Below are positions 1 through 64,000 of a stretch of 64,000 nucleotides of DNA, piece after piece (the stretch's first letter is position 1; each line of letters opens with the position of its first letter). This DNA is from a virus. Its lineage: Duplodnaviria > Caudoviricetes. The translations under genes and the position numbers were made by a program. The DNA lies in the IMG/VR virus record IMGVR_UViG_3300031993_000045, positions 1-64,000 of that record, one strand, 5' to 3'. The notes below the pieces were generated by a model that saw only the letters and a program-made list of their open reading frames with translations, searched no databases and had not been told where the DNA came from.

Positions 1-655
1 CGTGGATAAAATTAGTCAACTCGTCCACATCATCAGTTACAAACTTCTCAACAATAGACTTAATGTTTTCTTTACTCATTGCATCAAATTTACGAACATA
101 TCTAATCCTTGAACATCTGTCCATGATGTACTCATTGAGTCTTGAATCGGAGTTACAAGTAAGAATACAAAGCTTTTTACCTGTATTTGTTATACCATCC
201 ATAAAACCTAACAAGTCTTCAGTATCCCAGTACTTCTCATTCTTGTCTATTTCATCAAAAACGATACATACTTCTGTATTGGGTGACTTACTAAAAAAGC
301 TAGTCAAATACTTAGTTGGACAATCGCTCGATACTACGATAATAGGTAAATCGCACGCCTGTGCAATCAACTTGGACATTACTGTCTTACCGGAGCCTTT
401 CAGACCGGTCAGCAGAACTCCTGTAGTGCTGCGGTTAGAAGACTTATGATAATTTAAAACTTTGGAGATGAATTTTTCATCAGATGCAGTTTTGAATACC
501 TTATCAGGCAACATAAACGTGTTATCTGAAACTTCCAAATACATACCATCGTCCCAATTATATCTTAGCGTATACACTTTACCTGCTTCGAGACTATAAT
601 CAAGACCATTAGGTCTTGCTACTACTTTACTTCCTGAGCGAAAAAATTCTTTCAT
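1..655 (-). CDS. AAA+ ATPase, truncated by the window start (missing from the ORF track)
   Basis: Manual translation from ATG 655 (ATGA overlap with the upstream gene): MKEFFRSG...TGLKGSGKT (Walker A)...VFDEIDK (Walker B); open to the window edge. Confidence 0.85.
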   Translation of the reverse strand, partial: MKEFFRSGSKVVARPNGLDYSLEAGKVYTLRYNWDDGMYLEVSDNTFMLPDKVFKTASDEKFISKVLNYHKSSNRSTTGVLLTGLKGSGKTVMSKLIAQACDLPIIVVSSDCPTKYLTSFFSKSPNTEVCIVFDEIDKNEKYWDTEDLLGFMDGITNTGKKLCILTCNSDSRLNEYIMDRCSRIRYVRKFDAMSKENIKSIVEKFVTDDVDELTNFIH

Positions 656-1053
656 GATTGTTTTTGCATTTTAATGTCTTCAATCATTTCATCGACCTGT
701 TTATGATTTCGTACTAGGTACAATTTCGCATTAGATCGATGTCTTTTCAGATAATGCTTGAAGAGTTTGTATCGTAACGGGAATGAATCTCCCATTAGTC
801 CTTTACACTCTACTATAAACCTCATACCATTGTATTTGCCCATGAAGTCTGGTAAATATGTAATTGGACGTATCTTTTCTCCATTGTACTCGAACTTTTC
901 AAGTAAAGTGAAATGCTTTGGCTCATAGAGTACTGGAATACCAGCGTTCATAAAAGCTTCATAAGTATAGAGTTCGAGTTTACTCCTAAAATGGATACCA
1001 TACTTATCGACCTTGGTCGCATTTCTTACTTTACCTTTCTTAGCAGATGCCAT
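652..1053 (-). CDS. PD-(D/E)XK nuclease, DUF1064-like
   Basis: Motifs GIHFRSKLE, YEP..F.L, ITYLPDF, IVECKG. Confidence 0.75.
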   Translation of the reverse strand: MASAKKGKVRNATKVDKYGIHFRSKLELYTYEAFMNAGIPVLYEPKHFTLLEKFEYNGEKIRPITYLPDFMGKYNGMRFIVECKGLMGDSFPLRYKLFKHYLKRHRSNAKLYLVRNHKQVDEMIEDIKMQKQS

Positions 1054-1216
1054 AACGACTCAACATATACAGTTCAGCCTTTGCAGCGATACGATCGAGT
1101 TCGTCTGCGACATACTTAAGAAATTTATCTTTTTTATATAATTTATACGTGAGCCAAACATTAAGACCTACAGAGAGTGTCAAAAGTCCAGCCAGAGTCA
1201 TACTTGCTTCACACAT
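1040..1216 (-). CDS. Small membrane protein, 58 aa (not in ORF track)
   Basis: MCEASMTLAGLLTLSVGLNVWLTYKLYKK...; fills the gap and overlaps both neighbours. Confidence 0.6.
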   Translation of the reverse strand: MCEASMTLAGLLTLSVGLNVWLTYKLYKKDKFLKYVADELDRIAAKAELYMLSRYGIC

Positions 1217-2180
1217 ATTCTTTTAATTCTTTAGTTAACCACTGTTTTATTGTATCAAATCCGTTAACTTTAACGGCATCAGATATATCTTTCGCAGCGA
1301 ATTTCTTATTCACGAAGAAGGCACGTAGATTGTACTTTTTACTGTACTCTCTGGCTTTCATCATGCCTGTTTTATCACGATCATATAGAATCAGTATGTT
1401 GTCATACTTTTTCTTTAGCTCATCCAACATCTCATCAGGAATGAAAGTTGTTTCGCTTGAAGGTGATACAGCATCAATACCCATCTCATATAAAACCATA
1501 ACGTCTTTCAACGATTTAGTTATGATGAGTAACTTCCTTTTGCCAGAAGGCAGTTGGGCAAATCCTTGAACATCACTAGTTGTCAAGTTAGTACGCCATT
1601 TAGTATACTTACTATTAAGAGGACGATAAATCTTAAACTTATCGTTCACTTTATAAGCATACATAGGATTTGTTTCTTTGTATATACCAGAGACTATTCG
1701 ATTACAAAGAAAGTATTTGATACTGAATACATTAAACTTATTAAGAGTAGGAATAGATATACCAAACTGTTGCCAATAGTTTTTGTCTATCTGTGTAAAA
1801 TCTTGTCTTACTATACCGATATCGGCAGAAGCGTTAGACTTATATTCTCGTTTTACGTCCCTTGTGCTTACGGGTGCGGTGTGACGTATAATCTTGAGCA
1901 ATTCCTTCTCTAGCTCAGCATCTGTATGGATGTTATTATAAGCTTTGACAAAAGTCAATGCATTACCAGCCAAACCTGAGCCGTGATCTTTGAACATCAA
2001 GTTACCCTGACGCCCTTTGAACACAGCAAAGCTTGGTATTTTGTCATCGTGTCGCAGAGGACTATTATACAATTTGCCTACCTTAAAGTTGCCCATATAG
2101 TAAGCAAATATATCATAGTCATCTAACTGTGATAGAATATCTGATAGTATCCCAAACGTAGCGTTTCTTGTACTATACAT
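1209..2180 (-). CDS. DNA primase (crAss type, TOPRIM domain)
   Basis: SPLRHDDKIPSF, FKDHGSG, TOPRIM-like LIITKSLKDVMVL and YDRDKTG; start moved to MYSTRN (2180). Confidence 0.85.
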   Translation of the reverse strand: MYSTRNATFGILSDILSQLDDYDIFAYYMGNFKVGKLYNSPLRHDDKIPSFAVFKGRQGNLMFKDHGSGLAGNALTFVKAYNNIHTDAELEKELLKIIRHTAPVSTRDVKREYKSNASADIGIVRQDFTQIDKNYWQQFGISIPTLNKFNVFSIKYFLCNRIVSGIYKETNPMYAYKVNDKFKIYRPLNSKYTKWRTNLTTSDVQGFAQLPSGKRKLLIITKSLKDVMVLYEMGIDAVSPSSETTFIPDEMLDELKKKYDNILILYDRDKTGMMKAREYSKKYNLRAFFVNKKFAAKDISDAVKVNGFDTIKQWLTKELKEYV

Positions 2181-2363
2181 ATCTGAAAGTTTAGTTGTCG
2201 GCAAGTCCGGAGTCGAACCAGAAGGGTGCAATACCCCAACGCCTTTTTCACGGATGTACTTTCGGAAACTTAACTCCGTTCCATCTTTTTCGCTACTTAC
2301 TTTCTTGCCGATTAGGAGGTGCAGCCAGATTCAATCCGGCAGCATAGCGCCCTTGTGCACCTC

Positions 2364-2549
2364 TTACTTGTCATTGCATACATGCCACATATACCATCCG
2401 AAGAATATAACAGCGCATAAGCCTAAGCCTATCCAATGCCAAACTTTCATCGGTTCTTGTGCCACACAATACAATGCTCCTATTGTTGCTGCCGCCGCGA
2501 CAGTAAACTTAAGGAGATTTTTTTGTTTTTTACTCAGATTCACCTTCAT
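2364..2549 (-). CDS. Small two-helix membrane protein
   Basis: MKVNLSKKQKNLLKFTVAAAATIGALYC...WHWIGLGLCAVIFFGWYMW. Confidence 0.55.
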   Translation of the reverse strand: MKVNLSKKQKNLLKFTVAAAATIGALYCVAQEPMKVWHWIGLGLCAVIFFGWYMWHVCNDK

Positions 2550-2718
2550 CGCTAAATGGACGAAATGGACCTGGTGGACCTGGAGGCGGTGGCGGCGGGC
2601 CTGGAGGTCCTGGTGGGTGATGTGGATGATGTGGTCCTGGACCACTCACACAACACATGTCTACACAAGGTTCACATTTGTGAACTCGCATAGAAGGTTT
2701 CAGATAACAATTTTTCAT
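2530..2718 (-). CDS. Pro/Gly/His-rich 62-aa peptide
   Basis: ATG with A-rich leader; MKNCYLKPSM...GPGPHHPHHPPGPPGPPPPPPGPPGP. Confidence 0.55.
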   Translation of the reverse strand: MKNCYLKPSMRVHKCEPCVDMCCVSGPGPHHPHHPPGPPGPPPPPPGPPGPFRPFSDEGESE

Positions 2719-2903
2719 GCGTCTGTTCCCATTGTTTAACGTTTTACTGAAGATTATTCTCCAGCTTTGGAAGCGATGTGAGATTCGGACTCACCTTAAT
2801 ACCCTACTGTAAATCGCCATGTGCAGAGGCTTTACTAGGCGTCGATACGTATCTAGTTACGTGCACAGTTGGGGCTCACTGAAGAGCCGCTCCACCAGCC
2901 ATA

Positions 2904-3533
2904 TTAAAATGGCAACTCATCTTTAGACCCTTCGTTTGCGAATGGGTTAGATGATGTAGACTCAGAACCCTGAGTACTGTTACCAGCAAGAGGATCGGCG
3001 TTAGCCTCGTTATCAGCCTGTACAGGACGCTCAAAGAGGTCTCGTGCAAACTTCTTAATCTGAGTCTCTTCGACAGTCATTGGCTCTACAAAGATTCCGT
3101 TACGGGAGATCGTTGTGTAACCCTTCTTGTCGTATACAACCTTTAGGCGCAATGCCTTCTTTATCGCAATCATTGGGGACAGCTTAGAGCTTACCCAATT
3201 TATCATATCGGCGAATGAGTTCAGTGTTGTGTCCTCAATCGTCTCGTAGAAGCAGTTGATAATCTGCATCATGCGTCCGAACTGTGCATTGTCTGCTTTC
3301 TGCAGATCGTCATCAGTCTTCGTATATAGTCCCTTCTCGTTCTTCCATTCGGACAAGCTTGCAGTCTGTCCGTTTTCATTCTCAAAGACAATCTCAAGGA
3401 AATCCTTGCCTGTTGGAGACTTCTTTACGTTAACCTCCTTGAGGTATACATTGTCGTTGATACCTGCAGACATATAGTCTGATGTGAACTCACTAGGGTT
3501 GATAGTTGCTGTTGCTGTAGTTGTATTGAACAT
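2904..3533 (-). CDS. Single-stranded DNA-binding protein (crAss type)
   Basis: Acidic C-terminal tail ending DELPF; adjacent to a Sak4-like ATPase in the replication module. Confidence 0.75.
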   Translation of the reverse strand: MFNTTTATATINPSEFTSDYMSAGINDNVYLKEVNVKKSPTGKDFLEIVFENENGQTASLSEWKNEKGLYTKTDDDLQKADNAQFGRMMQIINCFYETIEDTTLNSFADMINWVSSKLSPMIAIKKALRLKVVYDKKGYTTISRNGIFVEPMTVEETQIKKFARDLFERPVQADNEANADPLAGNSTQGSESTSSNPFANEGSKDELPF

Positions 3534-3566
3534 ATTTTATTTAGTTACTGTGTTAAACATCTGAAC

Positions 3567-4310
3567 TTACGCGTTCTTGTATACTTTATCCCAATATGTA
3601 GTAAGAGTACCATCTTCGTTACCTGTCGCAACAACGATGTCTTGTCCTCTTAAGTGTGGAGCACGAGCTTCTTTTGGAGTACCGTCACCACCTTTGAAAC
3701 TAATGTGTGTTTCGTTGCCTTTCCTGTACAGTAAGCCAACAGCATCAGCTTCACCACATATTATAGAACTCAGTTTACCAACAAGGTCAAGTGACATTTC
3801 TGACAACTCTTCACCATTATTGTTTACCTGAGTGTCCTTGACGTGTCCGACGAGAATGAACTCATCACACAAGCCTTTGAACATATCGATAACATTTCGC
3901 ACTGCTTGACGGATATAGAAGTATCCACCTCCGTTAGGCAATGTTCTTACATCGTTACCCTTATAGCTTTTGCCCATAGGGGTAGCCTGATATAATCGAA
4001 GTGCATACGAGAGACAAATCTCTTCCAAACGCGTAGCATTGTCTATAGTTATGCGTCTATAGAATGCATGTCCTACTTCTGCATTCTTAGCTCTAATGGC
4101 TTTAGCAGCTTCTCCAAGATCCTCAACCGACCTACATTGTATAGCCATTGCGTCTATAAATGTAGAACCGCCCTCGAGGTCTATAATAAGATTGTTGTCC
4201 AACTGTGCAAGACAAGAAGTCTTACCAGCCTTAGGACGACCATATATGATTAAGAACTTTGGATTAGTCGAAGTTGCTGGAACTTTAGTTGTAGGTAATA
4301 TCAAACTCAT
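3567..4310 (-). CDS. AAA_24 / Sak4-like ATPase (single-strand annealing)
   Basis: IYGRPKAGKTS Walker A, IIDLEGG, ITIDNATRLE, ILVGH motifs. Confidence 0.8.
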   Translation of the reverse strand: MSLILPTTKVPATSTNPKFLIIYGRPKAGKTSCLAQLDNNLIIDLEGGSTFIDAMAIQCRSVEDLGEAAKAIRAKNAEVGHAFYRRITIDNATRLEEICLSYALRLYQATPMGKSYKGNDVRTLPNGGGYFYIRQAVRNVIDMFKGLCDEFILVGHVKDTQVNNNGEELSEMSLDLVGKLSSIICGEADAVGLLYRKGNETHISFKGGDGTPKEARAPHLRGQDIVVATGNEDGTLTTYWDKVYKNA

Positions 4311-4318
4311 AAGGTTTA

Positions 4319-4834
4319 TTAGATATTAATGTAAATGTCAATGATATCCTTCTTGCGACTGTCAGACAGTGCATTGTAGATATACTTAGTTGCCTCATTA
4401 AGAGGGAGAAGCTCATAGCCGATCTGGATCTCATCAGCAAACATCTTTACTGGAGTTCCATCATCGAGCAGGAAGTCATACGTATCACCACTGTTCTTGC
4501 CAAGAAGATGTGCAAGAGCCTTAGAGAAAGTGATGTAGTCAGGCTTAACTGCCTTCTTACTAGGAATAAAGATATCGATAGTCTTCTTATTCTCACCCTT
4601 AGTAAAGGTGTATGTCTTACCGCTCTTAAGCTTACCATTGTTAGTATAACCAAAAGCGTCATCAATGATGATAGTCTTAGAAGATGGCTCACTCTTACCG
4701 AAAAGATAAGGAGCAGTCTTCTTTAGATTAGTAAGTATAAGATTGTCAATATACGCAGAAGCGCTACCGAAATTACTGGGATTATTATTCTTCTTACTCT
4801 TGTTAATAGTGATATCGATATTGTATGTTTTCAT
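4319..4834 (-). CDS. Hypothetical protein
   Basis: ORF track; start moved to MKTYNI. Confidence 0.65.
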   Translation of the reverse strand: MKTYNIDITINKSKKNNNPSNFGSASAYIDNLILTNLKKTAPYLFGKSEPSSKTIIIDDAFGYTNNGKLKSGKTYTFTKGENKKTIDIFIPSKKAVKPDYITFSKALAHLLGKNSGDTYDFLLDDGTPVKMFADEIQIGYELLPLNEATKYIYNALSDSRKKDIIDIYINI

Positions 4835-4844
4835 AATTTTCAGC

Positions 4845-5798
4845 CTAATTTTTGGACTCAACATCTGGCTCGATCAGATTGTTATAAGCAAGGTCGTTTT
4901 CGAACTCAAGAATACAGGGCTTTCCTGCATCCCTATTTTTCAGAATATGCATATATACTTTATTCTGTGTTGGCAGACGATTAGGACCGTACTCCTGGAT
5001 ACCCAGTGTCTCTGGTCGATGAATGACTAGAACATAGTCACTTGCTTGGAATATTGAGTCAGATGAACTAATGTCACTACGCATCGGATAGTGTGCGAGT
5101 GGATTATTTATCCTTTGAGGATCTTCTATGTTTCGGTTCATCTGTGCTAATTGGACAACAGATGTTAAGGGTAGCTTCTTAAGCTTAATAAATACTTCTT
5201 GGAGCTCACTAAGAGTTTCCAACGTTGATCCCACTCGTTTCGTGAGTAGAGCATGGTCATAAGTTATGACAAAGTATTTCCCTTTACCTTTTACTTCCTC
5301 GTTATAGAAAGCCATAGCTGTTCGTAGTACATCGTCAGGACTTAACGGATCATCTACAAAGTAGATAGGATAAGTCATGAGCTGGTTGGAAACATCGACA
5401 ATCTTTCCGAAAGTTTCATCGTCGAGGTCCTGATTAGAACTATACAACTCAGAAGTCGTTTTCCTGAGCTTATTAGAAAGCGTCCTTCCGACCTGCCTAA
5501 ATCCAACCATCTCCAAAGAGAAATTAAGTACTACTATATCCTTTCCAGGATTGAGGTCAATCAAATCAGTCGACAATTCGTTCACGAATGAACTCTTGCC
5601 CGATCCAGAAATGCCTGTGATAGTCATAACTATATTAGGTTCAATACCTCCCATACACACCCGATTAAGCTTTTTCCATCTTGTTTTTAGTGAACTTATC
5701 TTGTGTTCTTTTCTTGACTTTATATAGTCTACTGCTTCTTTCGTTACAGCAGACATTGGTCGCCAAGGTCTTTTATAGGAGTTCTGTTCCATATGCAT
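4845..5798 (-). CDS. DnaB-like (SF4) replicative helicase, motor domain
   Basis: ITGISGSGKS, FSLEM, YDHALL, LAQMNR, DISSSDSIFQASDYV, ILKNRD. Confidence 0.9.
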   Translation of the reverse strand: MHMEQNSYKRPWRPMSAVTKEAVDYIKSRKEHKISSLKTRWKKLNRVCMGGIEPNIVMTITGISGSGKSSFVNELSTDLIDLNPGKDIVVLNFSLEMVGFRQVGRTLSNKLRKTTSELYSSNQDLDDETFGKIVDVSNQLMTYPIYFVDDPLSPDDVLRTAMAFYNEEVKGKGKYFVITYDHALLTKRVGSTLETLSELQEVFIKLKKLPLTSVVQLAQMNRNIEDPQRINNPLAHYPMRSDISSSDSIFQASDYVLVIHRPETLGIQEYGPNRLPTQNKVYMHILKNRDAGKPCILEFENDLAYNNLIEPDVESKN

Positions 5799-6339
5799 CT
5801 TGTGTCTTAGTTACAACATCAGCCAATTCCGCTTCAGTTTCTTCCCACTGATGGTCTACTAACCATCTCCACATAGTCTTCATATAACTCATCTTGCCTG
5901 TTGCAGTCTTTCTTTCGATTTCGTGCTTCAGGCAATCGTTGATATGCTCTGCAAAAGCAAAGTTTTTACCAACATATGTGTTATACAGGTGTCTACATTT
6001 ATTTATGTTTGCTCTCAGATAACTTTTCGAGCCATCTGGTCGAAAAACATAAACTGGGTATAGATCATAGAACAAATCGAAATAGTCCCTTTCGGGCGTT
6101 ACAATTTTAGCTGTCATTTCGGTAGGTTCATAGACTATAGATCCACCTCTCTCGATCGAGGTGATAAGTCCCTGTTGCAATAAGTATGATATTTCGTCGT
6201 CGCTAATTAGGCTGACAATCTTGCGGACGTCTTGATTTCTTTTTTGATTTCTATCCAATACCATACTTAGGAACACTAACTGATTCAGATTGATTTTTAC
6301 TGGTAAATCCAGTAACTTTGTTTCCAAATTTATTGTCAT
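5773..6339 (-). CDS. Replication-module protein with a putative HTH (helicase loader/initiator-like)
   Basis: Lies between PolB and helicase; FYDLYP motif; function inferred from position. Confidence 0.5.
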   Translation of the reverse strand: MTINLETKLLDLPVKINLNQLVFLSMVLDRNQKRNQDVRKIVSLISDDEISYLLQQGLITSIERGGSIVYEPTEMTAKIVTPERDYFDLFYDLYPVYVFRPDGSKSYLRANINKCRHLYNTYVGKNFAFAEHINDCLKHEIERKTATGKMSYMKTMWRWLVDHQWEETEAELADVVTKTQDAYGTELL

Positions 6340-6374
6340 ACTCTTATACTCAACGGTTAACGAGTGAATTTGGA

Positions 6375-8414
6375 CTATGCAAACAGATCAAGCTGTCTGC
6401 ACTTTAGTTTTTCGACTATCTTCCTAGCTTCGCTAAGATAATAACCGTAGTTGATGTGTCTGCATTTAATGTCCGCATCATCGTATGTGTTTAACAAAGT
6501 AACTCCAGATTTAGTAAGAAGATTATAGTGTTGTATATCAGTATACGTTTCTATATGTTTTGTATATGTAGATATGATTTTATAATCAGAATCGTACCAT
6601 TTTGGTCCGTTTTCACTGAAATCACTTTCTGGACAGTCTATAATGGAACCGTCTTTGAATCTACATTTACACCATACTTCATCGTGCTCTGACACTTTTG
6701 TCTTCTTCACCTTATATAGGTTACGTCCGTTAGTGGACGCATAAAATCTGTTGATACGTTGTACTTTTTCATCACCATATTCTACAGTGAATTTCTTGTC
6801 TACACGTTGTCCCATCATGAATTTCTTTATGTCTGTGCATTCTTTTATAGTCTTCTCCAATGGGACACCTTCGACGAAATATTTAATAACTGCTTCAGGT
6901 ATAATGACAGGTGTAAGTCCTTTACCTAACTTTGTTTCAGTTATAAACATTCCCTTCCTTTCTATCAGATTTGGATCTCCAGATTGAGAGTATCCGTCTT
7001 CGACCCCGAAATAGTCGTTGACAGCGTACTGATAAAACGCTTCATAGTGATTGCCTTCGAAAGAGAGCTGTGTAAGTCGCTCAAGTTCAGCCACCGATTC
7101 TTGCAAATGGCTTTCAATTTCCTTTTTTGCGACGTACATAACACCGTCAGTGTTCACCTGTACAATCTTACAGCCATACTGTAGAAGAATATCTACAAGC
7201 ATGAGCAGAACCAACTGTCCGTTGATTCTAATCTTGAACACACTAAATGGATCGTACATCCAACTAGTCTCTTGTTGCATTTTCCCTGTAACAGAATTAA
7301 GAACCAATTTAAGAGCTAAGTTCTTAAGCTTCTGTCCACTATGTTTAGCCGTAATTCGCTCATTATAGAGCGCAGTGTATACATCGATACCTGCTTTACC
7401 TAAGTGCCTAGGAAACCACCCATAGCGCACGATAAATGATGGATACATTGATGCTACGTCAAGGTGTCCAACGTATTCATCATCTTTAGGAACGAATATC
7501 TCAGGATCATTAAGTGAATGGATGCCACCAACTCCCACTGAGAATCGTGTATTCGAGAGAACAAACTTCTTCTCGTAGCCTTTTCGTTCTTTTGAGTAGA
7601 CCACTTGCTCTTTCATCTCCTCAAGAACATTTTGTAGCGTTCGGTTTTTATAAGATATGAACGGAAGAATCACATCTTTGAGTGGAATATAATCCATAGG
7701 TGAGCGCATCTCCTTCAATTCATTGTAAGAGATGTTCATCTGCTCGCACACCTTTTTTGCAAGCAATGTCTCACCGAATTTCACGCTATCCATAGAATAG
7801 GCGTTAATTCCATACTCTTCTTCGATCCATGCTCTTAGCTCTACATCCTTTTTGAGGCTGTTTAGCAATTGAGTAGTAGAGTTAACATCGTTTATGTTAT
7901 ACTCTATCATTTCGTCAATCTCCTCTTTTGGAAGAAACTTATCGAAATCCCCATGATACTCAAGAACATTAGGATAATGCATTGTTAACTGCATTTCCTT
8001 CAGTCCCACTCTTAACTTTGATGAAAACATCATAGTAAGTATATCTATGGATTCGAAGAAGTGTGCGTATTTCCACTTTTTGAAAGGTTCTATATTTCCT
8101 TCTTCAGCTTGTACAATTGCTTGTGATAAGTTGAATAAGGAATCAGTTCCTTTCTGGTATAAGATAGTATCAAACTTCGAACAATAGTCAATGATGTAGT
8201 TTACCACAACATCGTCGTAATGATGATTATTATAACCAGCAAATACGAGATCTTTCCTTAGAAAGAACTTAACTAAGTCCTGTATTTGATTCTTTCTTAC
8301 TGAATATTCGAACAAATGTAGTTCACTTGTCTCTGTATTTCTACAGCAACAATGAAATACGTTCGGAAATACCTCTATGTCGTATACTACGACGGGTTTA
8401 TTGTGAATTAACAT
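6375..8414 (-). CDS. DNA polymerase family B
   Basis: Exonuclease VYDIEVF and GYNNHHYD; polymerase motifs DVASMYPS, KLVLNSVTGK, NTDGV. Confidence 0.92.
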   Translation of the reverse strand: MLIHNKPVVVYDIEVFPNVFHCCCRNTETSELHLFEYSVRKNQIQDLVKFFLRKDLVFAGYNNHHYDDVVVNYIIDYCSKFDTILYQKGTDSLFNLSQAIVQAEEGNIEPFKKWKYAHFFESIDILTMMFSSKLRVGLKEMQLTMHYPNVLEYHGDFDKFLPKEEIDEMIEYNINDVNSTTQLLNSLKKDVELRAWIEEEYGINAYSMDSVKFGETLLAKKVCEQMNISYNELKEMRSPMDYIPLKDVILPFISYKNRTLQNVLEEMKEQVVYSKERKGYEKKFVLSNTRFSVGVGGIHSLNDPEIFVPKDDEYVGHLDVASMYPSFIVRYGWFPRHLGKAGIDVYTALYNERITAKHSGQKLKNLALKLVLNSVTGKMQQETSWMYDPFSVFKIRINGQLVLLMLVDILLQYGCKIVQVNTDGVMYVAKKEIESHLQESVAELERLTQLSFEGNHYEAFYQYAVNDYFGVEDGYSQSGDPNLIERKGMFITETKLGKGLTPVIIPEAVIKYFVEGVPLEKTIKECTDIKKFMMGQRVDKKFTVEYGDEKVQRINRFYASTNGRNLYKVKKTKVSEHDEVWCKCRFKDGSIIDCPESDFSENGPKWYDSDYKIISTYTKHIETYTDIQHYNLLTKSGVTLLNTYDDADIKCRHINYGYYLSEARKIVEKLKCRQLDLFA

Positions 8415-8448
8415 TGACTTATAGTTCGAGTTAATAGGTTGTTAATGT

Positions 8449-9480
8449 TTATGCGGCAACTCCAAGTGCTGTAAACCTTCGTGCGTTTTCCAACACTTTA
8501 CGTTCTTGTTCTTCCCCAAGCTTTCGATAGTATGGATTCAATGAGTCTAAATGCATCAAAGATCCTTTGACGTTTCCATACTCATCATATAGTTTTAGAC
8601 CAATCAGAGATTCACCGTCATACAGTTTTGGGAAATGCATTATACGATACATTAACTTTGAAACCATCAGCTTATAAGGCAATGGTTCGTGGTTATATCG
8701 TGTAAAATCATATCCGCCATATTCCGGCTCTACCTCTTCTTTTTCCCATACTCCAAATCCTCCAGGAAGATTCGTATTTGGGAATCGTCGCACTGAGAAT
8801 AAGCGGTACTTATATACCTTGTTTTTGGCACCACAGAAGCGCTCTGACAGCATATTTCGTACTCGCTCTACCTCTAGTCCACGCTTAGTTTTATAAGCCG
8901 CTAGAAGCTCTTTTGGAAATAGGTCATAAGACAGACCTTTTCCGTCTGGAACAGGGTTCTTTCGATCCCATTTTTCCATTTTGTGAAGTTCGTACATGTG
9001 ACATTTCTTAGCCAATCCCATCTCGTTAGACCTACGCTTACGAGCTAGGATAGGCTCGTTTGTGAATTTGTTCCAGAACACGCGTCCTTTACGATCCATC
9101 TTCTGCTTTGCCTTTCCATCAGCATCGCGTACGATAAATGTCTCCATCTTCATACGATCTTCTTTTGTGAGACTCTTAGGAAGCTTTAACAAGCCTTCCT
9201 TCTTCATCTCTTTCACCTTCTTATCATAATCTTTGACTATAATAGTACGTCGTTGTAGATTGTTAACCTTAACAGCATACTTGTATGAGTTTAACTTCTG
9301 TATATAGTCATGCTTTTTGATGTCCGGTGCTTGGAATCGCTTAATCAGTTGATCAAGAGGCTCACGTCCAAGACGTTTAGCAAACTCACGACCCTTCTTA
9401 GAGTTCATCCACTTCTTTAAAATATCTAGTGACGCATAAAATGCGTTCAAATCTTCGTATACTTTCTTTAAAGGTTTCAT
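8449..9480 (-). CDS. Hypothetical basic protein, 343 aa
   Basis: Long uninterrupted ORF; no motif recognised. Confidence 0.7.
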   Translation of the reverse strand: MKPLKKVYEDLNAFYASLDILKKWMNSKKGREFAKRLGREPLDQLIKRFQAPDIKKHDYIQKLNSYKYAVKVNNLQRRTIIVKDYDKKVKEMKKEGLLKLPKSLTKEDRMKMETFIVRDADGKAKQKMDRKGRVFWNKFTNEPILARKRRSNEMGLAKKCHMYELHKMEKWDRKNPVPDGKGLSYDLFPKELLAAYKTKRGLEVERVRNMLSERFCGAKNKVYKYRLFSVRRFPNTNLPGGFGVWEKEEVEPEYGGYDFTRYNHEPLPYKLMVSKLMYRIMHFPKLYDGESLIGLKLYDEYGNVKGSLMHLDSLNPYYRKLGEEQERKVLENARRFTALGVAA

Positions 9481-9570
9481 ATTGATTATGTTTAGAAAAA
9501 GTTGTGATTATAGTCGGTCTCGATCCAACTCCCTTTAAGGGCGCCCAAAGCATTATAATCTTTGTGTTAT

Positions 9571-10119
9571 TTATACTGTTGCGTCAAGCTTAAAATCGTC
9601 ATCTGTGATCTCAAGCGTTGTGTTATCGTTGAACTTAGCGATCTCTGCATCGATCTTGTTAATCTCAAGCTGGAGGTTCTTCTTAATAGAAGCAATCTTT
9701 GCAGAAGAGAAAATCTCTGTCTTACCAAGACCCTTAGCACCTGCTTTAGCCTTAAGAGCTGGGTTCAGAGTGTGCTTCTTGAGAATCTCCTCCCAATGAG
9801 CAAGCTGCTCCTTGAGCTCACAAGCCTTATAGATACGATAGTAATGGGTCTTCTTAGCCTCATCGAAATCAAACTTAGTAATACCATTGTTGATGGCATT
9901 GAGCATAAGCTTAGTCTTGATGAGCTTGTCTGACATCTGGAGGATCTGGTTATGAAGTACCTTAAGGTCGCAGCCTGAGCCAAGACCAGCCTTCTTCTCC
10001 TTATTAGACATTACGTTCTCTGACTTGATGATTTTCCAATACTTTGTCTTATCCTTACAAATGTTATCGCGAAGTGTAATAATATCCTTTGATGTAAACT
10101 TAATTGATTTCTTATTCAT
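9571..10119 (-). CDS. Hypothetical coiled-coil protein
   Basis: ORF with strong high-expression codon bias (AAG, CTT, GCT). Confidence 0.75.
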   Translation of the reverse strand: MNKKSIKFTSKDIITLRDNICKDKTKYWKIIKSENVMSNKEKKAGLGSGCDLKVLHNQILQMSDKLIKTKLMLNAINNGITKFDFDEAKKTHYYRIYKACELKEQLAHWEEILKKHTLNPALKAKAGAKGLGKTEIFSSAKIASIKKNLQLEINKIDAEIAKFNDNTTLEITDDDFKLDATV

Positions 10120-10372
10120 GTGTATATTGTTTAGTTAGAAATAATTGAGTTCATCGTCTGCCTAGTAAGTATGATAGGACTCAAACCTATGCGTTACTCA
10201 AAACCGTAATCATACCTGTGTTGGAGGCAGAAGGGTAGCATTTTCTGCTACTCTTCCACCCTATATAGTGTATAATAGAATTTTCGATCAAAAAACATAC
10301 TTCTTGAAGCGAAAGCCTTTTCGCCTCAGTTTTCTGCCCTGTTGTTCTAGATGGTAAACAATCGCCTGATTG

Positions 10373-10933
10373 TTACTCTCCCATCCAATGAACTCCAGTA
10401 GGACCAATTTCTAATTGAAGAATCTTATCACCTGAACCAGGTAATGCAAATGTGTAACGTTTGTTATTCACGTGGAGATTTACGTCAACTGGTCCACGAG
10501 TACCCCTGGCAGATCCTTCTGCCGACAATGAGGTACAAGACCAAGCTGTCTTAACTCCTAAATAACCTACGAGGAATAAACGATCGATAATATCGTTTGT
10601 ACGTCCTTCACGATCAAGAGACTCAATGATGTCGTCAGCCAATCCTTTGGCTATCACAGCGCCATCCTGATTCTTACCAGCTCGTGATTTCAGTACAGAT
10701 ATCATCTTTAACGCAAATGTTTCAATAGCTATACGTTTCTCAGCTCCGATCAAGCGGTTCCACCACCCAAACCTCGTCTTTCCTAAGACGATATCGCAAG
10801 TTTCGGCGTCGACCGTAATCTTTGACCAGAGGTTGTTTTCTGACTTGTCAATAAGACATTCCATAACCGCTGGATCAGAAAACATGATATTGATTAACAA
10901 TGCGCTACGTTTTGTAAGCGCCTGTTTCTCCAT
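10373..10933 (-). CDS. Hypothetical protein
   Basis: ORF track; co-directional with neighbours. Confidence 0.7.
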   Translation of the reverse strand: MEKQALTKRSALLINIMFSDPAVMECLIDKSENNLWSKITVDAETCDIVLGKTRFGWWNRLIGAEKRIAIETFALKMISVLKSRAGKNQDGAVIAKGLADDIIESLDREGRTNDIIDRLFLVGYLGVKTAWSCTSLSAEGSARGTRGPVDVNLHVNNKRYTFALPGSGDKILQLEIGPTGVHWMGE

Positions 10934-10938
10934 AGCTA

Positions 10939-11553
10939 TTAATCCTCGTTGTTATTGATGTGAACACGTAGGGTTGTCTCCTTACCATCAAGCTGATGGT
11001 AGTAAGACTCTGCGTATGCAGTATTCTTCTCGATAGTAGACTCAATTGAGCCAGCCATCTTCTTGAGGTCCTCGATCAAGTTGTTGATACGAGTAAGCTC
11101 CTTGACGTTCTCCTGATTAAGCATCTCTGCCAGCTTCTTGCCAGAAGAGAAGAAAGAGCGGAGGTTGTAAGAACTGTCCTTAGCGAGAGCCTTGGCAACG
11201 TTCTCAGCTGTAACGTCACGAGTAAACTTTGGATCATCTAGTGAGCAACGGATCTCGATGCTGTCACCAGCCTCGTTAACCTTGCCCTTGTTGAGTACGA
11301 TCTCAGGTGTACCATCGATACCCTTCTCGAGCTCGATACCTTCGATGTCAACTGCCTCAACCTTATAGCGGTTGATGTTGCGGTTTATAAACAAACCATT
11401 GTTGTGTGAAACTTCGTCAGACTTCTTATTGAAGTCGATGATGAGAGGAGCCTTTGTAGGCATGAACACACGCTTACCGTAAATCTTACCGAATTCGATC
11501 ATAGAGCCACGGTTCTCCTCTACGACCTGGATGTTAATTTTTGTACCTTCCAT
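10939..11553 (-). CDS. Hypothetical protein
   Basis: ORF with high-expression codon bias. Confidence 0.75.
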   Translation of the reverse strand: MEGTKINIQVVEENRGSMIEFGKIYGKRVFMPTKAPLIIDFNKKSDEVSHNNGLFINRNINRYKVEAVDIEGIELEKGIDGTPEIVLNKGKVNEAGDSIEIRCSLDDPKFTRDVTAENVAKALAKDSSYNLRSFFSSGKKLAEMLNQENVKELTRINNLIEDLKKMAGSIESTIEKNTAYAESYYHQLDGKETTLRVHINNNED

Positions 11554-13778
11554 TTTACTATATCCTATTTGATATCGTGGTTGATTCCACCAACGATATA
11601 GATTAAAACTGTGTGGGACTTACACCCACGTTAATTGAAAAAGTTTGATCGACAGTGCCCTCATAAAGGGTCATCTGACATTTGAAAAATTTGATTTGCC
11701 ATGACTAGTACATTTAAAATTACTAAGCGTTCTCCTGAACGCCGCTTTAAAGGTGTAAGTCATCTGCGCTTTATATTCCTTAGATATGAAGCTCAAACGC
11801 TGAAGTGGGAATCCAACGGTAGGATTAGCTTAGCCCTAAAATACACCTCCTGTTATGGAAAGCTATGAAAATAGTAAGCAAAGTCAATTGCTGTACATTC
11901 GCATGGATATTCTGATTTACTAAAAAGAATCTGAAGATTTCGACATTACTCAAGGTGTATACTAATCCTCGTATACACAGCGCTCTAAAGTTTCAAGAAT
12001 CGTGGAGGGTTCACTAGTTGAGTCGTTATCTTTTTCCAATATGTTTGCCTTGCTGATGCGCAGTGGGCCATAGTTTATTACGCTGGCTATGGCGCCTCGT
12101 CACCTGTTTTATATGAAACCAATACATCTTCCAGAGGATATACTAATTTCTACGTAAGGAGTACGTTTCTTTATCGAACAATCTAAGAGTTATAGTGCTC
12201 TTTCAGTCAGCTAAAATGCTTATTGACAGCGATTCTACGGCTTGGTTTCTTCTCTTGGCAGTTGCTTGCCTCATTGTTTATAGTGCACGAATATTCCTGG
12301 ATTCATCAGGACCCCATCATAGCCCCTCGTACGCTTTTGCACCGAGTTCTAGTAGTCGTCATTGAGCTGTTTAATTTTTCAAAACACCCACTCAAATCGC
12401 TTCTGACATTCTCTATATAGACAGTATAGACAATGCGCTAGGGGTTAGGTTCTACCTTTGCGGTCGCTCTGTTACACACATAGTGTTTCATCACTATATT
12501 TTACACAGCATTACAACGTGGTTACCATAATAACGGTTGGCACTCGGCTTCTGACTTCAGGTACTCACTTACTTACAACGTAAGTCTTTTCTCCTATCAG
12601 GGGACACCAATTTTTGTTAATGAATGTTAATACTGAAAAAGTTTCACTCGATGCATGCGCCATAAGAGCATAATCCTTTTTCAAGGTTTATTAAACAGTT
12701 TCCCATCTGTTCCTTGACATGAATCGTAGTACCTGAGACACTTTACTTATGCTCGATCTGTTAGGTTTGGAAAACTCAACAAGGAGAATTACATCCTCTG
12801 TAATAGTAGAACATGTTGTGAATGGACTAAACATCACTTAATCGGCACTAGCGGATCTCCCTTACTACTGGTGTGTAGCATCTTCGAATCATTCTAGTGT
12901 GCGCTTACTAATCCTTTGGAAGCACTAACAATTTCTGCACAGTATAAAAATACTCCACATGAATAACCATTTTCGTACATTATTCTTACCACAGAAAATA
13001 ACGTATCTTCATCATCAGTCTTATGAACGCGGACTCGTGTCGCTACGGTGCTGCATCCACCGTCCAGTCATTCCACTTTTATATAGCGCATGAACGACTA
13101 AGGCCTGGCGCTCTATCAACTAATCAGCCGTTTTACAGTTTCTACCGCGGAAAGGTTCTTGAATTGAACAAGATGGGCCTGATTACCTCCCCTTCATAGG
13201 ATTCCTGTCTTACATAGGCGACATATTTACGATACATCCTATAAGTAGTCTCTTATAGTCTTTCTGATAAGTTTAACTCCCTTCATATTTATGGTTGGAC
13301 CCATAAAGAACACTAGAGTGTGGATTTTTTAGTTAGTATACACACTGGGTTGGAGCCAGATGTGTTGCAGCTCGTGTTTGGTTAATTGTACATCGATTAC
13401 CGGACGATGCACATTGTCGATACCTGATCGTTTTGCCTTTCTTAGGACTTACGCGTCTTCTTGTACTACTAGTCACCAGTACGGTTCTCACATCGTAGTC
13501 CTGCATGCACAGTATGCAGTTTTACAAACGGGTTGACACACACGCTCTCCCGTATACAAGTCTGTTTTTCACGCAGATCATGTCTTCCACCCTACCTTTT
13601 GAGGCTCTTCTCTCAAGCCGTTCTTCCCTTTGAGGGCATACATATTCTCGGGTCAAGTAGTTATTGATTAACTAGTATTACCATACACTCATGAACGTTA
13701 TGAAAAATAGGAGAGTGGAAGGGAATCGAACCCCTCATACTAGTTCGAGCATGGGCTAATGAGACCCACTATAAGCTC
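11554..13778. other. 2.2-kb ORF-free, hairpin-rich block (candidate large ncRNA or origin)
   Basis: No minus-strand ORF in the track; in spot checks all three minus frames are closed by TAA/TGA even if TAG is sense; many local helices. Confidence 0.5.
13713..13773 (-). ncRNA. Degenerate tRNA-like element
   Basis: T-arm AGGGG-TTCGATT-CCCTT, acceptor ATAGTGG/CCACTCT, one internal hairpin CATGCT/AGTATG, no canonical D-arm or anticodon loop. Confidence 0.35.
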
Positions 13779-14204
13779 TTACACTGGTGCTTTCCTTACA
13801 TCCAGCAGGAATGTGCTATCGTTTTTAGGAACAAAGAATGGTGCCCAAATTCTAATGAATCTGAGTTCCATATCTTGATATCGTCCGCCGATACTGTCCA
13901 GAGGTGCTTCCTTACGCTCCTCGCGAACTATTGGACGTGTGAGTGAGACGTTTTCACACGTAGCACAAGGTTCTCGCTTTACCTTGTAGCGTACTTTGGT
14001 TATTACTTTAGGTACAGTGTCTCGTATCGTGTCACCTGTGAAAATGGTGTCGTGTACCTGTACCTTAACTGGGTTCAACAACTTGTGGAGGGGAACCTCC
14101 GCTGCTGATATGGTGTTCATTGGCTGAGTTTTAGACTCTGTGCTAATGTAAGCACCATACGCGCACAAAAGAGCGCACGATAAAACTGTAGCTATATTTT
14201 TCAT
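13779..14204 (-). CDS. Putative exported or membrane-anchored protein
   Basis: N-terminal hydrophobic segment MKNIATVLSCALLCAYGAY. Confidence 0.6.
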   Translation of the reverse strand: MKNIATVLSCALLCAYGAYISTESKTQPMNTISAAEVPLHKLLNPVKVQVHDTIFTGDTIRDTVPKVITKVRYKVKREPCATCENVSLTRPIVREERKEAPLDSIGGRYQDMELRFIRIWAPFFVPKNDSTFLLDVRKAPV

Positions 14205-14361
14205 ATTGATTATGATGTTTATTTGCCATACTGCCACTCGTTATAAGCGTCAATTGCTTTGTGACAATGACGTCTTACTGGCTCAATGATCTTTTTACGG
14301 ATCATGTGACGGAAACCTTCTTCAGATTCCTCTTCAGAAGGCTTCTGCTCACCCGAGTGCG

Positions 14362-15861
14362 TTACGCGTTTTTTGACTCCTGATTGTCGTCCTTCTTCTC
14401 TTCAGCAGCCTTTGCAGCCTTCTTGGTCTCAAGTTCAGCCTTCTTCTGCTTAGCTACCTTCTTCTCATAATCTTCGATGGACATCTTCTTGACTTCAAGG
14501 AGATTAGCCTCATCGTAGTTCTGATGCTTATTACCAGGAACACGGAAGAGATTAAGGATGATACCGCCTCGCATCTTAAGGTTAGCCTCAAGATTCTCGT
14601 AGCGTGGACGCTCGTCGAGGTTTACATCCTTATAGTACTGCTGGAGGATACGACCGAATGCCTTGTGAACATCTTCGTTGTCCTTGTCGAGGAAGTCGAA
14701 TGAAACGTTAGAGAGTTCGTTCAGGATGTTTTCGTTATCCTTGATCTCACGCTCATAACCAGCCTTACGAGCCTCGGCATCCTTCTCCTTAGGATCAAGA
14801 GCCGCAAGCAGAGTCTTAGCATTCTCGATACGATCGTTAGCGATCATCTCAATGAGAGCACGAGTAGCATCAGCGATAGACTGGTCGTCCCAATCTGGCT
14901 TATCCTTGTCCTTATCGGTCATGTGATTACGAAGAATGAGGAACGCTGGGAGAACAGAACCTGTCTCTGTCATGATTGTATGCATACCTACACCAATACC
15001 CTTCAGGTGGATAGTAGGCTTAACATAGTTGAACGCATCCATCAGGATCTCGTACATACTACGCTCAGCGGTACGCTCACGTGCCTCACCTGCATTCTCA
15101 GCTTGTGCTGCAAGTTCGAGTCTGTACTCCTGCATGAAGTCAACGGTCTCAATGAGAGCGTTCTTAGGAGACTTGTTCTTCTTGAGATTGTCGATAAGGA
15201 TGAACTTAAGAGCCTTGTCAAGATCCTCTTCACCTAAGTGAGCTACCTTCTTAGGATCGAGTTCGATCTTACCTGCTGCACCTTGCTCAGCAATGTCCTT
15301 CTCTTCCTTGGCCTGCTTCTTGGTCTCTTCTGAAACCTGAATCTGGTCAGTCTTAACGACAACCTGATTCTCGTTAGCCTCACCTGTGCTAGGATCTACA
15401 GGAGCAGCGAGAAGCTTGACATCTGGAAGTGTGACGCCGATTTCCTTGGCAGCGGCCATAAGCTGTGGGTAGCAGCTCTTCTTGACTACATATGCAAGTG
15501 TGCTGTTATCGTTTACTGATACATCAGCCCATACTGCAACGATACCTGCGGCTACAACGCGGTCCATTGTGTCAATAACCGTCTTGCCATACTTTCCTTC
15601 AGCGTTTGGATCTTCGATAAACTGACGTCTTGTCAGATCCAAAAGACGAACCTGTCCGTCCATTGACAGACCTCCGGCGCCTTTACCAGCAACGATGTTC
15701 TCGATAGTTTCTACTGTACCTTTTTGGTTGGTGGCAACAGTCTGAACTACTGGGCGCTCTACCTCAGGATTTTCAACTTTTGGTGCTGGATCTACCTGTG
15801 GAGCTTTCTTTGAAGCAGGAGCTGTTGCTGGTTTCTTGTTATTATTATTTTTCTTAGACAT
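14362..15861 (-). CDS. Abundant acidic/coiled-coil protein of about 500 aa; possible -1 frameshift extension to 14219
   Basis: Strong codon bias; start at MSKKNNN; ends ...A AAA AAC GCG TAA. Confidence 0.8.
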   Translation of the reverse strand: MSKKNNNNKKPATAPASKKAPQVDPAPKVENPEVERPVVQTVATNQKGTVETIENIVAGKGAGGLSMDGQVRLLDLTRRQFIEDPNAEGKYGKTVIDTMDRVVAAGIVAVWADVSVNDNSTLAYVVKKSCYPQLMAAAKEIGVTLPDVKLLAAPVDPSTGEANENQVVVKTDQIQVSEETKKQAKEEKDIAEQGAAGKIELDPKKVAHLGEEDLDKALKFILIDNLKKNKSPKNALIETVDFMQEYRLELAAQAENAGEARERTAERSMYEILMDAFNYVKPTIHLKGIGVGMHTIMTETGSVLPAFLILRNHMTDKDKDKPDWDDQSIADATRALIEMIANDRIENAKTLLAALDPKEKDAEARKAGYEREIKDNENILNELSNVSFDFLDKDNEDVHKAFGRILQQYYKDVNLDERPRYENLEANLKMRGGIILNLFRVPGNKHQNYDEANLLEVKKMSIEDYEKKVAKQKKAELETKKAAKAAEEKKDDNQESKNA

Positions 15862-15938
15862 TTTGATAATGTTTTTAAAAGTTAAACGAATGTTAATAAA
15901 CGCAGAATCACATGAAATCATAAGTGGTAATTAAGCAT

Positions 15939-16346
15939 TCAGCTTGTGTTTACCGGTTCAATGAATCCTATGTCACACTCCGCGTTTAATGTTACGTGGT
16001 TGCGAGAATTTGGTGTAATGTCACGACAGTTGTTCTCAACTAATGCAACTTTTGCCATTGCTGGAGCGACATTGCTGTCACTTTCGTCAAGAACACAGAT
16101 GTCTTTCGGCAGAGCTGGGTCAAAGATACCATCAATGACTGTGAGTGCCTGAGACGGCTGCATTGCTGTTACAACTGTTACACCACTCTTCTTGCTGTTG
16201 AGTGCCTTATAGGTCTTTCCAACATGACCACAACTAAAGCCAATGAGGAAGCTCATCAAGAGCTGCCAGAAGAGCTTATTGCTCTTGTTGTAACGGCTTA
16301 TCCCGAATATTACGAGACAACCGAGAATTAGACTTATTAGTGTCAT
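15939..16346 (-). CDS. Membrane protein with two N-terminal TM helices
   Basis: MTLISLILGCLVIFGI...LFWQLLMSFLIGFSCG. Confidence 0.7.
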   Translation of the reverse strand: MTLISLILGCLVIFGISRYNKSNKLFWQLLMSFLIGFSCGHVGKTYKALNSKKSGVTVVTAMQPSQALTVIDGIFDPALPKDICVLDESDSNVAPAMAKVALVENNCRDITPNSRNHVTLNAECDIGFIEPVNTS

Positions 16347-16902
16347 TTTGGTCAATTTTTAAGTGGTTTCTTAAAATCTTACGCATTCTGTGTAGATTCG
16401 ACTTAATAGTTCCTTTTGGCACACCTAATGCTTTGCTTATTTCCGCTATCGGCATATTGTCTACATAAAACATCCTACAAGTATCTCGATACGAGGGAGA
16501 TAGCTTGTCAAACATCGCAATGAGATTTTCGTATGTCATACGATCGATATACGATTTTTCAGTATCATCAGAGCTCTCTTCGAACTCGTTTGCGGTGATA
16601 CCCTCTTGCAATGAATACGTTTGCTTTACTGTGCGTAGATAGTCAATAGCGACATTCTTTGTTAGGATACGAAGCCATCCACCAAAGGTGTCATAGTTCG
16701 TAAACGTAGAGATCTTGTCAAAGACTTTCAGAAAGACAATGTTTGCAATGTCTTTAGCCTCATCCTCATCTTTGATATACGTCATTAAGACGCCTTCAAC
16801 GAAAGGCTTGTAGCGATTGAAAATCTTTGTGAAAGCCAGTTCTGAACCAGCTTTCGCGCTTTTGATAAGAGCGATCTCCTCGGGGGTAATATCGTTCTTC
16901 AT
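16276..16902 (-). CDS. ECF (RpoE-like) sigma-70 factor
   Basis: Region 2 AFTKIFNRY...DEAKDIANIVFLK...FGGWLRILTKNVAIDYLR; region 4 LSPSYRDTCRMFYVDNMPIAEISKALGVPKGTIKSNLHRMRKIL. Confidence 0.88.
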   Translation of the reverse strand: MKNDITPEEIALIKSAKAGSELAFTKIFNRYKPFVEGVLMTYIKDEDEAKDIANIVFLKVFDKISTFTNYDTFGGWLRILTKNVAIDYLRTVKQTYSLQEGITANEFEESSDDTEKSYIDRMTYENLIAMFDKLSPSYRDTCRMFYVDNMPIAEISKALGVPKGTIKSNLHRMRKILRNHLKIDQNDTNKSNSRLSRNIRDKPLQQEQ

Positions 16903-16913
16903 CAAAATTCAAG

Positions 16914-17210
16914 TTAGAACGGAAGTGTGCTAAGCTCATAATCTATACGAGCTTGCCTGATGTTCGCAACAAAGTATGTATGAATAACAGTTTTCTGATA
17001 ATCCATTACTGACTTCATTTTAAACAACATGCCAGTTGCTATTCTGACTTTTACATCCGTTGTCGTCCAATTATCAGTAGAAATCTGCTGACAAATATTC
17101 TTATTAACCCACCTTAACCAAACTATAAGATCGTGATTTTTCATTATCTCAAGCCACGGATAAGGTTTGATTACTGTGTTAGAACACTCATAGCACTTAA
17201 GAAGATCCAT
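16914..17210 (-). CDS. Hypothetical protein
   Basis: ORF track; tightly packed. Confidence 0.65.
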   Translation of the reverse strand: MDLLKCYECSNTVIKPYPWLEIMKNHDLIVWLRWVNKNICQQISTDNWTTTDVKVRIATGMLFKMKSVMDYQKTVIHTYFVANIRQARIDYELSTLPF

Positions 17211-17212
17211 AA

Positions 17213-17659
17213 TTAAAGCTTTTCGATTAGATAATTAGCCAAAGTTTCTTTGATGCCATACTTCTCAACAAGCTTGTTTACAGTCACTTCTTCAGGTTCT
17301 CCTTTATCTCGATCTGATTTAATCAAATCTTTGATATAGGGTGTCTTCACCGCAAACCATGCAACCCAATCAGAGATTTTGTTCCAATAGTTAAACTCAT
17401 CAAGAGTTTCCTCTTTGTTGAGTCGGTGAAGTTCGAGCGTATCTTTGAACGTCCACTTCTTTAAGTTAAAAGTGTCGTTCACGTATTTCATTTTCCGATC
17501 GTTGTTTTGTTTTCGGGTGTGAGTGACATCAGTATTCAAAGGTGCGATACCAATGTTGTAAATACGCTCGACATAACGTCGGCGACATTTAAGCCAACGT
17601 AGAGCCAAATCCCATGTTGCAGGGATTCGATCAGATATTAATTTACGATATCCGCTCAT
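17213..17659 (-). CDS. Hypothetical protein
   Basis: ORF track; tightly packed. Confidence 0.65.
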   Translation of the reverse strand: MSGYRKLISDRIPATWDLALRWLKCRRRYVERIYNIGIAPLNTDVTHTRKQNNDRKMKYVNDTFNLKKWTFKDTLELHRLNKEETLDEFNYWNKISDWVAWFAVKTPYIKDLIKSDRDKGEPEEVTVNKLVEKYGIKETLANYLIEKL

Positions 17660-17705
17660 AATTTCAGTAAGTTAGTAAATATGAAGGATTCGAACCTTCT
17701 ATATC

Positions 17706-18296
17706 TTAGTTCCTTACTTTGAACACTCTCATATGCAGTGTAGGGAAGATTTCTTTTACTTTTTCTTCTGACACCGCGTTATGCAAGGTGACATAACAAA
17801 CATTCTTGTTCGTCATGACAGAATCCTTATCTACGCCTGCTTTTAGTAGCATTGCCTTAACGGCACGTTCACCATGAGCTACGATAGGTACATCGATTTC
17901 TTCTACAGAGAGTACACGACGTCTTTCATCGCGCTTGTACACGGTCTTCTTTCTCATCTTGTCAGTATGATAATAGAAGTTAGAAGGAACCAGAATCTGT
18001 AGGATTCTTTTTACTGTAACCGCAGGAGTCTCTTTTTTGGAAACAGGGACGATCCAGCTCTTTTCACCGTTTTGGTGATAGAACTTCTTACATCCGAAAT
18101 GTTCCTGATTGAATGCGACACGTTGTGCATGAATAACTTCTGGATTTACTCGTTGCACATTTTCGATTCGCCTTCCTGTCGGTTCATCTTTAGCCTTAGG
18201 CGTCATCTTAATTGTTAGCGCCTTAGACTGCTTACTCGTCGTTTTCTTCCAGACCGCTCCGGAACGATTTTTAGCATGCAAATAAACTTTCTTCAT
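17706..18296 (-). CDS. Hypothetical basic protein
   Basis: Start moved to MKKVYLH, which carries the TAAC...ATCAAGATG leader; the longer track ORF overlaps tRNA-Leu. Confidence 0.65.
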   Translation of the reverse strand: MKKVYLHAKNRSGAVWKKTTSKQSKALTIKMTPKAKDEPTGRRIENVQRVNPEVIHAQRVAFNQEHFGCKKFYHQNGEKSWIVPVSKKETPAVTVKRILQILVPSNFYYHTDKMRKKTVYKRDERRRVLSVEEIDVPIVAHGERAVKAMLLKAGVDKDSVMTNKNVCYVTLHNAVSEEKVKEIFPTLHMRVFKVRN

Positions 18297-18361
18297 CTTG
18301 ATGATTTTTGAAGTTAATAATGTGAATGTCCAGTTTTTGTAAAGAACTTGGTAAAAACTTG

Positions 18362-18447
18362 TGCTGAGAGCGGGAATCGAACCCACACGACCCTTTCGGA
18401 TCAAGGGATTTTAAGTCCCTTGCGTCTACCCATTCCGCCATCACAGC
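18362..18447 (-). tRNA. tRNA-Leu (anticodon TAA)
   Basis: GCTGTGA/TCTCAGC acceptor, AGGGA-CT TAA AA-TCCCT anticodon arm, long variable arm, GTGGG-TTCGATT-CCCGC T-arm. Confidence 0.93.
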
Positions 18448-18449
18448 AG

Positions 18450-18620
18450 CCTGGGACGCTGATTAATCAGCGCCTGTCATAAAGACCACTTTCGTAGTTT
18501 CCCACGCTGACTTTACTTACGCTACGTGAGTATAGTCAAGGATGCAATTGTTATTGCCAGTTAAATTTGGATTTATGAGTCTCGTACTTATCTCATGTGC
18601 AGTCAATGCCAGTTATCCCC
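18450..18620 (-). ncRNA. ssrA: tmRNA coding piece (5' acceptor strand plus tag ORF) of a permuted ssrA gene
   Basis: Begins GGGGATAACTGGCATTGAC; resume context TTTAACT-GGC; tag GNNNCILDYTHVA* at 18558-18517; 3' boundary approximate. Confidence 0.85.
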
Positions 18621-18761
18621 ATGTTAAAAAAGGTGGGGCGGCGGCAGAAAAAAATCCATAGAAAACTAATCGCATAATATAATCAGCAATAATATAGGAC
18701 GCCCTTTAACGCCCGAATTAAGTTAATTATTCTTGTTTACTAGAGGTTGCCGCCCCACCAT

Positions 18762-18860
18762 TGGTGGAGATAGAGGGAATCGAACCCTCGTCCTAACACA
18801 CTTGCATCGTACTAATAACGACTCAGTAGGACCTAAAGGGAGTGATCAGCTCCCTATAGG
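18762..18860 (-). ncRNA. ssrA: tmRNA acceptor piece (T-arm plus CCA end) of a permuted ssrA gene
   Basis: Ends GGAC-GAGGG-TTCGATT-CCCTC-TATCTCC-A-CCA; pairs with GGGGATA giving G3.U70 and A73; 5' boundary approximate. Confidence 0.87.
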
Positions 18861-19433
18861 TTAATTATATCTCAATACTAACTTGTGAATAACAGAAAAA
18901 CCCTTGCAAGACCAGCCTAAATGGAAGTGCAGTACTACCGGTAATAAGCTTTGGTTTATTAGACTGAAATTTTTCTATATATTCAAAAGGTCTAGTGAGG
19001 TACAATCTTATATATGTTGTGTACTTAACCGTCCTGCCTCAAGGGTCTTGTCCAGTGTACAACAGTATCACTTTGAAGTCCATATGTGTCATAAGACAGG
19101 CTCGGTGGCTCACATATTTTGCTTTTATTTTGAACAAAGTACGTATTTACTCCTACGCGGGAGGTTCCGTCCTCACGTGGCTCAAAGGCTCTTGTGTTTC
19201 TCGTTAATTCGAGACATCGTAAAGTTACTTCCATTCGGCACACGGAATTGGTTCTATCCAGGTCTGGCAGGTCGATAACATAAGATTGCACTGCTAAGGA
19301 TGATACCCTACCGCACCAAGCCACTTCTTCATTTCGCTTTACTTCGGATACATTACTGACTCGTAGGTTCTGAATGCGGGGCTTGACTATTACGTCCTTT
19401 CTGAAATCGCTCTTGATTGAGCCAACGACGTAA

Positions 19434-19925
19434 TTAGAAGCTCCAAGATGGACGACGGCAGCCTTCTGCCCAGCGCTCATACTCCCAATCGGTGCTATAG
19501 TAGCTTGGGAAGTTGTCATTGAGCTCACGAACGAGGTTTCTGTACTCATCATCGATCTTGTTGAACTCCTCACGGCGCTTCTTAGAAAGCTCATAGAGAG
19601 CCTGATCGTATGCGCGTGGAGTGATCTCGCCCTTCTTGAGCTTGTCAAGGTTCTCCTTGGTAGCTGTGAGAGCCTCCTTGGTGATCTTCTCCTCAGCACG
19701 ACGCTTACGAAGCTGCAGAAGCTCACGCTTGTTGATGTACTCAGCCATCACGAGCGCCTTCTTCATCTCGCCCTTCTTCTTGTCGTCCTTCTCCTTCTGG
19801 AGTTCCTTCTCAGCCTCAGCGACGATGGCATCTTCCATCTTGTTCTCGCCCTTGATCTGCTGCTCGATGTTCTCTACTGTTGTTTCTGTTGCAGCATTTG
19901 CTGCGTTGTTTTCTTTCTTTGCCAT
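19434..19925 (-). CDS. Coiled-coil hypothetical protein
   Basis: High-expression codon bias; E/K-rich. Confidence 0.75.
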   Translation of the reverse strand: MAKKENNAANAATETTVENIEQQIKGENKMEDAIVAEAEKELQKEKDDKKKGEMKKALVMAEYINKRELLQLRKRRAEEKITKEALTATKENLDKLKKGEITPRAYDQALYELSKKRREEFNKIDDEYRNLVRELNDNFPSYYSTDWEYERWAEGCRRPSWSF

Positions 19926-20095
19926 AACTTTGATAGTTTAAAATTGGTTATTACTATGCAGAATATCTGCGTTACTTTAAAAGTTTGTACACTCGATTAA
20001 CTAATCGATCTCAAGCATTCTCATCTTCTTCCTGTTATAAGGTTTCAGATGTGCTTTGCGAGTACTTTTGTACTGATTGGTGTAAGTGCGTGCCA

Positions 20096-20542
20096 TTACT
20101 GATTGAGATAATCTTTGTAAAAGGTTCTCACAATATCACGATGTTTCTGTGTAAACCCATACTTCTGTGTAATTGTTTTTGACACAGGGGCTTCCCTGTC
20201 AGACTTAGCGAGGATTGAGCATGCTTTGAGGAATCCTCTGGTTGCATCAGACTCTCGATCATCTTCTGCATCTATAAATCTCTTAGCAAGCTCTGTCATA
20301 AATCTTGTCAATGACCTTGTAGAACACAATGTAGCTATTACTTCTACAGAAGAATTGCCGTCTTCTACAGACATCGTAGGGATCACACATGTTTTTGCCA
20401 CGAGACCTGCGATTGAGTCTTCGTCAAAGAATTTGACGTCTACATCGCTGTGGTTCGTAATGAATGGCGCGTTTTCGATGAGCTCCTTTACAGCACCCAT
20501 GACTGGAGTTACTCCGTCATAAAGAATTACAATTGCTTTCAT
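20096..20542 (-). CDS. Hypothetical protein
   Basis: ORF track. Confidence 0.7.
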   Translation of the reverse strand: MKAIVILYDGVTPVMGAVKELIENAPFITNHSDVDVKFFDEDSIAGLVAKTCVIPTMSVEDGNSSVEVIATLCSTRSLTRFMTELAKRFIDAEDDRESDATRGFLKACSILAKSDREAPVSKTITQKYGFTQKHRDIVRTFYKDYLNQ

Positions 20543-20546
20543 ATTG

Positions 20547-20993
20547 CTACTTCTTTATAGTATCCGGAGCTGGTTGTAATCTCATGCTGACCATCTGTTC
20601 TATCGGCTCATCGTGATGTTCACCTACGCCCGCTCGTTTTGTTTCTTTATCGAACGTATCGTACATCGGCCTATTCTTCTTGTACTCCCGCATGAATCCG
20701 TTGTAGTCAACAAACTTGTACTCCTTCACGACGTTAGACGCGATAGAGGCAATTGTGATGGATTCAAGAGTGCGTACAGTCTGAACAAACTCCTGATAGT
20801 CACCCTCGTTGAGAGCGTAACGAGTAAACTCGTCGGCATTGTCGAAAGATGGGGACATCGTTTCGTCGATCATCTTGGTGATCTTGACGGAATCAGCATA
20901 GCTGATACCATCATTCAATTTCTCACACGAGGTGAGTGAGACGCCAATGGCGCCTAACATTGCCAGTGCGGCAATTGCTAAAAACTTTTTCAT
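20547..20993 (-). CDS. Putative lipoprotein
   Basis: Signal peptide II-like MKKFLAIAALAMLGAIGVSLTS-C. Confidence 0.7.
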   Translation of the reverse strand: MKKFLAIAALAMLGAIGVSLTSCEKLNDGISYADSVKITKMIDETMSPSFDNADEFTRYALNEGDYQEFVQTVRTLESITIASIASNVVKEYKFVDYNGFMREYKKNRPMYDTFDKETKRAGVGEHHDEPIEQMVSMRLQPAPDTIKK

Positions 20994-21168
20994 TTTTGAT
21001 AAATTTTAAAAAGTTAATAAATTAGTTAATTAATTGAGTGATTCTGCCCTCTCAATCTTCTTGCATTCTGGGCTTGAGGTTTCCAGACATAGGCGTTTTC
21101 TACAGAGCAGGGGAGTGCACACTTTGATGTGCACACTCCTCTGATTTGGGAATGAAAGATCTTATCGA

Positions 21169-21492
21169 CTAGTTCAAAGTAATACGCTTCGGTGTGAAAC
21201 GATTTCCTTGCTTTTTGCCGATACAAATAAGAGCACATTTAGCGCCATATTGTTGGCACAGCTTTGCTTTCTCGTAGGTGTTCTTTGAAGTGTTTACAAG
21301 TTCATCCTTGTAGATGCAGTAGTACTTAATGACTTTAGCACCTTTAGCGTTTACAGACTCTGCCTGTACCCACTTCTTGATATCCATAGAGTTCACACTA
21401 ACTGTGTCGTTCTTTTGCGGTTGAGCCGCAAAGCATGGCGTAAATATGGTAGCCATAACTACGAACGGTAAAAGAAATTTTGATTTTCTCAT
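21169..21492 (-). CDS. Putative secreted protein
   Basis: MRKSKFLLPFVVMATIFTPCFA-AQ resembles a signal peptide. Confidence 0.65.
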   Translation of the reverse strand: MRKSKFLLPFVVMATIFTPCFAAQPQKNDTVSVNSMDIKKWVQAESVNAKGAKVIKYYCIYKDELVNTSKNTYEKAKLCQQYGAKCALICIGKKQGNRFTPKRITLN

Positions 21493-21505
21493 AACCTTTG
21501 ATAGT

Positions 21506-21904
21506 TTAGAGTTTTTTGATTTGTAGATGCAACCTAAAAGGAATGCCATTTCTCGCAGTTCTTGTTGCAGAAATTATTGATACATACACAGCCTTTTCAT
21601 CAATGTTACTAAATTTGAAAACTTTGATACCGTCTTTTACTGCATTGAATACTTTTTCATGAGTTCTGTATTCTACGATGATGTTCGTTCCATTACGTTC
21701 AAGTTTTCTAAGATTCGTAGCATCAATTCGAGACTTGCACACATCAACTTTCTCTATTGACTTTCTGCTGAGATAATACATACAATCCTTATCCAATATA
21801 CCGTCTTCTATCTTGTATGCGTATACGGATTTTGAATTAGATTTACACACACCCACTAGGTAATAGGTGCCGTCTTTTACCACGACATCTCCTTGTTTTA
21901 CCAT
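21506..21904 (-). CDS. Hypothetical protein
   Basis: ORF track. Confidence 0.6.
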   Translation of the reverse strand: MVKQGDVVVKDGTYYLVGVCKSNSKSVYAYKIEDGILDKDCMYYLSRKSIEKVDVCKSRIDATNLRKLERNGTNIIVEYRTHEKVFNAVKDGIKVFKFSNIDEKAVYVSIISATRTARNGIPFRLHLQIKKL

Positions 21905-22087
21905 TTGACGAGTTTATTAGTTATTTGGTGATGATGAATTCACCTTGCCAGTCACCAAACAGCTGGCTAAGGATCTTTTTTCTGTGAAGAGCCGTATGAT
22001 ATGTAAGCTTCACGAAAAGAGGCATTGTGCAGCCACTCTTTTTATAGAGCACTTTCCACACTGCCTCTTTTTTGTATTTCTGTAGTT

Positions 22088-22405
22088 TTACCGGAAGCAT
22101 ATTGTATCTACTTTAATTTTAGCATCTACATAATCTTTGTGTCTAGAGAATACTTCGATATAACCTCCGTATTCTTCACCAAGATCGTCTATAAAGCTTT
22201 CAGTAACGTTGTAATAATCCTCAAATACATCACGTTCCCTCTTGTAGGCTTTAGCCTTGGCTTCAGCTTGGTCAGCTCTTCTGCCTTGTTCTGCGCCTTT
22301 GTGAAGAAATATAAGTGCTGCAATTGCGAATGTTACAGCGATAACTACAACGACTGCGAAATCTAGTACTGTAACCATAACCGTGTGTTCTTTTGTTATA
22401 TACAT
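22088..22405 (-). CDS. Single-TM membrane protein
   Basis: Hydrophobic run FAVVVVIAVTFAIAALIFL. Confidence 0.65.
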   Translation of the reverse strand: MYITKEHTVMVTVLDFAVVVVIAVTFAIAALIFLHKGAEQGRRADQAEAKAKAYKRERDVFEDYYNVTESFIDDLGEEYGGYIEVFSRHKDYVDAKIKVDTICFR

Positions 22406-22407
22406 AA

Positions 22408-22692
22408 TTACTCGAATTGACGGTGATACGGTATACCGACCCTGATTGCGTATTCTGCGATCTTGTTAGCTTCCTCGTTTGTGAGGTTGTTGAACCAGAC
22501 CTTGAATCTGCGCCTATCGTTCGTACTGATTTCGTCTTTGTGAGGTTTGATTGTGCCATTGCTGACATCACGAAAGACGTTGTCTAACGTTTTGTGAGCT
22601 TTAGCTAGAGAAGCTTCGTCTTCGAAGTCTCCTGGTTTTAAGATGATCGCAACCTCATCAATCACCTTGCGTTCTTTGGTCTTTACTTCCAT
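22408..22692 (-). CDS. Hypothetical protein
   Basis: ORF track. Confidence 0.65.
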   Translation of the reverse strand: MEVKTKERKVIDEVAIILKPGDFEDEASLAKAHKTLDNVFRDVSNGTIKPHKDEISTNDRRRFKVWFNNLTNEEANKIAEYAIRVGIPYHRQFE

Positions 22693-23368
22693 GTAACTTT
22701 TGGTCTAGAAGGTTAAACAAAGGATCAGACGGATCTAATTTCATCAGTTCCGCTATGATCAGGCGTGTTCTGAATACAAGGAAGTACCTCTTAGCTCGAT
22801 CGATTTCTGCAGGGCTTAAAGGTGCTTGAAGATGACTTTTTATGTCACACATTATTGCATCCATCACAATGTTTTTTGTCTCTTTTGTTGCTTCCTGTTC
22901 CTGATTCTCAACAGGTCTTTGACAACTGATTCGGTCCTCCTCTTCAATGTCATTGACTCGAGGAACAACAATGTGAAACATATCAGCGTATGTACTACGA
23001 AACGATTTGTACGCTTCATAATAAGCTTCATGAGCCACTTCATCGTTACTTACCAGGTCTGGAACTGCAGATGACTCATTTAGCCTAAGATAACGTGTTG
23101 TATCCAACTCGTTGCCTGAAACAAAAACTCCTGCCTTGTTTAGGCAGATTTTGACGAGTTGTAGTTTCCTTAGATCATACACACTGATGTCCATTGCTGT
23201 TCTACCAGAATCGGCAGCTAATTGTTCTGCTACTTTGTGGTCTATTCCAAGTAAAGTACTGATTATCATAGCTGCCTTGCCATAACAATCTTTCTTTATC
23301 TTATTAGAACGCAAGCTGAATAAAAAGCGACCACGGAACTTAGCTTCTGGATCTTTTTTGCTAGCCAT
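22658..23368 (-). CDS. Hypothetical protein
   Basis: ORF track; ATCAAAATG leader. Confidence 0.7.
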   Translation of the reverse strand: MASKKDPEAKFRGRFLFSLRSNKIKKDCYGKAAMIISTLLGIDHKVAEQLAADSGRTAMDISVYDLRKLQLVKICLNKAGVFVSGNELDTTRYLRLNESSAVPDLVSNDEVAHEAYYEAYKSFRSTYADMFHIVVPRVNDIEEEDRISCQRPVENQEQEATKETKNIVMDAIMCDIKSHLQAPLSPAEIDRAKRYFLVFRTRLIIAELMKLDPSDPLFNLLDQKLHGSKDQRTQGD

Positions 23369-23483
23369 TTTGATGATGTTTGAAAGTTAGACTTATGGGT
23401 GGCAAGCCTTGCAGTTTTTACACTGCGTAGGCTGTACACCTAGTTTGCAATATTTTTCTCCATTGCGAGGAGCAAATTTACAA

Positions 23484-23741
23484 CTATTCTCCATCTACTG
23501 CCTTCTTTCTAGAGTTAGACTTCTTGTTTCCAACAGTTGCGAGTTCAGCTGTGTTTAATAGCACAGCTACTTCCTCTGGTCTTTCTGTGACAGTGATTCG
23601 TGCACATCCCATTCCTGTTTTTACATGAACGATTGCACCGTTTTCTTTTTCGCCTTCGTTGTAACAGGCTGTAACAAGTGCGACATGTTGTGGATTAACG
23701 TACACTGAATCGTTGTCGCGATCGTGAAGTTTTACTACCAT
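23484..23741 (-). CDS. Small phage protein
   Basis: DSVYVNPQHVALV...ITVTERPEEV; resembles small beta-rich phage proteins. Confidence 0.65.
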   Translation of the reverse strand: MVVKLHDRDNDSVYVNPQHVALVTACYNEGEKENGAIVHVKTGMGCARITVTERPEEVAVLLNTAELATVGNKKSNSRKKAVDGE

Positions 23742-23843
23742 AAATTTTGAAAATTTAAAGATTTAACTTGCTCCTCATATGAATTAACGTCAATTGGCCC
23801 GTGAGGAAACGAATCAAAGACGAATTTTGTTGGTTGAGTTGAC

Positions 23844-24266
23844 CTACGAAGAGGTCTGATTCTGTTGTCCATATCTAAGATCTTTTAGTACTCGTTTTAT
23901 TGCTTCATCTTCTGCAGTCTCCATAGAATGATAAAAATCCTTACTTGTGATAAAATAACCTTCTTTCTCGGCGAAACCTACCGCTTGATACCTGTATTTT
24001 ACTTTCATGTCTGCAAGTAATATTGGTTTTACAGTTATTGTTATCTTACAATATCTGTCTATCCATCTTATTGCTTCAGTGTAAGTAGGTATCAACAAGT
24101 AGTGTTTTTTACCATGTTCAAAATCTTCATATCCTACAGGAACTACAGATGTTTTGTATACAAACTGTCCTTTATGTTCAGTATACTCACAATATCGTGT
24201 ACACTTCCATTTAAATCCTCGCCATTTTAACAACAGAGACGTTTCGTAATGGCAATGATTGTTCAT
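23844..24266 (-). CDS. Hypothetical protein
   Basis: LLKWRGF...IPTYTEAIRWI...METAEDEAIK pattern recalled from Bacteroidetes phage proteins. Confidence 0.65.
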   Translation of the reverse strand: MNNHCHYETSLLLKWRGFKWKCTRYCEYTEHKGQFVYKTSVVPVGYEDFEHGKKHYLLIPTYTEAIRWIDRYCKITITVKPILLADMKVKYRYQAVGFAEKEGYFITSKDFYHSMETAEDEAIKRVLKDLRYGQQNQTSS

Positions 24267-24271
24267 AACAA

Positions 24272-24757
24272 TTAATTTGCCAAGTCCTTGTGTGGATCTT
24301 CTGCAATAATTTCTATAGATACACCACGATGGTCTCTTTGTGTGAGTTCTGCATACTCTAACACGGCTTCTTTTGGAGCTCTAAATGTTATAGTATCTGG
24401 ATTTGTATCTATACAATCCTTTGCTTCTTTCAAGCAGCATTCACAACACTCTTTTAAGACTTTTACAGCCCATAATCTATCGTTGCTAATATCTCTGATT
24501 CGTGCAACTACAGTTGGCTTTTTGTTTGACGGACAGTTCATGTCTACTCTCCACCAAACTTCGTTCTCGCTCGAAAGCAAATCGCTGATGTCATCTTCTG
24601 TGGTCTCTACGGAAGGAGTTTTTTCTAGTTCATGCTGTAAACCGTTAATTACGGTTATAGCTTTACACTTTGGTCCTCCTTTGAGATCCTCCCTGGAAAA
24701 TGTAACAGTGAACCCTACAGGTTCTTTTACACAAGTTGAAATTTTGATAATTTTCAT
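24272..24757 (-). CDS. Protein with a ribosomal L7/L12 C-terminal-domain-like motif
   Basis: AVKVLKECCECCLKEAKDCIDTNP aligns by eye with bL12 VIKAVR..TGLGLKEAKDLVESAP. Confidence 0.55.
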   Translation of the reverse strand: MKIIKISTCVKEPVGFTVTFSREDLKGGPKCKAITVINGLQHELEKTPSVETTEDDISDLLSSENEVWWRVDMNCPSNKKPTVVARIRDISNDRLWAVKVLKECCECCLKEAKDCIDTNPDTITFRAPKEAVLEYAELTQRDHRGVSIEIIAEDPHKDLAN

Positions 24758-24888
24758 TTTGCTTTATATTTTTAGTTAGACATGTGAGTTCATACAAAAA
24801 CCTACCGATTCTCACGAACAGGTAGGAAAATTAAACAAAAAAGTCGTTCAACAAAATAAAACCCATTGTTTGAAGTAGTCATGAATTG

Positions 24889-24959
24889 TTGTCTCACAAG
24901 GATTCGAACCTTGTCAAACAGAACCAAAACCTGTTGTGCTACCATTACACCATGAGACA
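24889..24959 (-). tRNA. tRNA-Gln (anticodon TTG)
   Basis: TGTCTCA/TGAGACA acceptor, GTGT-AATGGTA-GCAC D-arm, ACAGG-TT TTG GT-TCTGT, CAAGG-TTCGAAT-CCTTG. Confidence 0.93.
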
Positions 24960-25110
24960 AGACCCCAACTTTAAAAGTTGGCTGTTATTTTGCAGAAAAC
25001 AGATGTGTCTGATGTAAAAAGTATCACCCACTCTCACGAGCAAGTGATACAACTCCTTTTATTTTTGAGTCTTAAACCTTGTTAAAGGCGTATACCGCTG
25101 TATACATTTG

Positions 25111-25165
25111 TGGAGAATGTGGGACTCGAACCCACTGAGACCACCTAGCCTGGGTCGTATTCTCC
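25111..25165 (-). ncRNA. 55-nt mini tRNA-like element (acceptor stem plus T-arm)
   Basis: GGAGAAT/ATTCTCC perfect 7 bp plus A; GTGGG-TTCGAGT-CCCAC; only 23 nt between them. Confidence 0.6.
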
Positions 25166-25655
25166 GAAACGCAGGTTCTCGAATTTCTTACACGCTCTGA
25201 GCTACCTGCAAACCGTTAAGCGTGATATTTTTTAGTTTTAGAATAAACTACACCTATTCTCACGAACAAGTGTAGTAGAACTATTCATTAAATCATTAAA
25301 GAAGAAATGGTATTGTTCTCACGAATTATACCATCTAACGCTTGAATATTGCTTGCTACTAAACAAAAACCTATAATAACATGCATTCTAAAACCCAAGT
25401 GGACTACTATGGACCCGACCCATAGAAATGTGCGAGTATAATTGAATAGTTAGTTCAATACACATCCGCTGCCAATCATCATACTGTAATTGTATGACAA
25501 TTCCAACTAGCCCAAGTTAAAAACACACCGATCTTCACAGACAGGTGTGAAAGATTATTACGAAAAACACTTTTTCCTATAGAAACTGAAACTACTTTCA
25601 CAAGCAGTTTGAGCTAAGACGAAAATCTGTAAGAAAATCTTTCCAATAGTAGTTG

Positions 25656-25748
25656 AAGGAGTAGACGGGTTTGAACCGTCGACCTCTGGATTATGGTGCA
25701 TCTTTGTCATCCATATGATCCAGCACTCTACCGCTGAGCTATACTCCT
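25656..25748 (-). tRNA. tRNA-like gene with a 28-nt anticodon loop (21-nt insertion)
   Basis: AGGAGTA/TACTCCT, GCTC-AGCGGTA-GAGT, CTGGA/TCCAG, AGGTC, GACGG-TTCAAAC-CCGTC; loop TCATATGGATGACAAAGATGCACCATAA. Confidence 0.75.
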
Positions 25749-26164
25749 GACCACCCTTACGGGATAAAACTAATCTTTTAATCACTTTCTTAACCACAAG
25801 CCAACACGTGTGCTACGGACCAAGCGTCCTGGACTTACGAAACTTGTGCACAGTCTACTTCCATGTTTACTTTAACGAGAAGCTAGGAAGGTCCTAAAAA
25901 CTGCTACTTCGTTATTTTCGTGTTATTTATTAAGGATTGTAACTAATTGATTAGGTTTGCAGGTGTGATATTTAATTTTGAGAGTAGCCTCGCCTATCGC
26001 GTTTAGCAGGGCACGTCCTACACTTTTTATCAGACTGATCCTCCCATATCTTAACTGAACTGTCGAGGTCCATGCGGGTCTCTCCTCGGGAACAGCTAAT
26101 ATTTTCCACATTATCACTATCATAAACTCGCACCTTTACTTTAGCAATAATATCCTGCAGTTTG

Positions 26165-26206
26165 TAGACACGCTGGGAATCGAACCCAGATTAACCATTC
26201 GGTCTA
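26165..26206 (-). ncRNA. tRNA top-half mimic
   Basis: TAGAC-CG, D-loop-like linker AATGGTTAAT, CTGGG-TTCGATT-CCCAG, CG-T-GTCTA. Confidence 0.5.
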
Positions 26207-26292
26207 AGGGAAATGGATACACTATCTTCACAGACTGTGTATCCTACGTTCAAATGAAAAACGTAATAAAAACTAAAACTTTTATGCCCCAA

Positions 26293-26565
26293 TTATGATT
26301 TTTTAGCTTTTTCGATTAACCAGCGCTCCATCCTGGTTTTTTCGGATGGGGCTGCTGGACGGAATTGGTCAATAGTTCCGTAGACTAGTTTATAATCGTC
26401 ATTGTGAACGATCATACCGACTCCGTATCCTGGTACACCTTTATTACCATTGGTTAGTATGGCAAAATAATGTACTCGGTTTTGTTCATCAACATGATGG
26501 ACCTTTACGATGGTGCCATCATTATGAACGATGTTTTGTCCGTATCGTATGTCATTTTTCTTCAT
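26293..26565 (-). CDS. Hypothetical protein
   Basis: ORF track. Confidence 0.65.
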   Translation of the reverse strand: MKKNDIRYGQNIVHNDGTIVKVHHVDEQNRVHYFAILTNGNKGVPGYGVGMIVHNDDYKLVYGTIDQFRPAAPSEKTRMERWLIEKAKKS

Positions 26566-26722
26566 CGTCGTATTTATTTAATGATTGATACATCATATAA
26601 GCAACACAGAACGCAAAGAATACTACACCAACGGATATTGATTTGGTAATTACACCAACGAACCATGAAAAACATACAGCCAATACAAGAATGACTATAA
26701 GTCTTGGATTAGGATAGCTCAT
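26552..26722 (-). CDS. Small two-TM membrane protein
   Basis: Start moved to MSYPNPRLIVILVLAVCF. Confidence 0.6.
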   Translation of the reverse strand: MSYPNPRLIVILVLAVCFSWFVGVITKSISVGVVFFAFCVAYMMYQSLNKYDDEEK

Positions 26723-26732
26723 GTTATAAACG

Positions 26733-27056
26733 TTAGTAGTTATACATGTCGTCCCACGTAATCTTTTCTGGATCACGTTCAAATTCATCCCTGTAAAGGG
26801 AGCGGAGAGAGTTAAAAGGAGCTGAGGTTGCAATATTTTTATCGAAATATTCACGATCATGTTCGTAAATTTCGTTTATTACATCCTCCAATACAGCTGC
26901 ATGATGTGTGCGCCATTTAATCAGCTCATCTTTTTCTTCAATTGTCTTCTGGCATTGCTGTTCACCTATGTACATACCGAAGCAAATTCCTCCGGTGAAC
27001 AATAAACCAATTACAAAGAAGAAGAGCAGTAGTTCTTTTACAGTACCTTCAAACAT
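26733..27056 (-). CDS. Single-TM protein
   Basis: Start moved to MFEGTVKELLLFFFVIGLLF. Confidence 0.6.
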   Translation of the reverse strand: MFEGTVKELLLFFFVIGLLFTGGICFGMYIGEQQCQKTIEEKDELIKWRTHHAAVLEDVINEIYEHDREYFDKNIATSAPFNSLRSLYRDEFERDPEKITWDDMYNY

Positions 27057-27060
27057 AATA

Positions 27061-28558
27061 TTATTGTGTATTATTTGTTTGTCGTACAGTACCTGTGAAT
27101 ATGGCAGCATTTTGTTTGCTGTCATACATAACCTTTAACTTGAGCTTGTTATTCACAATGTCTTTGTAAGAACCCCACATGTTTCTGCGGTAGATCCTCA
27201 TTGTTACAACGAGGAGCTCAAGAATTTTAACATTTTTCTGTTTCATCGTGTATAATTTTTGATAAAGTTATTCCACACAACACACGCTCCTATTAGTTTT
27301 TTTGTATTCAAACAGAGAGGACAATGTGCTTTTATGAAGCTTGTTTCGTAAACGTCTTCAATACGAACAGATATATAAGCTTTATCTGACCTCATATTAA
27401 AGTCATTCACTGTAAGACGATATTTGTTCTTACACAAACTTCTGTATGCAATCGGACACGTCTTTCTCGTTACTCCAAGGTATGCACACCACCGCATTAA
27501 GTCTCCAGTGGCAAGATCATTCTTCCATCTAGGAGACAACATTGTTTTTAACCTTTTCATTTTGATAATTTTTGAGTTAAACTTCTTCTTTCCAGATCAG
27601 TATATCAGGCGGAATCCTCATGTGTAAATATAAAGTTACATAGAGTCTAAGATCTGGTACATCTTTGACTATTTTTATGTCATGAGTATTCATTATTGTG
27701 TATGCTGTTTCAATATCAGTTTTCACAACCATTGAGTAATAATCTGGATGTAGTTGTCTTAAACACCTTAGAGCACGACAATAGAGACTGAGTTTATCAG
27801 CCTCTATCACCTTCTTCTGCTTCATATCGCTATAGTTAGATAACAACCCAGTTTGCGACGAATGCTACAATCATATGATAACTTATGAAACATGGAATCG
27901 CTGATCCACATGACGTCTACGTATTTCGCGTATTTGTTGTCATGCAGTTTTTCTTTTCGATAAGCAAATTGTACACTCTTCAGAATACGACGATAGCGGT
28001 AATCTTTTGATGTTCTAAGATGTCTGAGCATTTGACAGAGCATGTCAAGCTTTTCACTTTGTGTTAATTGACCTTTTTTCATAGCTTCACTTCATTTATG
28101 TCCGATTCAAGAATGCATTTGTTGTTTCCGAATATATCTGTCCAGACGATCCAGTAGTCTACATTTTTTCTAAAACTAAATGAATGTGTCATATATGGAC
28201 GAAACAGATTGTTAATAATTCTTTTGTATTCAGATTTATATAACAACCAATCTCCCATAATAGACAGTCTGTACGTTCTCATATACTTTAGAAGTTTGCA
28301 GTATGAAACCAAGTCTTTGACTGCTTTACTTTTCTTCTTCATAACTTATACATTTGCTCCAATATACATTAGATCACCTTCTCCACATTCAATAGTAACT
28401 AATACACGTCTTACAGGACGGATTCTGTAGTTTATGGATACAAAACGTTTTGTACAAACAATTTTATATACATTCTTACTTCTACAATCCCTACAATGCT
28501 TTAAGAATTGTGTACACATTTTAAGCATTGTAATGTGTATAGAATGATTCTTTTTCAT
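27061..28558 (-). CDS. Tandem cluster of six short basic proteins (27061-27246, 27243-27560, 27577-27825, 27822-28082, 28079-28342, 28346-28558)
   Basis: ATGA-coupled ORFs, most sharing MK[KQ]...L-x-x-[YLM]-C-x-x-L-[RK]-x-x-R. Confidence 0.7.
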
Positions 28559-28560
28559 AG

Positions 28561-28758
28561 TTATTTGTTTTTACGTACAAGTTTGACTTCTATTGGCTCA
28601 GAATCACTCCAGTTAGGATTAATTGATTTTGGAAGATGTTTTTCTTCCAATCTCAATATAAAATCTCCTGGTGAATGCCAACAATTATTTGCGTTATCTT
28701 TTTTTGGCTTTTTGCGGTAGAGATATATCATACCGTCTTCATCTTTTGCTACATACAT
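28561..28758 (-). CDS. Small phage protein
   Basis: MYVAKDEDGMIYLYRKKP...WSDSEPIEVKL pattern recalled from Bacteroidetes phages. Confidence 0.7.
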   Translation of the reverse strand: MYVAKDEDGMIYLYRKKPKKDNANNCWHSPGDFILRLEEKHLPKSINPNWSDSEPIEVKLVRKNK

Positions 28759-28777
28759 GTTTGATCCTCCTTATAAT

Positions 28778-29305
28778 TTAGTACCATTGAGTCCAATAAG
28801 ACTGATCGTTATTCTTACATTCTTCTTCCCATTCTTCATCTGTGAAGTCTTTGTGTAAGCATTCATCAGAGCAATAGTATTTCCAGCCAGCATCTACACA
28901 ATAACCCTCTTGCATCAAACGACCACAAACAGAACAACGACGACATTCTTTAGAAGTATCACGAAAATAATCGACAAAACTGTTAGCTATGTGATTACCA
29001 TCGTAGATTTCAATAGTCCTACCATAGTTGCTTGCAAAGCGGTCTAAGTCTTCTGTGCTATAAATTTCTTCTGACGTTCCTTTTGTGGCTTTCCGTAGCA
29101 AATCTTCGACAACAATCCATTTCAAACGTCTTATGTCGTCTTTAAGGACTTTTGACATTTTATTGTCGGTCAGTATTACGTGATAAAAGACGTTGTTACT
29201 GTCACGATAGAACTTAAGAGCATGAACACACGCATTTAGCTCAACAATAGCTTTTGTAATCATAACTTTACATCGTTTAAGCGGGTTAAACTTACGACCA
29301 TCCAT
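28778..29305 (-). CDS. Protein with a C-terminal Cys-rich putative Zn-binding domain
   Basis: CSVCGRLMQEGYC...YYCSDECLH. Confidence 0.65.
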   Translation of the reverse strand: MDGRKFNPLKRCKVMITKAIVELNACVHALKFYRDSNNVFYHVILTDNKMSKVLKDDIRRLKWIVVEDLLRKATKGTSEEIYSTEDLDRFASNYGRTIEIYDGNHIANSFVDYFRDTSKECRRCSVCGRLMQEGYCVDAGWKYYCSDECLHKDFTDEEWEEECKNNDQSYWTQWY

Positions 29306-29550
29306 CCGTATATATCATGATGCCAAAATGCATAATACCATTGTTTATCCCAAGGATAAGGTGATCTTTTCATGAAAGGAAAGAACGCATTTTTACAAAT
29401 CTTTCTGTAAAAAGTACCATCTGCTTCTTTAATATGAAGTTCTGCTTCTTTAATTTGAAGTTTTCTTAGGTATTTCAACAATTTGCAATACATTATCAGA
29501 CGTTCTGTTGGCTTTTCTGGTTTTATAACTAAAAGATTCTTCTTTTCCAT
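29260..29550 (-). CDS. Short basic protein, paralog of the 27-28.5 kb cluster
   Basis: RLIMYCKLLKYLRKL is very close to DLVSYCKLLKYMRTY in 28079-28342. Confidence 0.7.
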   Translation of the reverse strand: MEKKNLLVIKPEKPTERLIMYCKLLKYLRKLQIKEAELHIKEADGTFYRKICKNAFFPFMKRSPYPWDKQWYYAFWHHDIYGWMVVSLTRLNDVKL

Positions 29551-29790
29551 AACTTTGATAGTTTTAGGTTAAACAAAAACAGCGTGCTGAGAGGCCGAGG
29601 AAGAGGTTAACATCTGTCGGAAGTCTCAAACACGCTGTCATACACTGTGTATCCGGTCTCTTGCCTGGTGTCAAAGCCCGTCTAGCCGGCTCAGCTTTGC
29701 TTAGTTTACGATAGCAATAAACGTCGTCCCATATTCGCGATTAGGGGCTAAACTGCCTTATGCTCTTTTACAAGTCCTTGCCTAGGACGG

Positions 29791-30165
29791 CTAACGGTCA
29801 GTCTGGCGATTTTTTCTTTGTAGAATCTCACTGAATTGTAGTTCAACTTTTACGTTGTCGATGGTATATTTCTCGGCAAGCTTATAGCATTGTCGTACAT
29901 TATTATAATGCACACGCATGCTATCAACATTTGTTTGACGATAAAACCCTATGGCAGCCGTATTGAAGTCGTCGTATATTTCTACTGCCATGTCAGATGC
30001 ATCGTCTAACATGTCAATATAGCGCTCAACTTGTGAACTCATATTGTCCACATTGTTACGCATGATTGCGACTTCTTTCTGTTGTTCTACCTCACTATTG
30101 ATTCCTACTGCTAGCACTACGGTGAATATAATCACCGATAGCACAATAAAGATGACTTGTTTCAT
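29791..30165 (-). CDS. Membrane-anchored coiled-coil protein
   Basis: MKQVIFIVLSVIIFTVVLAVGI. Confidence 0.65.
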   Translation of the reverse strand: MKQVIFIVLSVIIFTVVLAVGINSEVEQQKEVAIMRNNVDNMSSQVERYIDMLDDASDMAVEIYDDFNTAAIGFYRQTNVDSMRVHYNNVRQCYKLAEKYTIDNVKVELQFSEILQRKNRQTDR

Positions 30166-30288
30166 ACCTCTGACTATTTACAGAATATCCAACACACGGC
30201 AATCATCATTGTGAATGCTAATACTGTCATGAATACGACTGCAATGTTTTCAGCAAGTTTTGACAATTTTTTCATAACACAAATGATT

Positions 30289-30669
30289 TTAGTTGTCATT
30301 GTAATACACACATCTTACCATGTTTGGAGTGACAGAATCTTCATCTTCTATCATTATCCGCATAGTATTGTCGAGAAGAGTATCAAACATCTTACAGTAA
30401 ACCATAAAATGATGATGTTTAGCAGCATATGTACTGCTCAGTTCAAATGCTTCACGAGTCTCGCAAAGCTCCACATACTCATCGGTCTCACCGATGGTGT
30501 CCATGAATGGGAATGTAGTATTAATAGAATCCAACAAAGCCTCATCTTTAGCTATGATGTTTTCCATATCAACTATTGCTTCTTCATACATGGTTGTTGT
30601 ATCCTGGGATATATCACAAGAACAACTGCAAGCAATGAACATTGCTGCTATGAACAATAACTTATTCAT
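30289..30669 (-). CDS. Putative lipoprotein
   Basis: Start moved to MNKLLFIAAMFIACSCS-C. Confidence 0.6.
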   Translation of the reverse strand: MNKLLFIAAMFIACSCSCDISQDTTTMYEEAIVDMENIIAKDEALLDSINTTFPFMDTIGETDEYVELCETREAFELSSTYAAKHHHFMVYCKMFDTLLDNTMRIMIEDEDSVTPNMVRCVYYNDN

Positions 30670-31238
30670 AATATATGTAGTTTTGATAACTTTCACACTG
30701 TGCACTCAAGGAAGAGAGATGACCTCTTCCATAGAGCTAGATCTGTATTTTACCCTCGTGTGAATACGATTGAATACTTAATGGCGATCTTACTTCCATG
30801 CGCTCATTTACGGTGTCACGCTTGCCGTTGTCCGCCAGGCCATCAATAATACTGATACAAGTCACTTTGTATTGGTCTCAGTACTATCTAGCCCTAATCA
30901 AACTCCTTGCTAAACGTTGTGCAAAACGTGCACTGGAGTCAGAGCGGACATTTGTTCCTAAATCACAGGGCACATGTGACCAAACATTATGCCCCGTAGT
31001 TGCCGTCAAGGCTAATTTTTGAGTACCATAATGTTATTAATATCCATTAACATTTTGCCGCAAATGGATACGTGATTTGGGATGTGCGTAATTTATCAGC
31101 ATACACACACTGCTGTTAGTTTCCTAATACACAAATTGTGTTTCGTCCCAGTCTCATCAGTTAGGATTTTTTATCGTGCTCCTGGGATGCACGTGAGAAG
31201 TGAGTGTGTTTGATACACACCCACTCACTCTTATGTAG

Positions 31239-31538
31239 TTAGTCTTCGAAGATGTTGCTTCTGTCAGGATACAAGGCTATCTTGTTCATAAACTTTGATA
31301 TCTTGTTCAGACTCTCAACGGCTGCGTCTTGCAACTCCTTCATCTCCTTGTCATTAGGAATCTTAGGAAAATCCTTGCGCTCATCGAAAGGAGTCTTGTT
31401 ATACTTCTCCTTGAGTTCGACTGCAAGAGTCCAGTTTGAAACCTTTGTCCATTCGAGACCAAGAGCAATAGCATCTCCCTGGTTGAATTTAACACTCTTA
31501 CTAACTACAGCTTCTGCATAAATGTTGTTAATTTCCAT
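31239..31538 (-). CDS. Hypothetical protein
   Basis: ORF track. Confidence 0.7.
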   Translation of the reverse strand: MEINNIYAEAVVSKSVKFNQGDAIALGLEWTKVSNWTLAVELKEKYNKTPFDERKDFPKIPNDKEMKELQDAAVESLNKISKFMNKIALYPDRSNIFED

Positions 31539-31651
31539 AACTTGAAAGTTTTAAGGGTTTATAATCGATTTAATGAAAAAGCTATATATTAATAAAATTT
31601 CACACTATGGTTTGTCGAGATGTACGCCAAAAACGGCGGAAAGTGGAGAGG

Positions 31652-32095
31652 CTAAGCCTTCTCCAACTTCCACGCGCTTTTGTTGTTCTCGTACTGACGT
31701 TTGAGGTCTGCTAAGCATTCGTCATACGTACCCATATAGGCACGATGGAAAGTTTGCAGTTCTCTTTCGTCGTCACCTTCGCCGAATTTGATACTTTTGC
31801 ACTCGCCGTCGGTAACGTCTAAAACTGTCACGTCGTAACACTCAATTCCGTCCGTTGGCTGGTCTTTGAAAACGTCATTAAGTTCCTTCTCAACAGCGTC
31901 TAATCTGCCAGTGAAAAGGTCTTTGATAGTGTTGTCAAAACCCCGCAGTACCAACCCGAAAGTGTATAAGTTATTTTGCATGCTTTTTTGCGCAAAAAGT
32001 GAGTTATTGTTATCACTCTTTGTGAAGAAAGCGGTTGCAAAAGGTTTATCACTTGAGAAGTCACTGCATACCTTGATGTAAGAAAATGTGGTCAT
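31652..32095 (-). CDS. Hypothetical protein, probably the first gene of the early operon
   Basis: ORF track; long A/T tracts upstream at 32215-32250. Confidence 0.7.
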   Translation of the reverse strand: MTTFSYIKVCSDFSSDKPFATAFFTKSDNNNSLFAQKSMQNNLYTFGLVLRGFDNTIKDLFTGRLDAVEKELNDVFKDQPTDGIECYDVTVLDVTDGECKSIKFGEGDDERELQTFHRAYMGTYDECLADLKRQYENNKSAWKLEKA

Positions 32096-32386
32096 AATTG
32101 TGAAATTTTGGTGTGTTGCTAAAAATCTGTTTTAGCACAGGGAGTGGGGTGTTCCAATCCGACAGCCGTAGTACGGGTGTGATTCATTGCTGTTTCGCGT
32201 TTTCACACCTACACAACAAAAAATTTTTAAAAAATTTTGCAAAAAAAAATCCCGAACAAGTTAATGTTCGAGATTATTATGTATCTATTCTAGTATACCT
32301 TTATTATCGGAGTAAGCCTTCGGTTTTAGCAGAAGTTCGAATGCGCTTTTCCTCCACTGACCCATTAGATCGGAATGGTTTGGGCA

Positions 32387-32833
32387 CTACACACAATGTT
32401 CGTTATCTTTTATAAAGAAGGTCTTGTATATCAGTATCCCATCTTCTGTCATATCATAGGCTAATGCGAAGCTGTATTTATCGTCGGCTTTTACATACCT
32501 CCTGTTGGTGGTAGTACTGAATTTGTTGTCTTTGTCGTGTATTAACAGTAGACATATTCTGTACCATACATTTGTTTTAGCACAGCACCTTTGCTTGAAT
32601 CTATCGAAGAAGTGTCTCCATACTATACAATGTTTGCAAGTGTGTAGTTTCGAATTGTATATTGTGACATCGTATTTTCTTGTGTCTTTTCTTCTACTTC
32701 CACTTCCTTCTATTAGAATACGGTATTCATTACTGCGTACCAACCACTTTGCTTCACCTTTGTACTTCTTATACTTTTCTCCGCATCTGGAATCGAATGC
32801 GTCCCCATCCAGTAGTATTCTATCTAGCTTCAT
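32387..32833 (-). CDS. Hypothetical protein (ends in TAG, possible readthrough)
   Basis: ORF track; TAATG overlap with the upstream gene. Confidence 0.6.
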   Translation of the reverse strand: MKLDRILLDGDAFDSRCGEKYKKYKGEAKWLVRSNEYRILIEGSGSRRKDTRKYDVTIYNSKLHTCKHCIVWRHFFDRFKQRCCAKTNVWYRICLLLIHDKDNKFSTTTNRRYVKADDKYSFALAYDMTEDGILIYKTFFIKDNEHCV

Positions 32834-33294
32834 TATGCTGCTATTCTTTGTTGGAATTTACTCATTTTTTCCTCGACAACCGCTGGATCATAATTCATGA
32901 CAATATCTGTCTTGGCTTGCTCTAAGATACCTTTTCCTGTTGTTACATTCTCTGTGTCTATGTATTCGAAGTCGTCAGTCTTCTCTTCTTCTAAAGTATC
33001 ATTCAGCTCTTGCAGCTTTTCCGTAACTTCCTCAGGCTTAGTACGTTTAGCTTGTTCCTCAAGGATTCGTTTAATGAGCTCTTCTCTATGTGGATCTCCA
33101 TACTTATTATACATCTGGAAGAGTGCCATCTTCATGTTATCGAGTGCTAATGCATCACCATCCTCAGGATATTCGTCAATCATCTTCTCTAACTCCGGAA
33201 TTGTTATATTCTTTAGTACTCCGTCCTTATCAGTGTGACGAATGAGTTTGCCGTTTTTATCGTATAAATTTGCAAATTTGTTAATCTTTCCCAT
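32833..33294 (-). CDS. Conserved crAss-like hypothetical protein
   Basis: KFANLYDKNGKLIR N-terminus; acidic middle. Confidence 0.7.
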   Translation of the reverse strand: MGKINKFANLYDKNGKLIRHTDKDGVLKNITIPELEKMIDEYPEDGDALALDNMKMALFQMYNKYGDPHREELIKRILEEQAKRTKPEEVTEKLQELNDTLEEEKTDDFEYIDTENVTTGKGILEQAKTDIVMNYDPAVVEEKMSKFQQRIAA

Positions 33295-33332
33295 TGTTCA
33301 TTAAGAATTTAAGTAGTCGTTTTTGCCTTTCT

Positions 33333-33842
33333 TTAGTCTTCTGTATCGCTTCCCTTAAGGACGGATTTGATAGACATTCCTTGAGTGTTTTCCTAGTGTG
33401 CGACTTGTTTTGTGCACTAAGTCCAGATTCGTTTTCCATCTTCATCTTTGATAATGTGTTGAAATATAAGGTCTTTTTTCCATTTATCGTACTTAGCTAA
33501 CGCGTTTTCAAACTCCTTTTTCTTGCTATACTGATGAATGCATCTTAACATCCTTTCTCCGTTAACAGCACCACAGGATTTGAGACTACAGATATCTTCG
33601 ATAAACGACATCGCGCCTTCTTCTCCAAACCTTGTTTTAAGTTGTTCAAATTCTCGTTTACTCTGCTTAAAGTATTCATTTTCAGGGTTATACACCGGTT
33701 CTACGTCAGCAATGTAACAGGAATTTATTGGAGTTCCATGTATGAAAAAGTACTTACATGTATCTGTTACAGGGGTACTTGTTTCTTTCATACTGAGGAA
33801 ATCAGCGTAATATAGTATAGCATTCAATTCAATCATAGTCAT
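33333..33842 (-). CDS. Conserved crAss-like protein, 169 aa with two recoded TAGs
   Basis: Frame continues through TAG 33417 and 33393 (…KRIWT*CTKQVAH*ENTQG…) to TAA 33333. Confidence 0.65.
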
Positions 33843-33852
33843 CTGCGCGTTA

Positions 33853-34251
33853 TCATTTAATTAACGTATTATATATACATTTGGTTGCCCATTCTGTTAA
33901 ATAACAGCACGCTTCACCAGTTGTTCTGTTCATCTTCATCTCGATATACTCCATCAGGTGTATTGTATAGTGCAATGCCTCATGTGCACATGCTCCGATC
34001 TTGTAGGCGGTGTCTCGTTTTAAGAGATCATCATCAAGTAAGACCAGGAAACATGATTCCTTTTTATCTTTATTGGTTAATCCAGACAGTAAACATGCAT
34101 CAAAACTACCATCAAAGTCTTCTTTTGTCACGTTAAACTTGTTTTTTAGGTTGTCGTAAGTGGCATGTTTAGCTACATATAACACTGAGTGTGGGTATAT
34201 CCCATTCTCATATCGGTCTACTATTAACTTCTTCTTATTCTTCTTATCCAT
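33853..34251 (-). CDS. Putative zincin metallopeptidase-fold protein
   Basis: GACAHEALH (HExxH) with downstream EACCY. Confidence 0.55.
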   Translation of the reverse strand: MDKKNKKKLIVDRYENGIYPHSVLYVAKHATYDNLKNKFNVTKEDFDGSFDACLLSGLTNKDKKESCFLVLLDDDLLKRDTAYKIGACAHEALHYTIHLMEYIEMKMNRTTGEACCYLTEWATKCIYNTLIK

Positions 34252-34399
34252 ACTGTATAATATATTATATTAAGCTTAATATAGTCTATATAAGAAACGA
34301 AAATAACACAAAAACGGTTGCTTTTTGCAAAATTTTATACGTTTTGCAACCACTTTTGTATAATTTTACGTTATGCTGGTGTAATTAAACGATACGAAA
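34252..34399. promoter_or_regulatory. Divergent intergenic region (strand switch)
   Basis: All genes to the left are on minus, all to the right on plus; inverted repeat GGTTGC...GCAACC (34316-34351) around a TTTTGCAAAA palindrome. Confidence 0.6.
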
Positions 34400-34804
34400 A
34401 TGACAAAAACACTGAAAGTAGTTAAACCATTCTTCGTTATGGAGGTTGGTGACACATTCGAAAAGACTGAAGACGGTACATATAGAAGCGTGTATTCAAC
34501 AGAATATTCGTCAACAGATGTTGAGGGAGATGATATTTCATCTGCATACAACTCTGTATATGAGATCTCAGAAAGCTACGCAAAGAGTCTTGTTAGAGAC
34601 GGCTTCCTTGCTGAGGAGACTAAGAAAGACAAGTTCGTAAACGTGTTCGATGAGATTGAAAGCATGAAACAGCAGTTCAGTAGTGAACTTGACAATCTTG
34701 ATGAGGATTGTGCCGGTATTCCAGCATGCCTCAAGACAGAGAAGCTTACAGTTCTCACAAACTTGCTTACAGTATTAAACCACCTTTCAGATCTTAAGAA
34801 GTAA
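34400..34804 (+). CDS. Conserved crAss-like acidic protein
   Basis: ORF track. Confidence 0.75.
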   Translation: MTKTLKVVKPFFVMEVGDTFEKTEDGTYRSVYSTEYSSTDVEGDDISSAYNSVYEISESYAKSLVRDGFLAEETKKDKFVNVFDEIESMKQQFSSELDNLDEDCAGIPACLKTEKLTVLTNLLTVLNHLSDLKK

Positions 34805-34805
34805 T

Positions 34806-35210
34806 ATGGAAGATAAGGATACACAGATCGTGGATCAGTCAGTACTGGCAGAGGACGTATCTAAAAAGATAAAGATAGAGTTCCGAAATCAGTTCCTGGT
34901 AAAACCACTGGATCCGGTAATGATAGAGAAAGAGTTCAGTAAACCAGTTCCTAAGGCCGAAACAAAGGATGATAATGGAATTGAAGCTACTGACTACGAC
35001 GAAGTAGAAAAGGAAATCAAGAGTGTTCCTTCGGACTACAGAAAGGGTGTAGTAATTAAGATCCCTTATGAGTTCAAGAACAACGAAAGTGCAAATCCAA
35101 TAAAGATCGGTGACATTATTATATATAAGGAGGGAACTGGTCGTTGGTTTGACCTTTGTAAGGACACACAACTGATTGACATGTATGCAATAATCGGAGT
35201 AGAGAAGTAA
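34806..35210 (+). CDS. GroES-like co-chaperonin-fold protein
   Basis: FLVKP...KGVVIKIP...IKIGDIIIY...IIGV pattern. Confidence 0.6.
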   Translation: MEDKDTQIVDQSVLAEDVSKKIKIEFRNQFLVKPLDPVMIEKEFSKPVPKAETKDDNGIEATDYDEVEKEIKSVPSDYRKGVVIKIPYEFKNNESANPIKIGDIIIYKEGTGRWFDLCKDTQLIDMYAIIGVEK

Positions 35211-35422
35211 TGGACTTAGACAAAACTTGTCGATCTATAGCAAAGAAACTAGGTTATGACTACGAGCTCGTACGAAAAATAGTAATGTACGAGTTCGAGT
35301 ATACGACCGAAGTGATGAAAGATCCTGAAGACTATAGAGAGATATTGTTTAACAAACTGTTTAAGTTTAAACTGAAAAACCGATTTAAAAATAATAAAAC
35401 AAAAGACTATAGTCCAAAATGA
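35210..35422 (+). CDS. HU/IHF-like DNA-binding protein
   Basis: IAKKLG.DYELVRKIV helix pair followed by ILFNKLFKFKLK strand. Confidence 0.5.
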   Translation: MDLDKTCRSIAKKLGYDYELVRKIVMYEFEYTTEVMKDPEDYREILFNKLFKFKLKNRFKNNKTKDYSPK

Positions 35423-35790
35423 AATACCTATTAGCAGATTGCGGATATACTCTTGACACAGAAGGTGTTGTCCTGAAACGTCAGGATAGTGAGAGACAGG
35501 GTGTCAACAGTATATATGTTGCAAAAGAAGATTGTACAGTAACTTATAGAGACACTGTAGCACAGGCAGAGGCTGGTGATATTGTTGTCACATTCTATGA
35601 GAAAGACTTCCCTATGCAGATGATTGTCGTAAAGTCAGAGGATTGGAGAAAGAATCTCGAAGCTTACAACGAGAAACAGCAAAAATGGCTGGAGGAGCAA
35701 GCTAGAAAGAACTCTGTAGTGGGTGCATGGTCAGATGCATGTTGCAACGAAACATGTGACGCATGTGCACCATCGTGCGAAGCAGCTTGA
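35419..35790 (+). CDS. Hypothetical protein with a Cys-rich tail
   Basis: ORF track; ATGA overlap. Confidence 0.7.
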   Translation: MKYLLADCGYTLDTEGVVLKRQDSERQGVNSIYVAKEDCTVTYRDTVAQAEAGDIVVTFYEKDFPMQMIVVKSEDWRKNLEAYNEKQQKWLEEQARKNSVVGAWSDACCNETCDACAPSCEAA

Positions 35791-35835
35791 AAAATAAGAA
35801 CAATGTTACGAAAATACGCTAAAAGATAAATAACT

Positions 35836-36087
35836 ATGAGAACAGTAAAGAAGTCAACTACAGTTGATTACATTGTAGATATCACAAACGCTCAGTCAGC
35901 AGCAGATGTATACTTGACAATCGCTGCAGCTAAGCTGACACAGAACGAGTTGGACGTACTTGTAGATCGTGCAGCACCTAAGATCACATTCCAGATCGTA
36001 CAGTGCCCATGTAACTGCGGAGACAAGCTCGTTGAAAAGAAGCCAAACATCTTCAAGCGCTTCTGGAACTGGGTAACCGGTAAGTAA
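35836..36087 (+). CDS. Hypothetical protein
   Basis: ORF track; ends KRFWNWVTGK. Confidence 0.7.
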   Translation: MRTVKKSTTVDYIVDITNAQSAADVYLTIAAAKLTQNELDVLVDRAAPKITFQIVQCPCNCGDKLVEKKPNIFKRFWNWVTGK

Positions 36088-36115
36088 TTAACTGGGGTAT
36101 TCGTACCCCATATAT

Positions 36116-36187
36116 CTCGGGATAGTGTAAAGGTAACATACTAGGCTCATAATCTAGAGAGTGAAGGTTCGACTCCTTCTCCCGAAA
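36116..36187 (+). tRNA. tRNA with CAT anticodon (Met, fMet-like or Ile2)
   Basis: Cloverleaf CTAGG-CT CAT AA-TCTAG, GAAGG-TTCGACT-CCTTC; C1:A72 mismatch is initiator-like but the three G-C anticodon-stem pairs are absent. Confidence 0.88.
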
Positions 36188-36377
36188 CACTGCTTGTACT
36201 AGAATACGACGAAATAGGAACAAGAGTCATTGAGCGGGTCGTAACGCTGCGAATGGTTGGTGGATGGTTAAACAGAGCATCTGATACGGGTACCAACACT
36301 TATCTTGTGTCGTGGTCTACACAAGATCGGAAAACCTTAGAGCAAAGACGGGAGCTCTTTAAAAAACGCCCGTCCAA

Positions 36378-36449
36378 CGCCCACTGGTGTAATGGCTAGC
36401 ACAGAAGGCTCTAACCCTTTTAGTCTGGGTTCGAATCCTAGGTGGGAGA
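36378..36449 (+). tRNA. Amber suppressor tRNA (anticodon CTA), probably Gln
   Basis: CGCCCAC/GTGGGAG, GTGT-AATGGCTA-GCAC, GAAGG-CT CTA AC-CCTTT, CTGGG-TTCGAAT-CCTAG; D-arm nearly identical to the phage tRNA-Gln. Confidence 0.92.
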
Positions 36450-36514
36450 CAAACAAAACTAACAGCATCCCGTAAGATCTGCTTTAGTTCATAATTTTTG
36501 AAATTAAAAGTAAT

Positions 36515-37003
36515 ATGCAGTTAAAGTTTAAGAAATTATCAGAAAACGCAGTGATGCCAACAAAAGCACATGTAACAGATGCAGGATTGGATCTTACTGC
36601 TACGTCTATAACAACACAGATAAATGAATGTGGACAGCTAATGCTCGTATATCATACAGATCTCGCAGTAGAGATTCCTGAAGGCTACGTAGGCTTACTG
36701 TTCCCAAGATCAAGCATCTACAAGAAGTCTCTTGCACAGACAAATAGTGTTGGTGTAATTGACTCAGGCTATAGGGGTGAGATAATGGCTGTATTCAAGG
36801 CAACCACAGATGTAATTCCTGCTGTATACAAGGCAGGCGAACGCTTCGTGCAACTTGTAATCGTACCAATTCCAGAGATAGAAGTTGTAGAAGCAGAGGA
36901 GCTCAGTGAGTCAGATCGTGGCGAAGCTGGCTATGGATCTTCTGATACACAGGCAGAAGAGAAGAAAGAGGTCGAGGAGACAGCAGCAGAGCAAGCTGCA
37001 TAA
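36515..37003 (+). CDS. dut: dUTPase (trimeric)
   Basis: AGLDL, PRSS, GVIDSGYRGEI, ERFVQLV, RGEAGYGSS motifs. Confidence 0.95.
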   Translation: MQLKFKKLSENAVMPTKAHVTDAGLDLTATSITTQINECGQLMLVYHTDLAVEIPEGYVGLLFPRSSIYKKSLAQTNSVGVIDSGYRGEIMAVFKATTDVIPAVYKAGERFVQLVIVPIPEIEVVEAEELSESDRGEAGYGSSDTQAEEKKEVEETAAEQAA

Positions 37004-37084
37004 TAACATAACGACATAATGGTAAGGGGGCATCCAAAAGATGTTCCCTTTTGCCGTATACATATAATTCAAATTACGTAATTT

Positions 37085-38167
37085 ATGAACGGATTAATAA
37101 ACGAACATCTTCACGGTGGCATAGTCGAGTATGTTGATCGCCTTCTTGATGAAAAGATTGTAATGCTTAAGAAGGAGTTAGAACAACATCTGCAAGACGA
37201 TAGTGCACACGTCACCGAGGAAGAAAAAGAAAAATGGAATGAAAGAGACAATTCCTCTTCTAGTTCGTCTGATTCATCTGACGATGCTACATCAAGTACC
37301 GTAATTCCATCCAAGATTTCGGAATTAGAGAACGATGTTGATTACCTCACAAGAGAAGATCTGAGTATGTATGCTACAGAGGAAGAGGTAAGATCGTGGT
37401 TGGACGGGTACGAGATGAAGAGTGATATGTACTCAGGTGAAGGATCTGGTTCAGAAGGCTCATCTGATGACGATGATGACGAGTATACAGATGAAGTCAT
37501 AATCGACAAGTTTAGAGTAGATCCATCAAAGACCCCTCTTACCGGAGTAAAAAGTATATACTTACACTACGACCGCCAAGACGGAAAACTTTCAATCAAA
37601 CCATTTACTGCACAGACAGCATCTCTTTCTGTATCACCAGCATCTGCTGAATATGGTACTACTGTCAACGTAATGCTTACAGCCGCTTACAAGATGGACG
37701 AGATGACACAGGTTACTGTCACAGGTGGTAATCTTGGAACGAAGAAGATTATTCAGACATTAACCGATACAATTAGCGGTATTACTGATACTGTATCATA
37801 TACACTTAATTACACACCAAAAGAAGACGAGGCTGGTAAAGATACAAAGAGTATTCTCGTTTCAAAGAAGATGTATATTTGGTATTCAAACGGGTCTACA
37901 CAAGATTCAATTCCAAGCAATGCTTCTTCTTCATTATACACAGGTAAACCTGGCTCTATTACATTTGACGCGCCTAATGGGCAGTATGCATATATTGCAT
38001 TTCCTAATTCATGGAACGTTAATCCTGCTACATTTAAAGTGGGTGGATTTAGCTTCGGTTACATCTCTGTAAAGAATAACGCAAACGGCCCTTACGGTCT
38101 TACAGGTGATTATACTATAATAAGATCAGCTCAAACTGGTCTTGGTAAAACAACTATAAACACTTAA
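37085..38167 (+). CDS. Virion fibre/decoration-like protein with an acidic linker
   Basis: S/D-rich linker; beta-rich C-terminal domain with YAYIAFP motif. Confidence 0.6.
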   Translation: MNGLINEHLHGGIVEYVDRLLDEKIVMLKKELEQHLQDDSAHVTEEEKEKWNERDNSSSSSSDSSDDATSSTVIPSKISELENDVDYLTREDLSMYATEEEVRSWLDGYEMKSDMYSGEGSGSEGSSDDDDDEYTDEVIIDKFRVDPSKTPLTGVKSIYLHYDRQDGKLSIKPFTAQTASLSVSPASAEYGTTVNVMLTAAYKMDEMTQVTVTGGNLGTKKIIQTLTDTISGITDTVSYTLNYTPKEDEAGKDTKSILVSKKMYIWYSNGSTQDSIPSNASSSLYTGKPGSITFDAPNGQYAYIAFPNSWNVNPATFKVGGFSFGYISVKNNANGPYGLTGDYTIIRSAQTGLGKTTINT

Positions 38168-38169
38168 TC

Positions 38170-41100
38170 ATGGCACATAATTGGAAAACTACTAAAGAAG
38201 GTGGTGTAGGTCTTACCAGTAAAATCGTACAGAGTGGTTCTGGTACATTCCCACTTATGTACGCAAAAGACCTTGACTGGGCTGGTGTTAACGTAGATGA
38301 CGACACAGTATTAAATACCACAGACGATCTTCTTGATTATATCTCTGGTGTAAGCAAGAAAGCAGTACACGAAGAAGTTTCTATTACAACTTATAAGATA
38401 TACGATGCTGCTACCAATGCTTCATTTGAAACAGTACAATACAACAAATATTAGCCGATCACTCTCAACATTGTACGTGCTATAAACGGCGGCGAGTCTA
38501 ATCTGTCAATCGGTGAACAGTTTGACGATCACAAGAAACAGCTTCTTGATTTCAATGGTAATCTTCTTAGCGAAATTTATCTTGAAGACAAAGACAACAT
38601 TGTTGATGAGAATGACAAGATAAAAGCTGGTCTTTCAGCAGGTATTAAAACAATCTCTATTAAGTCGACAGATGGCGATTATGTTCTCGCTTCTTTCGTA
38701 CTTACTATTATCCCACAGGTGGATAAAGCATATATGTTCGACTTCTATACAGCTACTACAACAGAAGACGCTCCCGCTAAGCCGGAAAATGCTAAGAAGA
38801 AGAATGGCGTATGGACAAAGCCTACAGGCTGGAAGTTCATGGAAGAGATGACAGAGGAGATTGCTGATAAGAACAAGTTTATATGGATGTCCAATGTTCT
38901 TATGGAAGGATCAGACGATGATATGCATCAGAAATCTGCTACAGATCCTGTTCGTTTTATAAGAGAGATTGACATCATCAACGACTACAAAGAAACAACA
39001 TCTTTTGCAGCTACTATATTCCGTGCAGCTAAGAAGGGTACAACTCCTTCATGGGCAGGTACAGCTCCTACAGGCGGCAGTTTTAACTACACTACAAAAA
39101 CATTGACACCTCCTACAGATTGGAAGAAGTCAATGAGTGAAGCGGTTACTGCTTACGGTGGTAGTGATTGTGAGGTATATGTATCTTACAACAACTATGT
39201 TGCGTACAAAGAATCTAATGGTACTTATACAGAATCACATCAGACTGGATGGACAACTCCTATAAAATATTTTGACATAGATAATATTATAAAGGAGGCA
39301 AAAGAGGCAGGTAGAGTTTCTGCTGATGCAGCAATCGCTAGAGCTACAGATGATTTGTAGAACGCTAAACAACTTCTCGAAGAGTCAAGCGAACAGTGTG
39401 CAGCTATCATTGATCAGTTGAACTCTGATTATTCTTGGACTCTTCTTAGTGATACTACCGTAAACAATCCTAAGTACACTCTCATACAAACATCTGATCC
39501 ACTATATGCTGCGTTCGGAGCTGTCGGTGGTACGTTATCAATAGCATCTGAAGAGGATTTCAACGACAACGCAAGTCTCACTACAGACGCATATAAAGAT
39601 AAATATGTACTTGTAAATAGTTTTGCAGCCGGAACACCTGCTGCTAGAACTGATTGCTACGTTGGATATGTTCCTACTAGTATGAGCCTCATCACTCAAC
39701 TTGCTAGCATGGACGAGAAGGTACAAGAACTCAAGACTACTGTGGACGAGAAAACAGATGAATATATAAGACTTCAGGCATCTAAGGGTTTCTTGAACAA
39801 TGTAACATGGACTCCTGTTGAGCAATCTGTTTATAATATTGCAAACAGCAGTATTCGTCACAATGTAAGTTCATTACCTGTATCAGGATATACATACGGT
39901 CATTACTATCATCTGACTACTTCTGACACATACTATCGTTGTGACTATCCTATTTCTACAGGATTCTTAAATATTCTTTCTGATAATGTCAACCTCGGCG
40001 TTGCTCAAACACTTGACGGAAATACCATCTCTTCACAGATTACTTTAAGCGTTGACGGTGGTCAGAGCCAAGCAGTAGTTGATGCTGATACTATTGTTCT
40101 TACTGGTACAACCATTGCAGCAGCTATTGCAGCAGGAGAACTTAATGTAGCAAATAAGTGTTATATCAAACCAACAGGTCAGGTTCTTCTTGCACAGGGT
40201 ACAAGCGGTGCATGTTCATTCAATACAGACGGTTCGTTGTCTCTTGCAGGTGGTCAGATCCAATATGCTAAGAACTCTGATAACGTTTATGAACTCTCTG
40301 TAAGTGGTACAATTAACGCACAAGGTGGTAGGATCGGTACAGGAAGTGATTATTGGGTCATTAGTGGAAACAAAATGATCGGTAAGAAATCTAATAACGA
40401 TCAAATACAATTATCCCCAACATACGTAGGATGTCTTTCTAACGGCGGAACAAGATGGGGATGGCGTTTAGATAGAAGTGGCGGCGGTCTATTAGCCAAC
40501 GGCAATATAACATGGAGTGGAAATGGAGAATGTAAAATTGGTACTAACGATTCTTATATTGATGTAAGCTCACAGGGTGTTACACTTCACGGTGCTGGCG
40601 GCGAAATTGCATTAAGCAATGAGAGTATTACAAGCATTAGTACAAATGAGACGATTATTAATTCTCTTAATACGTCAATAGTAGGTACTTTAAACACAAA
40701 GGATCTTACTGTTGGTGGTACAAGTAGATTTAATGCTAATGGTAGTGGTCAGGTAGCCGGTGGCAATATCAGATGGGACGAAGCTGGCAATACTAAATTT
40801 GTAGGCGATGTAGAGGCTACTAACTTTAAGACCGTAAGCACAAACGGAGCTACAGCACTCGAAATAACAACTGTTGGTAAAGCAAATCTCGGTAGTGAAG
40901 CTCTTGAACAAGCTGGTCTTACAGATTACAACTCGTTCACACCTATCATGATTATTCACGATAGAAATGCTGAGGGCGAAGAGGTTGGTAAATACATCGT
41001 TTCGTTGACAAAAATTGGCGGCGTTTCTTCAGAAAAAGAGACTAATTACATTCTAAGTAATGTTTCTTCTAATCCTAAATATAAGGACTTTAAAGAAAAC

Positions 41101-41670
41101 AGACCTGGAACAGAATCTGTACAACGTACAGTATATAAGACAAATGGTGTAGTGACATCTACGGAAGTTAAACCTACTGGAATTTTCTACAAGAGAGGTA
41201 ACAACTATTCAGTTCTTGTAAGCTGTACAAACAACAGTTATTATTTTGTAATGAGTGAAGCTATCGAAATTTTCCGTTACGAGGTATTCGAAGACGGTAC
41301 AGTTTCAACCACACATACGTTTATGGTCAAGGGAGCTTCATACGATCCTACACACAACAGCTATACTGACTCTAGTTGGTTTATCCCTAAGTTGGATATC
41401 AATGGAGATTTTGTTTGGGATACAGATACCGCTGGAAGATATGTAGCAGTAGGTAATCCTTATTACAACGATAATACAGCATATGCTAAATTCGACATGA
41501 AGTTGACTAGCGGAACTAAGGCTCTCGGATGGCAGTCTCAGTCTGTTATCAGCTTGTATGACGGAATCAATGTACATGCATCAGATCCTAAACAGGCTGC
41601 ATTCACAAGTCTGGATTATAGTCTGAACTGGTATAACGGAAGTGGAAGTGGTCCTTGGACTAACGCCTAA
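38170..41670 (+). CDS. Large tail fibre/hub-like protein, 1166 aa with two recoded TAGs
   Basis: Three same-frame track ORFs join through TAG 38452 and 39358 with no TAA/TGA; Gly-rich beta repeats (ANGNITW, GGNIRWD). Confidence 0.8.
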
Positions 41671-41688
41671 CATCACTTATTAATCACA

Positions 41689-42207
41689 ATGTTTGATATT
41701 AAAGGAAGTAAGATATTACTAAATACAGACGACTTGGCTATACCTCCTTTTAAAGATCATTACAACAATGCTAAAGATAAATCTCAAGCATTGAAGGAAA
41801 TAGAATATGTAATATGGTTATACAAATGGAACACACCGTATGAAGCATATTCTGAAAAAGAGAGAGCTCAGAGGGTAGCTTTGGATGTATTTAAGGACGA
41901 GAAATACACCCCTACTGCAGAGGTGAAAGAATTAGCAAAGAGATTTGTTGAGTTCTAGGAAACACCTGGAACTCGACTACTCACTGCTTCAAGAGCTGCA
42001 GCGGAGGGTTTGACAGATGCTCTTACAGAATATTCGGCAGGAGCTATGGATATAGATGTGGCGCTCAAGGTGTCACGTATCTTGAAAGATGTCGGAAACA
42101 TTGTCAAGTCTTTAGATATGACAATGAAACAAGCAAGAGCAGAACAAATAGAAACTGGTAGAGTAAAGGGCGGCGGACAGATCGGTCTTTACGAAATACC
42201 AAAGTAA
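41689..42207 (+). CDS. Conserved protein upstream of terminase (possible small terminase subunit), 172 aa with one TAG
   Basis: Frame open through TAG 41956 (…KRFVEF*ETPGTRLL…). Confidence 0.7.
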
Positions 42208-42214
42208 TAAACAT

Positions 42215-42262
42215 TGGCGCATGTATACGGCTATGTAGGTTCGACTCCTACCTTGCGCCCCA
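42215..42262 (+). ncRNA. tRNA top-half mimic followed by a terminator-like hairpin
   Basis: GGCGCA/TGCGCC stem enclosing GTAGG-TTCGACT-CCTAC; then AGACTGGCCGGTCT-TTTT. Confidence 0.45.
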
Positions 42263-42325
42263 GACTGGCCGGTCTTTTTCGTGATAACTAATTTTATTTT
42301 TAACTCTTTGAAAATATAAAAGCAT

Positions 42326-42664
42326 ATGAACGATAAAGAAGGTATTAACATTCTGCCTGTAGTTGGTGGAAATGGCACAGATTCTGCAACAGCGATGGCT
42401 ATGATGAACAACAATAAATTAATAGTTATGGCAGATAAAGATTATTTCGGAAAGGATAAGTTATACCACTTCTCAGCATGCTTAGGAATAGCAGTTTTCG
42501 AAACCGAAGCTGCTATTGCTGCTGCTCTTGCAAAAGAGTATGGAGATAGCAAAGATAATGATAATCATTGGTGCTGGTGGGACGTTACCGCGGATATACT
42601 CGGCATAATAGTCGGTACTGGTATCAGATTACTTATCACTGGCGGTAAGTGGCACTGGTATTAA
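42326..42664 (+). CDS. Membrane protein, YfiM/VanZ-like
   Basis: KDKLYHF...AKEYGD...WWDVTADILG; true start may be MADKD at 42428. Confidence 0.55.
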   Translation: MNDKEGINILPVVGGNGTDSATAMAMMNNNKLIVMADKDYFGKDKLYHFSACLGIAVFETEAAIAAALAKEYGDSKDNDNHWCWWDVTADILGIIVGTGIRLLITGGKWHWY

Positions 42665-42668
42665 TATT

Positions 42669-44726
42669 ATGGTAGATTTTAACAAAAAGATTAAGAACTC
42701 TGATAAGTTCAGACAAAGCGCCATCTTTTTTCAAGAACATGGATGCTACACTCTTGCTCCCGTTGGAACTACCGATTATACACAATTTTGGGATCAAGAG
42801 ACAGAAAGATGTTTACATGGTTATGTCGCTCCCGATGGAGACGAGATAACTGGATATCACTACTTTTACCTGAATTATTCCCCCATCATGAAACTTGATG
42901 AGGTTGAGTATACGGACAAGCACGGAAACAAGAGAAAGCGAAGAGAGCGTATCTTAGGATTCCCTAGATTTTACGATTATGATTACTACTACTTTAATGC
43001 AATAGAAGAAGCAGAAGATGCCGGAAAGCATATGGCAGTGCTTAAAGCCCGTCAACGTGGATACTCCTTTAAGGGAGCTTCTATGTTGGTACGGAATTAC
43101 GAGCTCATTCCAGGCTCCAAGAATTTTGCAGTTGCTTCCGAGCAGAAGTTCCTCATTGGCGATGGTCTGCTCACAAAAGCCTGGCAGATTATGGACTTTT
43201 GCGACAAACATACAGCCTGGGCTAAGCAAAGGCTTACTTCCACACGTATGGAGAGAGTTAGTGGACTTAAAGTCACGGATGAATTTGGTAAATCCACTGA
43301 ACAGGGATATTTATCTTCTATTACAGGAATCACTCTCAAAAACGACCCAGAAAGAATCAGAGGTACCCGTGGAAAGTTAGTACTATGGGAAGAGGGTGGT
43401 AAGTTTCCTAACCTGCTCACGGCGTGGCGAGTAGAACAGCCGGCCGTTGAAACTGACGACGGCGTAGCTTTTGGTCTTATGGTAGCTTTTGGCACCGGCG
43501 GAACGGAAGGCGGTTAGTTCGATGGACTTAAAGAATTGTTTTATAAGCCGGACGCTTTTAACGTCTTAAGCTTTCCTAATATATGGGATGACAATGCAGA
43601 AGAAACTAAATGCGGATTCTTCGTACCGTCTTGGAGTAACATGGATGCAATTGACGAGAACGGGCAATTCAGATTCATGGACAAAGACGGCAATACGTTT
43701 AAGGACCTTGCGATAAAAGAACTAATAAATCAGAGAAATATAATTAAAGATGGTGGAGCTACACAGCAGTCTATAGACCGCTTCATATCAGAGCGTCCAC
43801 TTAAACCACAAGAAGCTGTACTCGAACTTGGTAAGAATATTTTCCCACGTAAATTACTAATGGATTAGCTTACTAGAATACGAACTAACAAAAAGCTCCA
43901 GAGTATGAAGCACATTGTAGACTTAACATGGGAGAACGGTAGAGTAACAGCACACGAAAAGAAAAGTGGTGATATTACTTCGTATCATCTAAAGAAGGAT
44001 GATAAACCAGACGGATCAGTAGTAATATGGGAGTATCCAGTGACAGACCCTCCATACGGTTTGTATATAGCTGGCTGTGACCCATATGACCATGATGAGA
44101 GTTTTACTAACTCATTAGGATCCACCTTTATATTTAAACGCGTACTTGCTGGAGAAGCTTGGAACGACGTAATTGTAGCTGAGTATTCTGGTAGACCGGC
44201 TACTGCAGAAGAGTACTATGAAAACGTAAGAAAGTTATTAACGTTCTATAATGCAAGACTACTCTTCGAGAATGAGCGTAAAGGAATTTACCCTTATTTC
44301 ACTAATAAACACTGTGATTATTTATTGGCAGACCAGCCTGACAAGATCATTACTGAAATATTCAAAGACAGTAAGGTGTAGAGGCGTAAAGGCTGCCATA
44401 TGACCAAACAGATACGAGCATATGGAGAAGGATTGATTCTGGAGTGGCTGATGGAAGAATATGAAGAAGGTCACATGAACATTGAGAGGGTTTACAGTGA
44501 ACCTCTCATTGAGGAATTGATTGAGAACGATGGTGTAAAGAACGTCGATAGATTGATCGCACTGTGTATGGTCATGTTATATAGAGAAGAGCTGTATTAG
44601 ATAAAAACATCTGCAGCTAAAGAAAGAAACAAACAGGTTGAACTCTTTGATCTGCCGTTGTTCGGATCAGACTATTGGAAAGATGAACCACAACCAGACG
44701 AAAGTTTGCCGCTATTTTCATTTTGA
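42669..44726 (+). CDS. terL: Terminase large subunit, 685 aa with four recoded TAGs
   Basis: LKARQRGYS Walker A, LWEEGG Walker B, GCDPYD nuclease, NVDRLIA; fragments join at TAG 43515, 43866, 44379 and 44598; ends TGA 44726. Confidence 0.93.
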
Positions 44727-44728
44727 AT

Positions 44729-47203
44729 ATGGTAGAAGATAATTTATATAATTCACGGTTTCCACAACAGAAATTACCTCTCTCAAAGAAGAACGAGAAG
44801 TGGCAGCATGATTGTGTAAACTACATCATAGGCGAAGGCAACATCGTCTCAGGAGGAAAAACTCGCTCAGGTCGTGGGGAACTCCAGCAATATTACGATC
44901 TGTATAATAGTATCTTCGACGAGAAAGACTTCAAGAAAATTACTAATCCGTTCAAAGTACAAGACGGATTTCCTGCTACACCACAGGATTTTAACATCAT
45001 TAGACCAAAGGTAGACTTACTTATAGGAGAGGAAACAAAAAGGCCTTTGAACTTTAGAGTAGTTCGTACCTCTCAAGAGTCAGCTTCCGACCTTATGGAG
45101 ACACAGAAACAAATGGTGCTCAATTATGTACAAGCAGCTATTACAGCCAAGATGAGCCCAGAGGAAGCAGAGCAATTCCAACAGCAACTCGCAGAAGGTT
45201 CTGTAATGCCACCAGAAGAGATTGCAAAATACATGGATAAAGATTATAAGGATATAATCGAAAATACAGCTTATCATACTTTGGTATACTTGAGAGAAAA
45301 GCTTGGCATGGATAATGAGTTTGTTAAAGGTTGGAAAGACGGACTTATTGGTGGATATGAAGTATATTATGTAGGAGCACTTGGTTCTGAACCTTATATG
45401 GAACGAGTTAATCCTATAGATTTTGACTTCGACAGAAGTCCGGACCTTGAGTTTATCGAAGACGGTTCTTGGTGCTGCAGGAAGATGAAGCTTCCTATTA
45501 CAGAAGTATATGACCGTTATTATGACAAACTTACAGAAAAGGATCTTAAAAAGCTTGAAGAGATGATAGGTGCTGCATCAGCAACTAACCTCGGACAAGG
45601 AGATGCTTTGGATAGAGGTATTCAATTACGTATATACGATAATCCAAGCTTCGAAGGTCTTGCTAGTAATGCTGTAGACGTGTGGCATTGTTGCTGGAAA
45701 TCTTTTAAGAAGATATTCTATGTAACAACAATGGACGAACAGGGCTAGCCACAAGTCGACATTTTGGATGAAACGTTCACTCCGTTTGGAGATGAGATTT
45801 CAGTAGAGCAAGATTGGATCATTGAGGTATGGGAAGGCTATCGTTGTGGTGCAGATTTATACTTTGGTATTCAGCCGCTTGAGTATCAGCATGTAAGTAT
45901 TGACAATCCTAATAGCCAAAAGTTGCCTTATTGTGGTGCTGTGTATAGTAACACCAACAGTAAGCCACGTTCACTTGTGAGTATTCTCAAGCCACTACAG
46001 TATATGTATATTGTATTGTGGTATAGACTTGAACTTGCCATCGCTCGTGATAAAGGTAAGGTTGTTAATATGGATATTACGCAGATACCTAAGTCCATGA
46101 ATATTACACCAGAACGTTGGATGCATTACTTGTCATCTGTAGGTGTAAACTTCATAAATCCTTACGAAGAGGGTTGGAACATTCCTTCAAGAGAAGGTGG
46201 TAAACCAGCAAGCTTCAATCAGATGACAGCACTCGATCTTACTATGTCTAACGTTATTGCTGAGTACATTCAGCTTATGGATAAGATTGAGCAGCTTGCA
46301 GGAACGATTTCAGGTATCACACAGCAACGTGAAGGAGCTGTTAGCTCTTCTGAGCTTGTAGGTAACGTTGAGCGTTCTGTAGTACAGTCATCACATATCA
46401 CAGAACCTTTGTTCTGGGTACACAACCAATGTAAGAGACGTGTGATGAACATGCTTCTCAATGTAGCTAAAGGCGTTTGGGAAGAGAGTGGTAAGAGAAA
46501 ACTCAGCTATATCTTCGATAATGGAGAGAGAGCATTTATCGATATCGATCCTAAGTTCTATTATGAGGATATGGACGTATTCGTAAGTGATACATCTAAG
46601 GATGTTGAAAACATACAGAAGCTTCAACAGCTTATTCAGCCAGCTATGCAGAATGGTGCTAGCTTACTTGAAGCCGCTGAAGTTCTTACAAATGACAACT
46701 TCAACATACTTAAACAGAAGCTTAAGGATATGCAGACTCGTCAAGAACAGTTGCAGCAACAGCAGCAACAGATTGAGGCTGAGAATCAACAGAAGCTTCA
46801 AGAAATGCAGAATCAAGCTAAGGAACAAGAACTCATGCTTCAGGAAGCACAGATGGATCTCCAGAGATACCAGATTGATCAAGATAACGCTACAAGAATT
46901 GCAGTAGCACAAATTTCTGCTTATCGTGGTACTGAGGATAAAGATGCTGATATGAATGGTATACCCGATCCAATCGAGATCGGTAATCAAGCTCTACAGC
47001 AACAGAAGATCGACAGTGATGCTTATACAAAGCGTTATGAGGCTAAACAGAAGCGTGAAATCGAGAACCAGAAGATTCAGCTTGAGAGAGATAAAATGAA
47101 ACATGAAACCGAACTTCAGAAGCAAAAAGACGATGCTGCTCTCGAAAGAGAGAAAGTAAAAGCTCGTGCCGCACTGAAGAACAAAACCGCTGGTGAAAAA
47201 TAA
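44729..47203 (+). CDS. Portal protein, 824 aa with one recoded TAG
   Basis: FPQQKLP...KWQHDCV crAss portal N-terminus; follows terL; joined at TAG 45746. Confidence 0.88.
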
Positions 47204-49770
47204 TGGGAAGAGGAAGAGGCAAAATAATAAGGCCTACTCATACAGCCGAGCGAATTGCTTGGAAAAAAACCAGTAAGAATGCTAAGACTTTCGATAACAT
47301 TGTATCCAAGCTAAGAAAGGCTGGATACAATGATTACGAAGTTGCCGGTATCATTGGTAATTTCATACAAGAGTCAGGCTATAACTTTAACATGTTTACA
47401 CCAGGAAGAAAAGGTTTTGCTCATATGGATGCAGCTCTTTATGATAAAATGAAGAGCATGTATAAAGATGAGCTTGATTATTACATAGACTGGGGTAGCG
47501 GTAAAGTAAATAAAAAATATAAAGACGATCTTGGTTATAAACAAGGTGTGTTTAAACCAGGTACATACAACGACATAGAGTCTGCTACTAATCAATTTTT
47601 ATCTCAGTTCGAGAGACCTATTATAAAGGATGCTAAAGGAAATGTGATAGGGTATCAAAATAGTAAAGAAAGGCTTGCTTTTGCTAAAGATGTATATAAC
47701 TAGTTGTTGTACGATCATATCGACAATAGTTATAATACTGTATTAAAGCAGCGTATAGAGGAGATGAAAACAGAGCCTACGGATGCTATTCCTTCTAGGC
47801 CTAATATATAGATGCCTATAATGGCTTATGATGATCCTAATATACCTAATACAATAGAAGCAACCGGAGCTCTTCCTAAGAAGAGAATATTGATACCAAA
47901 ACCAGAAGTTCCTGATCTCACGCAGCCTTTAACACCGCCTCCGTTTGAACCAGAAAAGCCTATTGGCACAGAAGGATTTGATGAAGGTAAATCTCCTAAC
48001 AAGTATACTGCAAAAAAGGGAGATAGCCTTTGGAGAATATCTAGAAGATACACTGGACGAGGTGCTAGGTATAAAGAATTGTTGCAAGTCAACGACATTA
48101 AAAATCCTAACTTCATAAGAATTGGACAGGATATTGTCATCCCAGAAGCATGGCTGAAACCTGTTAAGAAGGAAAAAGAGCAGGAACAGAAACAGCTCCA
48201 AAAAGAAGCATCGGCTATAAATAAGATTGAAAAGCCAACCATCGATAATAAAGGCAAAGGCTCTGTTAAATACAATAAGGATTCTGATAGTTATCAGGTG
48301 GTTACTGACGATGGTCTGAATGCCTATAATATAAATAGGAGCGCTTTGGATACTAAACAGGTCGATGTAGAACTTCCTGAACTGGTAGTTACCGGAAACA
48401 AAAACAAGGTAAAAGCCAGAGAAGAAGTTCCTGATAGCATTGCAAGACCTTAGCGTGGAATACAACCTCCTGTTTTTAAAAAGAAATCGGAATACACTCC
48501 TGAACCTACTGTCGACAACGCCGATGCGTATTAGTATCAAATGTACAACCAACCAGAAGGCATACCTGTTCTTGACTATAACACTAATTCCACAATGTCT
48601 AGATCGTGGAACAAACCTACTAAACCAAATGCCGGAGTAAGTCCTTATGAGGTTGGACACCAATAGCGTCCAGCATCAGCGTCGTATGGTAAGGGCGAAC
48701 CTGGAAGATACTATCTCGACGAACAAGCGTTTCAAGATGCGCTCGGAGAAGATTTGGGAAGCGGATTACACGCAATACTTAGTGGAGATTTTGATAAGGC
48801 AAGTCAGATGGCAAGGACTGCATATGCGAGGAAGATGGATAATGCTGAAGAAAAAGCATCCAAAACTTTGGATTACGGTCAAGTTACTCCTGCAAAAAAG
48901 ATTAACAAACCTGTTGTTAAAAAAGAGAAGCCTGTCGAACCTGAAGTTATTAACGAATCTATCAGAGACATTAACAAAGAGAGCGATACCGAATACAAAT
49001 GGAAGAACGACGTCGGCGTTGTCGATCATACTAAGAACAAGTTCTATAAAAAACGTTCTATCAGAATTACTGATGACATGAAGTTTGGAACTAGAGCTAG
49101 AGGAGAATACAACGATCTTCCTTCTAATGATGCAATGATCGCTCTTCTTGACAACGACGGAGAAAAAGGATAGAACAAACATAAGTTTTATTCTTATGAT
49201 GAAGTTATCAAAAAGGGTATTCCTAATTGGGGTAAGTATATGAACCAAAAGGAATTTATCGGTGTAGGTCAAGATGGCACTTTGAAACTTGGAGATATTT
49301 CTAAGTTTAAGAAAGGTGACAAGATGAAGGTTATAAGTTATATAGATGTAGGCGACATCCCTAAGGATAAAAATGGCAACTACATTTATAAGACTGCTGT
49401 CGGAAACGCAAGTAGATCTAGTTTGCAAGTAACGAGTGACGGCAAGGTCGCAGGGTTGCTTACTGCAAGAAGGTCTAGTACTGGTGGTAAAGCTAACGGT
49501 AGTTATTATAACAACATTGCCGGAGGAACAATGCTTCTCAAGTGTGGATCTGAAACAAGACTTGTCAGTGGAAGTATTGACGACATCATCGCTACGCACA
49601 ACATTATGAGACAGAATCATAAAGGTAAGACAGTAAGATGGTACAACGTTGATAACGGTTCTTATAACAGAGGTCTTAGAACCAAAGTAGGAAACATTAA
49701 AGCTAAAGATCTGGAAGACTACGATGGTCAGAATACCGGTGGTGGTAATTTCATTTATAGAAGAAATTAA
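47203..49770 (+). CDS. Lysozyme-like plus LysM protein, 855 aa with six recoded TAGs
   Basis: AGIIGNFIQESG and QFERP (phage tail lysozyme-like); LysM YTAKKGDSLW..IS...N.IKNPNFIRIGQDIVIP; TAG at 47701, 47809, 48451, 48532, 48664, 49171. Confidence 0.8.
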
Positions 49771-49775
49771 CAACT

Positions 49776-49940
49776 ATGGACAGCCCTGTAAGAAAAATGC
49801 AAAAGCGAAATGACTATAACCGTCATAGGCTTTTGAGGAAGATCAAGAGACAACGTAAAGCTTAGGTGAAACAGTAGATGGTGTCTGCGGAAAAAGAACT
49901 CAAGCGTAGATTAAGAGTCACACCACCTAGGTTAAAATAA
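49776..49940 (+). CDS. Small Arg/Lys-rich protein, 54 aa with two TAGs (absent from the track)
   Basis: MDSPVRKMQKRNDYNRHRLLRKIKRQRKA*VKQ*MVSAEKELKRRLRVTPPRLK. Confidence 0.65.
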
Positions 49941-50007
49941 TCACAATTTGAAATAACGAGCTACACGTAATGTAGCGTAAAGAATTAACTAATTATATTT
50001 TATAATT

Positions 50008-51174
50008 ATGGCAAGAAAGAAGAAAGTTGATCTGTCAGCATTGGACGGAGTACTTAGTGGACTTGGTTACACCAACCCTATGGGTTAGGAAGAGACAACT
50101 GACGTTACTAATATTCTAGACAACGGTGGCATCGAAAACTTGGATAATCAGAACACTACCAGCAACATACAAACAAGTGCTGAGGATGATGAAAAGGATG
50201 ATTTCGATGACAACTCGGATATTCCTGATAATGTATTAAACCAAAATAAAAACACATCCAATCCTGACGACGACCCCGACAAGTAGGATGATCCTGAAGA
50301 CGGTGACGATCTAAATAATATAGACGAACCAAATGAGAATGAGACAACACAAATCGGATTATTCTTTGACGCATTTGCTGAGGAACTCGGTTGGGATGTA
50401 ACTGACGAAGAGAAGCCAAAGTCAACCGCAGAACTTGTGAATTACATTGGTGAACTCATCGAGCAGAACAGTACACCACAGTTTGCCAACGATCAAATTG
50501 CGCAGCTTGACGCTTATGTCAGAAATGGTGGAAAGTTCGAGGATTTTTATCAGCGTCAGCAAGAGTCTATTAACTACGAGTCGATGGACCTTGAGGATGA
50601 ATCTAATCAGAAAGCAGCAGTTCGTGAATATCTTCGCTATCAAGGCTATAACGATGATCAAATCAATCGTAAGATTGAGCGATACGAAGATGGCGACATG
50701 CTGGAAGAAGAGGCTGAGGATGCACTAGCTCAGCTCAAGACAATTCGTGCAAAAGAATTGGAGGAGCAGGAGAGATTGCAAGCTCAGGCTAGACAAACTC
50801 AAGAGGAGCAGGCTAGACAGTTTATGGAGAGTCTTACTCAGAGCGTAAACACACTCGATAACATTCGAGGTATTGCGATTCCAAAAGAGGATCGTAAGAA
50901 GTTGTTCGACTACATTACAAAGGTTGATGCAGACGGACTTACAGCTTATCAAAAAGACTTTAACGCAAACATGGTCAACAACCTTATTGAGTCTGCATAC
51001 TTCACAATGAAGGGCGATGCTCTTCTTGGTGAGGCAACACGCAGCGGTCGAACATCTGCTGCAAATAAGCTTAGAACAATTTTGAGACATCAGACTACTA
51101 ATCACAGTAGATACAATGTCAATGATAATCAACAGCGTTCAGCCGTAGATCTTGCGTCACAGTTCTTCGGATGA
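50008..51174 (+). CDS. Acidic scaffold/capsid-assembly protein, 388 aa with two TAGs
   Basis: Frame open from ATG 50008 through TAG 50086 and 50284; directly upstream of the MCP. Confidence 0.75.
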
Positions 51175-51191
51175 ACCCAATCAAATAATAT

Positions 51192-52712
51192 ATGAATAAC
51201 TCACTTTTAAACAATCTTCAGCTTTATCGCGGTAAGCGTTTTAGCGATCTCGTTGACGAGAATATGATTTCAAATGCACTCCTGTCTAAGCCTCATGAGG
51301 TAGCAGGTTTGCTTTCACTTGTATTTGGTACAAAGGACGATGGTGTATCAACAGCCATCGATCTCATCACTGGCGGTCTTGGTAAGACAATGGTTATCGA
51401 CAACCGCGAGTTTGAGTGGAACGTAATGATTGATTCTGATCATGCAGTTAATATTCGTTGGGCAAAGTGGAACGGTAATGAGATTACAACAAGCTCTACT
51501 TCTGCTACTCCTGGTATTAACGGTACACCAATCTACCTCGGTCTTGAGGAGAAGTGGTTCGGTCCAGGTGCAATCCTTTCATTTGACGACATTAACTTCC
51601 AGGTACGTGTTACTGGTACTCCTTATCAGGACGGTACAACTTGGGTATACGAGTGTTATGTTGCTGATGGTTTTGCTGGTTCTTATATCCCTTATCAGTA
51701 TCTTCTTCCTGGTCGTCAGGTAAGCCGTCTTGGCTCTGCATACGAGGAGTACAGCGATGAGGCAGATATCATCAACTACAACACACCATTTAAGATGCGT
51801 AATCATCTCCAGACTCTTCGTCTGAGCTACAACATCACTGGTGACGCTTATTCTACAGTACTTGCTATCGCAATCAAGGATCCTGAGACAGGCAAGAGCT
51901 CTTATCTCTGGGCTGACTATCAGTACTGGATTGCTCTTCGTGAGTGGAAGAAGCGTGAGGAGAAGGCTCTTCTTTTCTCTAAGTCAAATCGTAATGCTGA
52001 TGGTACATACGGCTTGAAGGGTACTAACGGTCGTCCAGTTCCAACAATGTCTGGTCTGTTCGAGCAGATCGCTCCAGCTAACGTACGTTATTACACAACT
52101 CTCTCTTGTGAGCTTCTCGAGGACTTCCTCTTCGATCTCTGCTACAACCTCCTCGGTACAAACGAGCGTAAGTTTATGGCTCTCACAGGTGAGATGGGTA
52201 TCCGTGAGTTCGATCGTATCCTTCGTGAGAAGGCTGCTAGCTTCCAGCTTATCGATACAACATTCGTTACTGGTTCTGGTCAGAACCTCACACTTGGTGG
52301 TCAGTTCACAACTTATAAGATGACTAACGGTATTGAGCTTTCAGTTAAGCGTTGTGCACTCTTCGACAACATGGATATGTTCCGTAAGCTTCACCCACTG
52401 ACAGGCAAACCATTGATGTCTTACACATTCCTCTTCGTTGATCTCGGTCAGCGTGACGGTCAGGCTAACATCGTTAAGGTTTGTCGTAAGGATCGTGAGT
52501 TCGTACAGTGGTGTACTGCTGGTTCAGTTGCTCCAAATGGCTACGGTAACTCTGTAAATACAGTTCGTTCTAACAGCCGTGATGGTTACCAGGTTCACTT
52601 CCTCGGTGAGGAGGGTATCATGGTTCGTAACCCACTTGCTTGTGGTATTCTCTATTGCGATGCTGACGACGCTGAGTTCTCTAACGAGTTCTCTGGCTCA
52701 AGCATGGCTTAA
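51192..52712 (+). CDS. Major capsid protein (crAss-like, HK97 fold)
   Basis: 506 aa; GSAYEEYSDEA, MRNHLQTLR, ALTGEMGIREFD; strongest codon bias; no TAG. Confidence 0.9.
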   Translation: MNNSLLNNLQLYRGKRFSDLVDENMISNALLSKPHEVAGLLSLVFGTKDDGVSTAIDLITGGLGKTMVIDNREFEWNVMIDSDHAVNIRWAKWNGNEITTSSTSATPGINGTPIYLGLEEKWFGPGAILSFDDINFQVRVTGTPYQDGTTWVYECYVADGFAGSYIPYQYLLPGRQVSRLGSAYEEYSDEADIINYNTPFKMRNHLQTLRLSYNITGDAYSTVLAIAIKDPETGKSSYLWADYQYWIALREWKKREEKALLFSKSNRNADGTYGLKGTNGRPVPTMSGLFEQIAPANVRYYTTLSCELLEDFLFDLCYNLLGTNERKFMALTGEMGIREFDRILREKAASFQLIDTTFVTGSGQNLTLGGQFTTYKMTNGIELSVKRCALFDNMDMFRKLHPLTGKPLMSYTFLFVDLGQRDGQANIVKVCRKDREFVQWCTAGSVAPNGYGNSVNTVRSNSRDGYQVHFLGEEGIMVRNPLACGILYCDADDAEFSNEFSGSSMA

Positions 52713-52740
52713 TTTAAATATAATTAAAAAGAAATAATGA

Positions 52741-52775
52741 TCGAGCCTCCTCTTCGGAGGAGGTGTTCGACATTA
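52741..52775 (+). terminator. Stable hairpin after the MCP gene
   Basis: GCCTCCTC-TTCG-GAGGAGGT; weak U tract. Confidence 0.55.
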
Positions 52776-52798
52776 CAACATACTAATTTAAAAAAATT

Positions 52799-53551
52799 AT
52801 GGTAGTTGAATTAAAGATTAAAAAGAAATAGCCTTGGGCTGGTCTGGTTAAGTATAAGGCATGTTTTGATTATATTTCACCTTACTTCACACGCTCAGGC
52901 TCTTTGTATACCGGATTAACACCTGAGGATGAGACAAAGTACGAAAAGGCTTTAGGTCTCGCAGAAGGTACATTAGCAAAGTCTAGTCCATACTGGAACA
53001 CATTCTGCGTAAAGGTTGGTTCACGTGGTGTAATTCTAGATGATTCTATTCCACGTCAGGAAATGATTGTTAAATTTTTAAGTGGTCACAAGCGTGTTGC
53101 TACTTCTCTCGATAAGCTTGATGCTGGTAAGGATTATCTTCTAATCAATCGTCAGGCTGAGGCTATTGAGCAGAATAAGATTAATAAGCTTCGTCGTGAT
53201 GCTATCAGAGAGTTCGATAAACTTTCACTTGATCAGATGCGTAAAGCATTGCGTATCATGGGCGTTAAGTCTGATACACTTTCTAATGAGCTTGTTGAGT
53301 CTACATTGTTTAATCTTGTAGATAAGCAGCCTAAGAAGTTCTTCGAGAAGTGGGTAGATAACAAGCAGAAGGAGACAGAGTTCATCCTTGAAGCAGCTAT
53401 TGCTAAAGGTATTGTTCGTAAGGATCGTACCCAGTATTATTACGGCTCTGAAATGTTTGCTGATTCACTTGACGAGGCAGTCGCATATCTCGACAGTAAA
53501 AAGAACCAAGACTTGAAGCTTTCAATTATTAACCAGATTGAGAACAAGTAA
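52799..53551 (+). CDS. Conserved crAss-like protein after the MCP, 250 aa with one TAG
   Basis: MVVELKIKKK*PWAGL in frame with track ORF 52904. Confidence 0.8.
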
Positions 53552-53568
53552 TTAAATAATGTGACGCT

Positions 53569-54282
53569 ATGACGCATGCAGATATTATAACAAAGTTTTT
53601 GATTGAATATGACAAGGCTAATATTACTTCGTCATATCCGTCGCTTACTGATTATGAAATAGCTACAGTTTTGGATAAAGCTTATTTAGCATTACTTGCC
53701 CAAAAGGTAACTGGTAATAACCCTAGACAAGTTGGATTTGAAGCTGATATTAAAGCTATTGAAGATATAAGACCTCTTATCAAGAGGGAAGAAATCTACA
53801 GAGAAGAAAACGATTTATATACTGCGTCTAACGAATATACATATACACTTCCAGACGACATGCTCTATTTTGTCGACGGTTATGTAAAGTTGTACGAGAA
53901 GAGTAGAAGTTTGGATAAAGCAGGTCACCTTGGTCAAAGTGTAATATTAATGCCTCATGTTGTAGCTCAAAAGTATAGAGCTACTTCTACTAATATGCCT
54001 TGGATAAAAGAACCAATTTTATCAATAGAAGGAAATCGTATATATCTTTTGATAGACCAGTATGCATATTCTAAATCAAAAGGCACATTAGATCTTATGC
54101 TGATCTACATACGTAAACCTAATAAGTTTATCGTTGACGGTCAGGTTGATAGAGAGTCTGATTTTGAGTTAACTGATTCTATGGCAGAAGAGCTTATAAA
54201 TTTAGCAATTCTAATGAGCCTCGAAATTGTGGAATCAACCAGACAAGAAAGTAAATCTAAAATGACAGTACTTGAATCATGA
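53569..54282 (+). CDS. Tail ring/neck protein
   Basis: Paralog of the next two genes (EI..VLDKA, YTLP.D.LY, YIRKP, EELINLA). Confidence 0.75.
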
Positions 54283-55040
54283 CACAGGACCAGACAAGAA
54301 AATTAGGAATAGAGTTTGAGCGTAGGCTTCAAACTATGTATCCACAAGCTGCTACGATTGATAAACCAGATACTGACACGATTTACTCTTTCTTAAGCGA
54401 ATATCAAACTCAGTATATTAAACAATTACTGCTTAGTGGAGATCAAATAGAAAGTGGTACTAGAATCAGTACCAAGATTGCAGATACTATTAAGCCTTTG
54501 ATCAAACACGCACATCTTACGATCCCATTTGAATATTACAAAGAATATAGTGATGTTCAGTGTAGGATGTATAAATTACCAGTTGATTATATTTCATATA
54601 TAAGATCTTCATCACTTACTGCAAGTACGTATAAGAACTTAGATTTGGATACTGAAGAACTAGAATATCTACCTAACAAAATCATTAATGAGGAAGAAGT
54701 TTCTTCAATACTGCGTAATCCATATAACAAAGGTGCCATCATAAGACATCCTTTGGTTGTACTTGAAAGTGGAGATGAACCTTACATGAAAGTATTTCAT
54801 GATAAGTATACTAATATTAATAGTATCGATTTGACATATTGTCAGTATCCGTTTGCATTTAATGTCATTAACTATGACGACAAAGACCTTGATGCAGGAG
54901 CAGTACACAGTCGCTGTCAGCTCCCTTATTCATGCTTTGATGAAATAGTCACCGGTGCAGTTCAACTGTATGTACAATATAAGACAAACGCAATACAGGC
55001 TAGACCACAACAGGAAAAGAAATAGGAGGATAATAAATGA
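54279..55040 (+). CDS. Tail ring/neck protein (terminal TAG read through)
   Basis: Reading TAG 55023 as sense moves the stop to TGA 55038, giving an ATGA overlap with the next start. Confidence 0.75.
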
Positions 55041-55729
55041 CAAGCTTAGTAATATTAGAATCTTTTGAAAGAGAGATAAACCAGTTAGATAATGAGCTTA
55101 CTAAACCTTCTACAGACGATTCTATGTTTTGGATTAACCAAGGTATAATCAAGTTTGTTAAAACTAGGTTTAACGGCGACTTTACGCATAAGACTGGTTA
55201 TGAGCAAACAGAAAAGAGAAGGAATGATCTTGATAAGTTGTTTAGAGAGGTAACCTTCGAAATGGATCAAGAACAGAAAGTAGATAAAGCTTCTTATGCT
55301 TACTATTCCGTAGTATATCCAAAAGATTTTCTGTACGCATTAAATGAGGATGTTGTAATATGTGATTTAGACGGTGCACACGAAATGGACACATGTGTAT
55401 TTGAATGTACACAAGATTCATTTATGTATCGTGTAAACAACAGTCTTACAGATTTCCATTATAGATTTCATCGTGCTAGACCAATACGTACGAGAAATCA
55501 CAACGGATGTCTGTTGCTCACAGACAAAAAGTATAACATATTAACTTATACATTAGGTTACTTAAAGTAGCCAGAAGAAATAACATTGGACGATCCTCGA
55601 AAGAATTACGATGATTTCGATGATTCGACAATGTATGAAATAATTAAGATAGCCGCTCAGATGTACTTGGAGAACAAGAAAGACGAACGCTATCAAACCA
55701 TTACCGCTGAGGTAATGTCTCAAGAATAA
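55037..55729 (+). CDS. Tail ring/neck protein, 230 aa with one TAG
   Basis: TLGYLK*PEEI...YEIIKIAAQMYLE completes the ring-protein C-terminal helix. Confidence 0.8.
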
Positions 55730-55806
55730 TAAATTTTAACGTGGAAATCCCAGCCCTTTAGGTAGGGTCTTAGTTTATAGGGAAAGTAGAAAAAATTAAT
55801 TAAATT

Positions 55807-56838
55807 ATGATTACATACGTAAATACAGTGCTCGTTGGTACGGGCGTAGGTACAATCCAGAGTTCAGCAATCGCTAGTGCAACAAATGGTCAGTATATTG
55901 TAACTGATGGTAACGGCACACTGCTTACTTCTTCTACAGCAGCTAAAGCTGAATCAATTCGTGTAGGCCTCAAGACAGCTAAGGGTGTTAAGTGGTCTAA
56001 CATTATCAAGAAGGACGACATCAAGTCTTATACTTATACTGAGTATGCTGACGAGACTGAAGATACAGTAACACTTGACTTCTCAAAGGCTGCTACAGCT
56101 GCTGCTTCTAATGCAGTACGTGTAGTTGTTCGTCTTACTTTTAAGGATCTCCCAACAAAGTATCGCAAGTGGACAGAGTCTTACGAAGTAGAGGCTCCAG
56201 CAGGTGCTTCTAAGGGTGACATCGCTGATCTTTTTGTAGCTTCAATCAACACAAAGAACGCTAAGCGTGCACGTGTAACAGCTTCTAAGAGCTCTAACAA
56301 CCTCGTTCTCACAGCTATGGCTTATGATGACGATGACGTAATCGATTCAATCAGCCCAGCTAACAAGGTACGTTTCTCAGCTAACGCTTGGTTGACAAAG
56401 CCAGAGGCTACTGGTTTTGCTTCAAAGAATAAGTATGCTGCTGCTACAATCACAAAGACAGCTGGTAATTATCCAATCGGTTCATGGAAGCTCGTTCGCG
56501 ACGCAGAGGCTCAGGGTATGGGTTACCTTGGTATTCTCAACCGCGGTGAGGGTACATATCCAATTATCAAGCCTGCTATGAACGTTGTAGAGGGCGGTAA
56601 GTATGATTCAATCACTCTCGAGTTCGAGAACATGTATCGTACAGCTGACGATCTCTTCCGCAAGACAAAGCAGACTCTTCAGATCTTCGACACATTCACA
56701 CCTGCATCAGGTGGTGATGCTCGTGCTAGCAAGCTCGCTAACATCAAGGCTATTCTCGATGCATTCGTAGGTGGTGAGCACGCTTCAGGTTACAAGCACC
56801 TTGGCACTAAGGATGCACACGACAACGTGATTGCTTAA
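55807..56838 (+). CDS. Abundant structural protein (auxiliary capsid protein-like)
   Basis: 343 aa, MCP-like codon bias, no TAG, position after the ring genes. Confidence 0.6.
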   Translation: MITYVNTVLVGTGVGTIQSSAIASATNGQYIVTDGNGTLLTSSTAAKAESIRVGLKTAKGVKWSNIIKKDDIKSYTYTEYADETEDTVTLDFSKAATAAASNAVRVVVRLTFKDLPTKYRKWTESYEVEAPAGASKGDIADLFVASINTKNAKRARVTASKSSNNLVLTAMAYDDDDVIDSISPANKVRFSANAWLTKPEATGFASKNKYAAATITKTAGNYPIGSWKLVRDAEAQGMGYLGILNRGEGTYPIIKPAMNVVEGGKYDSITLEFENMYRTADDLFRKTKQTLQIFDTFTPASGGDARASKLANIKAILDAFVGGEHASGYKHLGTKDAHDNVIA

Positions 56839-56857
56839 TTCTTAAACTAATACAGAC

Positions 56858-57511
56858 ATGGATATACGAATTGGAAATGATATACGCTTAAACGTAGCTA
56901 TATCGGATTTTAATATACTTGAAGAGGAAACTATCAAATGCGCTCATTGCTTTCTGATGAACGTAGCTGAAAAGAACCTATCATACGTAGATCCAAAATC
57001 TATCACACTCCCAAGCAAATATACATTACGTACTAGCGGAAGTCGTATATACAATGTCCTACCAATCAACGTCCAGGTTCGTCCATGTGGCGGGCCTGGA
57101 CTTTTTGGTAAAAGTCTTCGTCAATACGGAAAGCCTATATTCACACGAGTATCTGAAGATGACGGTTATATATACGGATATTTCCAAGAAATAGAACAGC
57201 TTATGCTGGGTGATTATCACCTAGTTGTAATGTTGGTTTTGGATCGCGAAAAGTACGGCATAAGCAACAAGAGACATATTGTAATAGATTACGGATACGT
57301 ATTTACTCTCACTATGGATGGAGATGTCTGTGATCCTAACGGTATTTATGTATCTCTTGCAAAGAAGAAACTCGATGCACAGTTCGTAGAGCCAGATATA
57401 CTTCTCGTTTCTGGAGAGCCTGTTAGTTATATTAATCGCAGACTTAACATAAATATAAAAGACGATGCTGCAAAGGTATTCGACTCAGACTTAATATTCA
57501 CTATAAAATAA
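56858..57511 (+). CDS. Putative structural protein
   Basis: M.IRIGNDI N-terminus; ORF track. Confidence 0.65.
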   Translation: MDIRIGNDIRLNVAISDFNILEEETIKCAHCFLMNVAEKNLSYVDPKSITLPSKYTLRTSGSRIYNVLPINVQVRPCGGPGLFGKSLRQYGKPIFTRVSEDDGYIYGYFQEIEQLMLGDYHLVVMLVLDREKYGISNKRHIVIDYGYVFTLTMDGDVCDPNGIYVSLAKKKLDAQFVEPDILLVSGEPVSYINRRLNINIKDDAAKVFDSDLIFTIK

Positions 57512-57515
57512 AATT

Positions 57516-58220
57516 ATGGAAACAGTAAAGAAAGTAACAATCAACGGCGAAACTCATCCGATTGGCGTTAATTGGGGTGATGTTGATGAGAAGCCTTCAT
57601 TTGCAGCAGTTGCCGTAAGCGGTAGCTATGACGATCTTTCTGGCAGACCTGCTCCTTACAATCTTCCAGTCGCTACAAATTCAACTTTAGGCGGAGTAAA
57701 GATTACAGAAGGCAATGGTTTGAACAATGACGAAGGTGCAGTATCAGTTAACTTGGCAACATCAACTTTGCCAGGTACCATTACGAGTACATCATTCAAG
57801 ACGCTTGACGCTCTTAATAATATCAAGATTACAGCATTCAATCCTCAAACTGGTGTTATAACAATCGGCGGTAAGAAGTGGATTCTCGAGCCATACGTAG
57901 AAGTAGGCAAAGGTACTGCTTATTATGGCGGTTCTTATGACAACCCACAGTCGCTGGGTGAAGCATTTGGTAACGTTGACCTCAACACTACATCACAATT
58001 TGATGCTAGAATCGAAACCGGTACAAACGGAGTAGAGGTATATGTTGTATGGTTCGCAGTTCCTACTACTTCAACAATCACACGAATTGAGGATAAAAAC
58101 CTTACAGTAGACTGTCTTGAAGACTTTACAATGTCAACAGAATTGATCGATGGCTATAAGGTTTACTACTACGAGTTTACAGCTCAAGCTCGTACAGAAT
58201 GGAGAGTAACAGTTAATTAA
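57516..58220 (+). CDS. Tail fibre-like protein
   Basis: AAVAVSGSYDDL and LPVATNSTLGGVK fibre motifs. Confidence 0.7.
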   Translation: METVKKVTINGETHPIGVNWGDVDEKPSFAAVAVSGSYDDLSGRPAPYNLPVATNSTLGGVKITEGNGLNNDEGAVSVNLATSTLPGTITSTSFKTLDALNNIKITAFNPQTGVITIGGKKWILEPYVEVGKGTAYYGGSYDNPQSLGEAFGNVDLNTTSQFDARIETGTNGVEVYVVWFAVPTTSTITRIEDKNLTVDCLEDFTMSTELIDGYKVYYYEFTAQARTEWRVTVN

Positions 58221-58228
58221 TATAAATT

Positions 58229-60118
58229 ATGATAACATATAGTAATTTTACAAGACAACTTGCGCCAGAGTCAGCGTCATTGAACGCATACTATGGTCCT
58301 TTTGCGAGCATTCAGGCAGGTGTTGAAGAGTGCAAAGAAAGCCTTCTTAAAACTAAGGCTGGTGCTCTTGCTGCCAAGGATGGTACTATCATGGCTGTAA
58401 AGGATCCAGAGTCAAACAAGATTACTCTGCACGTAAGAAATTCATCTTTAGGCGGTGATGTCTCTGGTTGGGAAGAGGTTGGAAAGGACATCTCTACATA
58501 CATCACACGTACTGATGGTCCTTACGACATTCTCACAGTTGTGTTCCCAGATGACGTTGAGAACCCAGTTGAGTACGAGCTTAACAAGAGAGATACATTT
58601 ACAACTACATATGGTGAGATTACGATCAGCAGTTTCACATATCCAGCAATTCCTTTGAATGGTGGTACAGTATTACCTACTATCAACTTCACTCAGAACT
58701 ATCATGAGGATCATACACGTCTTGAGGATGTTGATGGAATTGTTCCAAGATCAGATGCTTCAATTAGCTACTCTGTTGCATATACAAGCAATGCAAACAG
58801 CGCAAACGCAGGACGTACAGTAACATCTTCTGACGGTTCTGTAACAAGAGAAGGCACAAACCCTGTAGCTGGTCAGCGTTGTAAAATCGCTGATGTTACA
58901 GCAACAGTCATGTCACACGGCAAGACTGCTACAGCAACATATTCTGTTTATCAGGTTGTAGTGGCAAACAAGACATATACAGTAGCTTCAAGCTCATTGT
59001 CTTATCCTACTCTTTCAAACGCTGGTTCAGAAACAATTGAGCCTACTGTAGCCGTATCTACAAGGGAGACTATTACTTATACAGAGGGTGTAGCAAGTAC
59101 AACTTCTACAAGAAATGTCACAACATTCGGTGTAACATATGCTGCAGGTGCTGGTAACACAACTCTTGGCGATACAGTAGCTAGTCACCTCAATGTATCC
59201 AATGGTCAGATCTCTGGTATTGGCAGAGGTACTTACAGACTCTCTTCTCAGACCGATTCTGTTAAGACATCTCTCGCTACAATAACAGCTACTATTTCAG
59301 TAACAGATCCTAGAGACGGTTCTAACAATGTACTGACAGCAACTCCAAGCTATGTACTTAAACAGGATACACGTGCTCCGGAGATTATAAGTTACGACTA
59401 CAAAGCAGTTCTTACATCATTCACATACGATGGCACAATCGATGGTGATGGTGGTAGTGTAGCTGTCGACGACATTGTTTACAAGATACAACATCGTGGT
59501 AACTTCGAGGACGGTACAACAGAGACTTCTTATTCTAATGTAACAGGCATGTCTAACCTCACATTAGCTTCTGTTGACGCTAATCGTACAGTAACATATG
59601 CTGCTGTTGGTGATCTCATTTCTGGTGCTTCTGTAGATTCTGCTACAGGTACCGTTACTAGAAATGCAGTAGGTAGTGTTTCTGGTACTACAACAGTTGG
59701 TAGCATTAGAGCAACGCTTTCTACAACTATTACCGATGAGGCTAGCGGCGCAGCTAAGACAGCTACTGGTTCTCTCGCAGCTACTGTAACACAGGCTGTA
59801 AGACAGCTTTATGTATACTACGGTTCTTCTTATGATCTGCTTGCTCAGAATGCAGTATTTGATAGAACAAATAGTCGTCACATAACATCTGATAGCGAGT
59901 CATTCAGTGGTGTAAGCATCGAATCTACAACAAACTATGTAGCTTGGATCGCAGTTCCAGATGGTTGGGATATTGCTATCATCGATCCACTTGCAGGTAA
60001 CATCGTATCAGATTATAATACAAACGCAGTAACTACAACTGGTTATAAGATTTATCAGTACGAGTTCTCTGCTGCTGTAAACGTTATGTATACATTACAA
60101 CTCACTAAACAAGCATAA
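58229..60118 (+). CDS. Thr/Ser-rich Ig-like-repeat fibre protein
   Basis: Three roughly 130-aa repeats (SSFTYP/SSLSYP/TSFTYD...GTVT...ATIT). Confidence 0.7.
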   Translation: MITYSNFTRQLAPESASLNAYYGPFASIQAGVEECKESLLKTKAGALAAKDGTIMAVKDPESNKITLHVRNSSLGGDVSGWEEVGKDISTYITRTDGPYDILTVVFPDDVENPVEYELNKRDTFTTTYGEITISSFTYPAIPLNGGTVLPTINFTQNYHEDHTRLEDVDGIVPRSDASISYSVAYTSNANSANAGRTVTSSDGSVTREGTNPVAGQRCKIADVTATVMSHGKTATATYSVYQVVVANKTYTVASSSLSYPTLSNAGSETIEPTVAVSTRETITYTEGVASTTSTRNVTTFGVTYAAGAGNTTLGDTVASHLNVSNGQISGIGRGTYRLSSQTDSVKTSLATITATISVTDPRDGSNNVLTATPSYVLKQDTRAPEIISYDYKAVLTSFTYDGTIDGDGGSVAVDDIVYKIQHRGNFEDGTTETSYSNVTGMSNLTLASVDANRTVTYAAVGDLISGASVDSATGTVTRNAVGSVSGTTTVGSIRATLSTTITDEASGAAKTATGSLAATVTQAVRQLYVYYGSSYDLLAQNAVFDRTNSRHITSDSESFSGVSIESTTNYVAWIAVPDGWDIAIIDPLAGNIVSDYNTNAVTTTGYKIYQYEFSAAVNVMYTLQLTKQA

Positions 60119-60120
60119 TT

Positions 60121-63100
60121 ATGATTAATGTTGGAAATATTCAGGTAAGAGAAGGAGCAGCTATACCTAAAGCCCAACATGGTACAATGACAAAGGGTCT
60201 TGCCCCTGCTGATTACAACATTGGCATAGACCCTCTCGTTGGCCCTTGGGAAAGTCTTTCTGATCTTGAGGCTTACATGATCAGTTCAGGCAGAAAAGAC
60301 AAACAAGGCAATCCTCTCTTTATTAATGGTCAAGAGACTACGATAGTAGGCTCTGATGGTGTGCCACACAAGTACATCAGATCTAATGGTGCTTGGGCTG
60401 CTATGAACTATTCTGGTAGTGGCGGCGAAGTAAACATCGACGGTCTTACAAGACGTGTTGCAGCTCTTGAGGCAGCAGAATCTGATGAAGTACAATATGA
60501 TGAAAATCTTAATGTACATCTCGGCTCTGCTATCACAACAGATGCTTTTTAGGCAGTAGGTGGTGGTGCAGGAGTACACATTACAGGTGCAAGAGCGTTT
60601 GGTTTTGGTAGTGGTTTAGTCACTGCTTATCTTACTAGTACAGAGAATGCTAATGAATATAGCATGATGCTTCATAGCACTAGTAGTTATGCGTATATAA
60701 ACATGCACGGTGCGAATATTGCGCAAACACATGTCAACAGTTATTTGATAGCTAGTGGAGACGGCCTTCAACCAGCTGCGAAAATTCTTACCATTACATA
60801 CAATGGAGCAAACACTCCGATGACAATCACCACAGACACAGATTTAGGTGAATTGAGCTCTGCAGCATATGGTCTAGAAAATGTAGCTGGAACAAAAACA
60901 TTCTCTACAGGAATCTTTGGAAACACCGGACTTTGGTCAGTAGCTATCGGTTATGCAAACTATAACACAGCTGACTATTCTTAGATCATAGGAACAAACA
61001 ACGATAACAATAAGACGTATTCTTATTTGATCGGAACTGCAAATGTAAATACAGCAGATTATTCAACTCTTATTGGTTACAACAACAAAGCCGTTACAGG
61101 TACTTATTCAACGGTTGTGGGCACAAACAACACGCTGAATAAAACAGGATACGTGTTTGGTCAGGGCAATACTGTCGGTGCTAACAACAAAGGTGCCGTA
61201 ATTCTCGGCCATAGTAATACTGTTGATACAAACAACGGAAGCGGATTCTTGTTTGGATCACATTTGACATGTACCAGCAGTCGCGGAAGTTATTATATCG
61301 GTCAATACAATAAAGAATACATCAGTATATACGCTGCTATCGCAAACTTGTTTGCTGTAAGTATAGGTGATCAAAACAATCCTACAAACGCTTTAGAGGT
61401 TAAGGGTAATGGTGACGTATATATTTATGGCGCTGGCGGATTCACTGGAGCTAATAGTGATAGTGAGAGTGTAAAACCTATACATTCCGTGCTTGCAGCA
61501 CTTGATACAAAAGCATCTGCTGTAAGTCATGTTTCTGGAGAAGGCTATAGCATCGGTACAGGAAATAGCGCAACTGGAGAGAATGCTTTTGCTACAGGTA
61601 AAGACACTCTTGCTGCAGGCGATTATTCTAGATCTGAAGGCAGAGGTCGTAGGATTACATTAGAATTGTACGGAGACACTGCTGCTGATAGTTATGAAAT
61701 AAAACTCAGCGGAGCAGTTCCAGTAGGAATGAATCTGTTCATGGATTGCACATCTGAATATAATGAAGTTTGCAATAAGACTCTCGATGATCTCGGAGAG
61801 GTAACTGATTGCACGGAAATAACTGCAGAAATGCAGACGGATCCTAACAGTCCTTATTATGATTCACACGCTCATCAGTATGGCCCTTCTTACTACCTTG
61901 TAACTGTATCTAATTATCCACAAGCAGTAACTGCATATGATGCGTATGATGCAGAAATTTATTTGTATTATATGACAGGTGCATATGGAGATTATTCTCA
62001 CATTGAAGGAGATGGAACTGTTGCTATCAACGACTATGAGACAGTGGTTGGACAATATAACAATCCTGTAGAAGGCGCACTGTTTACTGTCGGAAGCGGA
62101 TACTCTTCATCACAACCAGAAAATGCATTTCTCGTAAGCAGTTCTGGTAATGTTTATATAAATGGTGTTGGTGGATATGAAGGAGGCGACTTTTCTTCAG
62201 CAACTCCTATAAACAATATGATCAATGTAGACACCACAAATCATACTACGATACTGGGCAATGCTCAGCAAATACGCTATGGTTTTGGTTATGGTGGTGC
62301 TACGGATACAACGATCATCGGAAATCCTACAGCGGTAAGTGGAGGATACAATGGTCTTGAAAAGGTTACATATATCGGTACAGGTGGAACACTTAGCGCT
62401 AATAATATAACAAGAGTAGGAAACGGATTTGTGACAATGACCGAAGACGACCAGTGTGTTATAGGAAACTTAGACGGAAACGGCGGTACTGGTGGTCAAA
62501 GCGGAAAGTTGGTATTATTGACAGGACCTTCTGGTGGAGCGTTCAATAATGGTCCAGGTATTCCAAATGATTCTGTTATTGCATTTAATTTAGCAAGCGC
62601 ATTGTCTGGTGGTACAAGTACTGTACAAGTGCTTGAGTATACCGAAAACAATCAAAGTAAGGTTCAGTACTTTGTAAAAGACATGGGATTTGTTGGTAGC
62701 GGAACACCGTTATACACAGATCATACCGGCAGTAATTATAACGAAACCAATCTCGACCTTAAAACGTATATAAAAATTCTTCTTACTAAAGACGAATGGG
62801 AATCTGTAAGTGCGGACAATTCTGGAGCTGTTACGATAGACTCATTATCTCCTTACAAACACTACGAAATCAGCGGTACTCACGGCTTATCAAGTATTAC
62901 AATTTCTGCGTTCGGGTATACTAGAGCTACAAGAATGCATGATTATTATATTGCGTTCACGACAGGTACTACAGCACCTACACTGACACTGCCGGTATCT
63001 CCTGCAATAAGGTGGAAAGACGGAGATGATTTGACTACAAATATATAGGCTAGTACAACATATCTGGTTCATTTCAGAGTAGCCAGTGGTTATTACGGAC

Positions 63101-63138
63101 CATAGATAATATATGCTTCGTATGAGGCGTATTCTTAA
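60121..63138 (+). CDS. Tail fibre/spike with YadA-like head repeats, 1005 aa with four TAGs
   Basis: Repeats such as AIGYAN.NTADYS.IIG and GTGNSATGENAFATG; joined at TAG 60550, 60982, 63046, 63103. Confidence 0.8.
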
Positions 63139-63155
63139 TTTAAGGGTTGATACTT

Positions 63156-63587
63156 ATGGATATATTAGTTAAACGAGTTGCAAAAAGAGAAACATATACT
63201 ATAGGCAAATTATACATAGACGGCAAATATTACTGTGATACAGTAGAAGATAAAGATCGCGGTCTTAAAGATTCTATGACTGTAGAAGATATAAAAGCTT
63301 AGAAAGTATATGGCAAAACAGCAATACCAACTGGTACGTATTCTGTTTCTTACACAATGAGTAACAAGTTCAAGAAAATGATGCCTCTGATCAACAATGT
63401 AAAAGGTTTTGAAGGCATTAGAATCCATTCAGGTAATACTGCTGACGATTCTCTTGGATGTATTATTCTTGGAGAAAACAAGGTTACAGGCAAGGTGCTT
63501 AACAGTAGAGCTACGTGCGAAAAGGTATACAAGCTAATTGAAGCTGCTGTAGGAAAAGGTGAAAAAGTCACCATACATATTCAATGA
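63156..63587 (+). CDS. DUF5675-family protein (candidate endolysin), 143 aa with one TAG
   Basis: YTIGKLYIDG...CDTVED...TAIPTGTY...GFEGIRIHSGNTADDSLGCIILG; TAG 63300 in frame. Confidence 0.85.
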
Positions 63588-64000
63588 AAGATATATTAGT
63601 CTCAGTAGGAAACATGCTAAGTGCTGCAACACACAATAGCTTCTTTGGTAAAATAGCAATATCAATAGGAGCTTTTGCTACAGCATATTTTACCCCGATA
63701 ATAGGATTATTATTCGCCTGTTTTATGTGTACAATAGTGGACTTGCTTTATGGTCTCAAAGTCGCTAGAAAGGCTGGAAAAAAGTTAACAAGCAGTAAGA
63801 GTTGGACGGGTACTCTTAGCAAAATTAGAGATGAGTTTACAATTATCACACTCGGACACTTGATAGAACACGTAATAGGTGGTGCTGCCAGCATAACACT
63901 CTTATCCGGTGGAGCTACCGTATTAATCTGTTTAACAGAATTGTGGTCTATACTTGAGAATCTTAATACGCTTAATCCGGACGGACCTTGGCGTATATTA
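63584..64000 (+). CDS. Phage holin, partial (absent from the track)
   Basis: ATGA overlap; TM helices; VDLLYG...ELWSILEN holin-family motif; open to the window end. Confidence 0.8.
   Translation, partial: MKDILVSVGNMLSAATHNSFFGKIAISIGAFATAYFTPIIGLLFACFMCTIVDLLYGLKVARKAGKKLTSSKSWTGTLSKIRDEFTIITLGHLIEHVIGGAASITLLSGGATVLICLTELWSILENLNTLNPDGPWRIL

Follow-up and report, generated by a model that had tools for sequence, protein, structure and literature searches.

The window, a 64,000-nucleotide stretch that is part of an 85,236-base IMG/VR record estimated to be 84% complete, contains on its minus strand a gene for a circularly permuted transfer-messenger RNA (tmRNA, SsrA). We put the probability at about 0.85 that this is a functioning, phage-encoded permuted ssrA gene, descended from the one-piece ssrA of Bacteroidota and with a mechanism that is deduced from sequence. 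The gene is organized, in the order of the minus strand, into an acceptor piece (18860–18762), a spacer (18761–18621) and a coding piece (18620–18448). ARAGORN calls a permuted tmRNA at 18426–18858 on the minus strand with the tag GNNNCILDYTHVA*, and the Rfam model RF04321 (tmRNA_permuted) matches the window with 58 bits (E = 1e-8; gathering score 47). RF04321 is a merged model built from alphaproteobacterial, betaproteobacterial and cyanobacterial lineages and covers the tRNA domain only. When the pieces are re-joined in the standard order, ARAGORN recognizes an ordinary tmRNA in the window and in five of six relatives (6/7 members); the refuting outcome named beforehand, a re-joined sequence that no model recognizes, did not occur. 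The original prediction, that a crAss-like phage encodes a circularly permuted ssrA with a tag frame and the AlaRS identity elements, is supported by these calls, which were obtained from ARAGORN and RF04321 on the native order and from ARAGORN on the re-joined pieces, and its coordinates of the permuted layout are all correct on the minus strand. It had also cautioned that standard finders can miss such genes. The window copy is called by both ARAGORN and RF04321, whereas the caution applies to some relatives, since the genes of Dulem virus 42, cr115_1 and the L008 group do not reach the RF04321 cut-off.

Architecture of the two pieces

The 5′ part of the acceptor piece contains a hairpin at 18832–18860 (minus strand), CCUAUAGGGAG - loop CUGAUCA - CUCCCUUUAGG, which was read from the sequence and is kept in relatives. 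The same hairpin, with the loop yUGAUCa or UUGGCCA and a stem that is different but compensating, occurs in Dulem virus 42, L005, L007, L008 and others. The hairpin is followed by the acceptor-piece strand of P2 (18790–18825, minus strand), consisting of UGAGUC (18825–18820), GUAC (18812–18809), UGU-g-U-UAG (18800–18793) and a GAC linker. The T arm at 18773–18789 (minus strand), as aligned by ARAGORN and RF04321, has the stem strands GAGGG and CCCUC and the loop UUCGAUU. The piece ends at 18762–18772 (minus strand) with the 3′ strand of the acceptor stem, UAUCUCC (18772–18766, with U70 at 18768), A73 (18765) and an encoded CCA (18764–18762).

The coding piece is opened by G1 at 18620, the first base of GGGGATAACTGGCATTGAC / GGGGAUAACUGGCAUUGAC. 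Its 5′ part (18576–18620, minus strand) contains GGGGAUA (18620–18614, with G3 at 18618), the D-loop analogue ACUGGCAUUGA, and the P2 strands CUG-C-ACA (18602–18596), GUAC (18587–18584) and GACUCA (18581–18576). The ends of the two pieces form a 7-bp acceptor stem, GGGGAUA/UAUCUCC, in which the G3 (18618)·U70 (18768) pair is present and to which A73 is adjoined at 18765. P2 is made of three helical segments that pair 18790–18825 with 18576–18602: UGAGUC (18825–18820) pairs with GACUCA (18581–18576), GUAC (18812–18809) with GUAC (18587–18584), and UGU..UAG (18800–18793) with CUG.ACA (18602–18596). The inter-piece helices that had been proposed are present in the window. Chance would hardly produce such a set of matching elements.

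The tag frame at 18517–18558 (minus strand; ARAGORN) reads GGC AAU AAC AAU UGC AUC CUU GAC UAU ACU CAC GUA GCG UAA and encodes GNNNCILDYTHVA*. It lacks a start codon, its resume context is UUUAACU|GGC (Gly), and the C-terminal residue of the tag is Ala. The gap between P2 and the resume codon is only 17 nt long (18575–18559) and therefore leaves no room for pseudoknot 1. Pseudoknot 1 is important in E. coli tmRNA. The end of the frame is folded into a stop-codon hairpin, ACUCACG-UAG-CGUAAGU (18515–18531, minus strand), which RNAalifold identified in the family alignment. It is an analogue of helix 5 and comprises the Thr-His-Val-Ala codons and the stop. The hairpin contains one C·A mismatch, which is mended by a UGA stop or by Cys or Tyr three residues from the end. 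UGA stops in cr130_1 and cr131_1 restore the C-G pair, and compensating CAUG/CAUG strands are found in cr131_1 and L006. Because the His-Val-Ala-stop codons are at the same time an RNA hairpin, part of the conservation of the peptide is conservation of the RNA.

The 3′ tail of the coding piece (18448–18514, minus strand; fold z = -3.37) contains the hairpin CGUGG-GAAA-CUACG (18506–18493) and a second hairpin at 18474–18454. The conserved motif CUAC(C/G)AAAGUG, which accompanies the first of these hairpins, recurs throughout the family together with a small covarying stem that surrounds it. A small pseudoknot around CUACGAAAGUG, downstream of the tag, is possible. Pseudoknots, PK1 before the tag and PK2–PK4 after it, are typical of tmRNAs without being universal, and RNAalifold on the family alignment returned hairpins only. 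A tRNA-Leu(UAA) gene, called by ARAGORN and Rfam, lies at 18361–18447 (minus strand), directly 3′ of the coding piece. The 3′ limit given by ARAGORN (18426) overlaps this gene, and the coding piece must therefore end by 18448, which we take as its probable 3′ end. A tRNA or a tRNA-like acceptor/T-arm minihelix follows the coding piece in every relative examined: it is tRNA-Leu in the window, in L014 and in cr273_1, and the minihelix of cr7_1 is annotated as tRNA-Cys in RefSeq. Since such an element is always located 3′ of the coding piece, cleavage by RNase P at this position probably sets the 3′ end of the piece.

Orthologs and covariation in crAss-like phages

The replication genes of the window are 72–78% identical to those of Dulem virus 42, cr130_1, cr272_1, cr273_1 and a Bohxovirus. 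These relatives are crAss-like phages of the Oafivirinae, a subfamily that belongs to Suoliviridae according to RefSeq lineages and to Darmviridae according to the 2026 NCBI taxonomy. The stretch is present in bovine and sheep gut sequencing runs from 18 studies. The tmRNA gene is situated in the early/middle block of minus-strand genes, upstream of a gene for an ECF-like sigma factor, and this position is kept in six genera. RefSeq annotates a "transfer-messenger RNA, SsrA" at the corresponding position of cr272_1 and cr273_1 (Buhlduvirus), cr130_1 (Chuhaivirus), cr131_1 (Cacepaovirus), and cr124_1 and cr7_1 (Burzaovirus), all of which are Oafivirinae, and also in cr115_1. Dulem virus 42 (PP511876.1) has a syntenic permuted tmRNA with the tag GNDNNIVDYTHVA according to ARAGORN; the gene is unannotated in GenBank, where small hypothetical coding sequences overlie it. 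In Buchholz et al. 2022 (PMC9004378), 13 CrAssphage genomes are entered in Table S1 as having a "Permuted" tmRNA and one as having a "linear" one; the main text treats marine phages only. The layout had been thought not to be a recognized feature of Crassvirales, which is contradicted by the RefSeq annotations and by the 13 genomes of Table S1. A one-piece tmRNA has been reported for cr106_1, in which a Segatella tmRNA query gave no match at E ≤ 1e-3. A 2025 catalogue of tmRNAs refers to three main clades of permuted genes and includes 79 phage sequences, which its accessible text leaves unnamed. Our searches of the literature on tmRNA in crAss-like or gut phages returned no paper describing these genes.

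The window gene exhibits the traits of the Oafivirinae/Uncouvirinae family, that is, the ...DYTxVA tag, the hairpin with the CUGAUCA loop, the P2 architecture and the synteny with the sigma factor gene. It shares with the RefSeq Oafivirinae tmRNAs, Dulem virus 42 and the CrAssphage rows of Table S1 (PMC9004378) the permuted order and a homologous architecture of hairpin, P2, T arm and acceptor stem. The location upstream of two small genes and the ECF-like sigma factor gene, the family of tags (...VDYTHVA, ...VDYTNVA) and the tRNA or tRNA-like element 3′ of the coding piece are also common to the window and the known crAss-like genes. In contrast to them, the window copy encodes CCA, has a 141-nt spacer of its own with an 11-bp stem, comes from the ruminant gut, carries Cys-Ile-Leu in place of Asn-Ile-Val in its tag GNNNCILDYTHVA, and has a full tRNA-Leu as its end marker. 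Compared with the genes of the Burzaovirus type, it seemingly lacks their extra 5′ stems. It is a new ortholog in a family that is already catalogued, and the unusual build of that family is undescribed in the searchable literature.

The search for orthologs and for covariation among them yielded more than 55 related viral contigs, all with the same permuted order. When the gene was compared by blastn with the phage collection, only its tRNA-Leu part was matched. The orthologs are too diverged for blastn, and they were therefore found through patterns of the tag and of the acceptor piece. A back-translated DYTHVA-stop pattern selected 19 viral contigs, mostly of 90–100 kb, in 12 of which ARAGORN found a permuted tmRNA, and a P2/T-arm pattern of the acceptor piece selected 55 stretches. 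Over 70 loci, ARAGORN called 55 permuted tmRNAs with 18 variants of the tag, including that of the window. The exact pattern of the 5′ piece had 0 matches, and a related-locus search with the sigma factor as the query found nothing. Two further patterns were discarded: the matches of the exact T-arm/acceptor pattern were unrelated phage tRNA-Ala genes only, and those of the loose pattern TTTGAN{5,9}GGARNTAAATMC were mostly due to chance.

Acceptor and coding pieces were excised, joined by a short loop, aligned and folded with RNAalifold, which recovered the T arm, the acceptor stem, the three P2 segments, a hairpin within the tag frame and the stop-codon hairpin. In 46 distinct sequences, the proximal 8-bp P2 helix, which played no part in choosing them, is 98% canonical and has double-sided changes at all eight of its pairs. 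The T stem covaries at four of five pairs in the same number of distinct sequences. The acceptor stem covaries at four of seven pairs, whereas G1-C72, G2-C71 and G3·U70 are fixed, in the 46 sequences whose extraction required a paired stem and G3·U70. Because of that requirement, the check was repeated without it. U70 and A73 are present in 59/59 loci picked by the 5′ pattern of P2 and the T arm alone, which have at least 9 different acceptor strands. One single perfect 7-bp partner of the acceptor strand was located downstream in 54/59 of these loci, and it is always a GGGnnnn heading the coding piece.

The uncultured phage is known from assemblies alone, and nothing specific indicates an assembly artefact or a captured host gene that has lost its function and is decaying. 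We regard such an explanation as extremely unlikely, because the same arrangement recurs in many samples, on more than 55 independent contigs, the covariation is compensatory, and the stretch is present in runs from 18 ruminant-gut studies.

The tags have the form x-N-x-N-(N)-I/V-V-D-Y-T-(H/N/C/Y)-V/I-A and a length of 12, 13, 14 or 15 residues, all of them ending in Ala; outlier tags are GNINVVDYTGLQEAA in cr273_1 and GNTSYIMNYSRIAA in cr115_1 (Uncouvirinae). The frame is open in every member examined. These properties bear on the proposal that the RNA is a decoy or inhibitor that acts on host trans-translation through its tRNA-like domain, with the tag frame as a relic. A tmRNA-like RNA of mycobacteriophage DS6A without a coding sequence has been reported to act in this way (PMC11915505). 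The absence of pseudoknot 1, the dissimilarity of the tag to the host tag GENNYALAA, and the double role of the best-conserved section of the frame as a hairpin are compatible with a decoy. However, the frame has stayed open and changes its length by whole codons, the resume context UUUAACU|GGC, which resembles that of the host, is conserved, and Ala ends all the tags. A decoy role is therefore improbable, and the RNA is better understood as a tag-encoding tmRNA.

Spacer, proposed processing and function

The intervening segment between the pieces (18621–18761, minus strand) is 141 nt long and closed by an 11-bp stem formed by 18759–18749 and 18642–18632. The inverted repeat, GGTGGGGCGGC / GCCGCCCCACC, is perfect, as had been predicted, and encloses a loop of 106 nt; its pairing is part of the spacer's MFE structure (z = -3.07). 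The clamp is common only to the window and to L014, where it has changes. The shortest spacers in the family, in four contigs, measure 14 nt and the longest, in Dulem virus 42, 231 nt; their sequences are non-homologous across genera.

A run of six uridines (18631–18626) is located between the clamp and G1 and ends 5 nt before G1. Some transcripts may stop short of the coding piece at this stable hairpin and U run. It could further be imagined that the halves are two separate transcripts, the acceptor piece ending at the clamp hairpin and U6 (18642–18626) and the coding piece starting from a promoter within the AT-rich spacer. The GC-rich stem of 11 bp with UUUUUU behind it, a terminator-like hairpin further inside at 18714–18697, similar hairpins downstream of tRNA genes in the window, and a stable hairpin with a U run (apex UUC-GUGA-GAA) just before G1 in relatives are all consistent with separate transcription. 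However, the 106-nt loop inside the clamp is unlike that of an intrinsic terminator, and a promoter scan limited to the sigma-70 type found no promoter-like site on the minus strand of the spacer. The same scan, which models sigma-70 type promoters rather than those of Bacteroidota and phages, gave no convincing site in the region upstream of 18860. In four relatives the spacer, at 14 nt, is too short to hold a terminator or a promoter, and the halves are therefore transcribed together in those contigs. RNase P would also still be required at G1, because the stem ends 11 nt upstream. Two separate transcripts are thus unlikely, and a single precursor that is cut into two pieces is the reading that we prefer.

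Precursors of permuted tmRNA genes are cut by tRNA-processing enzymes to give two base-paired RNAs (PMC11915505). CCA is encoded in 0/59 of the pattern-selected loci and is present only in the genes of the window and L014. Because these 59 relatives do not encode CCA, a free 3′ end at A73 has to be made and extended, from which we infer processing into two pieces. Four RNA runs provided metatranscriptome contigs for the region 17000–20500, in which peaks of depth at 18764–18798 and over tRNA-Leu originate from tRNAs of other organisms; the contigs forming the peaks have loose ends on both sides. Exactly matching RNA contigs span neighboring genes at a depth of 2–6 with none over 18521–18754, and contigs of this kind cannot reveal the ends of RNAs.

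Based on these features, a mechanism of the phage tmRNA can be proposed. The RNase P of the host would cut the precursor at two places, just 5′ of G1 (18620) and just 5′ of tRNA-Leu (18447), and the acceptor piece would be trimmed at its 3′ side to CCA (18762). The acceptor stem of 7 bp and the long P2 would keep the two RNAs paired. The host AlaRS would charge the RNA by virtue of G3·U70 and A73, and host SmpB and EF-Tu would deliver it to ribosomes stalled on broken messages. No SmpB was found in the phage record of 85 kb, which is 84% complete; the RNA therefore would need the SmpB of the host, along with its AlaRS, EF-Tu, RNase P and CCA-adding enzyme. Translation would then restart at GGC and append (A)GNNNCILDYTHVA. 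The prediction of a phage-specific ribosome-rescue RNA is consistent with these features. The likely benefit to the phage would be the freeing of ribosomes during infection while host mRNA is destroyed. Late plus-strand open reading frames of 705–1173 aa carry one to six in-frame TAG codons, at which TAG is read through, and a tRNA with the anticodon CUA is encoded at 36378–36450. We speculate, from this co-occurrence in one genome, that run-through of TAG stops caused by the suppressor tRNA of the phage could be a further source of stalling.

In E. coli, proteins with engineered ssrA tags that end in LVA are still subject to degradation. The tag of the phage ends in HVA instead of LAA; whether HVA acts as a degron in Bacteroidota, and hence the proteolysis of tagged proteins, is uncertain.

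Origin and significance of the permuted form

Two-piece tmRNAs reportedly occur in Alphaproteobacteria, in a betaproteobacterial lineage and in cyanobacteria. For comparison with the host phylum, the tag pattern GENNYALAA was used to select 120 genome contigs, nearly all from Bacteroidota, and ARAGORN identifies 102 one-piece genes among them. The tag of those Bacteroidota genes that were examined begins 94–98 nt into the gene. The first 24 nt have the consensus GGGG.cGACtGGttTTGACAGcga in Bacteroidota and read GGGGAUAACUGGCAUUGACUGC in the window and GGGGGUGACUGGAUUUGACGGC in L016. The resume context is tttTAAat|GGC GAa AAt AAc in Bacteroidota and AAAUUUAACU|GGC AAU AAC in the phages. The sequence ahead of the T arm is GTTTGGACgaGgGTTCgA in Bacteroidota, AUUUGGACGAGGGUUCGA in L020 and GUGUUAGGACGAGGGUUCGA in the window. 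The phage genes thus have in common with the Bacteroidota one-piece tmRNA (~395 nt, GENNYALAA) the 5′ TLD GGGG..GACUGG.UUUGAC.GC, the P2 motifs (GUAAGCAUG / UGUAGAAA compared with GUAAAUACAU / GUAUGAAA), the GGC (Gly) resume codon in a UUAAnU context, the GUUUGGAC before the T arm, and a CCA that is mostly unencoded. In contrast to it, they are permuted, have no room for PK1, and contain one or a few hairpins in place of the PK2–PK4 region; the two pieces total ~270 nt, and the tag, which is longer, has HVA at its end. Alignment of the pieces to the 120 Bacteroidota loci by blastn was significant over the T arm and acceptor only.

The independent permutation that had been suggested for this gene is supported by the Bacteroidota-like TLD, P2 motifs, GGC resume codon with its UUUAACU context, and GUUUGGAC-T arm. 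We infer from this comparison of motifs, rather than from a tree, that the gene descends from the ssrA of Bacteroidota and was permuted separately. A one-piece Bacteroidota ssrA would have been captured by an ancestor of Oafivirinae/Uncouvirinae, then permuted, with the loss of its pseudoknots.

The permuted gene might instead have been acquired ready-made from an alphaproteobacterial, betaproteobacterial or cyanobacterial two-piece lineage. Marine phages such as Melnitz carry copies of a permuted tmRNA (PMC9004378). Permuted genes of the alphaproteobacterial type thus exist in phages, L003 being one of them, and RF04321, which was built from those lineages, matches the window. However, RF04321 models the tRNA domain alone. 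RF00023 scores 32.9 bits on the window, and RF01849, RF01850 and RF01851 score lower (E ≤ 10), none of them at the gathering score, whereas the alpha-type phage gene L003 reaches 61.9 bits on RF01849. The phage family resembles the two-piece tmRNAs of the three bacterial lineages (RF01849–RF01851) and the marine phage copies in being permuted and in having pieces joined by the acceptor stem and P2, and maturation by tRNA-processing enzymes is expected in both. It differs from those of the bacterial lineages in its resume codon, which is Gly and not Ala, in the absence of pseudoknot 1, in the tRNA or tRNA-like element that follows the coding piece, and in having a host phylum with one-piece genes. 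Four traits are of the Bacteroidota one-piece type: the Gly resume codon, the context of this codon, the D-loop analogue and the GUUUGGAC-T-arm motif. Ready-made acquisition is therefore very unlikely, and we favor descent from the Bacteroidota gene.

The closest relative of the window gene, L014, contains a group I intron in the T loop, between the bases that match 18784 and 18783, after U54. The intron is recognized by RF00028 with 80 bits and has the P1 AGGGU/GCCCU. Intron forms of tmRNA genes with a group I intron in the T-psi-C loop have been described (PMC11915505); L014 is alike, whereas the window copy is uninterrupted. This T-loop intron, the lack of room for PK1, the stop-codon hairpin, the tRNA or tRNA-like 3′ element and the spacer of 14–231 nt are features undescribed in searchable papers.

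The window adds one more ortholog, from the ruminant gut, to a family of phage tmRNAs that is labelled in databases and unanalysed in searchable papers. In annotation, the gene is sometimes missed and overlaid by spurious small open reading frames, as in Dulem virus 42. The family indicates that a tag-encoding tmRNA can dispense with pseudoknot 1, and the two-piece form probably arose again beyond the three classic bacterial lineages. We give even odds to the wider proposal that crAss-like tmRNAs are a fourth independent two-piece origin, derived from Bacteroidota ssrA as pseudoknot-free RNAs of ~270 nt whose ends are set by flanking tRNA or tRNA-like elements, and that they cope with stalls arising from the decay of host mRNA and from TAG read-through. 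Given the HVA end of the tag, tagged proteins might be either degraded or spared in infection. Abundant gut phages would carry a ribosome-rescue RNA of their own and yet depend on SmpB and AlaRS of the host.

A group I intron in the T loop of the closest relative

The permuted tmRNA gene most similar to that of the window belongs to IMGVR_UViG_3300032038_000989 (L014) and is 84% identical to it. The L014 gene is interrupted by an 806-nt insertion (L014:2934-3739) located after U54 of the T loop, at a position corresponding to 18784|18783 in the window. The Rfam model RF00028 identifies the insertion as a group I intron (80 bits), whose P1 helix is formed by AGGGU and GCCCU. On the opposite strand there is an ORF of 203 residues, which had no Pfam hit; inspected by eye, its sequence looks like that of an HNH-type endonuclease. 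An insertion of the same kind is present in the related locus L023. The 2025 tmRNA catalogue has no category for tmRNA genes that are both permuted and intron-containing. A different ribozyme, RAGATH-1 hammerhead (RF03152; cut-off 56.3 bits), was matched at 69.8 bits in the related crAss-like phage Dulem virus 42 (PP511876.1, L002:39040-39108).

tRNA-like elements and hairpins near small-RNA genes

Wherever relatives lack a full tRNA after the tmRNA coding piece, a tRNA-like minihelix is found there, 60-130 nt past the tag stop codon (loci L007, L008, L016, L020, L024 and L026-L028). The minihelix consists of an acceptor-like stem of 5-7 bp and a T arm with the motif GGTTCGAnTCC; that of cr7_1 is labelled tRNA-Cys in RefSeq. 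It could mark the end of the coding piece for RNase P or be what remains of a second gene copy created by the duplication behind the permutation. The spacer between the tmRNA pieces of cr130_1 (L024, NC_055901.1) contains a cloverleaf-like element on which ARAGORN made no call. In this element GCCA comes directly after the acceptor GACUAU/AUAGUC, one hairpin resembles a T arm, and the loop UGUUAUA resembles that of an anticodon arm.

Two more such elements are located on the minus strand of the window. The short element at 25111-25165 (GGAGAAU...GUGGG-UUCGAGU-CCCAC-AUUCUCC-A) was not called by any finder. The 93 nt at 25656-25748 were matched as a tRNA by Rfam (55.5 bits) but not called by ARAGORN; the anticodon region is probably interrupted by an insert.

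Hairpins with the apex UUC-GUGA-GAA, in which three base pairs close a GNRA loop, are recurrent, each with a U run behind it. They occur on the minus strand of the window at 24808-24818, about 25035-25050, 25256-25266 and 25315-25325, as well as after the tmRNA gene of L024. In the relatives L008, L016 and L028, one is positioned inside the tmRNA spacer, immediately before G1, the first base of the coding piece. The hairpins are always on the strand of the neighbouring tRNA or tmRNA genes, and may serve small-RNA genes as terminators or as signals for processing.

Upstream region and late genes of the window

Upstream of the tmRNA gene, a stretch of approximately 570 nt (18861-19433) is about 75% identical to L014, although no convincing ORF was found there on the minus strand. 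It could represent a promoter region, a long leader or a further RNA. A tRNA with the anticodon CUA (36378-36450, plus strand) heads the late gene block, and the large plus-strand ORFs at 38149-63138 (705-1173 residues) contain one to six in-frame TAG codons, which indicates that TAG is reassigned in late genes.

Permuted tmRNA in a second crAss-like subfamily

The genome of cr115_1 (L032, NC_055898.1; Suoliviridae, Uncouvirinae) has an annotated permuted tmRNA at 42525-42886. Its tag, GNTSYIMNYSRIAA, differs from that of the window gene; it, too, is located upstream of a sigma-factor gene. Uncouvirinae is a second crAss-like subfamily with a permuted tmRNA, which means that two of the present-day families of Crassvirales share the trait.
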